The notes below the pieces were generated by a model, which had not been told where the DNA came from, made no database searches, and saw only the letters and a program-made list of their open reading frames with translations. This document shows positions 1 to 64,000 of a DNA stretch of 64,000 bases, in pieces. Within the stretch, counting starts at the first letter, position 1, and each line of letters starts with the position of its first letter. The translations under genes and the position numbers were made by a program. This DNA is from a virus (Duplodnaviria; Heunggongvirae; Uroviricota; Caudoviricetes), in the IMG/VR virus record IMGVR_UViG_3300026488_000246, positions 19,463 through 83,462 of that record, one strand, 5' to 3'.

Positions 1-650
1 TGAAACTTACACAAGAATTCTACACACCAAGAGAAGTAGCTGAATTGATTGGTGTTTCACCAGATACAATTAGAATCTGGATTAACAATGGAACTATTTC
101 GAGTGAGCATGTTATTCGGTTAAAAACTGGGAGAATCAAGATTACACGACAAGGGGTAATGAATCTTCTATCACAAAAAGGTATTGATGTTGAAAAGAAA
201 ACTGTAGTTTATGCAAGAGAAAGGTCCTCTCATCAGAAAGAAAGTTTAAAGAAGCAAGTAGATGCTTTAATAGATTGGGCAAATCATAACGGATATCGAG
301 TTGATGAAGTCATAACAGATTTAGCATCAGGCATGAATTTCAATAGACCTGGATTGCATAAACTTATTGATATGGCAGAAAAAGGTGAATTGCGTTATGT
401 AATCATAGCTTATAAAGACAGACTAGCTAGATTTGGATTTGAATTCATACAATGGTTGCTCAACAAACATGGATGTGAAGTTATAATTGTCAATCAGTTA
501 GAAGACAAACCAAATTCTCAATCTGAGATCGTAGAAGATATGATTGCTATCATTCATTATTTTGCAATGAAATTATATGGAGCAAGAAGTTATAAAAGAA
601 AAGCAAAAACCATTGAGGAGTGTATACTCAATGAAGCTAAGAAGAGTTGA
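1..650 (+). CDS. tnpA: IS607-family transposase TnpA (MerR-like HTH + serine recombinase); start codon lies one base before the window
   Basis: Frame open from base 3 (..KLTQEFYTPREVAELIGVSPDTIRIW HTH), then VVYARERS, DLASGMNFNRPGL, AYKDRLARFGF resolvase motifs and EIVEDMIAIIHYFAMKLYG tail typical of IS607 TnpA. Confidence 0.9.
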   Translation, partial: KLTQEFYTPREVAELIGVSPDTIRIWINNGTISSEHVIRLKTGRIKITRQGVMNLLSQKGIDVEKKTVVYARERSSHQKESLKKQVDALIDWANHNGYRVDEVITDLASGMNFNRPGLHKLIDMAEKGELRYVIIAYKDRLARFGFEFIQWLLNKHGCEVIIVNQLEDKPNSQSEIVEDMIAIIHYFAMKLYGARSYKRKAKTIEECILNEAKKS

Positions 651-2010
651 TAAATTCAGGATTAAGTACAATGAGTTACAACATGCATATTTTACTACAG
701 TTGCTAAACGTTATACATTTTGCTTAAACCTTTTATCCGAATGGTTGTACTTCTACATCAATAAGAGGAATCAAGAATGGTTTGATTTGCTTGAATATAA
801 AATATTTAGAAACGATTATTCAATGATGAAAGGTTTTCCTTACAAGCTTTATATGCATTTCAAGAATCAGCTACCTACTTCAATGAATCAGAATCTGTTT
901 CGAGAAGCATTACAGATTGCTAGATCCAGGAGATCAATGGACAAAATCTATCATTCTAGAATTTCCTATTTTGGCTTTACCTATACGAATATAAGTAAAT
1001 CTAACTCTAATGTGTTTCTACTTCCAAGATCCAAATATCTTCGTAAATGCTTTCCAAAGGTTTATCTAACAATACCTCAATCCGTTATAAACCATCTTAA
1101 ATCCGAAACGAATAGATACCATTTTCAGTTTCGTTTCATCAATGGCCAATGGTGGTGTTATATTAACAAGCAAATCAATGTGCAACATGATAATACCACA
1201 AAAGAACGAATATTTGCTGCTATAGATCTGAATATGAATGATATTGCATTTATTGATGAAGTTACAAAACAACCAGTTCTTCTGTCTTTAAAGCATATCA
1301 TATGGAAATCGATAAAACTTTTCAAGAAGTATCAAAAGGCTCAATCATGCAATAACAACAAACTTTCAAAGGTTTACAGATACAAAATTAAACGTCTCTT
1401 TGAGGAGACATTCAAACTTTATGCAATACGCATCATTCAACATTGTAAATCTGTTGGTGTAAACAGATTGGCTATCGGAAGTGTAAAACCTACATTATCA
1501 AAGAAGGAACTTTCCAGAATGTTAAGACGTCTTTGGAATATGATTCCATGGACATACTTTATTGACTATCTGAAACATTATGGAGAGAAATTTGGGATCT
1601 TTGTTTACAAAATTAATGAGGCTTATACATCCAAAGCATCAGCTCTTGATAATGATCCTCTTCCAGAAAGAAAGTCTTCAATAAGTTTTTCAGGTAGAAG
1701 AATTTCTCGTGGTTTGTACCAGACATCTGATGGTACTGTCATTCATGCAGATGTCAATGCATCCGCAAATATTCTCAGAAGGGCTGCACAAAGATTCAAT
1801 AAAGCTATTACTTTTACAAAGAACCAACTCTCTGCAGTCAGGAGAGTTGGTTGTCAGTTGTTGAATCAAATGAAACTTTCAGAAGCAATTGAATTTAAGA
1901 AACTCAAAGATTACATAGCCAACCCAGGCAAGTTCTATACAGAACTTGTCAGGTTGGTAAAGAGCAGTCACCGCGTACCTGCATTCCAGAACTTCATGCT
2001 TTCTAATTGA
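631..2010 (+). CDS. tnpB: TnpB RNA-guided RuvC nuclease (IS607-associated)
   Basis: RuvC motifs AAIDLN, INEAYTSK, HADVNASANI; directly overlaps tnpA 3' end; ATG 631 preferred over ORF-track start 577. Confidence 0.9.
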   Translation: MKLRRVDKFRIKYNELQHAYFTTVAKRYTFCLNLLSEWLYFYINKRNQEWFDLLEYKIFRNDYSMMKGFPYKLYMHFKNQLPTSMNQNLFREALQIARSRRSMDKIYHSRISYFGFTYTNISKSNSNVFLLPRSKYLRKCFPKVYLTIPQSVINHLKSETNRYHFQFRFINGQWWCYINKQINVQHDNTTKERIFAAIDLNMNDIAFIDEVTKQPVLLSLKHIIWKSIKLFKKYQKAQSCNNNKLSKVYRYKIKRLFEETFKLYAIRIIQHCKSVGVNRLAIGSVKPTLSKKELSRMLRRLWNMIPWTYFIDYLKHYGEKFGIFVYKINEAYTSKASALDNDPLPERKSSISFSGRRISRGLYQTSDGTVIHADVNASANILRRAAQRFNKAITFTKNQLSAVRRVGCQLLNQMKLSEAIEFKKLKDYIANPGKFYTELVRLVKSSHRVPAFQNFMLSN

Positions 2011-2064
2011 AATTCTGGTTTAAGGTACGCATATCTAGGTCAACCTGTGAATGCAGATCTTCAA
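1921..2064 (+). ncRNA. Predicted TnpB omega/reRNA scaffold plus flanking guide
   Basis: Hairpin GGCAAGTTCT/AGAACTTGTC (1927-1950) and nested stems GCGTACCT/AGGTACGC (1973-1980/2023-2030) and CCAGAA/TTCTGG (1986-1991/2013-2018) overlapping the tnpB stop; boundaries are approximate. Confidence 0.55.
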
Positions 2065-2589
2065 GAGACTATTGTAGGAATTTTCTTTGTAGCTCTTTTT
2101 TCATCTCCATTGTTAATGGGTATAATATTTTACGATGAAGGGATAAGTCATTTACGACGTGATAGGCTGAAACTTTTCAAAGGTATATTTCAACATAAAG
2201 ATATTATTGATGTTATTGTCAGACTTGCAAAACTTTCTGATGAAATTAGAGTAAACATAGATGACGATATCATATCAATTGTTGAGACACCTGAATTCAT
2301 AGATCCATTCCTTGCTAAATTCGATAAACTGCTCCCATACATTTTGAGAGATATGGATCTGCAGGATGATTGTCCAGTGATGTTAAATGACAAAGAAAAG
2401 AAGTCAGTTTTAGTAAATTGGATTTTGTATTGGATCATGCCTATGAATCATCCTAATCTTCCTGAATTTAGGGAGAAGATACACAGCATAATTGAGCAGG
2501 CTCATAGAAGATACATAAAAAGCATATGCAGAAACTCTTGGAAAGTTCGGGAAAATCATAGAGATAAGTTAAAGAAACTAGCACAGTAA
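2047..2589 (+). CDS. Hypothetical membrane-anchored protein (paralogue of 2613-3368); possibly 5'-truncated by the IS
   Basis: N-terminal hydrophobic segment; FIDPFLAKFDKLLPYILRDM..NWILYWI shared with next gene; GTG start with no clear RBS. Confidence 0.7.
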   Translation: MNADLQETIVGIFFVALFSSPLLMGIIFYDEGISHLRRDRLKLFKGIFQHKDIIDVIVRLAKLSDEIRVNIDDDIISIVETPEFIDPFLAKFDKLLPYILRDMDLQDDCPVMLNDKEKKSVLVNWILYWIMPMNHPNLPEFREKIHSIIEQAHRRYIKSICRNSWKVRENHRDKLKKLAQ

Positions 2590-2612
2590 GTTTTTCGCAG
2601 AAGGAGGTTGAA

Positions 2613-3368
2613 ATGGAATCTCCGTCTTTCATTTCTATATTGATTAAGACAGGGATTGTTATTCTTCTACTCGATATTTTTCATCTGTATGTGTTAAAAT
2701 CTAGACTATCATCTATAAAAAGCTTCATTTTTCATCCAAATCGCCTTTTGTATGCTTTACTTGCAGTTATGTTGTCACCGGTAATTTATCTTAGCTGGTG
2801 TTTCATACAGAATAAACAAGAAAAATCTGTTATGTTTCTAGGTTATCCTATGAATGTAAGTATGGCTGAGATGATGATAGTGATAAGCTTTACTATGACT
2901 ACAATACTGTTATGCATATTGATGTATGTAGAAGAATTAGAAGAAACTTATCTACATCTTGATAGATTGAATCTTCTTAGAAAACTATCGCATTCAAGTC
3001 AGATCATTGATAAACTCGTAGAACTCGCCGAAATGGATGCGGATATTAAAGATATTACGCATATTGTTGAGAAACCGTTGTTTATAGGTCCATTTCTTAC
3101 AAATTTTGACAGATTACTTCCATACATCCTTGTCGATATGGGATTTAGTAAGGATTATCCTGTCTTATTAGAAGATGAAGAAAAGAGACCAATTCTGATA
3201 AACTGGATCTTGTATTGGATCTCATACCCTCGGTCAGAATGTTCCAAATTCTCTGAGAAAATTCAATCCTTAATCAAGAGAGCTAATGAAAGATATAAGA
3301 AGAAATACGTACATGAAATAACAAATCAACTGGAATCTCAAAGAGATAATCTGAAGAGATTGACGTAG
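2613..3368 (+). CDS. Hypothetical multi-pass membrane protein (paralogue of 2047-2589)
   Basis: RBS AGGAGG; three hydrophobic segments then FIGPFLTNFDRLLPYILVDM..NWILYWI. Confidence 0.8.
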   Translation: MESPSFISILIKTGIVILLLDIFHLYVLKSRLSSIKSFIFHPNRLLYALLAVMLSPVIYLSWCFIQNKQEKSVMFLGYPMNVSMAEMMIVISFTMTTILLCILMYVEELEETYLHLDRLNLLRKLSHSSQIIDKLVELAEMDADIKDITHIVEKPLFIGPFLTNFDRLLPYILVDMGFSKDYPVLLEDEEKRPILINWILYWISYPRSECSKFSEKIQSLIKRANERYKKKYVHEITNQLESQRDNLKRLT

Positions 3369-3397
3369 AGAACCACAAACTTTAGCAGGAGGTCAAT

Positions 3398-3949
3398 ATG
3401 GTTGAATTAGAGAGTACTAAATGGTACAAACAGAAACTTGAAGAGCTTACTAACAATGAAAATGATGAGAATAACGATGATACACGTAACGTACCCATAA
3501 ATGATACATCCATTTATAACATCAGAGAGTCTTATGAACTCTATAGAAAACATGTACTTGAACCTTTAGTTGAAATATGTAATGAATTGCTCGAAACATT
3601 CAAAGTTGAATTAATTGAAACGTTTAGGCGTGATATTGATAAGTTTGCATGTAGAGATATGAGTTTATCGTCCAATGATGCAAGACTTCTCGAGATGTAC
3701 TACCAATGTAAACCTAAGATACAAGCTATAAATGATTCGCTTATGTTCATTTGGAAACACGATGTCTTTACTGATCTTATTGATTTCGTTATAATTAGAC
3801 CGAAATTCATACCAGATTTCATTAGAGTTTTGAGAAACAATTTCATGGGCCTTATTCCAGGAATTGAGAAACGACTTGATGAAATAGCCGATTACGCCAG
3901 AAGTTTACGCAAGGTTAAAGATGGTAAACGGAATCAGCAAGGTAAGTAG
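3398..3949 (+). CDS. Hypothetical protein
   Basis: RBS AGGAGG, 183-aa ORF with genome-typical codon usage. Confidence 0.75.
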   Translation: MVELESTKWYKQKLEELTNNENDENNDDTRNVPINDTSIYNIRESYELYRKHVLEPLVEICNELLETFKVELIETFRRDIDKFACRDMSLSSNDARLLEMYYQCKPKIQAINDSLMFIWKHDVFTDLIDFVIIRPKFIPDFIRVLRNNFMGLIPGIEKRLDEIADYARSLRKVKDGKRNQQGK

Positions 3950-4016
3950 ACAGCGTCATCTTACGTGAATGATAGATTTCAATCTCTAGCAAAATCTCAA
4001 TACAAGGAGATGTAGT

Positions 4017-4142
4017 ATGTGTGGAATAGTTGGTTGTTTCACAAGAGAAGGTGCAGTTGATAAGGATGTTATCAGAATCTTATTCAAACACAATGAAAAA
4101 AGAGGAAGAGATGGTTGGGGTTACGTAGTTTGTGATACATAA
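4017..4142 (+). pseudogene. 5' fragment (41 codons) of a second allele of the amidotransferase at 4831
   Basis: MCGIVGCFTREGAVDKDVIRILFKHNEKRGRDGWGYVVCDT* with RBS AAGGAG; 15 nt differences over 123 nt versus 4831-4953. Confidence 0.9.
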
Positions 4143-4238
4143 AAAAGTATATGCAGAAACTCTTGGAAAATTCGGGGAACCATAAAGATAAGTTAAAGAA
4201 ACTAGCACAGTAAGTTTTCGTAAGAGAGGTATGAAATG
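4134..4238 (+). repeat. Diverged copy of 2510-2615 (3' end of the 2047 gene plus downstream RBS)
   Basis: Shared GATACATAAAA..ATATGCAGAAACTCTTGGAAA..GATAAGTTAAAGAAACTAGCACAGTAAGTTTT..GAGG..GAAATG. Confidence 0.9.
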
Positions 4239-4673
4239 CTGGTTGCGATAGATTTGATTCGTATTATGGTCGATAAACTACGCGAAGATTATAAAGAGCG
4301 CGAATTGACTATGTTGTTAGGTCTATCCTACATAGTAGGCTGTTTAATCGGATTGGCAATCCTCGTTTTAGTTAGCATACTCTCAAACTATAGTCCTATG
4401 ATGGGTATTATGGAAGTTTTCCTGTTTGGGTTTTGCGTATCCATAATTACCTTCCCTCATATATTGGACGATATGGAATTGATGCCCAACAGCCTTTTGG
4501 AACCACTATTGGTTTCAGGTATTATCGGGACTTTCGCTGGAATAACAGCTTTCGGTTTTGAGATAGGTTGGTTTATTTGTAGACTATGTACAAAACTGTA
4601 TCGTGGATTAGAAATGAGTCTTCGTAGAGAAGAATCTAATAAGGAAAAGTTAAGTAATCTCTCCGATAAATGA
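4236..4673 (+). CDS. Hypothetical multi-pass membrane protein
   Basis: Three to four hydrophobic segments; ends NKEKLSNLSDK resembling the tails of the 2047 and 2613 genes. Confidence 0.75.
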   Translation: MLVAIDLIRIMVDKLREDYKERELTMLLGLSYIVGCLIGLAILVLVSILSNYSPMMGIMEVFLFGFCVSIITFPHILDDMELMPNSLLEPLLVSGIIGTFAGITAFGFEIGWFICRLCTKLYRGLEMSLRREESNKEKLSNLSDK

Positions 4674-4676
4674 GGG

Positions 4677-4770
4677 ATGGTTAAACTTGAAGGATGTTTC
4701 AGCAGGATTTGTCACTAATTCATCACGGGCTGCTATATACACTTTCTTGAAGAGGCTGAGCTTTACTTAA
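4677..4770 (+). pseudogene. Possible frameshifted remnant of a small phage protein with a GFVTNSS N-terminal motif
   Basis: ATG 4677 after GAGGG; removing one base gives MVKLKDVSAGFVTNSSRAAIYTF, resembling the common phage MKIRxGFVSNSSS start. Confidence 0.3.
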
Positions 4771-4830
4771 GACAGCTTTAAGAATGCTAAATTTATAAAC
4801 CAATGAATTCTTCTGACCGAGGTGATGTAC

Positions 4831-5589
4831 ATGTGTGGAATAGTTGGTTGTTTCACAAGAGAAGGTGTAGTTGACAAGGATGTCATTAAAATCCTATTCA
4901 AGCATAACGAAAAAAGAGGCAGAGATGGTTGGGGATATGCTGTTTGTGATACTGTTACAGGAAATATTATGCAATGGTACAAGACTGCTAAAGCATTTTC
5001 TGAAGATAGAGTGGAAGATGCCTTACCAGACACCTTATATCATAGACAATTATTGATCGGTATATGCAGGGCTAAACCGGAAACAGAAGTTGAAACAAGA
5101 GAAGAAGATCTTGATAGAACTATGCAACCAATAATCAGAGATGATTGCATACTAGTTCACAATGGTTCAATTAACACTTACTATGATAATTGCGAATCTT
5201 GGAAAGAAACAGATATAGATTCTGAATGTATCATCTATCAATACAGAAAGAGAGGATTTCCAAAGTTTGTAGAGCATATACCAGGTGGATTTGCATTCAT
5301 TCTATTTGACCAGATATCAAGGCAATTAGTAGTAGGCGTTAATCACATGCCTCTATATCACATGTATATCAAAGGAATTGGTTACTTTATTTCATCAGTC
5401 AAAGAAGCTTTGGATGAAATACTTGATTACTATTACCATGTAAAACATGATGGTTTGAATCTTTGGGAAGCTTGGTATCACACAGAAGTTACAGCATTTA
5501 CGGTAAGGCAGATTGATTTAGATTCTGGAATGGATAAGTGGCATACATTCAAACCACTGTATCTTCTACCTAATGAAAAGATTAGCTAA
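4831..5589 (+). CDS. Class II (Ntn) glutamine amidotransferase, stand-alone Gat domain resembling that of Gat-QueC
   Basis: N-terminal MCG nucleophile, EKRGRDGWG, GICRAKPETE, TMQP, LVHNGSI, TDIDSE; RBS GAGGTG places start at 4831. Confidence 0.85.
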   Translation: MCGIVGCFTREGVVDKDVIKILFKHNEKRGRDGWGYAVCDTVTGNIMQWYKTAKAFSEDRVEDALPDTLYHRQLLIGICRAKPETEVETREEDLDRTMQPIIRDDCILVHNGSINTYYDNCESWKETDIDSECIIYQYRKRGFPKFVEHIPGGFAFILFDQISRQLVVGVNHMPLYHMYIKGIGYFISSVKEALDEILDYYYHVKHDGLNLWEAWYHTEVTAFTVRQIDLDSGMDKWHTFKPLYLLPNEKIS

Positions 5590-5617
5590 TGAAAACAACT
5601 TCAAAAGGAGGTATGAG

Positions 5618-6364
5618 ATGTCAAAGGTCTATACGGTTAAAGGATTCAAAGAAAACGATTTCGTAACACTTACTTTTGTACCAGATTTAGGGCTTTCACT
5701 TTTAGCTAGTATCGGAAACTTTTCAGCAACTAAAACTATGGTTAGTCAACCACAACCATTGGAAAGCTTAATTATCGAAGCTGATGAAAATCGTTATGAG
5801 CTTGTAAAGAATGCTTCACCTCATGGTGTTTCGCGAAATGTGATTAGGAAAGTTGTAGAAGCAATAGGCAATCTTGATGGATTGCTTAATCCAGATTTCA
5901 AAAGGTTATCCGGATTAAGGGAGTTAGTAAAGAACGATTTAGAACCTTCAGATATTACAACACATCAACTACTGAAAGTAGCATATTTTGATGAGCGTAG
6001 CAAAAAGTATGCTACTGTTACATTTCGAGTTCCAACTTTTCCGAAATGTTATGAAATCATAGAGAAAGTTGCAAATGATGTCTATGAATTCCAACTACCA
6101 AATGGAGAAATAAACATACCTCATCCAGTTGTGTATGCATTAGCTACAAACAGTCTATTTAATGCAGAAACTTCAAATACAGAAAAATTATCGGTGACGT
6201 TTACAAACGAACAAACAGTCATGCTTCATTCAGACTCAGAGCAAACATTCCCAAGGCGAATTCAAGATATAGTTATCACTGGAAATGCAATACTTTATGC
6301 AAACTATGAGTTTGTTACTAGTTGGAGAGTTTCACCAACAGATCGGTGGGTATATATCAAGTAA
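5618..6364 (+). CDS. Hypothetical protein
   Basis: RBS AGGAGG before ATG 5618; long ORF. Confidence 0.75.
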   Translation: MSKVYTVKGFKENDFVTLTFVPDLGLSLLASIGNFSATKTMVSQPQPLESLIIEADENRYELVKNASPHGVSRNVIRKVVEAIGNLDGLLNPDFKRLSGLRELVKNDLEPSDITTHQLLKVAYFDERSKKYATVTFRVPTFPKCYEIIEKVANDVYEFQLPNGEINIPHPVVYALATNSLFNAETSNTEKLSVTFTNEQTVMLHSDSEQTFPRRIQDIVITGNAILYANYEFVTSWRVSPTDRWVYIK

Positions 6365-6380
6365 GTTAAAGAGGTCATGA

Positions 6381-6599
6381 ATGAAATTCGTTTTGGTTTA
6401 TGATGAGTATGGGAACGACAGTCTTGAGACATGGACTCTTTATGCTACCAAGATTCCACAATTACCAGATGAAATAGACGATAACTTTATCGATGAGCAT
6501 TTTGTTAGAATAGTAGAATCTCAATGCTCTATGGACGGAAATATTGATGCTTGTTATGAACGATTTAGTGATGATTCTAAATACCATAGAGTATACTAG
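6381..6599 (+). CDS. Small acidic hypothetical protein
   Basis: RBS GAGGT; 72 aa. Confidence 0.65.
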   Translation: MKFVLVYDEYGNDSLETWTLYATKIPQLPDEIDDNFIDEHFVRIVESQCSMDGNIDACYERFSDDSKYHRVY

Positions 6600-6604
6600 T
6601 ATCA

Positions 6605-6637
6605 TGGGGACTAGGTCGTTCTTAGGCCTAGTCCCCA
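6605..6637 (+). terminator. Intergenic hairpin (terminator-like)
   Basis: TGGGGACTAGGTC / GGCCTAGTCCCCA stem; no U-tract. Confidence 0.6.
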
Positions 6638-6668
6638 ATAAACTAATTCAATTCCCTAAGGAGTTGCG

Positions 6669-7112
6669 ATGAGTGCACAACCTGAAAAACACGAAATCTT
6701 TGATTGGGAGCTACCTTTCAAATTTGGTGAGAATGAATTTGAAACTGAAAGATGGTGTGTCTTAGAAGAGTTTCATATGCCGTTACTTTTCATATCTGAG
6801 AGTGGAAACTTGCTATTGCTTCTAGAAGAAGGAGATGACTACGAAGATGAATGGTTGTTAATTAAGTGTCCTATAGCTTTAGCTATTCAATATTTAGCTG
6901 GTTCAAAAAGCTTACATGATTTGATTTTCAATTCAGCAACAGATGTTTATCGTGTGCTTTGGAACGTTAACAAAGATCACCTTGATGTTGTAGAGAAAAT
7001 TTCTTCAGACAAACGTTTGGAGTATCTTATAGCAGGGCTTGACTTAACCTCAAAAATTTATAGGACCAACAAAACAGAATCTCTTTTGAAGTTTTTCACT
7101 CAAGAGGTTTAG
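6669..7112 (+). CDS. Hypothetical protein, DUF6575-like pattern
   Basis: LEEFHMPLLF..EWLL..YLAGSKSLHDLI pattern recalled from that family; not verified. Confidence 0.45.
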   Translation: MSAQPEKHEIFDWELPFKFGENEFETERWCVLEEFHMPLLFISESGNLLLLLEEGDDYEDEWLLIKCPIALAIQYLAGSKSLHDLIFNSATDVYRVLWNVNKDHLDVVEKISSDKRLEYLIAGLDLTSKIYRTNKTESLLKFFTQEV

Positions 7113-7147
7113 TTTCGAGTAAAGATTCATTTATATTTTATCAGAAA

Positions 7148-7184
7148 GAGGATCAGACAGTTTCTCTTGCTTAGCCTGATCCTC
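7148..7184 (+). terminator. Intergenic hairpin
   Basis: GAGGATCAG / CTGATCCTC perfect 9-bp stem. Confidence 0.5.
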
Positions 7185-7210
7185 GAAGAAACTTTAAAAG
7201 GAGGTACAGC

Positions 7211-7780
7211 ATGATGAAAATCAAAGAGAAAATGGAGAGGATCTGGGAGAATCGTCTTAAACTTGCTCTCTCCCTATTTGGAGTAAAGGAGCTAGAGGGT
7301 GAAAGACCTTTCCAACCTCATTCTGAAGAGGAGAGAAAGGTAATAGAATTTGTCAAGAAACAAGATCCAGATGTTAAGATTGTTGAAGTTCCAGGTCTAT
7401 CAGCTTTAGGTATTGTAGGTTTCTATGATGCACGCCATCACAAAGTCTTCATTGAATCTGAACTTTGTGGTTCAGCTCGCATCGGAGCATTACTACACGA
7501 ACTGGGTCACGCCTTAGACAGAGACTACTTCCTAACTAAAGCTGCTGATTATCCTGTAGATGTTGCTCGTCAGATTGGTGAACTAAGGGTTATCAAGAAG
7601 GCTTTCGAACTTGCTGAGGAAGCAGGTGTAAAGTTAACAAGACCAGTAGCAGCTGTCATTATAACAGACCCTGCTTACAAGCTTGGAGTAGCTCGTTATC
7701 TACTACCAATTGCAATCAAAGAAGGATTGAAAACTGTTTGGGGCTTATACAAATGGTTCTTCAATCCTTCTAAAGACTGA
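7211..7780 (+). CDS. Zincin-like metallopeptidase (ImmA/IrrE-like HExxH)
   Basis: GFYD..VFIE..ALLHELGHALD followed by a downstream Glu; RBS GGAGGT. Confidence 0.7.
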   Translation: MMKIKEKMERIWENRLKLALSLFGVKELEGERPFQPHSEEERKVIEFVKKQDPDVKIVEVPGLSALGIVGFYDARHHKVFIESELCGSARIGALLHELGHALDRDYFLTKAADYPVDVARQIGELRVIKKAFELAEEAGVKLTRPVAAVIITDPAYKLGVARYLLPIAIKEGLKTVWGLYKWFFNPSKD

Positions 7781-7800
7781 GGCCTTATGGCCTCATTTTT
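7778..7800 (+). terminator. Rho-independent terminator
   Basis: TGAGGCC-TTAT-GGCCTCA followed by TTTTT. Confidence 0.7.
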
Positions 7801-7852
7801 CTTATTAACAATGTATTTTATTCAACTTTGCAAACTAGAAAAGGAGGTAGAC

Positions 7853-8965
7853 ATGGAAAGAAAGACACAACCTGTAACAACCACATCAAATCAAACGGTA
7901 GCATCAACTGCAGTTGATCAGAAAACATTACAGAATCTTACAACTTTGAATGCTGATGACAAAATCAAAGTAGGAGAAGATGAGATTCAAAGGATTCTCA
8001 AGGATCCAGAAACATATGCTAAAGATCTACAAGAAACTATAGCTGCTGATGTTGCAATTATGAGATCCAAAACAATTCAGATTGCTGGCAAAGAATCTGA
8101 AGCTTTACAAAGAAATCTTGATGAATTACTTACAACATTAGACAACATTAAGCATAGCAATGATCCATGGTTTAAACAAGCTTTCAGGAAATGGTTTGGA
8201 ATTTTTAAGAAGACTGTTGAAGGTCCTGCAAGTCCTCAAGAAATTGTTGAGAAAATCAAAGAGGATCTTCTTCTACATAGAAAAAATGTGGAAGAAGTAA
8301 CAATTGACCTTATTCAGTTTGTGGAGAATGCTAAAATAGCAGATCAGAAACTAGAAAAAGCTATTCATGCTCTTTCAATAGCTGAGCAAAGAGCCACTCA
8401 TGCCTTAGATAACATTCCAAAAGATTCACCTCAAAGGATGATAGCAGAATCTAAACTTCATGCTATTCGTACTAGATTGCAAGATTTACATACTACTAAA
8501 GGAGTTGTTAATCAAGCAGAACTCACAGCATTACAAATCATTGAAACCAATAGGAAACTTATTGATGCTGTTGATAGGACTTTACATGTTGGAATGATTG
8601 CATTACAAGTATCATTAGCTATCACAGCTTCTCTGGATCAACAACAAAAAGCAATTGAAGCTGTAGCTGCAACAAGAGAATTCACTAATAGGTTGATTGA
8701 AAACAATGCTAGATTACTCAAGGAACAAACAAGAAGAACAGGAGAGCTTTACAAACAAGCACCTGTTGATCCTAAGAGACTTGAAAAGGCACTCAAGGAT
8801 ATTGTTAGCGCACAAGAGCAACTCAAGAAGATTAAGAAGGAAGCTTTACAGTTATCTAAGCAAAACATAGAGATTCTTGAGACTCTTGGGAAGAAGATAG
8901 ATCATTATAAAGGACCAATGAGAGAATCTGTGCTTGGGAACAATGATGAAATTACAATGGAGTAG
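7853..8965 (+). CDS. TelA/KlaB-family toxic anion resistance-like coiled-coil protein
   Basis: RLQDL..Q..L..IETNRKLIDAVDRT..LQVSLAI..QQQKAIEAVAATREFTNRLIENNARLLKEQT pattern; RBS AGGAGG before ATG 7853. Confidence 0.75.
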   Translation: MERKTQPVTTTSNQTVASTAVDQKTLQNLTTLNADDKIKVGEDEIQRILKDPETYAKDLQETIAADVAIMRSKTIQIAGKESEALQRNLDELLTTLDNIKHSNDPWFKQAFRKWFGIFKKTVEGPASPQEIVEKIKEDLLLHRKNVEEVTIDLIQFVENAKIADQKLEKAIHALSIAEQRATHALDNIPKDSPQRMIAESKLHAIRTRLQDLHTTKGVVNQAELTALQIIETNRKLIDAVDRTLHVGMIALQVSLAITASLDQQQKAIEAVAATREFTNRLIENNARLLKEQTRRTGELYKQAPVDPKRLEKALKDIVSAQEQLKKIKKEALQLSKQNIEILETLGKKIDHYKGPMRESVLGNNDEITME

Positions 8966-8971
8966 ATTGTT

Positions 8972-8996
8972 AGGGGCCTTTTTGGTCCCTGTTTTT
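8972..8996 (+). terminator. Rho-independent terminator
   Basis: AGGGGCC-TTTTT-GGTCCCT then GTTTTT. Confidence 0.65.
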
Positions 8997-9015
8997 CAAC
9001 AAAGGGAGGTTCCAA

Positions 9016-9774
9016 ATGAAGACTTTAGTATATGACGAAAAGCAAGTTGAACGATTCTTGGATGAAATTCTTTACAATCCTAACTTTGGTTCAGCAGATA
9101 AGAAACAAATTGAGCTAGAAAATCAGGTTTTCTGTATGTGTTTCACAGCACGCACAAAATACCTTGATGGCAGAGAATCATACAACCTCAAAAACAATGA
9201 GCAATTCTATAAAGCTTTTATTAGACATAAAGACAGGTTCCTTAGAAAACTTTATGAACGAAACCTTGACACAGTATTTGATAGAGATGGAAAACAACTA
9301 CCTATAGAGTGTATGGCTGTCTACATAACTATTAATCCAAGAGATACTTATCAGGCTTTATTCAAGCTGCAAAAGTACTGTCTAGATATAGCTTATAGAA
9401 ATGATACTGCAACAATGAAAAGATTAGATTCTTTAGCATTCAAAAGCTATCATACATCACCGTTAAAACTTGATAGAGTTGTTATTGATTTTGATATAAC
9501 AGAGAAGAATCCGAAATCAGAATCTCGTATGCTGGATCTCTTGAATCCTATTGCTAATTGTCTTTCATGTATTGTTGAAACAAGAGGTGGTTTCCATGTT
9601 TATTTGGACATAAGCAAAGCTGAACCACATGACAAGAAGTATATCTTTCAAGATCTTAGAAAAATTCAATCAGAAGACTTCAAAGAAATTCAAGTTCAAA
9701 CAGACGCAATGGTTGTGATTCCAGGTACTTTACAAGGTGGATTTAAAGTACGGTTCAGAGATGATTTGATTTAA
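9016..9774 (+). CDS. AEP-superfamily (primase-polymerase-like) protein
   Basis: VVIDFDI (DxD), ETRGGFHVYL (sxH) and VIPGT motifs in AEP order. Confidence 0.6.
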   Translation: MKTLVYDEKQVERFLDEILYNPNFGSADKKQIELENQVFCMCFTARTKYLDGRESYNLKNNEQFYKAFIRHKDRFLRKLYERNLDTVFDRDGKQLPIECMAVYITINPRDTYQALFKLQKYCLDIAYRNDTATMKRLDSLAFKSYHTSPLKLDRVVIDFDITEKNPKSESRMLDLLNPIANCLSCIVETRGGFHVYLDISKAEPHDKKYIFQDLRKIQSEDFKEIQVQTDAMVVIPGTLQGGFKVRFRDDLI

Positions 9775-9786
9775 CGGGGGTTCCAA

Positions 9787-10308
9787 ATGATTTTCAAAGA
9801 TATACAATACTTGCTAAAAAATCCAACAGGAAAGATTTCTGATTTACCTGAAAGAATTCGTCAAGAAATCAACAAGTTCAAACATCTTAGTGTGCTTAAG
9901 ATTCGTGGTGAATACTACGAAGCTAACACAGAATATCTTAAGACAATTCAACAGATTAGACAGCAAATGGATAAAATGGAAGTTGTAGCAGAAGGTGTGG
10001 CTTTTGAAGTTTTTGATGAATTCTATGGAGATATGTATAATCAACTTAAGAATGTATTTGAGAAAAACGTCAATGGTATAAAGAATGCTGGTGGTGGGGA
10101 GCTACTTAAAACTTGGATCAGGCTATCTGAATTTGTAGTGCAAGCTGAATCTATTATTCCTTTGAAAGTTTTTGGACGTTTCTGGGCCTTATCTGTTAAC
10201 GACTTCACAATCTATTTGAAACAAGTTAGACTTGATAAAGCTTCAGAGGTTCTACAGGAACTATATCGTCTTGTGGAATCTTACATTCCGAAGTTGGAGG
10301 AGGTATGA
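9787..10308 (+). CDS. Hypothetical protein
   Basis: Operon-like spacing, 173 aa. Confidence 0.7.
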   Translation: MIFKDIQYLLKNPTGKISDLPERIRQEINKFKHLSVLKIRGEYYEANTEYLKTIQQIRQQMDKMEVVAEGVAFEVFDEFYGDMYNQLKNVFEKNVNGIKNAGGGELLKTWIRLSEFVVQAESIIPLKVFGRFWALSVNDFTIYLKQVRLDKASEVLQELYRLVESYIPKLEEV

Positions 10309-10832
10309 TTTATGAAAAACTTGAAACTATTAGTGTGGATCTCCAAAGCATCGAGAATCACATAAATGAGTTTAAGAGGATTACTGATGATACTTTGTTT
10401 GAAAAGATACTGAAGAGACTTTCACCTTCTAAATATCTTAAAAGAAAAGCTGAACGGTTGAAATCCATCAGATTGAAACTTAAATACATGTTTGTTCGAT
10501 TGATGATTTATGATAGACAACTAGATTGGTTGATTAAGTATCTTGAGCATGATATGACTCAAACTAAAGATATTGATGTACAAAGCATATCATCAGAAAG
10601 AGATCAGTTGATTGTCAAAGCTGTTAAAGATCAGGCAGATCAATCTATTCAGATTATGTATGAAAATGCAAAACTTATCAAAGAATCTATAAACGTTACA
10701 TTACAAGTATCCTACAGAGTTCTTAAAGAATTCGTATTTACAGAAGAAGAGATTGAGCATTTAGCACATTTTGATCCACCTAAAATTCCAGAACAGGAAT
10801 TAGAAAACTTAACTTACAAGGAGGTATCATGA
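10305..10832 (+). CDS. Hypothetical coiled-coil protein
   Basis: ATGA overlap with upstream gene, RBS GGAGG. Confidence 0.7.
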   Translation: MIYEKLETISVDLQSIENHINEFKRITDDTLFEKILKRLSPSKYLKRKAERLKSIRLKLKYMFVRLMIYDRQLDWLIKYLEHDMTQTKDIDVQSISSERDQLIVKAVKDQADQSIQIMYENAKLIKESINVTLQVSYRVLKEFVFTEEEIEHLAHFDPPKIPEQELENLTYKEVS

Positions 10833-11200
10833 GCAACAGAAAGAAACTTGAAGAACTGGCTAATCAACTAAAAAGATTAAACAAGGAAAGAGAGTTTGAT
10901 CCAACACCAAACATTGATTTATTCAAGACTAGTACACAAAGATTTCTTGAATTACTTAAGGAGGCTACTTTTGTGCTAAAAGAAACATTTGAAGAACTTA
11001 AGGAGAAAGCTACGATCAAAAGGAAGTATTACGAAATTGAACTTGGGGATGATCTTATACCTGATGATGCAGGTGTTATTGCTATTAAGAATTCAAAAGG
11101 GCAAACAGTAGGTTACATTGTACCGTCTGAACTTGATGATCTTTATGGTGAAGCTTTGGTAACAGCAATCAAAACTTATGTTGACCAACTTAAGAAATAA
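10829..11200 (+). CDS. Hypothetical protein
   Basis: ATGA overlap, RBS GGAGG. Confidence 0.7.
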   Translation: MSNRKKLEELANQLKRLNKEREFDPTPNIDLFKTSTQRFLELLKEATFVLKETFEELKEKATIKRKYYEIELGDDLIPDDAGVIAIKNSKGQTVGYIVPSELDDLYGEALVTAIKTYVDQLKK

Positions 11201-11205
11201 GATGT

Positions 11206-11259
11206 AGGTCCTGGAGCCTCGAAGGCTCTGGGGCCTTTTCTGATATTCATTTTTTTTTT
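11206..11259 (+). terminator. Rho-independent terminator ending the accessory operon
   Basis: 14-bp stem AGGTCCTGGAGCCT/AGGCTCTGGGGCCT with G.U pairs, followed by T-runs. Confidence 0.75.
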
Positions 11260-11271
11260 GCTCTTTCTTGA

Positions 11272-11321
11272 AACCTAACCTAATAACCTTATACAACTTT
11301 ATTACAAAATGAAACGTTTCC
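11272..11321 (+). promoter_or_regulatory. 50-bp conserved upstream motif A, copy 1 (probable phage-specific promoter)
   Basis: AACCTAACCTAATAACCTTATACAACTTTATTACAAAATGAAACGTTTCC directly before RBS of 11338. Confidence 0.75.
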
Positions 11322-11337
11322 AAAGGAGGGTCGTTCA

Positions 11338-12213
11338 ATGATACAACTAGCATTACCACAATCAGAAATCATTCTTCCTGTAACTGGTAAAGCTCTGAGA
11401 GTATTACCTCTGACAGTTAAGCATAAACTTCAAATTGCTGAATCTGAATTGCTTACTATGTCATCCAGACTTAAATTCATATCTGAATTAGCATTTGACA
11501 GAATTGTTGATAAAGATGTTTTTCAAGAAAACTATGAAACATTTCTAAGAAACGTATATGAGCCAGATATAGAAGCAATATACTATGGAGTTATGCAAGC
11601 TACATATAGGAAACCAATACCATTCATCATAACTTGTCCAAAATGTGGTCATGTCAATGAGGTTGAAGTACCTGTTGAGCAACTAATCAAAACTTTGAGA
11701 ATTAATCAAGGTGGACAAGATAAATACTATCTAGAACAGCATAAAGTTGAAATTTCAGAATATGGACTAACATTTGTACTTAAACTTCCATCATTGTACG
11801 ACATCATCAAAGTCTTCAAGTTTGCTGAGCAAAACAATTTCAACTTCCTTAAAGAATCTGTTAAAGCAGAATCATTTGAGGATTTGATGCTTAAACTATC
11901 ACCTTATGCTATACTATCTGGTTTGATTATGATTCAAACCTCAGATGGACAAGTAGTAAAGAATGATACATCAAGTATTGCTCTAATGAATGAATGTCTT
12001 GAAGTTTTGCTCAGTCTAACGGAAGATATTCTATCGGAAGTGCATGAATTTCTAGTTAAACTCAAAGGTAAGTATGCTTATGAGTTTGGATTCCAATATA
12101 TCTGTCAAAATCCAAATTGTGAATCATTTAACAATAGAGAATATCAAGAAGCTACTGTCGACATCCTGAACCAGTTTTTTCCTATCCCCATTGAAAAGTT
12201 ATTACAAGAGTAA
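11338..12213 (+). CDS. T4 gp26-like baseplate hub / tail assembly chaperone
   Basis: LPVTGKALRVLPLTVK, DIEAIYY, CPKCGHVNEVEV, LKLPS pattern; first gene of tail module. Confidence 0.65.
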   Translation: MIQLALPQSEIILPVTGKALRVLPLTVKHKLQIAESELLTMSSRLKFISELAFDRIVDKDVFQENYETFLRNVYEPDIEAIYYGVMQATYRKPIPFIITCPKCGHVNEVEVPVEQLIKTLRINQGGQDKYYLEQHKVEISEYGLTFVLKLPSLYDIIKVFKFAEQNNFNFLKESVKAESFEDLMLKLSPYAILSGLIMIQTSDGQVVKNDTSSIALMNECLEVLLSLTEDILSEVHEFLVKLKGKYAYEFGFQYICQNPNCESFNNREYQEATVDILNQFFPIPIEKLLQE

Positions 12214-12490
12214 TGAATTAAGAACCACCATTCTTCAGCTTGTATACTTCTTATCTGTTGAACCTAAATTCATCTATGAATTAACAATGGACCAACTAAC
12301 AGATCTTATGGAAGGTATAAAGGATTTAGAAGAACAGTATGGTATCATTGCTAAAAAAGTAGATGAGCATAAGATTAAGGAAAAATCAAGCAAACTTACT
12401 ATAGATCATAGAAACGCTGAGCATATGATTGATGCTGTTAAAGGTATAGCTGAAACATATGAGCATGCAAAGAAAACGAGGAAACTATAA
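12191..12490 (+). CDS. gp51-like / chaperone C-terminal partner, possibly reached by frameshift from the upstream gene
   Basis: TTG start without RBS, 23-nt overlap, T6C run in the shared open window. Confidence 0.5.
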   Translation: MKSYYKSNELRTTILQLVYFLSVEPKFIYELTMDQLTDLMEGIKDLEEQYGIIAKKVDEHKIKEKSSKLTIDHRNAEHMIDAVKGIAETYEHAKKTRKL

Positions 12491-12906
12491 TGAGTGAAAT
12501 ATTTGATTACGGTTTTTCTCCTCAGGAGGATGTGAGAGGATTATCGCCTACCACCTCTCCTCCTCCACTTTGTATTTTCACTCAAGGTTTAGATCTGCTC
12601 TATGACAAGATAATGAATGTACTCATGCAAAGGTCAACAGGTATATTCTATGATAGAAACTTCAAATCAGAATTAGAATCTGTTCCATTTGAGCAAGATT
12701 CTGATGAAACTAAAGAGCAGATCAAAAACATTATCTATACATCATTGACAACTAACATTGAAAATCTTACAATCGATAATATCAACATCATAGCAGAAAA
12801 ACGAGATTTTGGTGTTGTTTATACAATTGAGATAAGAATAAGATACAATCAAAAACTACAAACTTTGAAGCTTAAGCTTGATAAATATGGTCTTACGGTA
12901 GGTTAG
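12490..12906 (+). CDS. gp25-like baseplate wedge protein
   Basis: Size and FEQ..IK..I...IENL.IDNINI..VYTIEIRIRY pattern in a baseplate operon. Confidence 0.6.
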   Translation: MSEIFDYGFSPQEDVRGLSPTTSPPPLCIFTQGLDLLYDKIMNVLMQRSTGIFYDRNFKSELESVPFEQDSDETKEQIKNIIYTSLTTNIENLTIDNINIIAEKRDFGVVYTIEIRIRYNQKLQTLKLKLDKYGLTVG

Positions 12907-12911
12907 AAGTT

Positions 12912-13862
12912 ATGATATATCGAACAATCTACGGAAGTAACCTTATATCCGAATATCTTGATTTAGTTTACAATAGATACATACTCACTCAGCCAGGAAT
13001 CTTAACAAACTATTACAATTTTGATCCAGATAATTCTATCTATGATGAAACCAATCAGGTTACTTATGGAACACCTGGTGGAGAATTGAGTGGTATCAAA
13101 TATACATTAATTCATAATCTTTATCTCCCATTTGGTATGAGGACTCAAAAACAAGAAATTGACAATCAAGAGAAAGGTGTCAATGCATATGATACTAACT
13201 TTCAAATATTTCTACCATCAGTTTATCATATAAGACCATTCAGGTATGATTTAGTAGCTTTTAGACCAGACCCACAAGGTGATACTCAGGTATTTCAAGT
13301 TGCTGGTATTGAAGAATCAACTCTTTCCAATAATCCGAGAAACTTTGGGTGGTATCTAAATCTTAAACCAACCTACCTTAAAGAAGACCAAATTCATATA
13401 AGCAAAGAAAAAGCTTTCGATATTACAACCAATACGATTCAAGATATCGATGTATACAACAAAAGGTTGAAACTTTTCATATTAGCAGACAAACTAAACA
13501 AGAAATTAAGGTCATATTACAATGAAATAGTTAATAGCTTCATTGATGAAATGAATCAAATCTACAAAGGTTTTGAAAATCTGATTATAGACGTCAGACC
13601 TTACATACAGAAATATTTTGTGGATCAAAACTGGCTTTATTTTTCTAAGAAAGATTCAAACTTTGATAAGAATTGGCAAACATTTTTGCTCACTAAGAAT
13701 CCAGAGGTTCTTGGATTGGATAAAAGTACACCTTTTGATCCAACAAACATTGAAACTAAAACACCTCCAGAACCAGAAATGGTTGATACTTTATCATTGC
13801 TAGATACATTCATTTTCGTATACAAACTAAAACATTGGTTAGAGGGAGAATATGATGAATAA
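12912..13862 (+). CDS. Virion structural protein (neck/head-closure-like)
   Basis: Position in structural operon; NYYNFD..SIYDE..YG motif. Confidence 0.4.
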   Translation: MIYRTIYGSNLISEYLDLVYNRYILTQPGILTNYYNFDPDNSIYDETNQVTYGTPGGELSGIKYTLIHNLYLPFGMRTQKQEIDNQEKGVNAYDTNFQIFLPSVYHIRPFRYDLVAFRPDPQGDTQVFQVAGIEESTLSNNPRNFGWYLNLKPTYLKEDQIHISKEKAFDITTNTIQDIDVYNKRLKLFILADKLNKKLRSYYNEIVNSFIDEMNQIYKGFENLIIDVRPYIQKYFVDQNWLYFSKKDSNFDKNWQTFLLTKNPEVLGLDKSTPFDPTNIETKTPPEPEMVDTLSLLDTFIFVYKLKHWLEGEYDE

Positions 13863-14496
13863 GGAAGTTAGAAAGGTGAAAATTTTTGATAGACAACTAA
13901 ACAAAGATAAAATGAAATCTTTAGCTGGTGAAGTTCATATTAAGGTTATCGATAAAGATGGTAACATTATTGATACTAAGAAACAAAACACTGTTGTAAT
14001 AGCTGGTAGAAATGCTATGATGCAAAAAATGACCGGTATTACTTACACTATTCAAGATGATGCTGGAAATAACATAACCGATGCAAAAGACTATGTATTG
14101 AATTTCTTTGCAGTTGGTTCAGGTGGTGCTCCAACTTCTGATCCATTTAATCCTACATCCCCTAATCAGAATGATTACAAGCTTGCAAACTATGTATATA
14201 TTTCTGACCCAAATGAACATGTAGCTAATGATAAGATTCATAAGCTTATTGATAGCAAGACATTCAAGAATTCTACAACATTACTTGTTGCTTTTACACT
14301 AGATTTCAATGAAGCAAATCCAAAACAAGCTGGAAATGGTGACAGAGTTTTCATAAATGAAGCTGGATTATTTCTAACTACAACAACAGATACAACTTCT
14401 GTAGATTCGTTCATTATGCTTACAAGAGCTACTTTTTCAACGGTGGAGAAAACACCTGATAGGAAGTTGGAGTTTGAATGGTTCATCTATTTCTAA
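13852..14496 (+). CDS. Baseplate / tail-fibre attachment protein
   Basis: NTVVIAGRNAM, FAVGSGG, INEAGLF, RATFSTVEK..LEFEWFIYF pattern of tail-collar/baseplate domains. Confidence 0.65.
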   Translation: MMNKEVRKVKIFDRQLNKDKMKSLAGEVHIKVIDKDGNIIDTKKQNTVVIAGRNAMMQKMTGITYTIQDDAGNNITDAKDYVLNFFAVGSGGAPTSDPFNPTSPNQNDYKLANYVYISDPNEHVANDKIHKLIDSKTFKNSTTLLVAFTLDFNEANPKQAGNGDRVFINEAGLFLTTTTDTTSVDSFIMLTRATFSTVEKTPDRKLEFEWFIYF

Positions 14497-14508
14497 GAGG
14501 GTTTACAA

Positions 14509-17265
14509 ATGAAATTCGATAAGGATATACTGCATCTCTATGAGAAACTAATACGGGATCCTAGTTTGGATCCCGTATTCGAATCACTTTATCTTTCTGC
14601 AAAAGGTAAGTTTCAAGATCTTTTTGATAAAGTGTTTACTATAGATCATTACGAAGATGTTTCAGAGTCTTATAGAAAACTCAAAGAATTTTTCATAGAT
14701 AGGTATGCTAAACTCTATGCTCTTGCTTCTTATACAAATAGAAAGCATACACCTTTAATGCAACTTCCAGAATTTGCAGTTGACTCAATCTTTGAAACAT
14801 TAGGGTTCTCTTTTCATAAGCAATTGAAATACGATGATAAGAAGTTAATTGTTCAGAGTATTGTTGAATTAATTCAAACCAAAGGAAGTAAGAGTCTTGA
14901 ATATGTATTGCAAATACTTCTTAGATATACGGACATAGAGCTCATAGATCTTGATTTAGTATTAGATTCAAATGGTAACTGGAACTTAATCAATCCGAAA
15001 ACAGGTTTTAGATATAGAATTCATCAAATACAAGATAACCATTGGTTAACGGATCTGGAGTTACTAAAGAAAAGAGTTAAATCTCAATCTCTTCCCTCTC
15101 AGTTTAGAACACCATTCTTTACATTAACAGCAAACAAAGTTAACCCTGATGATGTGACTACCATAATCTTATTCATCAATATACTTGTAAGAAATGAACT
15201 GCGAGAGTATTTGAAAACTGGAACATTCAGAAGCCAAATCTTTCTAGATGCATTTGACATAGCCATATCTTTAACTGAATTATGGTTGTTTGTTGTCAGT
15301 ATGTATTCAACATACATTAAGCTTACAGTTGGTGAAGATTATCTAGCTTCCCATCCTGACAGTTTAGTCGTTTTTGATGAAGATATAGAAACTAAAACTG
15401 ATGTATTTAATGCAGTCTCACAGATATCAAATCAACAGCTAAAAGAACTGACTTATGAATTTTTCATGAAAAACTATGATAGACTTGAAGATGTAACTTA
15501 TGAAGAATTTGATTCTTATCTAGCTTCCACATGGGATGATTATTATGCTCTTGAAGAAGGAGTTAGAAAATCTTACATAGGTTCAGCATTTTTCTATCTG
15601 AAACTTAGTAAACACAAAATGGCTCAGTTTTACATAGAGCATCTTTGGAAACAATTGACACGTCTTCCTAAAGACTACATCGAGAAATATGTTTCATGTT
15701 TGGAAGACCCGTCAAAAGGTCTACTATACGTATTTTATGACCATTTTACAAAGAATTGGAACGATAAATCTTCAGAAATTGTGCAAAAAATCATCAAAAA
15801 TGCTGAAGGTCAACTAAGCTTAATCAATCCTAAGCTTGTTAAGTTCAAAGATAAGATTGTTGAAAAGTATAATGATGGTGAAATAACAGCCGATGATATA
15901 CAGAAACTCATAGCTTATTTTTTGCTAAAGCTTGCTGAATATCTTTTCAAACAATATGTCATAAAGTTTCCAATTGACATATATTTTGGTATTGCTTTAA
16001 ACTTCTATACTAAGGACATATTAGAAAGGACAATAGACGAGTTAAAGCCAGCATATGCAAGACCTGTCTTTGGTACTAATGTAACAAAGTTTGAGTACGA
16101 TAATCCTCTTCTAGAATCGATTAGATATCTTTTAGAAGACTTAATGGTTCTACTTCAGAAGTTATATGATGCACAAAAGTTTTCAGAATCAACCAAAATA
16201 ACACTTAAGTTTGTATTTGCTGATTTGCTAAACAACTTTAGTCATGTTTATAAGTTTTTTGACCCAAATTTTGCTACAAATATATTGAATCAAGGAAAGG
16301 TTATTAAAGTTAACTGTTGTAATACTCTAGATCCATATTGTTTATCAACTTACAAAGATTTACGAGATAAATGGTTATGCTGTAATGATGAAAGAGTTAC
16401 ATCCTGTAATTGGTGTCTGTCAGAAGAAGAGGAAAAACGTCTTGCATTTTACAACCAATCTGTTTATGAAGAAGCTATCTGCAATATGCTTCCTGAATCA
16501 GATATACAGTTTAAGAAAGTAATAGCTGAAAACCCAAGATGCATACAAAACTGTATGTATGATGGAGTTTACAATAAGAGTACTTATAACGAATCTGTTT
16601 ACGATACATCTTCAAGTTCATCTGAAGATTGCAATCAAAACTACATACATGACGGTTCTCTCATACAAACAATGAGATATTGGACACAGAAGAATCTTCC
16701 AATACATGACACATACAATGAAGCTATCTTTGATTACTCACTTTATAACAATGATAAAACAAAAGAAAACAAAATCAAGATCTATGGTTACGTAGAACTA
16801 TCAACCTTAGAATATACAGATTTCGTTTATGACTATTCTGATGATAAATATCATCCATTCAATACAACATACTTTGATAAGTATGAAATCCTTCTGAATG
16901 ATGAAATCGAAAATTGGTTATTGGATGCAATACAAGATAGACCATCCTATTCAGTCCTTAACATAATAGATGATCTTAAGAATCACCCAATCCTATCATA
17001 TCTTATGGTTCATGGAGAAATCCTTAATCAAATAGTAAAACAGAAGTTTCAAGAAACACTTACATACAACGATAAGTGCACTATCGTTAACCAGTTAATA
17101 AGATTCAAAAGTATCTTTGCATATACAGAGAAGCAGCAAATTCTATTAAATGGTTTACTTTCCGATAAAGTCCAAACTAACGACTATCTTTGGATATATG
17201 GCGTAGGACAAGGACTCTATGACGACTTAGCATCACGCTATGATATCGCGACTGTATATTCGTAG
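14509..17265 (+). CDS. Large baseplate wedge-like structural protein
   Basis: LIQTKGSKSLEYVL motif near N-terminus, Cys-rich and YN/YD-repeat C-terminal region; between baseplate genes and sheath. Confidence 0.5.
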   Translation: MKFDKDILHLYEKLIRDPSLDPVFESLYLSAKGKFQDLFDKVFTIDHYEDVSESYRKLKEFFIDRYAKLYALASYTNRKHTPLMQLPEFAVDSIFETLGFSFHKQLKYDDKKLIVQSIVELIQTKGSKSLEYVLQILLRYTDIELIDLDLVLDSNGNWNLINPKTGFRYRIHQIQDNHWLTDLELLKKRVKSQSLPSQFRTPFFTLTANKVNPDDVTTIILFINILVRNELREYLKTGTFRSQIFLDAFDIAISLTELWLFVVSMYSTYIKLTVGEDYLASHPDSLVVFDEDIETKTDVFNAVSQISNQQLKELTYEFFMKNYDRLEDVTYEEFDSYLASTWDDYYALEEGVRKSYIGSAFFYLKLSKHKMAQFYIEHLWKQLTRLPKDYIEKYVSCLEDPSKGLLYVFYDHFTKNWNDKSSEIVQKIIKNAEGQLSLINPKLVKFKDKIVEKYNDGEITADDIQKLIAYFLLKLAEYLFKQYVIKFPIDIYFGIALNFYTKDILERTIDELKPAYARPVFGTNVTKFEYDNPLLESIRYLLEDLMVLLQKLYDAQKFSESTKITLKFVFADLLNNFSHVYKFFDPNFATNILNQGKVIKVNCCNTLDPYCLSTYKDLRDKWLCCNDERVTSCNWCLSEEEEKRLAFYNQSVYEEAICNMLPESDIQFKKVIAENPRCIQNCMYDGVYNKSTYNESVYDTSSSSSEDCNQNYIHDGSLIQTMRYWTQKNLPIHDTYNEAIFDYSLYNNDKTKENKIKIYGYVELSTLEYTDFVYDYSDDKYHPFNTTYFDKYEILLNDEIENWLLDAIQDRPSYSVLNIIDDLKNHPILSYLMVHGEILNQIVKQKFQETLTYNDKCTIVNQLIRFKSIFAYTEKQQILLNGLLSDKVQTNDYLWIYGVGQGLYDDLASRYDIATVYS

Positions 17266-17314
17266 AACAAGTTAATAGACTTTAATCGTTAACTCTGTGG
17301 AGGAACAGATCAAA

Positions 17315-19213
17315 ATGATAGTTGGAAATACGGCAGGAGTTTTCAGACAAATCATAGACCAATCTCAATATCCAGAATCTATAGGAGTTAGCACATCAGC
17401 TGCTATTGCATTTACATCAGAAAGAGGAATTGACAACACATGGGTTCTGATTTCTGGTGGACCAAAAGAGTTGCTTGAGACATTTGGACAGTTAGATGTA
17501 GTAAAAGAAGGACAAGCTTACCTCAATGCATATAGATTCAGCTCTGTTTCTGGCGCTCTCTATGCTATGAGAGTACTTCCAAACGCTGATGATTCAGGCA
17601 TTACAAACCCTGCAAAATTTGCTCATATAGTGCTAACAATTGCAAAAGATGCAGATCATAGTGAAATTCAAACTGTGCTTCCAATCTACTATAACAAAGA
17701 TAAAACAACATCCAATACCGTAAATGATGACAAAAGAAAAGATGCCCCTACAAGATTTACGTCTTTAAAATTCACATTGCCAGACGGTTCTACAACTAAC
17801 ACTAATATTTATGAGTATATTGCATCAAACTTCACATTAGATGATACTGAGAAGTCAGACATACAGAATGATACAAACCTGAAAGCTGCATTTCTTGACC
17901 CAAAAGGAATAAGCGAGTTAGACCCAACCTTGATTCCATTCACCATATTCTATGCAATTGGTAGAGGTGATTGGTATAACAAGATAGGACTAAGAATAAC
18001 AGCAGTTCCTAATGAACCTGAGGTATTCTTACTAGAAGTATATGTTAACACTGATAATGGACCTATGACTGTTGAATCATTTTACGTTTCTTGGAATCCA
18101 TCCATTGTAGATGGAACAGGAGAAACTAAGTTTGTTGATCATGTAGTTAACACATACTCAAGATATATTAGATGTATGACAAACAAAGATCTTCTTCCTA
18201 TATTGAATGCTCCATCTTCCACAACTGTAGATGGTAGAACTCTCACAGTAATAGAAGATATCCTAAGAAATACAGCTTTTGCTATCGATACGTACAATAC
18301 ATCTAGCCCATTGTATGATTTTCAACTCATGTATGGAACTGATGGTGATCTTTATCAGAACGGAATTCTTAACAGGACTGTTTACACTCAATGTCTTCTT
18401 AATGCTTATAATGGATCATATGATGGTAGTATCTTGAATAAAGAAGAAATCGTAATTGACTTACTTATAGATGCAAATCATGATATATCTGTAAAACAAG
18501 CAATGGTAAATCTTGCAAAGAAGCGTGGAGATTGTTTCGTCGTTCTTGATTTACTACCTGCAGGAGATGTTAATGGAATACTAGATACAATGAAGACTAA
18601 GTTTGGTTGGCTCAATACTTGGATGGCTGCTATTTATGCTCCATTTACAATCATTAAAGATCCTACAACTGGTCAAGAGATTAAAGCATCTCCATCTTAT
18701 CATGCATGTTACATCTATCCATTAAATGATCAAGCTGGATTCTGGAAAGCCCCTGCAGGTTTAAACAGAGGAACACTCACAGATGTTGTAAGACCTGTAG
18801 TTGACATACCAGCATTACCAGATGTGCTTGAAAAACTATACAACAATAGGATTAACCCAATCGTTAAGAAACGTGGAGTCTATGTATTCTATGGTAATGA
18901 AACAACACAAAGAATTTCCTCTGCATTATCAGATATTAATGTTGTAAGGACACTCTTAAAGTTAGACAGAGATATTAGCAAATTCTGTGATGAATTCATT
19001 TTCGAAGATAACACACCTGATACCTGGTTGAAAATCGAAGAAGGCATAAGAGAGATACTTGCTAGATATAAGAAAGAAGGAGCTCTTTACTGGTACGACT
19101 TAGAAGTAGGTGCTACAGAATACGAAATCAAACATCATATCGTTCATGTAAACGTTTATGTTAAGGTCGTAAAAACAATCAAAGCTGTAAACCTTGTTTA
19201 CACAGTTAAGTAA
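17315..19213 (+). CDS. Contractile tail sheath protein
   Basis: FTSERG, WKAPAGLNRG, LYNNRINPI, FYGNET, INVVRTL, FIFEDN motifs; RBS GGAGG before ATG 17315. Confidence 0.92.
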   Translation: MIVGNTAGVFRQIIDQSQYPESIGVSTSAAIAFTSERGIDNTWVLISGGPKELLETFGQLDVVKEGQAYLNAYRFSSVSGALYAMRVLPNADDSGITNPAKFAHIVLTIAKDADHSEIQTVLPIYYNKDKTTSNTVNDDKRKDAPTRFTSLKFTLPDGSTTNTNIYEYIASNFTLDDTEKSDIQNDTNLKAAFLDPKGISELDPTLIPFTIFYAIGRGDWYNKIGLRITAVPNEPEVFLLEVYVNTDNGPMTVESFYVSWNPSIVDGTGETKFVDHVVNTYSRYIRCMTNKDLLPILNAPSSTTVDGRTLTVIEDILRNTAFAIDTYNTSSPLYDFQLMYGTDGDLYQNGILNRTVYTQCLLNAYNGSYDGSILNKEEIVIDLLIDANHDISVKQAMVNLAKKRGDCFVVLDLLPAGDVNGILDTMKTKFGWLNTWMAAIYAPFTIIKDPTTGQEIKASPSYHACYIYPLNDQAGFWKAPAGLNRGTLTDVVRPVVDIPALPDVLEKLYNNRINPIVKKRGVYVFYGNETTQRISSALSDINVVRTLLKLDRDISKFCDEFIFEDNTPDTWLKIEEGIREILARYKKEGALYWYDLEVGATEYEIKHHIVHVNVYVKVVKTIKAVNLVYTVK

Positions 19214-19220
19214 ACAATGA

Positions 19221-19254
19221 TGGAGACCTAGGTGAATAGCTGCCTAGGTCTCCA
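19221..19254 (+). terminator. Intergenic hairpin after sheath gene
   Basis: TGGAGACCTAGG / CCTAGGTCTCCA 12-bp stem. Confidence 0.65.
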
Positions 19255-19279
19255 TATCCTTTTATCGAGGGTGGTTAAA

Positions 19280-20011
19280 ATGTTTATCTCTTATCTCTCA
19301 CATGGTGCACCCAAGATTGACCAAGATTCAGATAAACTTATATATGCTCATGATCCAGCAATACTTGGTTACTTTGGTGTTTACTTTGAAGGAATTAGAA
19401 ACCTAGATTCAAGAATATTTGATAACACTGTAAATCAATATGCAATTGAAACTAATTCTGATATACGAAATCCAAAATTAGTTGAAGATTCTCTAATGGC
19501 TTATTGTACATCTGTTGAAATACCAGAATTAAGTTTGAAAATTATCGACAAACAAACAGTACAATATTTTTCCATAAAGATACCATCAACCATTGACTAT
19601 GGTTCTCAGAATGTGACATTCAGATTCTATGATACATCATCTGGTATAGTTTCAAGATTCATAAGAAACTGGTTCTTTGCTTTGAGGAGACCAGACAAAC
19701 ATTTTCCAAAGAAGTATGTTACTAGACAGAAGATTCAAGGAAAAATGATGCTTAAATGCAACGCCATACTATTTGCTACTGATCCATCTTTATCTGAAGT
19801 AACCTTTGCCTGTGGTTTCTTAGGTTTAATGCCTACAAACTTACCAATAGCACAGTATGCTTCTGATGTGCAAACAAGAACTTTTGCTATACTTTCACAA
19901 ACATTTTCTTTTGACAAAATAGTTGTTGATGATCACATATACAATTTTGCTTACAATAAACTCCTTCCAACATTAGCTTCTCATGATGGAGTTGTACAAT
20001 GGTCAACATAA
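19280..20011 (+). CDS. Tail tube-fold protein 1 (tube / tube initiator)
   Basis: DPAILGYF, CTSVEIP, VTFRFYDT..NW, TFSFD; follows sheath. Confidence 0.7.
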   Translation: MFISYLSHGAPKIDQDSDKLIYAHDPAILGYFGVYFEGIRNLDSRIFDNTVNQYAIETNSDIRNPKLVEDSLMAYCTSVEIPELSLKIIDKQTVQYFSIKIPSTIDYGSQNVTFRFYDTSSGIVSRFIRNWFFALRRPDKHFPKKYVTRQKIQGKMMLKCNAILFATDPSLSEVTFACGFLGLMPTNLPIAQYASDVQTRTFAILSQTFSFDKIVVDDHIYNFAYNKLLPTLASHDGVVQWST

Positions 20012-20817
20012 ATCAATCATTGAAGAATGCATTTAAAAGTGCAGAATCTTATGCCTCCAATTTCGTGTCAACAGCTAAAGATATGTTTTCAAATCTTGTT
20101 AACCCGGAAGTAAATGCAGAAATATTAGGTACATTTGCTGAAAACCTATTATCAACTAAACTTGAAGAAATTAAGAGTAAACTTGAAAATAAGATACAAC
20201 GGATTGATAAGTCATTTTCAACATACATCAAAATGATAGAAAGTAATTTTGGAGTTTTTACAGTAGCCTTCAGTGGTAATGGAGAATGTGATTATCCACC
20301 TCATCTACTTCAAGATCCTTATATTACAGGCTATTATTACGTAACCATAGATCCCCCATCTAGCATCGTAAAACAAGTTAAATTTGATACAGTAAAGTTT
20401 AGGCAGAAACTTGGTTTTCTTTGTAGAGAAACTCAACTACCAACATTAACAATGAATCATGTTGAAAAGGTTGGTTATGGAGGTGTTAAGCAACAAGTTG
20501 TAGCTAATGTAGATTATGAAAGAACTGTAAGCTTAACATTTTATGATACATATAACCTAGAAGTGTATAAGTTTTTCAAAGCATGGTTTCTGTCTATCTC
20601 TGATTTGAAAACAGGACTACATCTTTACAAAAATCAATCAGATTTTAAAACTTCAATTGTTGTAGTACATGCTGATCCAAAAATGACAACTATTGATTTA
20701 GATGTATTTGTAGGTGCACATCCATCTCAGCTTCCTTTAGTGTCACAATCTAGAGATCTTGCAATTAGAGAGATTCAAGTAACTTTCCAGTTTGATATGT
20801 GGTTACCAACCAAGTAA
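19999..20817 (+). CDS. Tail tube-fold protein 2
   Basis: DPYITGYY, CRETQLP, VSLTFYDT..AW, VTFQFD. Confidence 0.7.
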   Translation: MVNINQSLKNAFKSAESYASNFVSTAKDMFSNLVNPEVNAEILGTFAENLLSTKLEEIKSKLENKIQRIDKSFSTYIKMIESNFGVFTVAFSGNGECDYPPHLLQDPYITGYYYVTIDPPSSIVKQVKFDTVKFRQKLGFLCRETQLPTLTMNHVEKVGYGGVKQQVVANVDYERTVSLTFYDTYNLEVYKFFKAWFLSISDLKTGLHLYKNQSDFKTSIVVVHADPKMTTIDLDVFVGAHPSQLPLVSQSRDLAIREIQVTFQFDMWLPTK

Positions 20818-20865
20818 CCTAACCTAATAACCATATACAACTTTATTACAAAATGAAACGCTTCC
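20816..20865 (+). promoter_or_regulatory. Motif A copy 2
   Basis: AACCTAACCTAATAACCATATACAACTTTATTACAAAATGAAACGCTTCC before 20893. Confidence 0.75.
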
Positions 20866-20892
20866 ACTCATTTAATAGGAGGAACTTCATTT

Positions 20893-21507
20893 ATGGCGAG
20901 CCTTAAGGATTTTCTAAGAAATGGACTTACAGGTACATGTGAAAACACCTATCAATATGATCCATTTATCAAAGGTACATTCTTTGCATTTATCAGATTA
21001 CCAGAAATACTTGATTTATCAGATTTTGAAGATCTATTTCCAAGAACAGTTTTAGCTGTGACTCTTCCAACACCTACTATTACAGAATTAGAAGCTATTG
21101 GTTTAGGTGGATTAAGAACACTTCATCCTGGACAACTTAGCTTAGGAAATGACCTTCCTATAAGATTAAGAGATACTTATGAGCTTAAAGTAATCAAAGC
21201 AATTGGAAAATGGCATGATAGCATTAGAAGCTATAGTACAGGACTTGCACAAATTGAACCGAGGTCTTCTAATTACAAAGGAACACTTGATCTAATTATT
21301 ACATCACCAAGTGGAAAATATGCACCATTTGGAGTCACATTCATAGGTGTTTGGCCTACAACGAATCCTCTTAATGCTCTTGGTGCAGATATCAATGATG
21401 TTGCAATTGCTGAAGTTGATGCAACATTTAAATTCGATTTGATTTGCAAGATGGACCCTACAAAGGTTAAGAAGTATATTCAAGAAATAGATATTGTTGA
21501 CTTCTAA
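20893..21507 (+). CDS. Tail tube-fold protein 3 (best candidate for the major tube)
   Basis: DPFIKGTF, AVTLPTP, IRLRDT..KW, GVWPT, ATFKFD; has its own motif-A promoter and downstream hairpin. Confidence 0.75.
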   Translation: MASLKDFLRNGLTGTCENTYQYDPFIKGTFFAFIRLPEILDLSDFEDLFPRTVLAVTLPTPTITELEAIGLGGLRTLHPGQLSLGNDLPIRLRDTYELKVIKAIGKWHDSIRSYSTGLAQIEPRSSNYKGTLDLIITSPSGKYAPFGVTFIGVWPTTNPLNALGADINDVAIAEVDATFKFDLICKMDPTKVKKYIQEIDIVDF

Positions 21508-21512
21508 GAAAT

Positions 21513-21543
21513 AGGCAAGGGATCAAATTCTGGTCCCTTGCCT
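21513..21543 (+). terminator. Intergenic hairpin (GGATCA/TGGTCC family)
   Basis: AGGCAAGGGATCA-AATTC-TGGTCCCTTGCCT. Confidence 0.65.
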
Positions 21544-21563
21544 TTAACATTGTTTTAGAGAGG

Positions 21564-22334
21564 ATGCATAATATGATAGATAAAGTAATCACAAGAAAAG
21601 CTGGATTTGATGTAAGTGAAACTGGAAGCATAACATACGATAACACACCACTTGTTTCAGGTTATACTTTTATTCACATACGAGTTCCTGAGTGTGTAAA
21701 AAGAATAGTAACCAATTATGAAGAATTGGAGTATGTATTAGCTGCAAATGCACAAGCCAGCGATTTACCTTCTAATACGATTACATATGAACCAAGAGAG
21801 CATGGACGTGGTTTAAGAACTATGGTTCCAATGGGAGAAGACGCTGGACATGAATTTTCTATCAGATTTTATGAGAATGTCCAGTTTGATGTATTCAACA
21901 TCTTAAGCATTTGGTATTCATGTATTCTAAATCCAGCTACATATAGACCTCTACTAAAGAAAAACTTTGGTGAATCTTGGTTAGAGTTAATTAAAACAAC
22001 TGTTACTGTCTACATTCTTCCTCAAGATTTCTTAAACAACCCAGATTCATTACTGATTTATAAAGCTTATGGTGCATCAATTGCTTCTTTGAATAACTCT
22101 GATTTTCAACCTGATGTTTCTCAGAATAATATAGTTGTCCTTAATGCTACATTCCAATCTGATAGGTTCATACCGTTAACAAAATCCTTAGCTGATTTGT
22201 ATGGTCTAAGTAAAGTTTATGCTAAATCAGTAAGAGATTTACATGTAGGACTTAAAGAACTAACAGATTATGCATATGATACACTCATTAAAGCTTTGTT
22301 AGATCTTGAAACCAGTATCAATAAGCAAACCTAA
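21564..22334 (+). CDS. Tail tube-fold protein 4
   Basis: PLVSGYTF, ASDLPS, FSIRFYE..IW, ATFQSD. Confidence 0.65.
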   Translation: MHNMIDKVITRKAGFDVSETGSITYDNTPLVSGYTFIHIRVPECVKRIVTNYEELEYVLAANAQASDLPSNTITYEPREHGRGLRTMVPMGEDAGHEFSIRFYENVQFDVFNILSIWYSCILNPATYRPLLKKNFGESWLELIKTTVTVYILPQDFLNNPDSLLIYKAYGASIASLNNSDFQPDVSQNNIVVLNATFQSDRFIPLTKSLADLYGLSKVYAKSVRDLHVGLKELTDYAYDTLIKALLDLETSINKQT

Positions 22335-22377
22335 CCTAATAACCTTATACAACTTTATTACAAAATGAAACGCTTCC
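22328..22377 (+). promoter_or_regulatory. Motif A copy 3
   Basis: AACCTAACCTAATAACCTTATACAACTTTATTACAAAATGAAACGCTTCC before 22399. Confidence 0.75.
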
Positions 22378-22398
22378 GCGATATGGAGGTTTAGAGAT

Positions 22399-24711
22399 TT
22401 GATTTCAAGAGATCAAATACTACAAACATTGCTAAATGAATTCAAATCAAAGTTTGGATTTCAGATTGACTTTGATAATCCCAACCTTGAAACTTGGTTG
22501 GTTCAGACATTAAGCATTCTTGATGAAAATCAACTTATGTACCTTTCATTGCTTATGAATGAATCCTTTTTATCGACAGCTGTATTACCGAGCACAATCA
22601 AGAAATTTGCAATAGATTATGGTTACAGATACAAGACAGTTCAACCAGCTACAGGTTATGTGGACTTGTATATAGCTTACAATAATTCAACTAACATTGA
22701 TGCTATAATCGATTATGATACAGAATTTCAAACAGATGATGGAATTACTTATATTCCACAATACAAAGTTTACATTACATATTCAAAACATACAAACATA
22801 GCCAATATAATAGCTTATGATGTTGCTGGTAATAAGTTTGTGCTTCCTTATACTTATGAAGTCATAAGCAAAGATGACACATACTATAACGTTATACATT
22901 TCCAACTTCCAGTAATACAAGCAAAAAGAGAAATCTTATCTTTCATCGTAAGTCCCTCTGATGTAGTAAACTACAAGTTTCCAACCTATACAATTCCATT
23001 TCCAACAGAAGGGCAATTAAGTAATCTTAATGTTTATGTTTCTGGAGTTCCTGCAGAAAGAAAATCCTTCTTATTTGAATTGGACCCGGACAAATATTCC
23101 TTTGTGCTTCTTGAAGCTGCAGATGGATATCAACTCATTTTTGGTAATGGTTTGATTGGAAAAAACCCAAATCCTGGGGATACGATTACAGTTGAATTAC
23201 TTACTTCTCTTGGTTCTAAAGGAAATGTTTATGCAAACACATTAAGCCTTACACAATCCATAATAAACAAAGCTACTGGGAATCCATTAAACATTATAGT
23301 ACATCATCCAGATATCCTTAATGGACAAGATGCAGAGAACCCAAATGATATAAGGCTTAATACAATCAAACAGCTTCATAAGAATGACAGATTGGTTACT
23401 CATAAAGATTTTGAATTCTTAGCAAAGGATAAGCTTCCTTTTCAAGATGTAAAAACTATATTCACAGTTTCTGATTTATTTGTGAATGAAATATGCATGT
23501 TTGGATTCTTCACATATAAAGGTAAACTTGTTAAAAGTTTAACAGGTAAGCTTACAACTGAGAGTGTTAAAGTCAAACAGTTTACACCTGTTTATCAAAA
23601 CAACCTTGAAAGTGTTGATTTATCAGAAACTAAAGAGAATGAAGATGCACTAGAGTTTGTAGTACCATTTGAAATAGATATCAATACAGACACTATGGTA
23701 GGTATTGTTTACTATTATCCACATATGTCAAACATAAACTTCAAAGTTGTCCAGGAAAGTTATTACTCTGTAGATCATCAATCATATGCAAAACTAAACC
23801 AAGCTTTATTTGTATATGACAAAAAGGATAGACAACCAAAACTGAGACTTAACTATCTCTTAAACGTTAACGAATTTATGAGCCCTGAGGATAACATTCA
23901 ACTTGAAGTAAATCTTACACAATCAGGTAAGACTTATAATCTTTCGTATAACAAAGCTTCATTTGATACAGTTAGCAACATATTAACAATTGATGTCGAT
24001 TTACCTGACACTCTAACAGAAGATTTCATTACAGGTACAATTGCCCTTAAGTATAAGTATGCAACGCAAACAGAATATGAAATGATAAACTATGTAGAAT
24101 TGTCACCATTCTATGCAAAATACAACATTTCAGCTTATACACCAATCAAAGTGAAATTTGAAGATAAGAAATACATAGTTTATGGTGTTCCTGCTATAGA
24201 ATACATTGAGGATATTATCGAGCATCTTAATCAACTTTACATATCAGGAGTATCTTACATAGAAGAAAGAAAAATGTTAACCAATAAAGTTGCAATAGCT
24301 TTTGGCAAAACCGTTGGATTGCTTATGAATAGCAATCTATCAAGATCTCCTCTCAATTCTGCAAAACCTGGACAATTTGAGATTCCTGTTAAGTTGCATA
24401 TCAAAGCATATGTGCATACAATGGAAACATCTAGTGCTATACAACAGAGAATCAAGAAACTTGTAATGTCATTCATACAACCAAGTTTTGATATAGATAT
24501 CATCAGAAGTACAATTGTTAAGATGCTCTATGATAATCTTGATTATCTAAAGGATGTGGAAGTTTACATTGTAGACAAGAATGGAAATCTTACAGAAGAA
24601 GATATAAGCATTCATATAGATTCTTACGATATTCCAAAAGATCAGGTTCTAACTTTTGTACCAGAAATTATTGGTCTACAAGAACCAGAAGTTGAAGTTA
24701 TCTATGTTTAA
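22399..24711 (+). CDS. T4 gp6-like baseplate wedge protein
   Basis: NESFLSTAVL..FAIDYGY, IFGNGLIGKNP, TSLGSKGN, NGQDAE..IR, RLVTHKDF motifs. Confidence 0.85.
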   Translation: MISRDQILQTLLNEFKSKFGFQIDFDNPNLETWLVQTLSILDENQLMYLSLLMNESFLSTAVLPSTIKKFAIDYGYRYKTVQPATGYVDLYIAYNNSTNIDAIIDYDTEFQTDDGITYIPQYKVYITYSKHTNIANIIAYDVAGNKFVLPYTYEVISKDDTYYNVIHFQLPVIQAKREILSFIVSPSDVVNYKFPTYTIPFPTEGQLSNLNVYVSGVPAERKSFLFELDPDKYSFVLLEAADGYQLIFGNGLIGKNPNPGDTITVELLTSLGSKGNVYANTLSLTQSIINKATGNPLNIIVHHPDILNGQDAENPNDIRLNTIKQLHKNDRLVTHKDFEFLAKDKLPFQDVKTIFTVSDLFVNEICMFGFFTYKGKLVKSLTGKLTTESVKVKQFTPVYQNNLESVDLSETKENEDALEFVVPFEIDINTDTMVGIVYYYPHMSNINFKVVQESYYSVDHQSYAKLNQALFVYDKKDRQPKLRLNYLLNVNEFMSPEDNIQLEVNLTQSGKTYNLSYNKASFDTVSNILTIDVDLPDTLTEDFITGTIALKYKYATQTEYEMINYVELSPFYAKYNISAYTPIKVKFEDKKYIVYGVPAIEYIEDIIEHLNQLYISGVSYIEERKMLTNKVAIAFGKTVGLLMNSNLSRSPLNSAKPGQFEIPVKLHIKAYVHTMETSSAIQQRIKKLVMSFIQPSFDIDIIRSTIVKMLYDNLDYLKDVEVYIVDKNGNLTEEDISIHIDSYDIPKDQVLTFVPEIIGLQEPEVEVIYV

Positions 24712-24722
24712 GGAGATATGAG

Positions 24723-26837
24723 ATGAAAGAAAGACTTTCATTTAGATTCATAAGCAATGTTTATGTATCAAATCCAACCAACTTCAAGGATAGATTTTTC
24801 TTCACGTTTAATGAAGAAAAACACAAAACATACTTAGAGTTATACAGACAACAAATAGTATCAGAAACTATGAAAACATTGATGACAAACTTCAATCAGA
24901 AGGTGCCTGCTTTATTGGCACCTTCTGTAGTTTACCTTCGTGAATTCGAATATCAGTTTACAGAAATGTTTTGGAGAAATGTACTAGAGAAAGATCTTCT
25001 ATTGCATAATGTAACTATATCATGTGGTGGTTGTATTGATTGTATCATTGACCAACTTTTTACGAATGTATGGAATCAGCAAACATTAGAGACTATAGGA
25101 TCTCTTGTTAATGAGTGTGTTTCTAATGGTTCTCCATTAGATCGTGATAAGGCTGGACTGTTTGCAATAATGTACAATATGGGATACAGACCAATAGATT
25201 TTGCAGTCACAAACTTCCATGACTATCAAGCAAGTTGGATTTCTTTATCATCTTATGTAGCAAATGCAGTATTCTATAGTTTGCTTGTATTTCTAGATTC
25301 ATACATCACATTAGATAAGCTTAACTTACAAGTTCCTGATGCTTGGTATGATATTATCAAGAAAATGATTGCTTCAAAATTTGAAAGCAACATATATGAT
25401 GAGGATTCGTTAAAGAAGTTTCTTATAGCTAAAAAGATTGTTGCAAGTATACAACCTTACATCCGTTACCTGTTTGATGTCTTGAATCCTGATGATTCAT
25501 GGGAATACTCATATTTTGCAAAAATAGCTTTGCATAAGACTTTGATTGACTTAGTAAATCAAGTAGTTAACTCCTCTGATATAAAATCTGCTATTGAGTC
25601 GTTTGATTTTAATACTTCATTCACAAATCATTATGCTAAGATTAAGGATGAAGTAGAATGGCAACTCAAGAGATTTGATAAGACGAAAATACAAGATTAC
25701 TTCAATCAAGTTATCAATGAATCTACAGAAGATAAACATATTCATCCTGCATTATACCCTGTTTTTCAAGTAATCTGTGAAGGACAAGATATTCATTCTA
25801 AAGATGATTTTAGCTATAGTTACAATAGTTTAAGAGCTATACAAGAACTTTCTAACTTTGATAATGTTAACATCGATGACTATGTATTAGATAGTATTAC
25901 ACATAGCTATGATACGCCAAACAAAGATGCATGGTTGTCATTCATAAGAAACGATTTGTTGAATTATGTCAACAACCAGTTATCCAAGGATATTGAAAAA
26001 CATCAAGCTGAAGATTGGTTCTTTGAAATCTATAATAACGTATACAAGATAGTTGTAGATACACTTGCAACAAGTTTTACAATTCTTACTCAACCACTAA
26101 TATCTGAATTAAGAAACAAATATAATCTATCAGCTATTGAAGAATTAGAGCAAACGATTAACAGTGCAGTTTACGTTGTTTTATACCAACATGCACAATC
26201 AAGCATTCCTAAAATCACTCAAGCATTTCTTAAGGCAAGAGAAGGTGTTGACATATCTCATGAATTAGATAATCTTGCAAATGGTGATAGCCTTCATTTA
26301 ACAAAAATACTCCAAGAAACATTCTCAAAAGCTATTGATGGATATAGACGTTACATTGACCTCAATGAACCAAAATATGAAATTAAGCAATCTATAGCGA
26401 ATGTGCTCTATAACTTTGCAGGAAATACTCAATTGTTATTCGATACTCTTGCTGGTAATCTAGATTTTCTTCAAAGGTTTGATCATTATTATGGCCAATT
26501 TGAAAATGCATTTTTCAATAAGCTTAAGTATGATCTGAAAAAGTTTTATCATCAGTTAGAGCATGCATATATAGGTCATTTCTACCTTAAGCTTGTTGAA
26601 CTAGATTCAATATCGTATGTAATGTTTCCTGTAATTGATCTGTACAAAGAATACAAACTGATGGAATACATACTTATAGGTACAATTAATCTTGATACTT
26701 TAAGATATCACGCTATCAATACAACAGAATTTCCAATACATCTTAAGACAAATTACATAATGCATAATAAGCTTAATGAAGATATGTTGCATAAAGAAGA
26801 CTATAGAAGAATGATGTTGTCAATGATTCACACCTAG
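24723..26837 (+). CDS. Large hypothetical (probable virion) protein
   Basis: 704-aa ORF with RBS AGGAG in structural operon. Confidence 0.6.
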   Translation: MKERLSFRFISNVYVSNPTNFKDRFFFTFNEEKHKTYLELYRQQIVSETMKTLMTNFNQKVPALLAPSVVYLREFEYQFTEMFWRNVLEKDLLLHNVTISCGGCIDCIIDQLFTNVWNQQTLETIGSLVNECVSNGSPLDRDKAGLFAIMYNMGYRPIDFAVTNFHDYQASWISLSSYVANAVFYSLLVFLDSYITLDKLNLQVPDAWYDIIKKMIASKFESNIYDEDSLKKFLIAKKIVASIQPYIRYLFDVLNPDDSWEYSYFAKIALHKTLIDLVNQVVNSSDIKSAIESFDFNTSFTNHYAKIKDEVEWQLKRFDKTKIQDYFNQVINESTEDKHIHPALYPVFQVICEGQDIHSKDDFSYSYNSLRAIQELSNFDNVNIDDYVLDSITHSYDTPNKDAWLSFIRNDLLNYVNNQLSKDIEKHQAEDWFFEIYNNVYKIVVDTLATSFTILTQPLISELRNKYNLSAIEELEQTINSAVYVVLYQHAQSSIPKITQAFLKAREGVDISHELDNLANGDSLHLTKILQETFSKAIDGYRRYIDLNEPKYEIKQSIANVLYNFAGNTQLLFDTLAGNLDFLQRFDHYYGQFENAFFNKLKYDLKKFYHQLEHAYIGHFYLKLVELDSISYVMFPVIDLYKEYKLMEYILIGTINLDTLRYHAINTTEFPIHLKTNYIMHNKLNEDMLHKEDYRRMMLSMIHT

Positions 26838-26847
26838 TTCAATTGGT

Positions 26848-26897
26848 AACCTAACCTTATAACCATATACAACTTTATTACATTTAGAAACGCTTCC
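26848..26897 (+). promoter_or_regulatory. Motif A copy 4
   Basis: AACCTAACCTTATAACCATATACAACTTTATTACATTTAGAAACGCTTCC before 26911. Confidence 0.7.
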
Positions 26898-26910
26898 GAG
26901 GATTTTCACT

Positions 26911-27393
26911 ATGAAGTATTTTGTACAGAGCTTGATACATCCTTATGCATACCTTAATAATCTGGAAATTGAATTATTCAAAGGTTTGAATCTAGACTAT
27001 GATACCAAACAACAAGCTTTAAACTTTCTAGTGTTGAATGTCTGGTTCGATAATTTTGAAAAACAGATTGTTGACTTAGGTTTAGCATATTATACAGTTA
27101 AACAATATTTTGAAAACAATGATGATTTTATCATTGTTGTTGATCCAGAATTTACACTTAGAGAAGAAGCTTTAGCGCACATAACAAGATTCTTTCCATC
27201 TCTAGAACTCAAGATACCATTTTATACGAAATCACCTCCCAAAGATCGAATAATTCAATCATTTGAAGATTTCAAAGATGGTTCAAAGATACTCAATACA
27301 GCTTTGTATCTAACCTTGAAGTACTGCAAACCTAACCTACAAACAATAGCATATAATTTCGAGCAAGTTAAACAAGTAGGGAGAGTGCTATAA
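26911..27393 (+). CDS. Hypothetical protein
   Basis: ORF directly after motif A. Confidence 0.7.
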   Translation: MKYFVQSLIHPYAYLNNLEIELFKGLNLDYDTKQQALNFLVLNVWFDNFEKQIVDLGLAYYTVKQYFENNDDFIIVVDPEFTLREEALAHITRFFPSLELKIPFYTKSPPKDRIIQSFEDFKDGSKILNTALYLTLKYCKPNLQTIAYNFEQVKQVGRVL

Positions 27394-27746
27394 TGTTTGA
27401 CTATGTAGAAGCTGTTAAGCAAACTTACAACAACTTTCTTACTAAACAACAGGATTATATGGCTATCACATTGATTAACGATACAACCATTGATACATAT
27501 ATGACATCAATCAATAACCTGTATCTACTGAAGTTTGATCCTCAGTATCAACTAAGGACTATTGAATTCATTCCTCCTGATTTCCCTGAGGAGATTTCTG
27601 TATTTCAAGGAAACCTTTTAGCTCTGTTTGATAAGCAAGAAGATATTCCATATGTTAAACGATTCCTTGTTGAGTTAGACAATATGAGTAGATTATATCC
27701 AGCATTACAATCGTTGTTTAACATTGCTTTATTTAGGAAGGAGTAA
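27393..27746 (+). CDS. Hypothetical protein
   Basis: TAATG overlap, RBS GGAG. Confidence 0.7.
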   Translation: MFDYVEAVKQTYNNFLTKQQDYMAITLINDTTIDTYMTSINNLYLLKFDPQYQLRTIEFIPPDFPEEISVFQGNLLALFDKQEDIPYVKRFLVELDNMSRLYPALQSLFNIALFRKE

Positions 27747-27752
27747 GAAGTT

Positions 27753-29090
27753 ATGGAACTGATAAAATCTGTGAAAAGTTTTCTGAGAAACTCTCCTTAT
27801 GTTGCTAAAGGAAAAGAGATATTACACAGGACAACCAAGAGTGTTTTAGCTCCTATAATGAGAACGACAACATACAAATACTTCAAGAAGATATTAACGG
27901 GTTCATTACCAAACTTTCCACCTTCTTTTATTCCAGGAGCTTCTATTCCACCTACAGTTTGGAATTCACAAGTAAGAAAGATACTTAAACCTGTTGGTGG
28001 GATTTTAAGAAGGCCTACGTTTCAAATCTATAATCCACCTCAAGCAGCTATTGTGGGTGATCTAGTTTTTGGTGTACCACCTGAATATCTATATCCAACA
28101 ACATTAGCAGGAAAAGAATACATAGACAATCCAGAAGAGCTATTCAGATTCTTTATTATTAAAGATGTTGGTCAGATTCAGCTACCAGAAGAATTGAAAG
28201 GTGGTAAATCATTCTGGCAATTTGAATTTGAATCAAAATGGGATGATTTTGCAGAATTAGTAAACTTTATACTTGCAAGTGGTCAAGTATATGATAGAGT
28301 ATACCAGCTTGGTGATAAGAAACCAATCAAATTTGCTATTGATAACAATGAATTCCAATTTAGTTTTAGCAATAGCTATACAGACACATTTCTTGAAAGA
28401 ATGAATAATGTGTTATCTCAACCAGCAAGACAAATAGCCTATATGTATGGTGGTACATTACAATCGGCTATTAAGCAATTTGGTGATTGGGTGAAACAAC
28501 TAGGTAATAGCTCTGTACTATTAGCTCCTTTAACTGGAATGTGGAATGCTGCAGAAAAAATTGCTAGTTCAATGTCAAATGCAAACGTCCCAGAAGGTGT
28601 AAGACAATTCTTCACAGCGTTGAATACAGGTTCTAGAATTGTCTTTCCTAAAATTTGGCAAGGTTCAAACTTTAGTAATCAATTTACAATAAGGACAACA
28701 TTGTTTGCTTTATCTGATGATCAAGATGAGATAAGCAAAAGAATTCTTGTACCATTAGCAATAATTCTTGTATTATCAACACCTTTAGAACCTGAAAAAG
28801 ATGGTAGTGGTGGATACTTTTATAGGTTTCCGTTTGTAATCAGATGTGAAATCGAAGGTGTTAGAGAAATAGAAGCTGCTGTAATTACTAACTTAAGAAT
28901 TGGTTTAGGAGGAGAAAGATCATTTTATGATGTTGAAAAACGATATTTAGCAGTAGATGTTGAATTCGAAGTGATGGACGTATATGATACAATGATTACG
29001 ACAAGAACTGGACAACATCCTTCTATTGTACCTACAACATCTAAATGGTTCCAATATTTATCAAACTTCATTAGAGGAACAAAAACTTAA
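27753..29090 (+). CDS. Baseplate / tube-initiator-like structural protein
   Basis: FSFSNSY, RIVFPKIWQGSNFS, PF.IRCEIEG, ITNL, VDVEFEVMDVY resemble gp48-type tube-cap domains. Confidence 0.5.
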   Translation: MELIKSVKSFLRNSPYVAKGKEILHRTTKSVLAPIMRTTTYKYFKKILTGSLPNFPPSFIPGASIPPTVWNSQVRKILKPVGGILRRPTFQIYNPPQAAIVGDLVFGVPPEYLYPTTLAGKEYIDNPEELFRFFIIKDVGQIQLPEELKGGKSFWQFEFESKWDDFAELVNFILASGQVYDRVYQLGDKKPIKFAIDNNEFQFSFSNSYTDTFLERMNNVLSQPARQIAYMYGGTLQSAIKQFGDWVKQLGNSSVLLAPLTGMWNAAEKIASSMSNANVPEGVRQFFTALNTGSRIVFPKIWQGSNFSNQFTIRTTLFALSDDQDEISKRILVPLAIILVLSTPLEPEKDGSGGYFYRFPFVIRCEIEGVREIEAAVITNLRIGLGGERSFYDVEKRYLAVDVEFEVMDVYDTMITTRTGQHPSIVPTTSKWFQYLSNFIRGTKT

Positions 29091-29106
29091 GTTTGGTTCT
29101 TTTAAT

Positions 29107-29138
29107 CCTTACATACCAATAATGGTATAAGGGAGGTA
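29107..29138 (+). promoter_or_regulatory. Hairpin overlapping the RBS of 29143
   Basis: CCTT(AC)ATACCA-ATAA-TGGTAT-AAGG pairs the 5' half of AAGGGAGG. Confidence 0.45.
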
Positions 29139-29142
29139 GACT

Positions 29143-30273
29143 ATGGCTGATGTACAATTCCACTATGTTGATGGTCCAATGATTTTTGTAACAACACCTT
29201 TATATCAGCTTGAAAAGAATCCAAGACAAACTTGGATGGGATTACAACACACTTTAAGAATCTGTTATTGGAATGATATTGAAGATTACGAATTACTATT
29301 ACATTTCATTGTGACAGATCAAATCGATATTAGATCAAGAAGAGATTCATTTAGATCTGAATTCAAGTTTCTTCTAAACTATGAAGAAGTTGTCACATTT
29401 GCAAGTGATATAAGGGAGGTTGTGCCTCAAATTATGCAACCTTTAAGCGCTGGACAAACCACTTCAGTATTCATGATACCTGTTAAGAATAGAAACTTTA
29501 AAATACAGGGTTTTATCGACCCTGCAGGACGAGTTAGAGTTGGTATAGAGCTTGAAAAGCCTCATGATAATCTAAAAGCAAGATTTTCAATGAGTCTTAA
29601 CAAATTCAGAGAATTTATAGCTGCTGTTAATGCTTGTGTTAATAACTGGCATAATACTCTAACTTTGTCCTATTATCAGTTTTCAAGATTAGGGAAAGGT
29701 ATTGTCCACATTGAGAAAACCTTATCACAAAGAATTGCTCAATTGGAATCTAAACTGGAATCTTTAACCACAAGCAATAACATCATAACAAACATAGATG
29801 TTAAAGCAACTGATTCATCGACAGTTAATACTCAAGAAATAACAACGGAAAATACCAAAGAACATGAAGAAATCTTTGAAATAGATGTATCACAACAAAT
29901 GATGAATATTAATACAGATAAAGTTAAAGAGAACGAGCAAAAAGTTATAGACAAAATTGATGAAATATTTAGCAATAAGATTCAGAAGAAACTACAAGAA
30001 ACTAAACTACCTTTGAGTCTGATAGATCACATTTCACAACTTAAACCATATATACTTGAAACAGATAATCTTTTTGGATTTGTTGCATCTAATCAAGAAA
30101 AGCTTAAGGAAGTATTACTTAAGTGTGGTGTATCTGAAACCTACATTGACTCACAGAGTAAACTAATAGCTTTTATGTATTCTCTTCGTGATCTTCTAAA
30201 AGGAAAGGAACCAAAGAGTCCTCTTGAATTCTTCATTCAAGAATTACTTCATAACAAGGAGGTAAGTGCATAA
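29143..30273 (+). CDS. Hypothetical protein with central coiled coil
   Basis: 376-aa ORF with strong RBS. Confidence 0.7.
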   Translation: MADVQFHYVDGPMIFVTTPLYQLEKNPRQTWMGLQHTLRICYWNDIEDYELLLHFIVTDQIDIRSRRDSFRSEFKFLLNYEEVVTFASDIREVVPQIMQPLSAGQTTSVFMIPVKNRNFKIQGFIDPAGRVRVGIELEKPHDNLKARFSMSLNKFREFIAAVNACVNNWHNTLTLSYYQFSRLGKGIVHIEKTLSQRIAQLESKLESLTTSNNIITNIDVKATDSSTVNTQEITTENTKEHEEIFEIDVSQQMMNINTDKVKENEQKVIDKIDEIFSNKIQKKLQETKLPLSLIDHISQLKPYILETDNLFGFVASNQEKLKEVLLKCGVSETYIDSQSKLIAFMYSLRDLLKGKEPKSPLEFFIQELLHNKEVSA

Positions 30274-30791
30274 TGTCAAGAGTACAATCTCCAAACTTTA
30301 AGTATATTCCATCAAGATGCTATACATTGAAACTTAAACTATGGAATACTCCTACTAAAATTGTTGTATGTGCTAACAAAGTTGAACCAGAAATAGAATA
30401 TGTGATCATCAAGACAAAACATCCAGAAATTGATATGTTTCAGATACATGATGAAGAAACATTAAAAGCTTTCTATAAACTCTTTGGTATCAAGTATAAC
30501 AATTATCGTTCATCAAAACTTGATATAAGAATGCAATTTCTAGGACATATAACGAATCCCAAGAGTAAACTTGTCTTCAATGAATCTATCATATACAATT
30601 GCTATAAACCAAGTAAGAATGTTATAATCCGGAACAAAACAACTCATTATGGAATATGGAACGAAGAATATGAAACACTTTTCTTGATAATTGAAAGACA
30701 GATGTTTAAGGATAATAGAAAGGTAGCCAGAAGTATTGGATGTCTAATTTCAAAACGAGATACAATCGTAACTCTTTGGAATGTTATTTAG
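30273..30791 (+). CDS. Hypothetical basic protein
   Basis: TAATG overlap, RBS GGAGG. Confidence 0.65.
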   Translation: MSRVQSPNFKYIPSRCYTLKLKLWNTPTKIVVCANKVEPEIEYVIIKTKHPEIDMFQIHDEETLKAFYKLFGIKYNNYRSSKLDIRMQFLGHITNPKSKLVFNESIIYNCYKPSKNVIIRNKTTHYGIWNEEYETLFLIIERQMFKDNRKVARSIGCLISKRDTIVTLWNVI

Positions 30792-30803
30792 AGGAGGCAA
30801 GTA

Positions 30804-31706
30804 ATGTATCTATTTGCTAATGAACTACCATCTCTGATAGTTATGGATATCTTAACGTCTATTGCTGTTAAAGTTAAAGATCACCTATATCATAAACCAA
30901 AACATGTGATACTTGGTCATTCAACAGCCGTACTTAGACAATGGCAACAAATGAAACTTTATGAGAATGACGAAGAGAGGGAGAGAGAACTTACGTCTCC
31001 CTCTCTTCCTATTCTTTCCATTGTACCTAACGATTTACAACCAGATCAAGCACCATTTGCATGGCATAGAGATTTAGCATCCATAAATAGAAGAATGGGA
31101 TTTTGCATTATTAGGACGGATGATTTCATGATTAAATACGTTCCTTATTTGTATACTATCAGGTTCAGCATGATATTCACAGGAAGAAGTTTCCCTGATG
31201 TAACTGATGCCAAGATAGCTGTAGAAGAATTATTCTCTACAAGGCAGATGAATGAGTATGAAATCACAAGCCTTATAGCTCTACCAGTTTCATCTATTGA
31301 AAGTGTTGTAGATCCATCTATATTAACTTCAATTCAGGCCTACATACCGAAATCAATGATTAAACTCATTGGAGAAGAAAGATACACTATTCCATTTCAA
31401 CTTAGGTATTTCTTAAGATGTATGGGGCAATCTGAGAATTCACAACTGTTTGGTGAGCAAGGTTTACCAAACTATTCTGTTAGTTTTGATTTTGAATTGA
31501 TAGTAAACCTTCCAACAAAAGTCTATATGGAGTATGCAGGAAAAATTTTGCAGATTGATTGTAAGTTACATACAAATACAGATTATGAAAGTGAATCTGA
31601 GAAAGAAGGACTAAGCAAGGATGATATTACTATAGTTGAACAAAAGGATTTAAAAGTAGATAGTGAAACAGGAAGTTTTATCATATATACGATACTATTC
31701 TGTTAG
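30804..31706 (+). CDS. T4 gp15-like tail terminator / sheath stabiliser; C-terminus altered by a local duplication
   Basis: SLPILSI, YVPYLYTIRFSMIF..D..IAVEELF, VSFDFEL pattern. Confidence 0.55.
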   Translation: MYLFANELPSLIVMDILTSIAVKVKDHLYHKPKHVILGHSTAVLRQWQQMKLYENDEERERELTSPSLPILSIVPNDLQPDQAPFAWHRDLASINRRMGFCIIRTDDFMIKYVPYLYTIRFSMIFTGRSFPDVTDAKIAVEELFSTRQMNEYEITSLIALPVSSIESVVDPSILTSIQAYIPKSMIKLIGEERYTIPFQLRYFLRCMGQSENSQLFGEQGLPNYSVSFDFELIVNLPTKVYMEYAGKILQIDCKLHTNTDYESESEKEGLSKDDITIVEQKDLKVDSETGSFIIYTILFC

Positions 31707-31781
31707 TTTTGATTTTGAATTGATAGTAAACCTTCCAACAAAAGTCTATATGGAGTATGCAGGAAAAATTTTGCAGATTGA
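31471..31781 (+). repeat. Exact 88-bp direct repeat (31471-31558 = 31694-31781)
   Basis: ACTATTCTGTTAGTTTTGATTTTGAATTG...TTTTGCAGATTGA present twice, 223 bp apart. Confidence 0.92.
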
Positions 31782-31891
31782 AAGAAGACAATAAGGATGA
31801 TGCTGTCATAATTGAGCAAAGAGATCCAGAAATAGATGATAAAACTGGAAGCTTTATCATTCATACGATTCTTAAAGCGGAAGAACAATAA
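31782..31891 (+). pseudogene. Orphan second allele of the gp15-like C-terminus
   Basis: Encodes KEDNKDDAVIIEQRDPEIDDKTGSFIIHTILKAEEQ*, homologous to KEGLSKDDITIVEQKDLKVDSETGSFIIYTIL. Confidence 0.75.
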
Positions 31892-31924
31892 TTAGCTAAT
31901 TTCATCAATGGAGGTTTAGAATCA

Positions 31925-32566
31925 ATGTCTTTAGAAGCTCTTACAGAACTGCTTGAATCTTCCAAACAGCAACTAGAAAGCGATGAAAAGGATCTAACAG
32001 TTAAAGATACTAAAACTGGTATATATCTTGCTTTAAGAAGGAAAAACTTCAATGATGAGAATGAAGAAAAGAGATTCTTCAAAGCTGCTGAAAGAATTAT
32101 CAGAGGTTCTTTAGAATACAGAGAGTGGGTATCTTTTGTAAAAGATACATTACAACTTGATGTTTGTGCATTCACAGGTGAAACAGATGAAGAAACTAAC
32201 GATATAGAGATACATCATCATCCGTTTACATTATATGATATAGTGCAAATGGTTACAGATACATATATCATGAATGATAAAGAATTCTGTTCTTTCGATA
32301 TAGCACAAGAAGTGTTAGATTTGCATTACAAACTTAAGGTTGGCTTTGTTCCCCTAATCAGATCACTGCATAAGAAATTTCACAATGGCTATCTTGATAT
32401 ACCTATTGAGCTTGTGCACGGAGATTACGAATATCTCAAGAAAACGTACTTTATCAGACCAGAAACTCTTGAGAAGGTTGAAAAATACGAGAAAATAAAG
32501 CTTGAGCATGTTGGTCTTTACAAATGGGCTAAAGATAGATACAACATTCAAGAAGGTGAGAAGTAA
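31925..32566 (+). CDS. Conserved large-phage protein with His-rich (HNH/His-Me-like) motifs
   Basis: IRGSLEY..W, VCAFTG, IEIHHHPFTLYDIV, LHY..VGFVPL..LHKKFH. Confidence 0.5.
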   Translation: MSLEALTELLESSKQQLESDEKDLTVKDTKTGIYLALRRKNFNDENEEKRFFKAAERIIRGSLEYREWVSFVKDTLQLDVCAFTGETDEETNDIEIHHHPFTLYDIVQMVTDTYIMNDKEFCSFDIAQEVLDLHYKLKVGFVPLIRSLHKKFHNGYLDIPIELVHGDYEYLKKTYFIRPETLEKVEKYEKIKLEHVGLYKWAKDRYNIQEGEK

Positions 32567-33042
32567 TGTATACAACCAAGTTGGACTATCTTGTTCATGA
32601 AATAGATAATGACTTGTATAATCATAAGCATTATAGACCCATAGTTGTTATTGATGGTGTAGAACTCCATCATTTGATTATCCCTGATGTAAGCTTATAT
32701 ATCTTTAACTTTTTCTTTGATTCATCTAAACAACCGATTAATGATGAGTCTGTTGATATTGATATACAATCCAAATCTAAGTATGGTTCACCTTATGCAT
32801 ATCCTTTGCTATTGTTTATCAATGGTCAAACTGGACTGCAAGATATACCTGGGAAAACAATGTATTTCCCAAATGCTTTGAATGAATTTGCAAACAAGTT
32901 TAAGGATAAGTACTCCAATCATAAAGAAATAGCTATTGAGCATGATTATGTTGAATTTGTAAAGGAACTGCAGATTGATACTGTAGGTTCTACATATGAA
33001 GATGTAAAAAGCAAATTTGGACCAATCTTTGCGGAGGCATAA
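32566..33042 (+). CDS. Hypothetical protein
   Basis: TAATG overlap. Confidence 0.7.
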   Translation: MYTTKLDYLVHEIDNDLYNHKHYRPIVVIDGVELHHLIIPDVSLYIFNFFFDSSKQPINDESVDIDIQSKSKYGSPYAYPLLLFINGQTGLQDIPGKTMYFPNALNEFANKFKDKYSNHKEIAIEHDYVEFVKELQIDTVGSTYEDVKSKFGPIFAEA

Positions 33043-33048
33043 GAAATC

Positions 33049-33975
33049 ATGGAGATACATAACATTGACAAACTTCATCTAAAAGCAATGATTAGTTCAT
33101 ACAACATAGATGTACCAGACAAAGTGCAATGTATTCTTGATACATACAATCTTAAGCTTGTAGTTTTACATGAACCACAATTAGAAGATGAGTTAAAGTC
33201 TTTAATTGAAGAAACTAGGAACAGAAAAGATACATTTATGATCTTCGTAATCGATAGTGAACCAATGTTAAAACACGCTTTACAATTTACAGAAGAAAAG
33301 GGAGTTTCAGCAACAGCTACACAAACAATGGTTTATCTGATAGCTAGATCATATTACTTTTATGCTTTTTATTTCAACAAAGGTATGAGAGCTTATGCTT
33401 TAAACAATACAGAATTCATTAGAGCTATTGTATCTACATTGATTACATTAGTTGCAGTAAGTGCTAGAAAATCTTATATTGCATTAAGACCAGAAGATAT
33501 GTCTGATATCAAGATCATATGCACTATATTTGCTTTATATTGCATACTTGGTTTGCATAAGAAATCCGAAGTATTGAAAGCTTTAAATCATCTTGATATA
33601 GGTGTATTCAACAAATTCAGAGTGCTTATATTCTACAATCATTTCATAAAACATTCCAAGAGCTCCAAATCTTTAGCTCATATTTTAGGTGAAATTCAAG
33701 GTTGGAATAAAGTAGCTCAAGATACTCTGATAATCAACATAACTAGAATCTTAGGCCCTACACTTACTCGTATTCTTGTAACATGTGATGCATTTGAAGA
33801 TGAACTCATTACTTATGCGTGGAAGCTTTCAAATCTTTACTTCTATTACAAGATTGGTATGATTCATAAGGAAGCTAATGTTGGTTCTCTTAATAAGCTA
33901 ACACAATTTGAATTTGCTAAGATTCTTAAGAACCTTGATAAGTTTACTAAGATGATTCACTATGGTAGGTGTTGA
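33049..33975 (+). CDS. Hypothetical protein
   Basis: 308-aa ORF, RBS GGAGG. Confidence 0.7.
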   Translation: MEIHNIDKLHLKAMISSYNIDVPDKVQCILDTYNLKLVVLHEPQLEDELKSLIEETRNRKDTFMIFVIDSEPMLKHALQFTEEKGVSATATQTMVYLIARSYYFYAFYFNKGMRAYALNNTEFIRAIVSTLITLVAVSARKSYIALRPEDMSDIKIICTIFALYCILGLHKKSEVLKALNHLDIGVFNKFRVLIFYNHFIKHSKSSKSLAHILGEIQGWNKVAQDTLIINITRILGPTLTRILVTCDAFEDELITYAWKLSNLYFYYKIGMIHKEANVGSLNKLTQFEFAKILKNLDKFTKMIHYGRC

Positions 33976-33983
33976 TACTAGAA

Positions 33984-34033
33984 AACCTAACCTAATAACC
34001 TTATACAACTTTATTACAAAATGAAACGTTTCC
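33984..34033 (+). promoter_or_regulatory. Motif A copy 5
   Basis: Identical to copy 1; before 34047. Confidence 0.75.
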
Positions 34034-34046
34034 GAGGTTTTCCAAT

Positions 34047-35120
34047 ATGGCTATCACATTTAAGGATGTCATACAAGATTTGGTAACCAAAAACAACTTT
34101 GCTTTGTTTTCAAATCTCAATGAGCGATACAAAGACTTGGTTAATGCAATACGAGAAAATGCAGATAATGAAATTCGTCTTTCAGATATTTCGAGTGGTT
34201 CATTTGCTTCTAGATTAAAGGCTCTTATATCTTTAGCAAGAGGAGCTAAACTTCTTGATAATTCTAGCAACGAAGTTAAACTTGGAATTCTGGATAGAAT
34301 AGGTCTGACATTCATGTTTATTGGTTCAGTACATATTCTTGCTGGATCAAGAGTGATACATTTCTTAAGAAATAAAGGTTGTGAGAACGCATCAACAGAG
34401 CAATTTCTCAAAGAAGGTGTTATTGCTACTGTACTAGGACGTGTAACTTTAATGATTGGTGAAAGAGCAGCACGTTTAATCTGTACTAAACCAAATCTTG
34501 GTGGATTTGGAATACTCGTAATGATTTCTGCTGGTATAGCATTTATGGATATTGGTTTTGCTCTCATAAGAAATGAAGAGTTACATAAAGCAATTCAGAG
34601 TTTCTATTTACCGTTTAAACAACAAGCAAAAGACTTTATAAATAGAGTAATACAACAAGCTGAAAAGCATAATGAATTATCAAGAGCCACAAGATTCTTC
34701 CTTTCAATGTATAAAGGACTAAAATTTACATATGCAAAGATAAGAGCAATAGTTACAGCTATTTCAGGATTACTTAGCAAAAATGAAAGCTATACAGCAA
34801 AAGATTATGTATTACTTCAAGAACAACTAGGTGCAGCAATATCAAGAATAGTCTCTGCTATCTTTAAAATAGCTGGTGTTGCAACTCTTCTTGCAGTTGG
34901 TATAAAGGTTCTTGATGAGTTATCAGGTGGACAATTACTTAAGAAACTTTCTAATGAAAACACTCCTTATAGTCCATTGTTTAGAAAACTAAAAGAATAT
35001 TATGATACAAAAGTTGATCCAGTAATCAATAAACTATTTGGGAAAGAGACTAACGCAGAGCAACAACCTAAAGAAAATCCACAATCCTCTGGTGAAGAAA
35101 GTAAAGAAGCTACAGCTTAA
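34047..35120 (+). CDS. Hypothetical helical protein with hydrophobic segments
   Basis: Several Gly/Ala-rich hydrophobic stretches; follows motif A. Confidence 0.65.
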   Translation: MAITFKDVIQDLVTKNNFALFSNLNERYKDLVNAIRENADNEIRLSDISSGSFASRLKALISLARGAKLLDNSSNEVKLGILDRIGLTFMFIGSVHILAGSRVIHFLRNKGCENASTEQFLKEGVIATVLGRVTLMIGERAARLICTKPNLGGFGILVMISAGIAFMDIGFALIRNEELHKAIQSFYLPFKQQAKDFINRVIQQAEKHNELSRATRFFLSMYKGLKFTYAKIRAIVTAISGLLSKNESYTAKDYVLLQEQLGAAISRIVSAIFKIAGVATLLAVGIKVLDELSGGQLLKKLSNENTPYSPLFRKLKEYYDTKVDPVINKLFGKETNAEQQPKENPQSSGEESKEATA

Positions 35121-35132
35121 AGGAGCTAGATC

Positions 35133-35864
35133 ATGAATTTCCTTAATGTATTATGTGATATGTGGTTCATCAGAAATGGTGAGCAAAGATCATCTAAAGT
35201 ATATAGAGCTAAGGTTGTAGACAATAAAGATCCATTATCTCAAAACAGAGTTAAAGTTTACATACCAGAATTGATGAAGAGGGTATCTGGTGTTTGGGCC
35301 AGACCCTCTTATCATTTTCGTAAACAAGCCATTACTCCGCAAATAGGTGATGTAGTTCTTGTAGTTTTTGAAAATGGAAATTTTCAGTTGCCTGTTTATG
35401 TTGGTCATGTAAGGCTTACCTGTCCACAAGGTGATAAACATAATCATTGTGGTTATATTGAAGAAAAGATTAAGGACTATCAACATGCACCAGAAGATTA
35501 CTGGCTACTTGAAACGCCAGATAATAGAAGATTTAGAGCAAACGATTATAATAAGCAAATACAGATTGAATCATTTAACACTAAACGTATAATAGAAATA
35601 GATGACCAACATGACTACATTGAGATAAGATCTGAAAACACATCAAGAAGAATTAAGATTGATGATGATGCTAAAAAGATTGTAATAGAAACTCCGAAAA
35701 GTGTAATTGAAATTGATGATAATGAACCTCACATTGATGCAAGAATAGGTAATACGAAAGCTCACTTAACTCCAAAATCAGCTGATGTTTCATGTGGATC
35801 ATCTAACATCCATATAGATAATCATCAGATAAGAGCTAAAGCTTCTGTTATTATGCTCAACTAG
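35133..35864 (+). CDS. gp5/VgrG-like baseplate central spike
   Basis: YRAKVVDNKDPL..NRVKVYIP, WARP, PQIGDVVLVVFENGN..PVYVG OB fold, then IEIDD beta-helix repeats. Confidence 0.85.
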   Translation: MNFLNVLCDMWFIRNGEQRSSKVYRAKVVDNKDPLSQNRVKVYIPELMKRVSGVWARPSYHFRKQAITPQIGDVVLVVFENGNFQLPVYVGHVRLTCPQGDKHNHCGYIEEKIKDYQHAPEDYWLLETPDNRRFRANDYNKQIQIESFNTKRIIEIDDQHDYIEIRSENTSRRIKIDDDAKKIVIETPKSVIEIDDNEPHIDARIGNTKAHLTPKSADVSCGSSNIHIDNHQIRAKASVIMLN

Positions 35865-35880
35865 GTGAGAGGATAGTTTA

Positions 35881-36885
35881 ATGAAAACAAGTAATACTTT
35901 AGATAAAGCATTTGCTGCTTTAGCTTACAGGATTAACATCTACCTTCAAAGAGACCCAAGACAACTTGAAAGATTTTTTGAAAGGCAAAAAGAATTGCTC
36001 AATGAGAGACCTTTACTTAGAAAACTTTACAAAATGATGGTTCTACAGTACAAACTCTTACTAGAAACTGCATCTATACTTACATCATTGTTTCAAACTG
36101 CTAAAGCTGACCTTCCTGATGAATTGATGCCTATCTTTACTTCAGCTTTGAAAATTGAAAAACTCAAAGCAAACGCTATATCAGTTGTAAAACGTTACAA
36201 AGCCTTTGGTATTTCAACCAAAGTTATTGATGATAATGATACATTAGCTCAAGCTCTTGCTCATCAAGATGTAGCAAAACATGCTGCTTTAGGAGATAAG
36301 GATCTTCAAAAAGTCATCAAGAAATACTACGAGATAATTAAGAAACAGAGACAAGAAATGGAAGAAGTTAGGAAAGCTGTTAACATTGTAAGGAAAGAAT
36401 ATGAACAAAGATTGCAGCAACTTAAAACTAAGAAAGAATCTATTCAAGTAGAAGCATTTGAGAGCTTCAAAAAATTAATACGTAAACTAGTTGATAAAGT
36501 TATGTCTTTCCTTTACAAACTTTACAAACAGATTTCTATAGTAATTGGAACCGTTGATGCTTACATTCAAAAGCTTTTAGAAAAATATCAAGAAAAACTT
36601 ATATCTAAGGTAGCAGGAAATAACATAGCCGCTAGGATGGTATATTCTGTAATATTTGCTACATTAGTAGGAACTGTTGGCCAAAAAGCATGGACAAAGT
36701 TTATTTCAGCTTTACCTCTTGTTGGTCCAGTAGCTACAGTTGCAATCATTATTAAATTTGTGAAGTCTTTTTCTAGTATTGAAACTACCACCTACCAAAC
36801 AGCTAGTGCAGTTGTATCTATGGCAAGAGGTTTTGAATCTGTTATCGAGCAATTTGATCAAGAATTTCAAAGCTTGGACCTATAG
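35881..36885 (+). CDS. Coiled-coil protein with C-terminal hydrophobic segments
   Basis: Long heptad region then two hydrophobic helices. Confidence 0.65.
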   Translation: MKTSNTLDKAFAALAYRINIYLQRDPRQLERFFERQKELLNERPLLRKLYKMMVLQYKLLLETASILTSLFQTAKADLPDELMPIFTSALKIEKLKANAISVVKRYKAFGISTKVIDDNDTLAQALAHQDVAKHAALGDKDLQKVIKKYYEIIKKQRQEMEEVRKAVNIVRKEYEQRLQQLKTKKESIQVEAFESFKKLIRKLVDKVMSFLYKLYKQISIVIGTVDAYIQKLLEKYQEKLISKVAGNNIAARMVYSVIFATLVGTVGQKAWTKFISALPLVGPVATVAIIIKFVKSFSSIETTTYQTASAVVSMARGFESVIEQFDQEFQSLDL

Positions 36886-36914
36886 GGTTATGGGTCAATT
36901 ATGGCCCATAACCC
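36885..36914 (+). terminator. Intergenic hairpin (family member)
   Basis: GGGTTATGGGTCA-ATTA-TGGCCCATAACCC. Confidence 0.6.
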
Positions 36915-36959
36915 AGATCTTTTGTCCTTCCAAAACAACATCAAAAGGAGGAGATAGTA

Positions 36960-38393
36960 ATGGGACAGTTCATCAAAACATGCAAAAGGACTGATGTAAG
37001 GCTAATGTTTGGGAATAATGAAGTTAGGTGGAAACCAACAGCTACCATTAGAAACAAGTTTTGCCAAGTGGTAGCTCCTGCAATTGAAAGAGTATTGAAT
37101 ATGGTATCTTCCAAACTTGCTCAAAGATACAAAGATCTTCTGTTTGCAATTTTAGTCAATAAAGATAAATCAAAGATTGATGAATGGATTGACACCATAA
37201 TTCAGATAACTGATCAAACATATGCTAAAATTGAGGAAGAAGATAAGATTGAATATCCTGATTTATCAAAGGACTTTGATGATCCTGTAACAGTAGAAGA
37301 ATTTAGACAGTTCCACAAACTTTCAATTGCATTAAGATTGGCAAGTTTCGTTGTGCATTATTATTGGGTGGACGAACTATCAATCAATACAAACTACATT
37401 GTCGATAGAATCGTAAGACATTACATTTCTAAACAAACGATGAAAAAGATTCTTGATTTTATTATTACTACTGTTAACAATTCTCTTTATGCTAGAGAAG
37501 CTATGTGGAAATATCTTACAGAAACAATTGGTATTACACCAGAAAGAAGAATTCAGATGGATCTCAACTACTTCTTTAAAGCTATGATGATATACTTTGA
37601 TGCATCTAAACAACCTAATGTGATGTCTTATTTAGCAGCATTTATCAATCAATCTTTATACTATTTGTATACTGATACTTATGAAAGAAGTATGCAATAC
37701 GTCAACATAATGAAGGTTAGATTCACAAAACATTATAACTTGATTAAACAACAAGCTGTGTTTTTAACTTTTGATCTCATTTCAAACCTTATGAAGAAAA
37801 TCTTTCCTACACCTGCTTTTATAGAAAGTGATTTGCTTTCCAAAACATACAACATTACACCTTATGATGTAGTGCAAAAAGGTAAGTTTGTCAATCCTGT
37901 AACAAAGTATGTAACCTATCCATTGCTTCAATTCATTTATGAAATTGATGCAAACTACTACTCAGAGTACAGAGATATCAGATATGTTGAACTTTATCTA
38001 TCATTGATTACTGAAAATGTATTGAAGCTCCCTTATCTTGCTAAGCTTATGAGATCTGTTGCAGTTGACAAACATAAGAGAAAAATCAAGATAGCTAGAC
38101 AAAAATACGAATTATTTGAAAAACTTAAGTTTTCTGAGAAGAGAATATTCGATAAAAAGAAGTTTTTCATCAACGTAATTCAAGAAACTAAAAATTACCT
38201 CTATTATGATCCAGTACTACATGATATATACATTGTTGACCCAGATCAGATGTCTGACGAATACTTACAATTCTATAGAATGCTTTTGATTGAAAAGGAT
38301 AGATTAAGTAAACTTGTTGACCCAATTAGAAAATGGTATAATGTACCAGAAGCATTGAAATCAAGAACTCTAGAGCTTGAAGCTATCTTCTAA
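36960..38393 (+). CDS. Hypothetical protein with a possible sigma-70 region-2-like (gp55-like) segment
   Basis: FFKAMMIYFDASKQPNVMSYLAAFINQSL resembles the FD..K..N...Y pattern of T4 gp55; weak. Confidence 0.35.
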   Translation: MGQFIKTCKRTDVRLMFGNNEVRWKPTATIRNKFCQVVAPAIERVLNMVSSKLAQRYKDLLFAILVNKDKSKIDEWIDTIIQITDQTYAKIEEEDKIEYPDLSKDFDDPVTVEEFRQFHKLSIALRLASFVVHYYWVDELSINTNYIVDRIVRHYISKQTMKKILDFIITTVNNSLYAREAMWKYLTETIGITPERRIQMDLNYFFKAMMIYFDASKQPNVMSYLAAFINQSLYYLYTDTYERSMQYVNIMKVRFTKHYNLIKQQAVFLTFDLISNLMKKIFPTPAFIESDLLSKTYNITPYDVVQKGKFVNPVTKYVTYPLLQFIYEIDANYYSEYRDIRYVELYLSLITENVLKLPYLAKLMRSVAVDKHKRKIKIARQKYELFEKLKFSEKRIFDKKKFFINVIQETKNYLYYDPVLHDIYIVDPDQMSDEYLQFYRMLLIEKDRLSKLVDPIRKWYNVPEALKSRTLELEAIF

Positions 38394-38409
38394 TAAAGGA
38401 GGAACAGTT

Positions 38410-38784
38410 ATGGGTGTTAAGATTTCAATGGATGACATTATTAACCAAATTGTAGAAGAGCAACAAAAACTTAAAGACAAAAAGGAACATGTTAAGAAAC
38501 TTATAGAGACTCTTGCAAGTAAGCTTGAAGATAACAATGATAAATCTTACAGAAAAATTTCTCAACACTTACAAGGTGAAATTATCAAATCACTTGTATC
38601 TGCTCATGATCTAGATATCAAGATAAGTAATACGTTACTGAAATCATATGAGCAACTAGCAAGACTACTTAGGGAGATGGAGACTCAATCAGAAGTATCT
38701 GGTGATGAAATTGCCATGATTCTTCAAGCACTTACAGGAAATATACCAGAAGATTCAAAAACTAAAATCAATGTTAAGGAGTAG
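38410..38784 (+). CDS. Hypothetical coiled-coil protein
   Basis: RBS AGGAGG before ATG 38410. Confidence 0.7.
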   Translation: MGVKISMDDIINQIVEEQQKLKDKKEHVKKLIETLASKLEDNNDKSYRKISQHLQGEIIKSLVSAHDLDIKISNTLLKSYEQLARLLREMETQSEVSGDEIAMILQALTGNIPEDSKTKINVKE

Positions 38785-38788
38785 GTAG

Positions 38789-39895
38789 ATGAGTGATAAA
38801 AAGATAACTGGCATTAACATTGCTGAGAATCTTAAGGATATAGCAAAAGATATATTTGGTGAAAATGCATTACAAGCGATTACAGAAATCATTCCAACCG
38901 GTATTGATGTTTTAGACCTTTATGCTGGTGGTGGATTTGCTTTAGGTACATTTGATACGTTTGCTGGAATGCCACATTCAGGTAAATCAACATTGTCTAT
39001 TCAAGTAGCAGCTAATATTCAGAGGCAGAATGAAGATGCTGTTGTTATATATTTTGATACAGAGAATGCTGTAACTGAGCAACGTTTAGCTGAATTAGGT
39101 ATCGATAAAAACAGACTCGTATATATTTCTGGTGATGTAACAATAGAATCTATTTTCAGAACCATTGATAAATTTATTGCATACAAAGAGCAAAATGATT
39201 TAATAGAAACACCATTCATCATCATTTGGGATTCATTAGCCTTTACTCCTTCAGAAAGAGCTTTAGCTGGACAAGAAGTGCAAAATACAGATGGAATGAT
39301 AAGAGCAAAAGTAATTGCAGAATTGCTTCCCAGATATGAAGGTAAACTCAAGAAGTATAATATGGTTGTGCTAACCGTTAATCAACTTAGAGAAAAGATG
39401 CAACTGAATCCATATGCTGGTGGTGGAATAGCTATCAAGGGTATGGGTAACTTTACAATGCCTGGTGGAGCAATTGTGTACTATGCTTCATTTCATCTAT
39501 TGCTTATGAAATCTAAAGAAATACTTGATCCAAACCAGTATGGTTTTCAAGGATCAGTTGTAGAATGTACTTTTGTAAAGAATAAACTACAAAGACCTCT
39601 GAAACCATTCTTCTTAGTACTTGATGTTGATAAAGGTTTCAGCAACTTCTGGACATTCTACTACTATATGAAACAACTTAAAATACTGAAAACAGGAGCT
39701 TGGAATAGTTTACCAGGTTATGAAAAGAAATTCAGAACCAAAGAAGCTTATGAATTATATCAAACAGATGAATCTTTCAGAAATGCATTTCTAGATGCAT
39801 CAAAACTTGTGCTAGAAGAACTCAAGAAAGATTTGAAAAGTTCTGTTAGCAAGTTTGAATCTGTTGAAGTAATTGAAGAGGGACAAAGCTCTTAG
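38789..39895 (+). CDS. recA: RecA/UvsX-like recombinase
   Basis: IPTGIDVLD..GGG, Walker A GMPHSGKST, YFDTE, Walker B IIIWDS, VNQLRE, PGG, KNK. Confidence 0.9.
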   Translation: MSDKKITGINIAENLKDIAKDIFGENALQAITEIIPTGIDVLDLYAGGGFALGTFDTFAGMPHSGKSTLSIQVAANIQRQNEDAVVIYFDTENAVTEQRLAELGIDKNRLVYISGDVTIESIFRTIDKFIAYKEQNDLIETPFIIIWDSLAFTPSERALAGQEVQNTDGMIRAKVIAELLPRYEGKLKKYNMVVLTVNQLREKMQLNPYAGGGIAIKGMGNFTMPGGAIVYYASFHLLLMKSKEILDPNQYGFQGSVVECTFVKNKLQRPLKPFFLVLDVDKGFSNFWTFYYYMKQLKILKTGAWNSLPGYEKKFRTKEAYELYQTDESFRNAFLDASKLVLEELKKDLKSSVSKFESVEVIEEGQSS

Positions 39896-39967
39896 ATGGG
39901 CTTTGTCCCATTCTCTGTTTTCCGAACTGGAAGAAAACGAACATACATCAGTACTTAATATGAAGAG

Positions 39968-40240
39968 GTGCGTGATGTGGGTGAAATCGAAATTCTCAAG
40001 CTATTGCAGGATTTTCCAGCCGTAATATTGTTTATTATTGGTCTCTATACTGGAAAGAAATTCTCAGAAAGCAGCGTTCAAATATTTGAGCAGAGGGTGG
40101 AGAAAATCGAGACCAAAGTTGATATGATACATAATGATATTTGTAAGGTCAACGATCAAGTTAGAGAGTTAACCAAAGTAGTACATCAAGTATATGGACA
40201 ACTTGGTGTAAACAAAGATTTTAAAGGAGGAGCCATATAA
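39968..40240 (+). CDS. Small membrane protein with C-terminal coiled coil (holin-like)
   Basis: One hydrophobic helix FPAVILFIIGLY then EQRVEKIETKVD heptads. Confidence 0.45.
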   Translation: MRDVGEIEILKLLQDFPAVILFIIGLYTGKKFSESSVQIFEQRVEKIETKVDMIHNDICKVNDQVRELTKVVHQVYGQLGVNKDFKGGAI

Positions 40241-40242
40241 CA

Positions 40243-41034
40243 ATGGTAGAATACATAAAAACTAATCTACAAAAAGCATTGAAGTCACAACTTACATTTG
40301 CTATTGGAAATCTTGAACAATTACAAGAAAAGATTCCTAATGTTGATGTATATCGTTTAGCATCTACAAGTTATCGATTTCTTACAACATTATTACATGT
40401 TTACAGTGATCTTGTGGTTGAAATGATTGCATCACCTTATACTTACAAAGCTGTTACATTTTTCGTACTTGATACTAAATTTCTCGTTTGGAAAGCTTGG
40501 TTAGAAACTTTATCTGCTTTATATAGATTCTACTTACTAGATAAAAGCATCAACGGAAATTTCCCAAATATTGTTTTGGATCTTACAAAGTGTGCTAAAC
40601 TACTTTATGAAGATATGCTTAGAAAGAAACAACATGAGTTCGGTGAATATGGTGAATTGATTGACTACTTCCTAAAGTTGCATGATAAAACCTACAATAC
40701 TTTCTATGAAAGGTTATCGTCAATCGTATCTACTCCTATCAACAGTGAGATTGATGCATTCAATCAAATTCAGAAGATTGCTCAAGAAATTACTCTATGG
40801 ATGCAATATACTACACTTGAAATCATATCATTAGATCGTTGTTTGTATGGCGATAAATCTATTGTAGTAGGAGCAAGTACAATCACAGTTATATTCAAAA
40901 CTGGTCTTAATATGGTGAAAGAAATCAAAGAATTGCTTGGTATCGAGAACCCTATTATTAGATTTTCATCACCAGATCTTGCTAAATATGAGTATCTCTT
41001 TGCCGAGGAGGCTGTTGCTAATGAAATTGCATAA
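40243..41034 (+). CDS. Hypothetical helical protein
   Basis: 263-aa ORF, RBS GGAGG. Confidence 0.7.
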   Translation: MVEYIKTNLQKALKSQLTFAIGNLEQLQEKIPNVDVYRLASTSYRFLTTLLHVYSDLVVEMIASPYTYKAVTFFVLDTKFLVWKAWLETLSALYRFYLLDKSINGNFPNIVLDLTKCAKLLYEDMLRKKQHEFGEYGELIDYFLKLHDKTYNTFYERLSSIVSTPINSEIDAFNQIQKIAQEITLWMQYTTLEIISLDRCLYGDKSIVVGASTITVIFKTGLNMVKEIKELLGIENPIIRFSSPDLAKYEYLFAEEAVANEIA

Positions 41035-41473
41035 TATTGTTGAGAGCTACCAATCTCTTATTGATGAACTTTCTAAACATCTTAAAGTTGTAAACAAATC
41101 AACATTCAAGTATATGCTTAAAGATGACCACAAAGCTGTGTTAGAATCCATCATCAAAGATCAAGAAACAGTAAATCTACTCACAGAAAGCACAAGCATG
41201 TTTAATAAAGATATCATATCAAACTTCATTGATATAGCAAAAACATCACTCAAGATTAAATCAGAAAATCTTAAGAAAGTTATTGCTGGAAAAGTTGGTA
41301 ATGGAACCAATATTGAGGAGAAAGTAGATCTTTATATTGATATAGCATTAATATATGAAGCAACAAGAATAGCTTTCAATGAGGAGGCAGCTAAAAAACT
41401 TGTAGAAGGTGTTGTCAGTGCTTACAAAAGAAGGCAGGCATCACTTAAGCATATTAAAGGTTATGTTGCATAA
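41021..41473 (+). CDS. Hypothetical helical protein
   Basis: RBS GAGGAGG before ATG 41021. Confidence 0.7.
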   Translation: MKLHNIVESYQSLIDELSKHLKVVNKSTFKYMLKDDHKAVLESIIKDQETVNLLTESTSMFNKDIISNFIDIAKTSLKIKSENLKKVIAGKVGNGTNIEEKVDLYIDIALIYEATRIAFNEEAAKKLVEGVVSAYKRRQASLKHIKGYVA

Positions 41474-41484
41474 TTATGGATGAA

Positions 41485-41520
41485 GGGTCTAGTCCTATTC
41501 ATTTATATCGGACTAGACCC
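41485..41520 (+). terminator. Intergenic hairpin
   Basis: GGGTCTAGTCC / GGACTAGACCC perfect 11-bp stem with ATTCATTTATAT in the loop. Confidence 0.6.
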
Positions 41521-41552
41521 CGAACTACTTTTCACTCAAAAGGAGGTATGAT

Positions 41553-42503
41553 ATGGATTTCGCAGATCTTCTTGTAAAAGCTAAACTACCACAAGATGCC
41601 CCTCAACCAACAACTTCCAAGAAAAAGATTGTTAAATCTGAAACTATTACATCTTCTCAAAAAGACAATGTTACTAGGAAACAATCTGGTAGAATTTCTA
41701 CAGGGGATCTTGATGTTGAGCTAAACTCTGATGTATTTCTAAGCCTACTTAAAGAAGAATACAAGAAGAATCAGAAGGCGTCTATGTCTTACCAGAAGAA
41801 ATGGATTTCTCCTACCGATATATGCAACCTTTGTCCAAGAAAAGTTTATTATAGATTCACAAATGCTGATTATGAATTACAACTATTCTATCCTTATAGT
41901 GAAATCATTACTCATGTTGGTAATGCTGTACATGAATGGGTTCAATCATTGCTTGCAAAAGTATATAAAGATGTGCAATCAGAAGTAAAATTTGAAATTC
42001 CAGAAAAGAAACTTAAAGGTTACATTGACTTAGTATATAAAACAAACGAAGATAAAACTATTATTCTGGAAATCAAAACCATAGGTGATGAAATACATGA
42101 CAAACAATTCTATGGTAAGATTCCCCATTGGAAACAGTTAGCTACTTATTACTGGGTTTGGACAGAATTGCTAGGTAAACAATGTGATAGTGTGCAGTTA
42201 ATGTATCTAAAGAGGGATTTCAAACCCCTCAAATTACCAGATGGTACAAGAGACTTACCATTCAAGATTTTCACAGCTGATCCTGTTAAGTTATGGGAAA
42301 CTTACAAAAACGATATACTTTGGATGTATGAAACTATCCTTAATGCAATTGAAAAGAAACAAGTACCAGATATTCCACCTAATAGATTGCAAATCATTAA
42401 GAGGGATGAATGTGGATTCTGTCCATATCAAAAGATATGCTCAAAAGATGGTTTTGCTCATCAACAACAAAGAATTCAGAACTCTATTGAATGGATATTC
42501 TAA
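41553..42503 (+). CDS. Cas4-like PD-(D/E)XK exonuclease with Fe-S cysteines (solo, not CRISPR-linked here)
   Basis: ISPTDICNLCPRKVYY, GNAVHE, GYIDLV, ILEIKT, QLATY, CGFCPYQKIC. Confidence 0.85.
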   Translation: MDFADLLVKAKLPQDAPQPTTSKKKIVKSETITSSQKDNVTRKQSGRISTGDLDVELNSDVFLSLLKEEYKKNQKASMSYQKKWISPTDICNLCPRKVYYRFTNADYELQLFYPYSEIITHVGNAVHEWVQSLLAKVYKDVQSEVKFEIPEKKLKGYIDLVYKTNEDKTIILEIKTIGDEIHDKQFYGKIPHWKQLATYYWVWTELLGKQCDSVQLMYLKRDFKPLKLPDGTRDLPFKIFTADPVKLWETYKNDILWMYETILNAIEKKQVPDIPPNRLQIIKRDECGFCPYQKICSKDGFAHQQQRIQNSIEWIF

Positions 42504-42525
42504 ACAATAACAGAGGTCATAACCC

Positions 42526-43008
42526 ATGAAGAATGTATCTCATGTAATCTATATAGAGACCAAAGGTTCTTCAACAACATCTAAACCAGTAACTCCTACT
42601 TATGTACAATCCACACCTCCTACAGATGCTAGTGTTGGTGACTTATGGATTGATACATCCAAACAACCTCCAAAAGTATTAAGGTATGATGGAGCGACTT
42701 GGAAAGAAGTTGTAGCACTTGATCCCAATGTTTACATTGGGATAACAGAACCATCTGATCCTTATGATGGTTTAATCTGGTTGAAAAGTGATACGTTGAA
42801 ACTTTATGCTTACATCTCAGGTTCATGGCAAGAAATATCTGGTGGTTCATCAACAGTTTCAATCACAGGTGATGGTAAAACGATTAAGGTAGATGGAAAT
42901 AAAGTGTCTGTATTATTTAACAATAGTGAGAAGGATAATCCAGGCTACGTTTGGGATAATAAGAGAATACAGAAAGAAGCTCTAATCAAAGCATTAATAC
43001 TTGGCTAA
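42526..43008 (+). CDS. Short fibre / decoration protein with two GDLW-type repeats
   Basis: PPTDASVGDLWIDTS..YDG..W and EPSDPYDGLIWLKS..YISGSW. Confidence 0.6.
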   Translation: MKNVSHVIYIETKGSSTTSKPVTPTYVQSTPPTDASVGDLWIDTSKQPPKVLRYDGATWKEVVALDPNVYIGITEPSDPYDGLIWLKSDTLKLYAYISGSWQEISGGSSTVSITGDGKTIKVDGNKVSVLFNNSEKDNPGYVWDNKRIQKEALIKALILG

Positions 43009-43020
43009 GAAGGAGGTAAC

Positions 43021-43212
43021 ATGGCGAAATTTCTTTCAATTGAAGATGAGAATACAGAAACTTTCATTAACTTAGATAATGTGTTATCCATCAAATTCTA
43101 TGAAGTTTACAACAGAATAGATTTTCTTTATGCTAATGGTCAGACATACACTCTCACTGCATCTGAAGAGCAATTCAAAGCTATTAGAGACTGCGTGAAG
43201 TCTTGCATGTAA
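43021..43212 (+). CDS. Small hypothetical protein
   Basis: RBS AGGAGG; FINLDNVLSI motif. Confidence 0.65.
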   Translation: MAKFLSIEDENTETFINLDNVLSIKFYEVYNRIDFLYANGQTYTLTASEEQFKAIRDCVKSCM

Positions 43213-43221
43213 TAACATTGT

Positions 43222-43255
43222 TGGTGGGTGGATCAGTTCTATGGTCCATCCACCA
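43222..43255 (+). terminator. Hairpin (GGATCA/TGGTCC family) followed by T-run
   Basis: TGGTGGGTGGATCA-GTTCTA-TGGTCCATCCACCA. Confidence 0.65.
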
Positions 43256-43282
43256 TTCATTTTTTTTTCGGAGGATTATGAG

Positions 43283-43582
43283 ATGCCTGGTGTAGCAAGA
43301 ATTGGTGATGTATTCAAAGCTGTTTGTTGTTGCCATAAAAGCTGTAAAAATGTGTCTGGTGTGATTGTATCAGGTTCTGCAAACGTATTAGCAAACAACA
43401 TAAGTATATCATTTTGTAGTGCTGTTGGTAAAGCAACATGTGGACATACTGCAATTATAGTCTCATGTAGTCCCAATGTACTAGTAAACGGAATTGGTTG
43501 TGCAAGATTAGGAGACACTGTTACAGGTTGTCCTAAAGGCGTGATTGTATCATCAAGTGCGAATGTTTTTGCTAATGGTTAA
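43283..43582 (+). CDS. PAAR-repeat spike tip protein
   Basis: MPGVARIGD, GSANVLAN, CGH, SPNVLVNGIGCARLGD, SSANVFANG. Confidence 0.85.
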   Translation: MPGVARIGDVFKAVCCCHKSCKNVSGVIVSGSANVLANNISISFCSAVGKATCGHTAIIVSCSPNVLVNGIGCARLGDTVTGCPKGVIVSSSANVFANG

Positions 43583-43603
43583 CTCAACAAAGAAAAGGAG
43601 GTC

Positions 43604-44473
43604 ATGATGAAACCTAAGAAAGCTTTAGTACTTCTAGTTTGTGAAGCAGCAACTAAGAAATTCTATCATTCGTTCAAACAAGAAAATCCAGAAACTATTA
43701 CAATTGACAGCTTCTATGAACCTACATGGAGGAAACTTATTGGCAAAGATTGGAAGAAACAAGCATTTGATGTTGCTAAAAAAGCCAGCGGATTCTTTAC
43801 AGTAAACGGTGAAAAGATTCAAATCAAAAGTGAAGATGTTGATCACCTTATCAGTTTAATTGAGCATAAAGGTAGAATGAAACCTTTCACATTGAAGCAG
43901 ATCAATAAAATCCTATCAGGAGAAAAACCACAACCTGATGAAATTATAGATGATCTAACAATACCAGAGCATCCTTTTTGGGAGGCAAGAGTAGCCACTT
44001 TAGCATTACACGTTTATCCATGCTATCATGATCCAGAAGAATTTACAAGATTAGTTTGGACTGTTAATGATATTCTATCATTTATGATTGGACAAAGACT
44101 TTGGGATGATCAAAGATTTGATGAGCAATTTGCATCTGCAATAACTGATTTGTATGAAGATAGTCCTAATGTTATAGAAAGTTTAGTTGTGCTTCTTATC
44201 CCAGAATTCCTCAATTACTATGAAGTTCAAAAAGGAAGTTGGACAAATAAGTATGAAGGTATGTATAATGAATTAGCATTTCTTCTGGAGCTATTAGATG
44301 GAGTAATCTTTAAGTTTGTATTGCTAGAACGTTGGTATAAAGAATTCAAAGAGCTTAATAAAACTCTGTTTCCAATGAATAACATTGAAGATCCATTATC
44401 CGAAGCATTAAGTGATGATTTTCGTCCTATGTTTGACTTGTTTGGTTCAGATGAATTACCACCACTTTTCTAA
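43604..44473 (+). CDS. Hypothetical protein
   Basis: 289-aa ORF, RBS AGGAGG. Confidence 0.7.
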   Translation: MMKPKKALVLLVCEAATKKFYHSFKQENPETITIDSFYEPTWRKLIGKDWKKQAFDVAKKASGFFTVNGEKIQIKSEDVDHLISLIEHKGRMKPFTLKQINKILSGEKPQPDEIIDDLTIPEHPFWEARVATLALHVYPCYHDPEEFTRLVWTVNDILSFMIGQRLWDDQRFDEQFASAITDLYEDSPNVIESLVVLLIPEFLNYYEVQKGSWTNKYEGMYNELAFLLELLDGVIFKFVLLERWYKEFKELNKTLFPMNNIEDPLSEALSDDFRPMFDLFGSDELPPLF

Positions 44474-44482
44474 CAAAAATGT

Positions 44483-44514
44483 TGGGTCTAGGATCTGAGT
44501 TGATCCTAGACCCA
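44483..44514 (+). terminator. Intergenic hairpin
   Basis: TGGGTCTAGGATC-TGAGTT-GATCCTAGACCCA perfect 13-bp stem. Confidence 0.65.
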
Positions 44515-44793
44515 TAAAACTACTAAGTTTTTCATGAAACTTTCTTTAATAACTAACATTAACAAAGCTACATTTAAGGAGTAGAGTTTAGAACAAACTA
44601 ATAGCAAACAATTGTAAAGATTTGGGGTCATTCTTCAGGAGTTTGAAAGCTAATTCTAACAAGGTTGGGAAAGATAACGAGTTTACAAGGCTGGTCTACA
44701 CCAATAGAGATTGTATCGAATTAGTAGTTGGGGTCAGGCCCATCTTTGGACCCAACCCCATAATCAAGAAAACAAAAAACAAGGAGGTGAAAC

Positions 44794-46566
44794 ATGAAAA
44801 TCACCAAAACATACAAAACACAAAAGATTGGAAAACTTATGACACCAAATCTTTACATCGATAAACCTAGGTCTGTGGCTATCTGGGAATCAATTGCTGC
44901 AGACCTTGATTTTAACTCATATGGTGTTCTTAAAGCACTTTCACAACATGAAGTTTATAAGTTTCTTGACATAGACATCAATGAAACGAATGGACATGCT
45001 CATGTCTTCTTAAACATCATTCCTTGTTTGTCTTTCAACTTCTTCGAAACAATGCTTATTGAAAGTTCCTATCTTAATAAAACTCTCCAACATTTCATCT
45101 CTAAGGTTGTTGATGAAAATGGACATCAAATCTCATTAGTTTATGATTCACTCGTAAAGATTGCTCATGAGTCATTCAACAAATTCTTGAAATCTGACAA
45201 AGCTACAGCATCAACAATTAACCATACATACAGAATACCAGTTAACATAGATCCTGAAGCATCCTATGAAGATTCAAAGACATATAAGAGAATCAAGCAA
45301 TCTAATCTGAAACGTGACATTTCACATATTCTTCTACACAAACAATCATACGATAGAATTATAGAAGACATCAAACAAAAGCTTATAAAGTATAAGCTTG
45401 TTGCAACTCTAAATTACCAAACAAAGAAGAAAGCTAAAGGGTTCACAAGAAAGTATGATATTCACAAAGGTCTAAGAATTCTCTTTAGTGAACCCGTATA
45501 TCAGGAAGGCCGCAGACAGGATATTTGTATGATTGCTACTGGCCTTCTAAAGCGTTACACAAATCTCGATTATGATCAAATTGCAAAAGTCATCCAGCAG
45601 TATGTTCCAAGAACAGATGAAGAATCTTCAAAAAGGCTTGATCCTGCTAAGTATGCAAAAACATACACAGGATTCTTACCAGGATACACAAAGTTCAGAA
45701 AACTTGTTAAAGAAGTCACAGGTGAAGATATTGATCTTGCTACAATTCAACAAACAACAAAAGATGGTTATATTATAGTTAGAAGAAAAGGAATTACAGA
45801 AAAATCAAGAGTCTTTGTTGAAGAAGTTGCACACGGTATTACAATCCTTATACTTGTGCTTGCTTACTTTGGACAAAAGGTTACAGATGTTGATTCTGAT
45901 ACTTTTACAGTTACGTTTAATTCAAAATCCGAAATTGCTAAACTACTGAAATACATGTGGAATAAACAAAATGGTCTTGATAGCAAAGTAATCAACAGAG
46001 CTTTGAAACTACTCAGAAAATCTGATATCTTTGAGTTCATTCATGAGTCATCAAGGAAAGTTTCATTCACAATATCCAAAAGCAATGCAGAAAACTTATT
46101 TAAAAGGCTCATGATTGATCTTGACAATGGAGATGTGATCTTATACCAATTCTACTCAATTCTTAAAGGAAAGAACGACATAGAATTCAAACCAGAAGAT
46201 GAAGAATTCAGACTCAAGAGTGGTGCTCTTTTATGCACATTGCTTATGTTTCAAATCCTTTCAAATTATGAGGAGTTTAGAAGACTTTTCACAGAAGCTA
46301 TACATGATTGGCTTTTATTTGGTCAGAATAAGCTAAATCGTTATGCTAAATTTCTTAATGCTTACAATGAGGTTATAAGATACTTCAAACAACAAAAGAT
46401 CTATAAAGCTTTTGACATACTCAAAATTGTTGATATAAGGAGATTCAAAGATCTTGCATTGCGTTACAAGAAAACTAGAAAGAAGCTTTTCTATAGAATC
46501 CTTTTTGACAATGTGAGATTCATTCATGATGCTATAAGACGGTTCTTTAGAAGTTACAAGATTTAG
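44794..46566 (+). CDS. Rep-like protein: AEP primase domain + PriCT-like helices + winged-helix region
   Basis: IAADLDF (DxD), ETNGHAHVF (His motif), TYRIP; EGRRQDICMIATGLL (PriCT-like); SKSEIAKLL..VINRALKLL..IFEF (wHTH-like). Confidence 0.55.
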   Translation: MKITKTYKTQKIGKLMTPNLYIDKPRSVAIWESIAADLDFNSYGVLKALSQHEVYKFLDIDINETNGHAHVFLNIIPCLSFNFFETMLIESSYLNKTLQHFISKVVDENGHQISLVYDSLVKIAHESFNKFLKSDKATASTINHTYRIPVNIDPEASYEDSKTYKRIKQSNLKRDISHILLHKQSYDRIIEDIKQKLIKYKLVATLNYQTKKKAKGFTRKYDIHKGLRILFSEPVYQEGRRQDICMIATGLLKRYTNLDYDQIAKVIQQYVPRTDEESSKRLDPAKYAKTYTGFLPGYTKFRKLVKEVTGEDIDLATIQQTTKDGYIIVRRKGITEKSRVFVEEVAHGITILILVLAYFGQKVTDVDSDTFTVTFNSKSEIAKLLKYMWNKQNGLDSKVINRALKLLRKSDIFEFIHESSRKVSFTISKSNAENLFKRLMIDLDNGDVILYQFYSILKGKNDIEFKPEDEEFRLKSGALLCTLLMFQILSNYEEFRRLFTEAIHDWLLFGQNKLNRYAKFLNAYNEVIRYFKQQKIYKAFDILKIVDIRRFKDLALRYKKTRKKLFYRILFDNVRFIHDAIRRFFRSYKI

Positions 46567-46760
46567 ACGTTGCTAAACTAGACATGCATATAGCACAGTT
46601 GTTTGCATATTTGATTTCAGAATTCTCAAACGTTCAAAAGAAACTGTCTATCATTTCGATTAAAGATTCTTTAAGCTATTTGAATTTTTTTTGCATATAG
46701 AAGTAAGCAAGGTATCTATGTTTCTTGTTGTCCATTTTGTTTTCAGATAATAGATAGCAC

Positions 46761-47428
46761 TACTAATTTTATATAGGTAATATTAGATTAACTATTTTGA
46801 AACGTTTCCACCCAATAGATAAACAAATCAATCAAGCTTTTCATACAGGATTGGAGAAGCTTTGCTAGATGGTGTTATTTCATTGATAAGTAGCTAGTTT
46901 ACATAAGCTATGTTGAAGATTACCTACTTTGAAACTCTTTCTATATAAGCAAAAATGTCTTTATTAGCTTCAACTATTGGGTCAACAGAAGTATGTTAGA
47001 TCCATTTGCTTGGTGATAAGTTAGCTTTACTAATTTTATATAAACTCATAGTAATTCCGTTTTAATGAAACTCTTCCTGTATGATTCACCATACTATTTG
47101 AAGGTTCATTGAAGTTATAAAGGTTGTAAGATATAGCTAGCTATAAAAGCTCCTATTTTTGATTCTCAAGTATAGTAAGCATTACTAATTTTATATAGCT
47201 AATATTAGATTAACTATTTTGAAACGTTTTCGTGATTTTGTTTTAGAAGATTCTGTTAGCATGAATGGATAAGCATTTTAGACTCTTTTATTGTATGATA
47301 TTGCAAGCTATTAAGCAAAAGTTGGTAAGTTACTTGTGAAGATTGTTTGAGACATTGTTTTCTTGATATATGATAGCTTTACTAATTTTATATAGGTAAT
47401 ATTAGATTAACTATTTTGAAGCTCTTCC
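46761..47428 (+). repeat. Array of four ~49-bp direct repeats (motif B) in a ~930-bp non-coding region; candidate origin or promoter array
   Basis: TACTAATTTTATATAG(G/C)TAATATTAGATTAACTATTTTGAA(A/G)C..TT(T/C)C at 46761, 47183, 47380; diverged copy at 47028; half copy at 46918. Confidence 0.9.
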
Positions 47429-47501
47429 ACAATATCACTTCATATTTACGTTGGTAGAAAGCATACGAAACATTTAATGACCTATCTCTTCTAAGGAGGT
47501 T

Positions 47502-48020
47502 ATGATGGCCAACAAAAACAAGAATAAAGGTAAGTATCTTGAAAATATCGTATCAAAAGCAATACAAGAAGCATGGAATCTTAATGAGTTTGAAGTACAT
47601 AGGAATCAAACATCAGGTATATTCCAAACAGAATTTGGTGACATATACTTCAAGAATCTAGATATCATAATAGAATGCAAAAATCAAGAATCATGGGACT
47701 TCAAACATATTCTCTTTTGGAGCAAACCTATTACAGACTTCTGGAAACAACTAATCAAAGATGCTGAGAAATTTAGAAAGAAACTTCAAAGAGAACCTCT
47801 TTATTTTCTTGTAGTTGGAAAATCCAGATATCCTAAGTTTGCAATCTTTGATATAGTGAATCTTCACGAAAATCGAGTGCTAACAAACTTCAATCTTGAT
47901 TTGTTTGTAAATCATATCAATTCATATACAATCATTAACCTACCTAATGAACCAAAACTTTGTTGTGAATTGCAAGAATCATTGAAAGCACTCAAATTAT
48001 TCATCAAGAGGAATGGATAA
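47502..48020 (+). CDS. Holliday junction resolvase (Hjc-like PD-(D/E)XK)
   Basis: NKNKGKYLENIV, SG..FGDI, IIECKNQESW. Confidence 0.75.
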   Translation: MMANKNKNKGKYLENIVSKAIQEAWNLNEFEVHRNQTSGIFQTEFGDIYFKNLDIIIECKNQESWDFKHILFWSKPITDFWKQLIKDAEKFRKKLQREPLYFLVVGKSRYPKFAIFDIVNLHENRVLTNFNLDLFVNHINSYTIINLPNEPKLCCELQESLKALKLFIKRNG

Positions 48021-49494
48021 GATGCTTAATATTAGGTTATCAAATGAACGCGAAAAAAGAACCGTGATGATTTGTTTAGCTTTGTATGCTGCAAATTTCC
48101 TTGCTAACAGAATACCATCAAAAAAGATGGGAGTTATATATGGAGCTACAACAGCTGTAGCAGCTGTATTAACTGTAGCTTCAAGAATATCTGGTATTAA
48201 AGAAGCTCTTGGTGATTTATCTATTAAGTATAAGAGAAGCATGCCCTATGATATGGTTGCAGATTACATTAACAATACAATGCTTGAAAACTTAGTTTCA
48301 TATATGGTAAATATCATTGTGCAATCTTTCACTTTACAACCTTACAATACTAAAGCTCTAAAATCTATGATAAAAGATAAAACGAAACAAAGCACATACT
48401 TTGTTGTTGGATTCATTGTGGGTGTAATCATTGGATTGATTATCATAAAGAAGTATTACAAAGCTTTATCAGGTAAAGATATCAAGAAAATCATTCAAGA
48501 TTTACCTAAAGGAGTAGCATTAGCTCTTAATACAACCAAGAATAGTGTTTTTGTTGCATTAGTGCAGTTTATAGCTTTTGTATTTGTATCACTTGGTCTA
48601 ATACAGATAATAGTGGCATTTTTCAAAGCCTTAAAAGCAACCATCAAAGGAGAAAGAAATCTTGTTGATGCACTCAAGAAAGAATTCAAATTGAAACAGA
48701 TTTCAATATCGACAAACTATCTTAAACGTTTAGCTATGATTTACTATTACATTAAATTCAGAGGTGTTAAACCTAAACAAGCTCTAATGCAATTTAAACT
48801 TGTTAAAAGAAAATCAGCACTTAAAGATTTAAGAGAGCTTAAAAAGGAACCAAAAACACCAGAAGGTAAGAAACTTTATGAAGCAATACAGCTAGTAAAA
48901 GAAGCTTTAAAAAGAGCTGGAAAGAGACTTAATATCCCAATCTATGCAGCAAGATATCCATACTTTAATGCTTTCTTTGAACCTGTAGAAAGAATGATTG
49001 TTATACTTGTTGATAACCGTGAATTCAAGAAACTCACAGCAAGAGAAATTGCAGCTATACTCCTTCATGAGATTGGTCATGCAAATGAATTAGAATCTGT
49101 TTATGCAACAGCATTACTAGGTACAGCTGCTGTTGATGTCACTTTATCGTTACTTACAATACTTTTACTACCTTACTTTCTTAAACAAGATCCTGTTAGA
49201 AGATCTGTTAATGTAGTATTAGAATCTTTAGCTATTTCACAACTTGGTTTGGCTCTTGATTCATTTGGAAGACAAGAAGAAATGGCAGCTGATGCTTTTG
49301 CTACTGCTTTAGGATTTGGTACAGATTTAGCATCGGCGCTTGAAAAGTTACATGCAGACCATAATATAGATCCATCTGTTGAAATGATCTATGCTGCTGA
49401 CCCTCATGATATTCCACAAAGACGTATTAGAGTAATTCGTGAATTAGCATATGAATTGGCTAAACAAGAGAAAGACATAGTCAAATTTGCATAG
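48013..49494 (+). CDS. Membrane-associated M48-family zinc metalloprotease
   Basis: NAFF, EIAAILLHEIGH, QEEMAADAFA..LGFG..LASALEKL, PH..RI; hydrophobic N-terminal half. Confidence 0.8.
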   Translation: MDKMLNIRLSNEREKRTVMICLALYAANFLANRIPSKKMGVIYGATTAVAAVLTVASRISGIKEALGDLSIKYKRSMPYDMVADYINNTMLENLVSYMVNIIVQSFTLQPYNTKALKSMIKDKTKQSTYFVVGFIVGVIIGLIIIKKYYKALSGKDIKKIIQDLPKGVALALNTTKNSVFVALVQFIAFVFVSLGLIQIIVAFFKALKATIKGERNLVDALKKEFKLKQISISTNYLKRLAMIYYYIKFRGVKPKQALMQFKLVKRKSALKDLRELKKEPKTPEGKKLYEAIQLVKEALKRAGKRLNIPIYAARYPYFNAFFEPVERMIVILVDNREFKKLTAREIAAILLHEIGHANELESVYATALLGTAAVDVTLSLLTILLLPYFLKQDPVRRSVNVVLESLAISQLGLALDSFGRQEEMAADAFATALGFGTDLASALEKLHADHNIDPSVEMIYAADPHDIPQRRIRVIRELAYELAKQEKDIVKFA

Positions 49495-49498
49495 AAAA

Positions 49499-49531
49499 TG
49501 GGCCTGGAATCAGAAAATGGTTCCAGGCCCA
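49499..49531 (+). terminator. Intergenic hairpin (family member)
   Basis: TGGGCCTGGAATCA-GAAAA-TGGTTCCAGGCCCA. Confidence 0.65.
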
Positions 49532-49661
49532 ACACTTTCACCGAAAAATTTAGAATACTTCTTTTATTTAGTTTTGAAAAATGATGATGAATGACTCCAC
49601 TTTCGTAACAATTTTCATCCCATCTTTCCATTGTTTCGAAAAAACTACTGGAGGTTTCATA

Positions 49662-52124
49662 ATGCCTGGAGAAATTTATGTAATCAAAAGAGATGGAAGA
49701 AAGGAAACTTTCAACTTCAACAAAGTAATGAAGGTTGTTGACTTTGCATCCAAAGGTCTACAAGATGTTGATCTACAAGAATTCTATCAGGAATTTCAAT
49801 TCGTATTCAAAGTAGGTATAACAACAAAAGAATTACAACAGAAGTTGATCTCTACTGCAAACAAACTAACCGTTAAAGATGGACAAGTAAATCCTGATTA
49901 CTCAATATTTGCTAACAGGCTTTTCCTTATGGACTTTTGGAAAGAGTTTAAGCATAGAAGGGAAGAAGAATACAACACAATGACTGATGAATTTGGTTTT
50001 TTCAAGAACTCCGATAAATGGATTGAGCACCTTGAGAAGTATGTTGAATTAGGCATCTATGATGAGAGAATTTTGAAGATTTCAAAAGAAACCCTAAGGC
50101 ATCTCTATACATACGCAAAAAGGACTAACATAAAGTTTGATGATGGAACTCTAGGATGTGGCCATTTCATGTGGAATAACTTCTTTTATCAAACTTTGAA
50201 GTTCTACAAATCTTATCTCATTAGATATGAAGGTTTTCCAATTGAAAACTTTGATGAAGCTTTACTGCTTATAAGCATAATGGGGTTCTATCCTGATTAT
50301 AAGCAAGATAAGGATCTGTTCATCAAAAACGTCAAACAGTTTTATTGGCATTTGGTAAGCTATCATTTTGTGCCAGCTACTCCTCAACTATTAAACTTAA
50401 GGAGAAAGGATGGTAATCTTTCCTCTTGCAACATCTTTGATATGGATGATAATCTAGAATCTATAATGTATACAGCCTCCCAAGTAGCATTCATATCAAA
50501 AAGAGCTGGTGGTATTGGTGTTTATGGTGGTAGACTTAGACCTTCAGGCTCATATCTGATGGGTAATCCTGGTTTAGCAAATCATTTCAACATGTGGGGT
50601 AAGATCTTCAATGATGTTATTGTAGCTGTAAATCAAGGTGGTATAAGAAAAGGTTCCTGCACAATTGCTTTACCATGTTGGCATAAGGACATCATTGAAT
50701 TCATTAATTGCAAAAATCCATTAGGTGACCAAAGACTTAAACTATATGACATCTTCCCACAAATTATCTTGAATGATACATTTATGAAAGCAGTAGAAAA
50801 CAATGATGATTGGTATCTTGTAGATCATTACGAAATACAAAAGCTTGATCCCTCTATCAGCTTAATAGATGCAATAGGAAAAGAGTTTGAGCAACAATGG
50901 GAGAAAGTAAAGCAATACATTCAAGATGGTAAACTTAAGAACTACAAGAAAATCAAAGCCAGGTCTCTACTCATAGAAACTGGAAAAAATGTAACAGCAA
51001 CAGGTCTTCCTTATGTCTTCTTTGAAGATACAGCAAATAACTATTCCCCATTTAAAGAAAAGATTTACTGTGGTAACCTTTGTATGGAATCATTCAGTCC
51101 ATTCAAAAATACAAATCCTGAGCATAGGAAACTTCATGAATGTATCAAAGAAAATGAGCAAGGTTATGCACATTCATGTAATCTTTTCTCATTGAACCTA
51201 CCAAAGCTTTATGAAGATAGTATTCTATTTAACAATGAAAAGTTACAAAAGTTAATGTATCTTGTTGTTAGATATATGGACAATATTCTTGAAATGTCTG
51301 TACCACCTGTTGTGGAGATTAAAAATCATAATAAGCTTTACAGAACCGTTGGTATTGGATTCTTAGGATTAGCAGATCTATTTGTCAAGCTCTCATATGA
51401 TAGAAATACACTATACACCTATAGATTCACAACGAGAGGTATGTCTCAAGCAGATGAACTAAAACTTAAAACTCAAACATTGATAATGGAAATCTTTGGT
51501 CCTATCACATTTTATGGTATTAGAGCTTCTGTTGATTTAGCTAAAGAGAGAGGACATGCATCAGGATACAACAATACAAAATGGAAAGATGGTATAGCTT
51601 TAGGTCGGATTGATTTAAATAACATAGAGGATGCAGCTGAAAGTTTCCTTGTTGATGTAAGTAGCGTAAAACAGTTGAAAGAAGATTTGAAACTATATGG
51701 TATTCGTAATACCATGTTATTCAATTGTCCACCGAATACATCAACATCCATATATGCTGGTACCACTGCATCAATAATGCCTGCTTACGCACCATTCCAA
51801 ACAGAGTCTCAAAGGAATGCTACATACTTTGTCTTTCCTAGATACATCAAATATGGTCCTCTTATGTATGATTTCATTGTAACCTACGATGATAAGGATA
51901 CGTTGGATCTTGTAGATATCATAGCTACTATTCAAAGATATATAGATTCTGGAATCTCATTTGAATATCCAATCAACCATAAAAAGATCAAGAATGTACC
52001 TGTCTTCTTCTATCAGTTTCTCCACAAATGTTGGAAGTCAGGTATTAAGACCTTGTATTATGCAAGAAATATCACAATTCAAGGTTCACAGGAAAAGGAT
52101 GAATGTATTGGATGTGCAAACTAA
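49662..52124 (+). CDS. nrdA: Class Ia ribonucleotide reductase alpha subunit with ATP cone
   Basis: VIKRDGRKE, ATPQ..N..LSSC, CGNLCME, PPNTSTS, KTLYY, C-terminal CIGC; RBS GGAGG before ATG 49662. Confidence 0.95.
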   Translation: MPGEIYVIKRDGRKETFNFNKVMKVVDFASKGLQDVDLQEFYQEFQFVFKVGITTKELQQKLISTANKLTVKDGQVNPDYSIFANRLFLMDFWKEFKHRREEEYNTMTDEFGFFKNSDKWIEHLEKYVELGIYDERILKISKETLRHLYTYAKRTNIKFDDGTLGCGHFMWNNFFYQTLKFYKSYLIRYEGFPIENFDEALLLISIMGFYPDYKQDKDLFIKNVKQFYWHLVSYHFVPATPQLLNLRRKDGNLSSCNIFDMDDNLESIMYTASQVAFISKRAGGIGVYGGRLRPSGSYLMGNPGLANHFNMWGKIFNDVIVAVNQGGIRKGSCTIALPCWHKDIIEFINCKNPLGDQRLKLYDIFPQIILNDTFMKAVENNDDWYLVDHYEIQKLDPSISLIDAIGKEFEQQWEKVKQYIQDGKLKNYKKIKARSLLIETGKNVTATGLPYVFFEDTANNYSPFKEKIYCGNLCMESFSPFKNTNPEHRKLHECIKENEQGYAHSCNLFSLNLPKLYEDSILFNNEKLQKLMYLVVRYMDNILEMSVPPVVEIKNHNKLYRTVGIGFLGLADLFVKLSYDRNTLYTYRFTTRGMSQADELKLKTQTLIMEIFGPITFYGIRASVDLAKERGHASGYNNTKWKDGIALGRIDLNNIEDAAESFLVDVSSVKQLKEDLKLYGIRNTMLFNCPPNTSTSIYAGTTASIMPAYAPFQTESQRNATYFVFPRYIKYGPLMYDFIVTYDDKDTLDLVDIIATIQRYIDSGISFEYPINHKKIKNVPVFFYQFLHKCWKSGIKTLYYARNITIQGSQEKDECIGCAN

Positions 52125-52146
52125 AAACTATGAATATATGAGGTGA

Positions 52147-52434
52147 ATGATGTCAACATTATATATAACTGTAGCAATTGTGATATTCGTTTTAACAACA
52201 ATTGGTATTCTTTATTCGATTTGCAAAGATTATGGAAAAGTTACTTTAAGCGATTTAGGTCTAACATTAACCATAACAGCTACTCTTTCATATTTCTGGC
52301 TACCTGTGTTATGTGGTTTGATTGCATTAGCTATTTTTGCATTAGTTTACTACATTGATGCAAAATATTTTGGTTTATTCGAGAAACTTTCGAAATGGAT
52401 GGATAAGTCAATTTTCACTTGCAAACTAAAATAG
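52147..52434 (+). CDS. Small membrane protein
   Basis: Two to three hydrophobic helices. Confidence 0.65.
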   Translation: MMSTLYITVAIVIFVLTTIGILYSICKDYGKVTLSDLGLTLTITATLSYFWLPVLCGLIALAIFALVYYIDAKYFGLFEKLSKWMDKSIFTCKLK

Positions 52435-52448
52435 AAAAGGAGGGAACT

Positions 52449-52850
52449 ATGAAGTTTAACATTGAACGAGTATGTGTAAATGCTCTATCGGAAAAGAAGT
52501 TTGAGGAATCTCTTCAAAGAATCAAGTCTATCATTTTTGAATCGTCTAAAAATGTAAGCGTTATAGGCATCAACATCAAGAACGAGAAACAATTCATTAT
52601 CGAAGTTGCTGATGGTGATAAACTTGGTGAATTCGTAACCATGAAAAACATTGAAAGTATTCTTAGAAAAATGATTGAAACATCTTCTGTTAAGAGATTT
52701 GATGTTGATATTGTGATACCTGTTTCTTTTAGCCCAATTTCATTTAATACATGGGATAATAGAAAAATCCTATCCAAAACACCAGATCTTTGTAAGAAGA
52801 TTTCTGATTACGTTGTCAATCATGTAACGATTATTGCTGAAGAAGTTTAA
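52449..52850 (+). CDS. Hypothetical protein
   Basis: RBS AGGAGG before ATG 52449. Confidence 0.65.
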   Translation: MKFNIERVCVNALSEKKFEESLQRIKSIIFESSKNVSVIGINIKNEKQFIIEVADGDKLGEFVTMKNIESILRKMIETSSVKRFDVDIVIPVSFSPISFNTWDNRKILSKTPDLCKKISDYVVNHVTIIAEEV

Positions 52851-52863
52851 CGAAGAAATAAAT

Positions 52864-52894
52864 AGGGAAGTGACCTAGTTTAGGTTGCTTCCCT
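52864..52894 (+). terminator. Intergenic hairpin
   Basis: AGGGAAGTGACCTA-GTT-TAGGTTGCTTCCCT then TATTT. Confidence 0.6.
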
Positions 52895-52904
52895 TATTTG
52901 GAGG

Positions 52905-53321
52905 ATGATTATGCTTAAGATTTATTGCTCAACACCTTTTAAACATTACAAAGAGATGGAAGATTTAGTTTATCTTGCATTATGCAAAAGTAAAACGGTT
53001 GACAATCATTGCAAATTCATACTACCACAATGTTTAGAATCTGAGTTAGAATCTTTTGTGTTTTCTGATTTAAAAATGCTTGAGGAATCTGATATACTTC
53101 TTATTCACATTCCAGAACCATCTGTAGGTGCTTGTGCAGAACTGGGATATTTTAAAGCATGTAATCCAACCAAGCCTATTATTGGTTACAAGTGCATGAT
53201 TCATCCTTGGATAAAACACCTATGTAATTTCCAGATTGATCATGTAGATCAATTGGTTGAAATCTTAGAAACAATGATTCTTGGGAAGAAAGAGATTTCA
53301 CCATACAAACAGGGAGGTTAG
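52905..53321 (+). CDS. Nucleoside 2-deoxyribosyltransferase / dNMP N-glycosidase-like protein
   Basis: DLKMLEESDILLI..PSVGACAELGYFKA..KPIIG motif. Confidence 0.7.
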   Translation: MIMLKIYCSTPFKHYKEMEDLVYLALCKSKTVDNHCKFILPQCLESELESFVFSDLKMLEESDILLIHIPEPSVGACAELGYFKACNPTKPIIGYKCMIHPWIKHLCNFQIDHVDQLVEILETMILGKKEISPYKQGG

Positions 53322-53324
53322 CTA

Positions 53325-54416
53325 ATGAATCTTATACCACAATTCTTCAACAGGGACGGTAATGACGATGTTTCTCTAAGAGAATTGCTTTACTCAGATC
53401 AAGCTATTCAAAATAGCACAGGAACATGGAACCTTAACAAGTCTAAAAGAGGGTTTGCTGATAGATTCTTTGAAAGCCAATGGGCATTTTTATGGAGACC
53501 TGACGAAATTGATATGTCTCAAGATGCATCACAGTTTCATTCATTAGATCCAAGAATTCAATTTAGCATTGAAACTACATTATCCTTTCTTCAATACATA
53601 GAATCATGTGTGGCTGAAAACCTAATCTTAGTAAAACTAGTAACTAATGATTATGAAATCAAGAGAGCTTTAGCTTTACATGAAATGATAGAAGCTGGAA
53701 TCCATACAGAATCTTATCAAACTATACTTAAAGCTTTATGTGGTGAAGATGATAAAAGAATCAATGAAATCTATTACAGATTTAAAGATTTCAAACCATT
53801 AGCAGAAAGAAACTATCTAATTTCAAGAGAGTTTCAATCACTTAGAGATCTTGTATGGAATGGTTCGTTACATGCAGATGAAAAGAAATTCAAACAACAA
53901 GTATTTAGAGCTCTAGTACAAGATTACTTTATAGAAGGTGTAGTATTCTATGCTGGTTTCAATCTATTCCATTTTATGGAAGTGGAACATCAAATTCTAT
54001 CAGGAGCTAATAGGAATATAGTACTTATCAGAAGAGATGAAGAATTACACGTACCTCTATTTGCAAATATTATAAGTACATTCAAAGTTGAATATCCAGA
54101 ATTCTATCATGAAGATATCATCTATGAAATAGCTGAAAAATCTGCTAATGCTGATATCACATTCTATTCTGAAGCTTATGGTGATAACATACCAGGACTC
54201 ACAACAAAAGTCATTGAAACATATATTAGATTCTTAACAGATAAGAGATTAAAGCTACTTGGACTAAAACCATTATTCAATGTGGATAAGAACCCATTAG
54301 AGCATATCGAACTTATTGCAATGGGTTCTGAAACCAAGAAAGCTTCTTTTATGGAAACAGGTAATACAGATTACCAACATGTATCTGCAAATTGGGATGA
54401 AATTTTGAATCTATAG
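53325..54416 (+). CDS. nrdB: Class Ia ribonucleotide reductase beta subunit
   Basis: WRPDEIDMSQD, EAGIHTESY, IEGVVFYAGF, IRRDEELH, SFME..TDY di-iron motifs. Confidence 0.95.
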   Translation: MNLIPQFFNRDGNDDVSLRELLYSDQAIQNSTGTWNLNKSKRGFADRFFESQWAFLWRPDEIDMSQDASQFHSLDPRIQFSIETTLSFLQYIESCVAENLILVKLVTNDYEIKRALALHEMIEAGIHTESYQTILKALCGEDDKRINEIYYRFKDFKPLAERNYLISREFQSLRDLVWNGSLHADEKKFKQQVFRALVQDYFIEGVVFYAGFNLFHFMEVEHQILSGANRNIVLIRRDEELHVPLFANIISTFKVEYPEFYHEDIIYEIAEKSANADITFYSEAYGDNIPGLTTKVIETYIRFLTDKRLKLLGLKPLFNVDKNPLEHIELIAMGSETKKASFMETGNTDYQHVSANWDEILNL

Positions 54417-54430
54417 AAGGGGTTGTTAAA

Positions 54431-55093
54431 ATGGTAAACAAGAAACAAGTTGAGAAAGTTGTGGAAAAAGTTATCAGCGTATCTTTTGATCCTGAAAAGG
54501 TTTACAAGTTTGCATTGGAACTTCTTGAACCAAAAGGCAACATACAAATCGTACATACACTACGAGCAAAAGATCCAAAAGAACTTTATGCTAAACTTGT
54601 AAAAACTGTAGAAAACACGCTTCTCAAAGATGCTTCTGAAGATGAAAAGAAGAAAGCTGCTAAAATTGCATCTAACATAATTAAGAAGATACAACTTTCT
54701 CAAGTAAAACCTGCATATAAGCAAGAGATACAGAAATACAGAGATGCACTTCAAGTTGATGTAGCTAAGACATTAATTACTGGTATTGTGCTAGTTATAG
54801 TTGGTATTGCATTGACAAAGAAATTTGCAGAAACATTCAATCCTATAACAGCTGTTAAGAAACTAGTACAACAAGGGCAAAAATTTAAAGCTGCAGTATT
54901 GGCTATTATACTACTCTTTGGAATTGGATTGATTGTACTTGCATCTTATAGATACTACAAGAAGTACAAAGCTAAGAAAGAAGCAAAAGAAAAACTCTCT
55001 GAGATTGCTAAAGAAATTGCTAAAGATCTTCTATTCCAGAAAGGAAACAAGACAATCAAGACTGATTTTGAGATTAAGCTTGATAATGAATAG
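54431..55093 (+). CDS. Lys-rich membrane protein
   Basis: Two C-terminal hydrophobic helices flanked by basic stretches. Confidence 0.65.
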   Translation: MVNKKQVEKVVEKVISVSFDPEKVYKFALELLEPKGNIQIVHTLRAKDPKELYAKLVKTVENTLLKDASEDEKKKAAKIASNIIKKIQLSQVKPAYKQEIQKYRDALQVDVAKTLITGIVLVIVGIALTKKFAETFNPITAVKKLVQQGQKFKAAVLAIILLFGIGLIVLASYRYYKKYKAKKEAKEKLSEIAKEIAKDLLFQKGNKTIKTDFEIKLDNE

Positions 55094-55100
55094 TGTAGCA

Positions 55101-55206
55101 TTCCCGAGGATCTATTTTGCTTTGGTCCTCGGGAACACCAACTTTATGTTGAAAAAGCATTTATATTATACCGATGGCTCTAGGATCATTTTTGGTCCTA
55201 GAGCCA
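55101..55206 (+). terminator. Two tandem family hairpins
   Basis: TTCCCGAGGATC/GGTCCTCGGGAA (55101-55135) and TGGCTCTAGGATCA-TTTT-TGGTCCTAGAGCCA (55175-55206). Confidence 0.6.
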
Positions 55207-55228
55207 ACCATTTCATTCGAGGTGTATT

Positions 55229-55714
55229 ATGAACAGAGAGAAACTTGAAGCACTTACAGATGAATCCAGAAGTAAACTTACAAATCGAATGAGAGAAATT
55301 CTTGAAGAATTAAAACTTAATGTGTCATTGGAAGAATTAGATATCATTATCAACGGATTCATAGAATTCGGCTTTCCAGAATACGTTAGCTGTGATAACA
55401 TTCCTCCATCACTTGAAGATTGTATGTCTGATCCTATTGTTTCTAAACTTATGGAGAAGGAATATAATCTGACTATCGCTTTTTATCTATTGATACTTTT
55501 AGCATTTGTATTTCCTCCTTTGGTAGTTCCACTCAGCTTTGCTTATGGTTGCAAACAAGATTCTTTAACAGAAGAATTATGTTTGAAAGTAGCATACACC
55601 TATCTTGTGTTAACAAAGAAATACAAGCTTAACAACGAAGAAGCTTTATTTGTTCTTCGAGATATTATTCAGGAAGAGCTGAAGTCTATAAAACAAGTTT
55701 ATCAACCCCTCTAA
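55229..55714 (+). CDS. Hypothetical membrane protein
   Basis: RBS GAGGTG; one hydrophobic segment. Confidence 0.65.
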   Translation: MNREKLEALTDESRSKLTNRMREILEELKLNVSLEELDIIINGFIEFGFPEYVSCDNIPPSLEDCMSDPIVSKLMEKEYNLTIAFYLLILLAFVFPPLVVPLSFAYGCKQDSLTEELCLKVAYTYLVLTKKYKLNNEEALFVLRDIIQEELKSIKQVYQPL

Positions 55715-55726
55715 AAGAGGTACGAT

Positions 55727-56287
55727 ATGATCAAAACTGCATGTCTTGTATTGGATAAACGATGGTATCCAGCAATGATTCTGAATTATAGAAAAGCATT
55801 CACACTTTCGTTAAGAGATGGTGCAGATGTATTAGCAACTCATCCAATCCATAAACTTCATACCATAAACGAAACGTTCGACATTCCCATTGTTATACGA
55901 GTTAACGAAATTATTGAACCTCAAATGATCTATGTCAATCCATCAAGATTCATGATCTTCGTAAGAGACAATTGGACATGTCAATATTGTGGAAGATCAC
56001 TTTCAGAAAAAGAATGCACTATTGATCATGTTATACCTAAATCTCAAGGTGGCCCATGGTCTTGGACTAATCTTGTAACATGTTGTCCAGAATGTAATCA
56101 AAAGAAAGGTAATCAAATTTGGCAACCAATGCAAAAGCCTTACAGACCAGAACCAATTATTATTAGCCTGAGAAGAATTGTACTTCAACGTAAAGTTGAT
56201 GATATAACATTAGACATTTGGAAACAGTTCCTTCCATTGAAGACAAGAATAATGGTTAACAGATTACAACAAATTTGCTTTATCTGA
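55727..56287 (+). CDS. HNH endonuclease (McrA-like, Zn-binding)
   Basis: RDNWTCQYCG, TIDHVIPKSQGG..WTNLVTCCPECNQKKGN. Confidence 0.92.
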   Translation: MIKTACLVLDKRWYPAMILNYRKAFTLSLRDGADVLATHPIHKLHTINETFDIPIVIRVNEIIEPQMIYVNPSRFMIFVRDNWTCQYCGRSLSEKECTIDHVIPKSQGGPWSWTNLVTCCPECNQKKGNQIWQPMQKPYRPEPIIISLRRIVLQRKVDDITLDIWKQFLPLKTRIMVNRLQQICFI

Positions 56288-56304
56288 TTTCTGTAGTTGA
56301 TGCA

Positions 56305-56354
56305 AACCTATCCTAATAATCGTATACAATTTTATTACAAAATGAAACGATTCC
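56305..56354 (+). promoter_or_regulatory. Motif A copy 6
   Basis: AACCTATCCTAATAATCGTATACAATTTTATTACAAAATGAAACGATTCC. Confidence 0.7.
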
Positions 56355-56376
56355 GTTGTTTTTGAAGAGGAGAACC

Positions 56377-56847
56377 ATGGAACTAATTTTCAAAAATGCA
56401 AGTATTGTAGGAGTATCCAGGAAACCATCTAAGAAACTTTCTATTTGCAAAAACGAGGTACATCCAATCTTTCATATTGAGTGTAATCCTAATGAATGCT
56501 TTATGGGAATGTTTGTGCGTCGTAGTACATCAGGGTTAATATCCAAGGAAAAAGCACAAGCTTTCTGCAGTACCGAAGGAGTATCTGTTTTGTATATGGA
56601 CTTTATCAGTGAATTTTATAGCAAGATTCTCAAATCTGACTTCTTTATGGCGTTTCTTCTCTTGGAAGAGAATGCAGAATCAGCTATAGCTAAGGTATTC
56701 AAAAATGATGGAAGATACTTTTATACAAGATTCGATACATATCAACCAATGAGAATAATGAGTTTATTTTCACTGTATGAAGAATTCTGGAGTAAGTTTC
56801 TAAGTGCTGTGCATTTTATAAGCATTAACTCGAATAAGGAGATTTAG
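56377..56847 (+). CDS. Hypothetical protein
   Basis: RBS GAGGAG before ATG 56377. Confidence 0.7.
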   Translation: MELIFKNASIVGVSRKPSKKLSICKNEVHPIFHIECNPNECFMGMFVRRSTSGLISKEKAQAFCSTEGVSVLYMDFISEFYSKILKSDFFMAFLLLEENAESAIAKVFKNDGRYFYTRFDTYQPMRIMSLFSLYEEFWSKFLSAVHFISINSNKEI

Positions 56848-57485
56848 TGATGGACAAAGGAAATTTCTTACTTGAATTAGCAAAGCATTTCTATACGGAT
56901 CTTGAAAATGTAACAACTCCGCCTAAAGAATTGCATAAGAAGGTAATTTATTGGTCATCAAAGGTCGTATTGAATCTAGAAGAGAATGCTTATGATTGGG
57001 AAACAAACCTTTATTATCTTTCCAGATATAGCTTAAGTCTTTTACTTGTCAAGTTTGCTAATGGATATAGAAACGATTTATTCAAACTTCTTGTGCAATT
57101 TTCCAAAACAAGCTTTAATGATGATGGAGTAACCTTAGCTCATAAGTTGGCCAGTCTTTATGATCATCCTGTATTTATAGCATGTTTGCCTGATCTTGTT
57201 GTAGAATTTACATCTCTTGATAAGTTTATTGATCTTTTACCCTACATAAAATCTTTGCATTATATACGAATCTTATATTGTAAAGATTCCTATCCCAAAC
57301 TATGGTTGTTGGATAATGCATATGTACCTGATACAGTCATTATTCATAAAGCTTTTGATGAGTTAGGTAAACAAGCAACATATGAAGTCATTCGTAATTA
57401 TTACTTGAAGCATCTACCTACTCAACCTAAATGTGAGGAATATAGATGTGAAAATCTACAAAGTAGATGTAACTCTAAAGAATGA
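56847..57485 (+). CDS. Hypothetical protein
   Basis: Translationally coupled ORF, RBS AAGGAG. Confidence 0.65.
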   Translation: MMDKGNFLLELAKHFYTDLENVTTPPKELHKKVIYWSSKVVLNLEENAYDWETNLYYLSRYSLSLLLVKFANGYRNDLFKLLVQFSKTSFNDDGVTLAHKLASLYDHPVFIACLPDLVVEFTSLDKFIDLLPYIKSLHYIRILYCKDSYPKLWLLDNAYVPDTVIIHKAFDELGKQATYEVIRNYYLKHLPTQPKCEEYRCENLQSRCNSKE

Positions 57486-57768
57486 AAAGATGGTAACAAG
57501 AATTTACGGTTATCAGTTCGAGAGTGATTGGTTAGATACTGTATCTTTTTTCTTATACGGAAATCTTTTGGAGATTATGGATGATGTATGTATCATTGAA
57601 ACAGAACTATGCCCATCATTCAGAGATCTAATTGAAGATCCTGCTGATTTCTTTAGACCTTTTAGACCATTTGCAAATGAAGTTAAATGGATTCTTAATG
57701 GTCAATCCTATTCAACATTTCATAGTTTTCTAGTTGACTTTTCAAGATTGTTTAAAACTCTTAAGTAA
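57448..57768 (+). CDS. Hypothetical protein
   Basis: RBS GAGG before GTG 57448. Confidence 0.6.
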   Translation: MKIYKVDVTLKNEKMVTRIYGYQFESDWLDTVSFFLYGNLLEIMDDVCIIETELCPSFRDLIEDPADFFRPFRPFANEVKWILNGQSYSTFHSFLVDFSRLFKTLK

Positions 57769-57782
57769 AACTATCATAGTAG

Positions 57783-57832
57783 TACCTAACCTAATAACCG
57801 TATACAACTTTATTACAAAATGAAACGCTTCC
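57783..57832 (+). promoter_or_regulatory. Motif A copy 7
   Basis: TACCTAACCTAATAACCGTATACAACTTTATTACAAAATGAAACGCTTCC. Confidence 0.75.
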
Positions 57833-57851
57833 ATCATTTCTACGGAGGTTG

Positions 57852-58295
57852 ATGAAAAAAATGAGAGTGGTTCTTGAAAAACTTGGTGATATCTATAAGG
57901 CAACTATTCATCTATCGTCAAACGATCCAATCGACATACGTTTCTTGGTGTATGTGTTTGAGATTCGGCAGATTCATCCATTCACCAAAGAGCATCTTCT
58001 TAAGCTTGACGAAGAAACTAGGAACGAGATTGAGAAAATTCTTGAACAATTGAGATCGGTTGGTCATATACTAGTTATTCTTCCTAAAGATGTCTTTAGG
58101 ACTATGAGTGTCCAAATTAAGTTTGACAGCTATGTTTATGTTGAATCTGCACAGAAAGCTTTACAGTTGGCTGAAGCGTTAACAGAGATAGGTTTTCTAT
58201 GTCGGTCACTAATCACTGAATGTGATGTTGACTACACATATATCAATATCGATCCATCACATGTCAAACCTCTTCGCATGATATACGCCAGTTAA
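57852..58295 (+). CDS. Hypothetical protein
   Basis: RBS GGAGG after motif A. Confidence 0.7.
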   Translation: MKKMRVVLEKLGDIYKATIHLSSNDPIDIRFLVYVFEIRQIHPFTKEHLLKLDEETRNEIEKILEQLRSVGHILVILPKDVFRTMSVQIKFDSYVYVESAQKALQLAEALTEIGFLCRSLITECDVDYTYINIDPSHVKPLRMIYAS

Positions 58296-58315
58296 ACTGA
58301 TTTAGAGAGGTCGTA

Positions 58316-58945
58316 ATGAAGATAGGTCTTTTTGGAGGTTCATTTGATCCATTTCATGAAGGACATCTTGCAACAGCTTTGAATCTTCTTCAATATTTAG
58401 ATAGAATCATTTTCATACCAACATACCAGAATCCATTAAAGCAACACAAACCCATGTTTAGTAATGAAGAAAGACTTGAGTTGATTAAGCAAGTTTGTAA
58501 GTATTTTCCAGAATTCGATTATAACGACTATGATATTGTAACCGAAAATTGTTTTACTATCAATACAGTGAGACATCTCTCAAACCTTTATCATGATGCA
58601 GACTTATATTGGATTCTAGGAGATGACGCTTTCATCAAACTTCTTAGGTGGAAAGATTGGAAATCGTTATTCGATTACGTTAAACTGATTGTAGTTGAAA
58701 GAAATCAACCACTAGCTCATACTTTAAGATATGCAGATAACATTTGTAGACAACTCAATATAGAATTTTCACTAGGATGATCTGAGAAGTTTCCTCTCAT
58801 TCTGATTTATGATATTGAAACTCCAAGTATTTCATCAACTCAAATAAGAAAGCAACTTAATAGCAAACATGATTATCTAAAACAGTTTGAATCCATTGTT
58901 AGGAGATATCATGAGCACACAAAAGAAAAAGCCTCATCCAAGTGA
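58316..58945 (+). CDS. nadD: Nicotinate-nucleotide adenylyltransferase interrupted by an in-frame TGA (58778-58780)
   Basis: IGLFGGSFDPFHEGH, P..NPLK, WILGDD..W..W, VVER; the frame after the TGA encodes the family C-terminal motif ISSTQIR. Confidence 0.85.
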
Positions 58946-59915
58946 ATTGCTATGGAGGTGGTTCTTTGAATCTAATGATCCTGAACCACCTCCTGAACTT
59001 GTTGATAATCCACAACTTACACATGTAACAATCATTTCATGTTTCCCTATGAATCAACAACTTAATGCTCATCTTGTAAACAGGTTATCAGGATTTAATC
59101 TGTATAGTATATCTAAACGGGATTTACTTAAACGATTAAAAGAACTGATAAGACGGTTTAAGGTAAGTCCTTATGATTACTGGACACTAGCCCAAAAGAA
59201 ACCTCATCAAGATCCATTAGCCAAATGCTTATGGAGACACTATGAAATTAAACCACAAGATTTATCTTATGTGATTGAAGTATCTGGTGGAAGACAGGTT
59301 GTTGAATCGTTATGTGGTAAGGCTGTAAAGCTTAAGAAAAACCAAGATGAGAATGATGTATTTTCTCATCTTGCTAACTTGATTCAACAGCAAAGTAAAT
59401 CCAATGCTTCTAATTCAGGATTACAACAAACCTTAGAAGATTACAAACAATGGATTATAGATTTACTTTCCACTAAAACAACAGTATGCAATTATGAAGG
59501 ATGTAGAGATTGTCCTTTAAGAAATCAACCATTCGTACCCCCAGATTTCATAATCAATGATCCATCAAGGAATGAAGTTGATATCATGATAGTAGGTATG
59601 AATCCTTATGTAGATGAAGTTAAGCAAGGTAAACCATTTGTTGGGAGATCTGGAAAGAAACTTAGGGAAGTCCTTTCTAAGATCTTTGATAAGCATAATA
59701 TTGTAATCACAAATACTTGTATGTGCTTTGTGCCAGATAACAAAGATCCTGATAAACAATCGCAAGCTTGCTGTAAACCTTTACTACTTGAGCAGATCAA
59801 AAGAATTAAACCAAAGATTGTTGTACCTTTAGGAGGTTTAGCAGCTTCAAACTTACTGAATCAACCAGTATCTATAACCAAAATTGCTGGGCAAAAGTTT
59901 GAAATTGAAACCTAG
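58911..59915 (+). CDS. Unknown N-terminal domain fused to the N-terminal ~80% of a family-4-like [4Fe-4S] uracil-DNA glycosylase
   Basis: CRDCPL, IVGMNPY, PFVGRSGKKL, ITNTCMC, ACCKP, EQIKRIKPKIVVPLG, SITKIAG; motif B (HPxx) absent. Confidence 0.85.
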   Translation: MSTQKKKPHPSELLWRWFFESNDPEPPPELVDNPQLTHVTIISCFPMNQQLNAHLVNRLSGFNLYSISKRDLLKRLKELIRRFKVSPYDYWTLAQKKPHQDPLAKCLWRHYEIKPQDLSYVIEVSGGRQVVESLCGKAVKLKKNQDENDVFSHLANLIQQQSKSNASNSGLQQTLEDYKQWIIDLLSTKTTVCNYEGCRDCPLRNQPFVPPDFIINDPSRNEVDIMIVGMNPYVDEVKQGKPFVGRSGKKLREVLSKIFDKHNIVITNTCMCFVPDNKDPDKQSQACCKPLLLEQIKRIKPKIVVPLGGLAASNLLNQPVSITKIAGQKFEIET

Positions 59916-59925
59916 GAGGTGAAGA

Positions 59926-60273
59926 ATGAATAGAAAGGAGCTAGTTAAAACTCTATTCTATCATACATCTGACTTTGTTAGAAACAAAGATCCTAAACTT
60001 GCAAAGGAAATAGTGCTAATTCTTACTGAGCTTAACGCTATGAAAGATGTCAAAACATTCATCGAACTAGCTAGAGAAGTGAATTTTGATTTAACAGATG
60101 ATATAGAATATGATACAATTGAGACACTAGGTTCTATCATTGATACGATAAGCATGTTTGATGATGAAGATGATGGAGACATATATTACCTTTATGCAAT
60201 GTCTTGTAAGTTAATGCATTACATAGAAGTTTTACTTGGAAAGAAGTTAGAAGAGATTGTCTTGCAATCCTAA
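59926..60273 (+). CDS. Acidic hypothetical protein inserted between the two UDG halves
   Basis: RBS GGAGGTG overlapping the upstream stop; 24 D/E versus 13 K/R in 115 aa. Confidence 0.7.
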   Translation: MNRKELVKTLFYHTSDFVRNKDPKLAKEIVLILTELNAMKDVKTFIELAREVNFDLTDDIEYDTIETLGSIIDTISMFDDEDDGDIYYLYAMSCKLMHYIEVLLGKKLEEIVLQS

Positions 60274-60296
60274 TCTGAAATTGTTAAGGGGGTCTA

Positions 60297-62621
60297 ATGA
60301 AAGTAACTGTTATTCCCAACCTACATCCATCAGCGGTAATTAGGAACACCAAACAATGGGAACCTTTATTTATTCATGCTTTTGAAAGAATTAAAGAGAA
60401 ACTAGCTATACATAATACTGCTGATTCTAAACCTGCGAAAAATGATACATTACCGAACCATACAAACAATATTATTCATTTGAATGATACGAATTTTGAA
60501 TCTATACTTAAGCAGTTAAAGGATGAAGGTTACGCGCTTATAGATGTGCAAAGATACAAGGATCTTTATGGTGATCAAGTTGTAGATCAAGGTATCTTTG
60601 CTGTTGTATCTAATGGAAAACAGAGAAAGTATTTGATGCTTAACAATGTTAGGCTTAAATACTATACATTGAGAAGAGGACAATCACCAGAACCTTTAAT
60701 GCCTTTCAATACTTTAAATCAAGAAATAGGTTCAACTTGTAAAGATATCGTTAAAGATAGATACAAAGCTATGCCAATGTATAAAGATCAAGTATACTAT
60801 AACTATGATTTTCCAATAGATGATTGGCTTGTATTACAAATAAGAGAAATCCTTGATAAGGACCCAACATACAACATTGCATTCTTTGACATAGAGGTTC
60901 ATGCAGAAGATGGTACATTCCCAGATGAAAGGCAGGCTAAATATCCTGTATCAACTATCTCTTTTGTTATAGGAAACGAATTCTATCAGCTTATAAACAA
61001 GAAACTTTTTCCGAATCTAAACGAGGAAAGAATTAAGGACCTAATCAAACAGAATGGAGTAACCATTGATAACCTGAATATCATTTACTATGATGATGAA
61101 GTTTCTATGCTAAAAGGATTTGCAAAACTTCTGAAGGATAAACAAGTAGATGTACTTACAGCTTGGAACATCTACTTCGATATTAACTATTTGGCTAATA
61201 GATGCAAAGTTATTGGTGTGGATACAGATATCTTCTCACCAATTGGAAAACCTATGTATCCTTCTGGTAAACTTGGTTTCCATATGATTCCTGGAATTAT
61301 CATAGCTGACTTACTTGAACTATACAAATCTTATGAGGGTAGAGAAACAAGATATAATCTAGATTACATTGTGGAGAAGAATCTTGGATTAAACAAAGTT
61401 AAATATGAAGGAACACTTGCAGAATTACTTCATAAAGATCCAGATTTGTACATAGCTTACTCTGCTGTTGATACCAAACTTATCCAAATGCTTGAAGATA
61501 AGAAAGGTGATCTTACACTACATTTACAACTAAAGGATCTGGCAAGAATCTCTTATCTAAACAGTTATTCAACACTAACCCAAATAGATGGACTTATGTA
61601 TCAGTATGCTAAAAAGAGAGGAATGGCTTTAAGGCAACGTCCTCTTAAAGCTGACAAATCTGGATCTTTCGTTGGTGCTTTTGTAAGGGAGCCAAGGAAA
61701 GGATACATTCCGTATGTAATTGACTTGGATGCATCATCCATGTATCCCTCAATTATGATTTCATTAAACATATCGCCAGAAACTTTTGTGGGATACATTG
61801 AAGAAGGTTCTAACCCAACATTTATGGAAAAGTTTCTGCTTACAAATGAAGTAGATGATGAAACTGTTACTGTGATAGTTAATCCTAATAAGAAAGGTTT
61901 TCTAGAAGAGCAAAGAATACAGATTAAAGTAAGAGATCTCAAGAATAAGGTCTATAGCAATAAACTTACAATTTCTCCTGCAGGGACGATATTTGATAGA
62001 TCTAAGAAAGGTTTCATTGAAGAGATTCTTGAAGACCTAATTACAAGAAGAAAAAGATTCAAGAAAGAGGCTTTGAAACTCCTTGAATCCTCCAATCCAG
62101 AAGATAAAGCCTTAGGTGCTAAATACAATGTAATACAGAAAGCTTTGAAAGTATTAGCTAACGCTATTTATGGTGCTATGGGTAACCAAGCATACAGATT
62201 CTTTGATACAAGAATTTCTGTAACAATTACTCTTACAGGACAATGGGAGATTAAGTTTGTATCTGGACTAACAGAGAAGTTCATACAACACATCATAGGA
62301 ACCGAAGAGATTTATCTTGAACCAGAATTAGATAGAGAGATTCTGAGAGAGGCAGAAGGTGAGCAACATTATGTATTCTATTCCGATACAGACTCATCAT
62401 TCATTGATATCTTTGAATTGTTAGTTAACGAGATTCCAAAAGTTATGCAAGAGCTTTCAGGACTTAGTCAGGTTACATTGGGTAACGAAGTAATCAAACT
62501 ACCTAATGATTTTGATGAAAAGTTAAAGATGTTAGTTGATGTGAAATACAAAGCATTAAAAGAAAAGCTTGAAACTGATTCCCCTATACATCCAATAGTA
62601 GCTAAAATGTTTGGAGAATGA
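60297..62621 (+). CDS. polB: Family B DNA polymerase, N-terminal part (UDG C-terminal motif + 3'-5' exonuclease + fingers + palm through motif C)
   Basis: Starts MKVTVIPNLHPSAVIRN; ExoI FFDIEV, ExoII AWNIYFD, ExoIII YSAVD; DLDASSMYPS, KVLANAIYG, YSDTDS; no KKRY motif or thumb. Confidence 0.92.
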   Translation: MKVTVIPNLHPSAVIRNTKQWEPLFIHAFERIKEKLAIHNTADSKPAKNDTLPNHTNNIIHLNDTNFESILKQLKDEGYALIDVQRYKDLYGDQVVDQGIFAVVSNGKQRKYLMLNNVRLKYYTLRRGQSPEPLMPFNTLNQEIGSTCKDIVKDRYKAMPMYKDQVYYNYDFPIDDWLVLQIREILDKDPTYNIAFFDIEVHAEDGTFPDERQAKYPVSTISFVIGNEFYQLINKKLFPNLNEERIKDLIKQNGVTIDNLNIIYYDDEVSMLKGFAKLLKDKQVDVLTAWNIYFDINYLANRCKVIGVDTDIFSPIGKPMYPSGKLGFHMIPGIIIADLLELYKSYEGRETRYNLDYIVEKNLGLNKVKYEGTLAELLHKDPDLYIAYSAVDTKLIQMLEDKKGDLTLHLQLKDLARISYLNSYSTLTQIDGLMYQYAKKRGMALRQRPLKADKSGSFVGAFVREPRKGYIPYVIDLDASSMYPSIMISLNISPETFVGYIEEGSNPTFMEKFLLTNEVDDETVTVIVNPNKKGFLEEQRIQIKVRDLKNKVYSNKLTISPAGTIFDRSKKGFIEEILEDLITRRKRFKKEALKLLESSNPEDKALGAKYNVIQKALKVLANAIYGAMGNQAYRFFDTRISVTITLTGQWEIKFVSGLTEKFIQHIIGTEEIYLEPELDREILREAEGEQHYVFYSDTDSSFIDIFELLVNEIPKVMQELSGLSQVTLGNEVIKLPNDFDEKLKMLVDVKYKALKEKLETDSPIHPIVAKMFGE

Positions 62622-62626
62622 ACTAA

Positions 62627-62658
62627 AGGGATGGTAACCATTCTTGGTTACCATCCCT
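62627..62658 (+). terminator. Hairpin directly after polB stop
   Basis: AGGGATGGTAACCA-TTCT-TGGTTACCATCCCT perfect 14-bp stem. Confidence 0.7.
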
Positions 62659-62671
62659 AAACTGCTTTTAT

Positions 62672-62957
62672 GGAGATGGAACGTCTAAGTTTCGATATTG
62701 TAGATTGTAGCGAAATCTCACTTTAGAGTGTTTCATATTCATTTATATTCAACTGAGGGGTCTAGGTTGTTTTTTCAACCTGAATCTGAAAAACAAACAA
62801 GAACCTAGGTAATCTCTAAGTTTTCAAAGATTACCTAGGCCTGGGAGAGTTAATCTCTCCCAATAATCTCCTACAATCGGCTTAATGCAGACTGTAGGAG
62901 CAGATTTCCATCTTTTCAATGAATTGAATGTTGTTTGCATAGCCTTTTGGCTATGTA
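62672..62957 (+). ncRNA. Candidate structured non-coding RNA of unknown class
   Basis: Long-range stem 62674-62686/62902-62913 enclosing at least five hairpins, plus two more hairpins 3' of it; no credible ORF. Confidence 0.6.
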
Positions 62958-63044
62958 TGATTAGAAATCTTTTTAAGAGTCCCTTCATTTAACATTTATT
63001 TCAAATGTAAGTTCTATAACGTAAATTACAACCGTTTTAAGGAG

Positions 63045-63470
63045 GTGGATATGGAAGTAGTAATCAAATCTGTCAATGCAGATCCTATCAAAAATATACT
63101 AGCTTGGTTCAAAAGACGAATCGAGGAAGACTTTTATTCACACTTCAATCTTGTAGAGCAGTTGCATAGAACCATTCATGTTGCACCACATCCTGGAAAT
63201 ACACCTGATGTCTATGATGACTTTGCCGACGCTCTCGATTATGCTGACATCTTTTTCGAAAAAGAGTTTGCAAACTTTCTAGGATTAGCAATAAAGTATG
63301 GTGTAATTGATCGTGAAACTAACTTTGTGATACGATCTATATATGTAACGGATCATGATGTAAAACTAGTTGCGTTTATGAATTTGATAGCTAGAAAGGT
63401 TAACAATGGTAATGTAACGTTTACACTGAAGAGATTTGATGAGTTAGATCATGAAGAAACAATGTTGTAG
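63045..63470 (+). CDS. Hypothetical protein
   Basis: RBS AAGGAGGTG, 141 aa. Confidence 0.7.
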   Translation: MDMEVVIKSVNADPIKNILAWFKRRIEEDFYSHFNLVEQLHRTIHVAPHPGNTPDVYDDFADALDYADIFFEKEFANFLGLAIKYGVIDRETNFVIRSIYVTDHDVKLVAFMNLIARKVNNGNVTFTLKRFDELDHEETML

Positions 63471-63474
63471 TTTT

Positions 63475-63496
63475 GGAGAGGTCTTTGAACCTCTCC
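63475..63496 (+). terminator. Intergenic hairpin
   Basis: GGAGAGGT-CTTTGA-ACCTCTCC. Confidence 0.5.
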
Positions 63497-63521
63497 TCCA
63501 ATAACTGAAGGAGGTGGTGGT

Positions 63522-64000
63522 ATGATAAACCAAATGCTAAACGATTACAAATTCATCAAAGGTATAGCAGAACCACTTAACAACACCTTTCATGCTTACA
63601 AGAATGACCCTTCTAATGGTCTTTCTCCATACCATTTAGAAGGTTCTGTTTGGATGCATACTTTGATGACATTAACACATGCAGAAACAGAATTTGCTAA
63701 AATAGCGTTATTATTCCATGATAGTGGGAAGATGATGGTTTATGAGGATCTTGATAAGAAACGGTTTAGAAGGTTTAGCGGGCATGAAATTGCTTCTGGT
63801 AATATCTGGTTAGATTATGCATTACAAACGGATTTTATTAAGGATCAGCTTAGTAAGGAGGACATTTTCAATATTTACAAGCTTATTCAGACGCACCATA
63901 TGTACAAGTTAAACAAAGATAACCGGTTGTGGACTAAACTAGACATCCTAGATGTCTTATCTATCTGGAAAGATATACATTATGCTGATGTAAACGATAG
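63522..64000 (+). CDS. HD-domain phosphohydrolase (partial, runs off the window; absent from the ORF track)
   Basis: RBS GGAGGTGG; SPYHLEGSVWMHT, ALLFHDSGK, FSGHE, HH, YAD; open to 64000. Confidence 0.85.
   Translation, partial: MINQMLNDYKFIKGIAEPLNNTFHAYKNDPSNGLSPYHLEGSVWMHTLMTLTHAETEFAKIALLFHDSGKMMVYEDLDKKRFRRFSGHEIASGNIWLDYALQTDFIKDQLSKEDIFNIYKLIQTHHMYKLNKDNRLWTKLDILDVLSIWKDIHYADVND

Follow-up and report, generated by a model that had tools for sequence, protein, structure and literature searches.

In an uncultured giant phage from hydrothermal-vent metagenomes, a uracil-DNA glycosylase (UDG) has its fold divided over two separate genes (Table 1). The gene for UDG-N supplies roughly three quarters of a family-4-type Fe-S UDG, with its stop falling in the last beta-hairpin loop, and the remainder stands at the N-terminus of a DNA polymerase (PolB-N). 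We consider it likely that these pieces make up a naturally split, two-chain UDG module of the phage replicase, which reassembles from UDG-N and the polymerase. Both genes lie in the window, by which we mean the whole stretch of 64,000 nucleotides that was analysed. The UDG-N chain ends in ..ITKIAGQKFEIET, followed by a TAG stop, and the polymerase ORF starts with MKVTVIPNLHPSAVIRN.

Table 1. Features of the split UDG locus (window coordinates unless given otherwise).
Feature	Position	Strand	Remarks
212-aa gene, member of ~200-aa family	56847..57485	+	upstream of UDG-N in the window
UDG-N gene	58911..59915	+	334 aa; AGGAG at 58901-58905
Motif A GMNPY, UDG-N residues 229-233	59595..59609	+	family-4 counterpart GE(A/G)PG
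Intervening 115-aa gene	59926..60273	+	acidic product, pI 4.5
PolB-N gene	60297..62621	+	774 aa; AAGGGGG at 60286-60292
UDG-C piece, PolB residues 1-36	60297..60404	+	strand, motif B, closing helix
Motif B HPSAVIR, PolB residues 10-16	60324-60344	+	on the polymerase chain
Variable linker, PolB residues 37-62	60405..60482	+	joins UDG-C piece to polymerase body
PolB thumb piece	G000:C1:94190-95140 = L007:1336-2286		outside the window; 316 aa

The split arrangement is confirmed as real and not an assembly artefact, because contigs from four other sequencing runs extend from the stop through the 115-aa gene into the start of PolB and show no indels there. These contigs also reveal a G>A variant at 59915 that turns the TAG into TAA, retaining the stop; the contig joints seen in this comparison belong to related phages with other gap contents. 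A promoter scan of the locus found sigma-70-like sites at chance level only, and no plus-strand terminator was found between 57600 and 62621. Among the sequencing runs listed for the locus, none was an RNA run.

UDG-N consists of a helical N-terminal domain (residues ~1-135), a low-confidence linker, and a UDG core that occupies residues 191-334, reaching as far as the first of the final hairpin's two strands. The alpha/beta/alpha fold of a family-4 UDG (UdgA) was recognized by Pfam, phmmer and Foldseek alike. The Pfam UDG profile matched residues 222-318 over positions 7-101 of 141 only (E 6e-22), phmmer matched residues 32-144 of the 205 in the T. thermophilus family-4 UDG 1ui0 (E 5e-19), and the top Foldseek matches were the family-4 UDGs 1ui0, 1l9g, and 1vk2 (E ~1e-8, TM by target 0.62-0.66). 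Mean pLDDT of the AF2 model was 78.6, with values of about 90 or more across most of the UDG core. C198, C201, C272, and C288 are invariant and align to the Cys of stand-alone family-4 UDGs, which marks them as putative 4Fe-4S ligands. In solved family-4 UDGs and UdgX the base pocket is lined by the motif A, Phe, and Asn positions; in UDG-N the Phe of the PFVG motif is F243 and the Asn of the ITN motif is N268, both invariant. When UDG-N was modelled alone, residues 320-334 were of low confidence and formed no strand, and the fold is predicted to be complete only when PolB residues 1-36 are added. The N-terminal domain, folded separately (pLDDT 72.9), was structurally most similar to the 186-residue chain 3u5z_A, with 78 residues aligned at Z 5.3 and rmsd 3.5 A. 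This chain comes from the T4 clamp-loader complex, and from the structure entry we take it to be gp62. An RFC subunit chain, 7sgz_C, came second (Z 4.8), and the AFDB clusters gave no match with an E value below 0.9. For a helical domain these values are too weak to make the possible clamp-loader likeness more than a lead.

The polymerase belongs to family B by its Pfam DNA_pol_B and exo1 matches and its T4-like tblastn matches. Its chain comprises the UDG-C piece, the linker, the PolB N-terminal domain, a 3'-5' exonuclease, and palm plus fingers, and ends just past motif C (YSDTDS); the thumb is absent from the ORF and is encoded, with a KKKAY motif, by a third gene 10.7 kb beyond the window. 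Within the UDG-C piece, residues 3-8 are a beta-strand and ~21-36 the closing helix, with motif B between them. In motif B, the His stabilises the leaving uracil and the Arg contacts DNA. UdgA carries HPAAVL at this position and UdgX carries HPS(S/A)(L/V)(L/V)R, unchanged from family 4 (PMC10359453); the phage motif fits the latter pattern except for Ile at the sixth position, and it lies on the other polypeptide.

Against an HMM of 198 positions built from 48 stand-alone family-4-like UDGs, UDG-N aligned with positions 14-152, reaching its own last residues (E 1e-46), and PolB residues 3-40 filled the remaining positions, from 154 to 190. The PolB N-terminus is the second-best match to this model in the genome. 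Taken alone, this match is weak, scoring 8 bits with an E value of 0.019 in a search of 387 ORFs; the case rests on colinearity with fused relatives. No second UDG was found in the genome record, which is ~54% complete; the split one was the only one detected.

Such relatives exist. Of the 150 top-ranking representative clusters, formed at 50% identity, 13 are single-chain UDG-PolB proteins, and these metagenomic proteins (P0015, P0016, P0017, P0018, P0019, and others) carry the N-domain, UDG, linker, and PolB in one chain. Of the 141 positions in the Pfam UDG profile, 5-133 are matched in P0015, where the exonuclease and polymerase domains of PolB come next in the chain. Residues 14-328 of the window's UDG-N align to P0015 residues 9-327 (34% identity, E 4e-50), and PolB residues 10-713 align to 345-1041 (39%, E 7e-151); the 17 intervening P0015 residues correspond to the 6 and 9 residues at the two window termini. 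By this alignment the junction between UDG-N and PolB is colinear with P0015, with zero residues lost, and the UDG-C piece itself aligns to the UDG domain of the unsplit protein. In a PolB tree for which UDG-less Kyanoviridae PolBs served as the root, the split forms group as one clade (support 100/100), which is nested among the fused forms and has the fused P0015 as its sister (81/85). The first-pass annotation had proposed that the UDG in 58911-59915 and the PolB start join end to end and that an ancestral UDG-PolB fusion had been cut inside the UDG fold, and it had suggested a search among relatives for unsplit versions. The HMM positions and the P0015 alignment bear out the first of these proposals, that alignment together with the unsplit relatives and the nested split clade argues for the second, and the survey of clusters turned up the unsplit versions. 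Several unsplit UDG-PolB proteins also stop just after motif C, with the thumb in a separate gene as in the window, but their UDG is continuous, whereas that of the window clade is cut in the last hairpin loop. The literature searched yielded no description of unsplit UDG-PolB proteins or of a split UDG; only PolA papers surfaced. While UDG-PolA fusions are already published, the metagenomic clusters suggest that UDG-PolB fusions, too, form a family of some size.

For co-folding, UDG-N residues 185-334 were paired with PolB residues 1-60. The ipSAE was 0.92, against 0.00 for the best of three controls, and three runs agreed in at least 98% of contacts, with partner pLDDT of at least 71. In the predicted complex, UDG-N residues 303-307 and 326-330 flank the PolB strand on either side, and residues 251-258 are the part of UDG-N against which the PolB helix packs. 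From these models we infer that the two chains physically reassemble, and prediction and conservation together favor the fragment complementation put forward in the first-pass annotation. In a benchmark, 58 of 80 complexes with solved structures reached this mark, as did 2 of 110 mismatched pairs; these counts apply only approximately to our runs, for which we supplied our own alignments. As the two pieces are halves of a known fold, such a pass may stem from their resemblance to solved UDG monomers.

The break point is identical in the window and in the relatives L001, L010/L011, and L012; the gaps measure 381, 925, 789, and 606 nt, respectively, and their gene sets differ. In the window, the AGGAGG of the 115-aa gene, at 59914-59919, overlaps the UDG-N stop codon. 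The 115-aa protein is 42% identical to a 111-aa ORF at the matching place in L001, its only relative found; no Pfam or PHROG family matched it, a word-indexed homologue search returned only the protein itself, and an Atlas search gave nothing usable. The family of ~200-aa proteins lies between the UDG halves in the three relatives and upstream in the window, where the 212-aa gene matched the 200-aa ORF of L010 (BLASTP E 3e-12), the 205-aa ORF of L001 (E 3e-7 pairwise, 2e-3 all-against-all), and the 188-aa ORF of L012 (E 2e-4); it matched no Pfam family. The gap ORFs matched no Pfam or PHROG family, and hence no homing endonuclease or nuclease domain was detected in them. An HNH gene adjoins UDG-N in L001 and L010 and lies 2.6 kb upstream in the window, always outside the gap.

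One might suppose that RNA splicing, protein splicing, translational bypass, or read-through restores one continuous protein, particularly as the window's two ORFs share a reading frame and the PolB part of the unsplit relative P0068 contains an intein. However, the window's gap holds more than 20 stops in the UDG frame, and the gene inside it is conserved and has a ribosome-binding site to itself. In one of the three relatives examined, L001, the two ORFs are in different frames, in all three the gap differs in length and gene content, and every PolB, in the window and in relatives, has its own SD and ATG. A permissive Rfam search of 58000-63600 found no intron family and a snoRNA match at chance level only, no intein Pfam match was found in the UDG-N or PolB ORF, and the 15 junction residues, against 17 in the contiguous homologue, leave no space for split-intein halves (PMC2677866). 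Intein, bypass, and read-through were rejected on these grounds, and rejoining by any of the four routes is extremely improbable. The presence of a separate gap gene with its own ribosome-binding site and the lack of intron or intein hallmarks, both noted in the first-pass annotation, hold up and support separate translation of the genes. With a contiguous homologue, and translation signals for each piece, the locus has the marks of a split ("genes-in-pieces") gene.

A further reading is that the split destroyed the UDG, leaving 36 vestigial PolB residues and a UDG-N kept for another role, for example via its N-domain, which is common to the unsplit forms and could have a function of its own. 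We find this very improbable in view of the conservation of both halves. Among four diverse relatives, only ~50% identical across the first 170 residues of PolB, residues 3-16 of the supposed vestige are 79% invariant, against 47-48% in the exonuclease and palm domains and 0% (0 of 26 columns) in the linker. Residues 5-14 are invariant, and nowhere else is the polymerase chain as conserved as in the strand and motif B. With 47% of its positions invariant, the core of the UDG in UDG-N is on a par with exonuclease and palm and keeps every motif residue; within the split clade, UDG-N shows no variation at the Cys ligands, the Phe, the Asn, or motif A.

Because motif A is off the family-4 consensus, as the first-pass annotation had seen, uracil excision is not assured. 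The accompanying MUG-like label did not stand: the nearest counterpart of GMNPY is GMNPG of SMUG1, and its Tyr is the one that ends GQDPY in UNG (PMC10359453). It is also present in the unsplit fusions P0015, P0016, P0019, P0024, P0025, P0028, and P0079. Since most unsplit UDG-PolB fusions carry it, GMNPY is unrelated to the split, and it is a mark of the large PolB-linked UDG clade. The UDG fold might reassemble and excise no base, serving the polymerase structurally, in processivity, or as a sensor of uracil or modified bases. The departure in motif A would suit such a role, as would the N4-like UDG-PolA fusions without catalytic residues, for which a processivity role was proposed (PMC10201439), and the vaccinia UDG, which is also a processivity factor (PMC10253040). 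We nevertheless regard a non-excising module as unlikely: the base-pocket positions are all kept (F243, N268, His10, Arg16, and the four Cys), Asn is the state at this motif A position in the active families MUG (GINPG) and SMUG1 (PMC10359453), and the inactive N4-like domains are without the motif B hairpin (PMC10201439), here the best-conserved part of the chain. A search of the genome record for thymidylate synthase, ThyX, and dUTPase families gave no match, which at ~54% completeness is uninformative on base modification.

For the two-chain excising module that we favor, we envisage a single-chain ancestor in which an Fe-S UDG stood between a helical N-domain and a T4-like PolB. A single cut in the last beta-hairpin loop of the UDG fold would have produced two cistrons, with small genes gathering in the gap afterwards. 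UDG-N would contribute the four Cys of the 4Fe-4S site, GMNPY, F243, and N268, and the polymerase would contribute the missing inner beta-strand, motif B, and the closing helix, followed by a flexible linker of ~25 residues. Translated separately from adjacent cistrons, the chains would reassemble by strand insertion, with fold and active site complete on the polymerase only. The repair enzyme can probably form only when the larger piece docks on the polymerase, and glycosylase activity would then exist solely there. We further infer that the reassembled module is catalytic; its job, by analogy with UDG-PolA fusions and poxvirus E4/D4, is probably to check the template for uracil or a related base ahead of synthesis. 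That the cut is no tolerated accident but serves as a licensing device, making excision impossible outside the assembled replisome because the polymerase bears the catalytic His and Arg and a free subunit bears the remainder of the pocket, strikes us as quite doubtful. If it did, the phage's own, possibly modified or uracil-rich DNA would be spared untargeted cleavage, the enzyme could be hidden from Ugi-like inhibitors, and the acidic gap protein might regulate or chaperone assembly.

A natural split inside so small a domain would divide an active site between a free subunit and a replicative polymerase. With single-chain relatives as built-in controls, it lends itself well to clean studies of fragment complementation and of how base surveillance is coupled to replication. 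It also bears on annotation, as pipelines will label UDG-N a truncated UDG and overlook the motif on the polymerase.

Single-chain UDG-PolA fusions occur in SPO1-like, SP15-like (phiLo, PDB 9qhs; YerA41), and N4-like phages, and the UDG domain of phiLo and YerA41 is active and lies on the 5' template strand path (PMC10201439, PMC13697223). The window UDG matches 9qhs in sequence (E 4e-10) and in fold, and in both cases a family-4-type UDG is coupled to the N-terminus of a replicative polymerase. The first-pass annotation was right that UDG-polymerase fusions are known in phages, but the published ones are of family A, not B (PMC10201439, PMC13697223), and hold the whole UDG in the same chain, whereas the window polymerase is T4-like, of family B, and holds just the last 36 UDG residues of a module with GMNPY as motif A. 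T4-like phages provide the genes-in-pieces, such as nrdA of Aeh1, which mobE interrupts (PMC3045599), and gene 43, which exists as 43A/43B in Aeromonas phages 25 and 44RR (PMC2988022). As there, what is a contiguous gene in relatives has become several cistrons with separate translation, whose products have to reassemble, with the active site coming from fragments, and the cut before the thumb recalls them too. In the window, Pfam and PHROG showed no homing endonuclease or nuclease domain in the gap, the pieces have no visible extra tails for interaction, and reassembly would be a beta-sheet completion. In the poxvirus replicase, as summarised in PMC13697223, a UDG (vaccinia D4, mpox E4) is bound in trans to a family-B polymerase. 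There too, a viral replicase of family B has a UDG as a stable component, which sits on the template ahead of the active site, but that UDG is a complete family-1 enzyme attached via a bridging subunit, whereas the UDG fold described here is spread over two chains.

The first-pass annotation had described three consecutive ORFs, and this description was borne out by the ORF coordinates (58911-62621 overall), stops, and ribosome-binding sites (see table). The first product, UDG-N, matches the Pfam UDG profile at residues 222-318, with coverage limited to profile positions 7-101 of 141 (E = 6e-22), and aligns with residues 32-144 of the 205 residues of the T. thermophilus family-4 UDG (1ui0). 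Pfam places exonuclease and polymerase domains in the 774-aa PolB product, whose nearest phage relatives are T4-like gp43 proteins (Kyanoviridae and others) at 25-31% identity. These gp43 matches begin at query residue 90-190, and the first ~60 PolB residues are therefore extra. The record, an IMG/VR virus contig which originates from hydrothermal-vent metagenomes, is 147 kb long, ~54% complete, and has 33% G+C.

Genes of the split UDG locus and content of the gap between UDG-N and PolB in split-type loci
Feature	Position	Strand	Length	Remarks
UDG-N ORF	58911-59915	+	334 aa	C-terminal ..ITKIAGQKFEIET, then TAG
Gap ORF	59926-60273		115 aa	UDG-N TAG falls within its AGGAGG site
PolB ORF	60297-62621	+	774 aa	N-terminal MKVTVIPNLHPSAVIRN; 23-nt spacer with AAGGGGG upstream
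Cytidylyltransferase-like (NadD-like) ORF	58316-58780		154 aa	Immediately upstream of UDG-N
HNH endonuclease gene	55727-56287		186 aa	
Window member of the gap family	56847-57485		~200 aa	Upstream of UDG-N
Gap, window			381 nt	115-aa gene
Gap, L001			925 nt	205-aa and 111-aa genes
Gap, L010/L011			789 nt	58-aa and 200-aa genes
Gap, L012			606 nt	188-aa gene

An HMM of 198 positions, made from 48 stand-alone family-4-like UDGs, was run against all 387 genome ORFs. UDG-N spans HMM positions 14-152 (E = 1e-46), up to its own C terminus, and the second-best of the 387 ORFs was that of PolB, residues 3-40 of which fell on positions 154-190 (8 bits, E = 0.019; the third-ranked ORF had an E value of 1.4). 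This match of the PolB N terminus is weak taken alone, and it is the comparative evidence that is decisive. P0015, an unsplit metagenomic protein with the N-domain, UDG, and PolB in one chain, aligns at residues 9-327 with UDG-N 14-328 (E = 4e-50) and at residues 345-1041 with PolB 10-713 (E = 7e-151), its intervening 17 residues corresponding to 6 plus 9 terminal residues of the window proteins. In the multiple alignment the break site is a length-variable loop joining the last two beta-strands, with no residues lost.

Every base-pocket element of family-4 UDGs and UdgX is present, but these are distributed over two chains. UDG-N carries Cys 198, 201, 272, and 288, motif A, the PFVG Phe (243), and the ITN Asn (268), and the PolB chain carries motif B, HPSAVIR, including His10 and Arg16. 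The counterparts of this His and Asn in UdgX form hydrogen bonds with the uracil, and its motif B Arg touches the DNA backbone (PMC10359453). Conservation accords with this division: among four diverse members, 79% of positions in PolB residues 3-16 are invariant, compared with 47-48% in the exonuclease and palm domains and 0% in the subsequent linker.

Relatives were sought in a scan that covered 1.8 billion representatives in full, and the survey for unsplit versions proposed in the first-pass annotation yielded single-chain UDG-PolB proteins in 13 of the best 150 clusters. These proteins (P0015, P0016, P0017, P0018, P0019, P0068, P0071, and others) share the N-terminal domain of UDG-N and join it in one chain to PolB and to a UDG that is complete (Pfam positions 5-133 of 141). 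The break point is common, within a few residues, to four relatives at 52-59% identity; one further relative is 98% identical, and all five related PolBs have the N-terminal ..VIPNLHPSAV(I/L)R. In a PolB tree that took UDG-less Kyanoviridae polymerases as outgroup and left out P0068, the split forms make up a single clade (support 100/100) that is sister to the fused P0015 (81/85) and nested within fused forms, so that the parsimonious history is a single fission of a fusion that already existed. The earlier proposal that an ancestral UDG-PolB fusion was cut inside the UDG fold is thus upheld by the unsplit relatives, the colinearity with P0015, and the tree. Split and unsplit forms occur in one and the same ENA sample, on contigs L003 and L009 (P0015), respectively. 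As to other architectures, the unsplit P0068 (1411 aa, metagenomic) has an intein (Pfam Intein_splicing) within its polymerase part, and P0023 (468 aa, metagenomic) comprises the N-domain, a complete UDG with motif A GINPG, and only the beginning of the N-terminal region of PolB; this protein may have been cut elsewhere or may be a fragment at a contig end.

An assembly artifact or a rejoining of the two pieces would offer another account of the locus. In four further runs from three studies, contigs run without indels from the UDG-N stop through the 115-aa gene into the start of PolB, and in two other runs a G>A variant at window position 59915 swaps the TAG stop of UDG-N for TAA, such that the stop is maintained across strains. 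The UDG-N frame of the gap holds more than 20 stops. Consistent with the absence of intein and intron hallmarks first reported, an Rfam search of the locus found no intron, and the two termini leave no room for split-intein halves. Across the compared loci, every PolB starts from an SD and ATG of its own, and the reading frame of one half relative to the other is not constant among loci. No plus-strand terminator was found between the UDG-N, 115-aa, and PolB genes, and the spacers of 10 and 23 nt are consistent with one three-cistron operon.

A homologue of the HNH endonuclease directly abuts and overlaps the UDG-N start in the split-type loci L001 and L010, and in the window five genes, among them the member of the ~200-aa family found in the UDG gap of relatives, are inserted between the two. 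Directly 3' of PolB in L010 lies a glycosyltransferase (Glyco_trans_1_4) gene, L010:8313-9152, which could hint at glycosylation of DNA or of something else.

Modeled alone in AF2, UDG-N has a confident UDG core, with residues 320-334 weak and the final strand not formed. Its top structural matches are family-4 UDGs at TM ~0.62-0.66, normalised to target, as would be expected of an incomplete copy. The co-fold of the two chains suggested earlier was run with UDG-N 185-334 and PolB 1-60 and gave an ipSAE of 0.92 versus 0.00 for the highest-scoring of three controls; 58 of 80 solved complexes attain this ipSAE mark, as do 2 of 110 mismatched pairs, counts that hold only roughly with our own alignments supplied. 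Contact agreement was at least 98% over three runs, and partner pLDDT was at least 71. The models place PolB residues 4-8 between UDG-N 303-307 and 326-330 and pack a PolB helix against 251-258. Because two halves of a known fold can score well simply by resembling solved UDG monomers, the co-fold shows compatibility, not binding. UDG-N and the PolB N terminus are predicted by modeling to reassemble into one UDG fold, and the history of fission, together with this structural reading, is well supported.

Motif A (GMNPY) had been labeled MUG-like and was said to depart from GEAP, such that the substrate may differ. The departure stands, but the motif more closely resembles SMUG1, combining the Met-Asn of SMUG1 GMNPG with the Tyr of UNG GQDPY (motifs from PMC10359453). 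GEAPG or AEAPG is retained in the PolB-linked UDG clade nearer the outgroup (P0017, P0018, P0049, and P0071), and P0068, absent from the tree, has GEAP. GMNPY occurs in a larger clade that includes the unsplit P0015, P0016, P0019, P0024, P0025, P0028, and P0079 and is also altered in the segment after the Asn; the substrate may therefore differ from plain uracil, a matter that concerns the whole GMNPY clade. GMNPY has no connection to the split.

The replicase is divided further. The PolB ORF stops ~75 residues past YSDTDS, and the thumb is a separate 316-aa ORF with KKKAY at G000:C1:94190-95140 of the full record (L007:1336-2286), ~10.7 kb past the window end, implying a replicase of at least three chains. 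P0015 likewise stops at this point beyond motif C; thus, the thumb cut predates the UDG cut. UDG-N residues 1-185 (58911-59465) form a helical domain common to the unsplit UDG-PolB proteins. Its best structural match was 3u5z_A, a chain from the T4 clamp-loader complex that we take to be gp62 (Z 5.3), followed by 7sgz_C, a chain of an RFC subunit (Z 4.8); such scores do not suffice to identify the fold but offer a lead towards clamp or clamp-loader contact. In phiLo and YerA41, whose UDG-PolA enzymes have been solved, the UDG domain is active and binds the 5' template strand in front of the polymerase site, and the mpox E4 UDG takes the same position on a polymerase of family B (PMC13697223). 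The two-chain UDG would, by analogy, most likely inspect the template for uracil-type bases ahead of copying.

Separate parts of this arrangement have precedents. UDG-PolA fusions have been published, as has PolA split between its exonuclease and polymerase domains (PMC10201439), and T4-like phages are known to have split gp43 (PMC2988022) and split NrdA (PMC3045599). A literature search of limited reach found no paper on a UDG fused to a phage family-B polymerase or on a UDG fold divided over two genes. The polymerase in the published UDG fusions is PolA (PMC10201439, PMC13697223), whereas that in the window is PolB.
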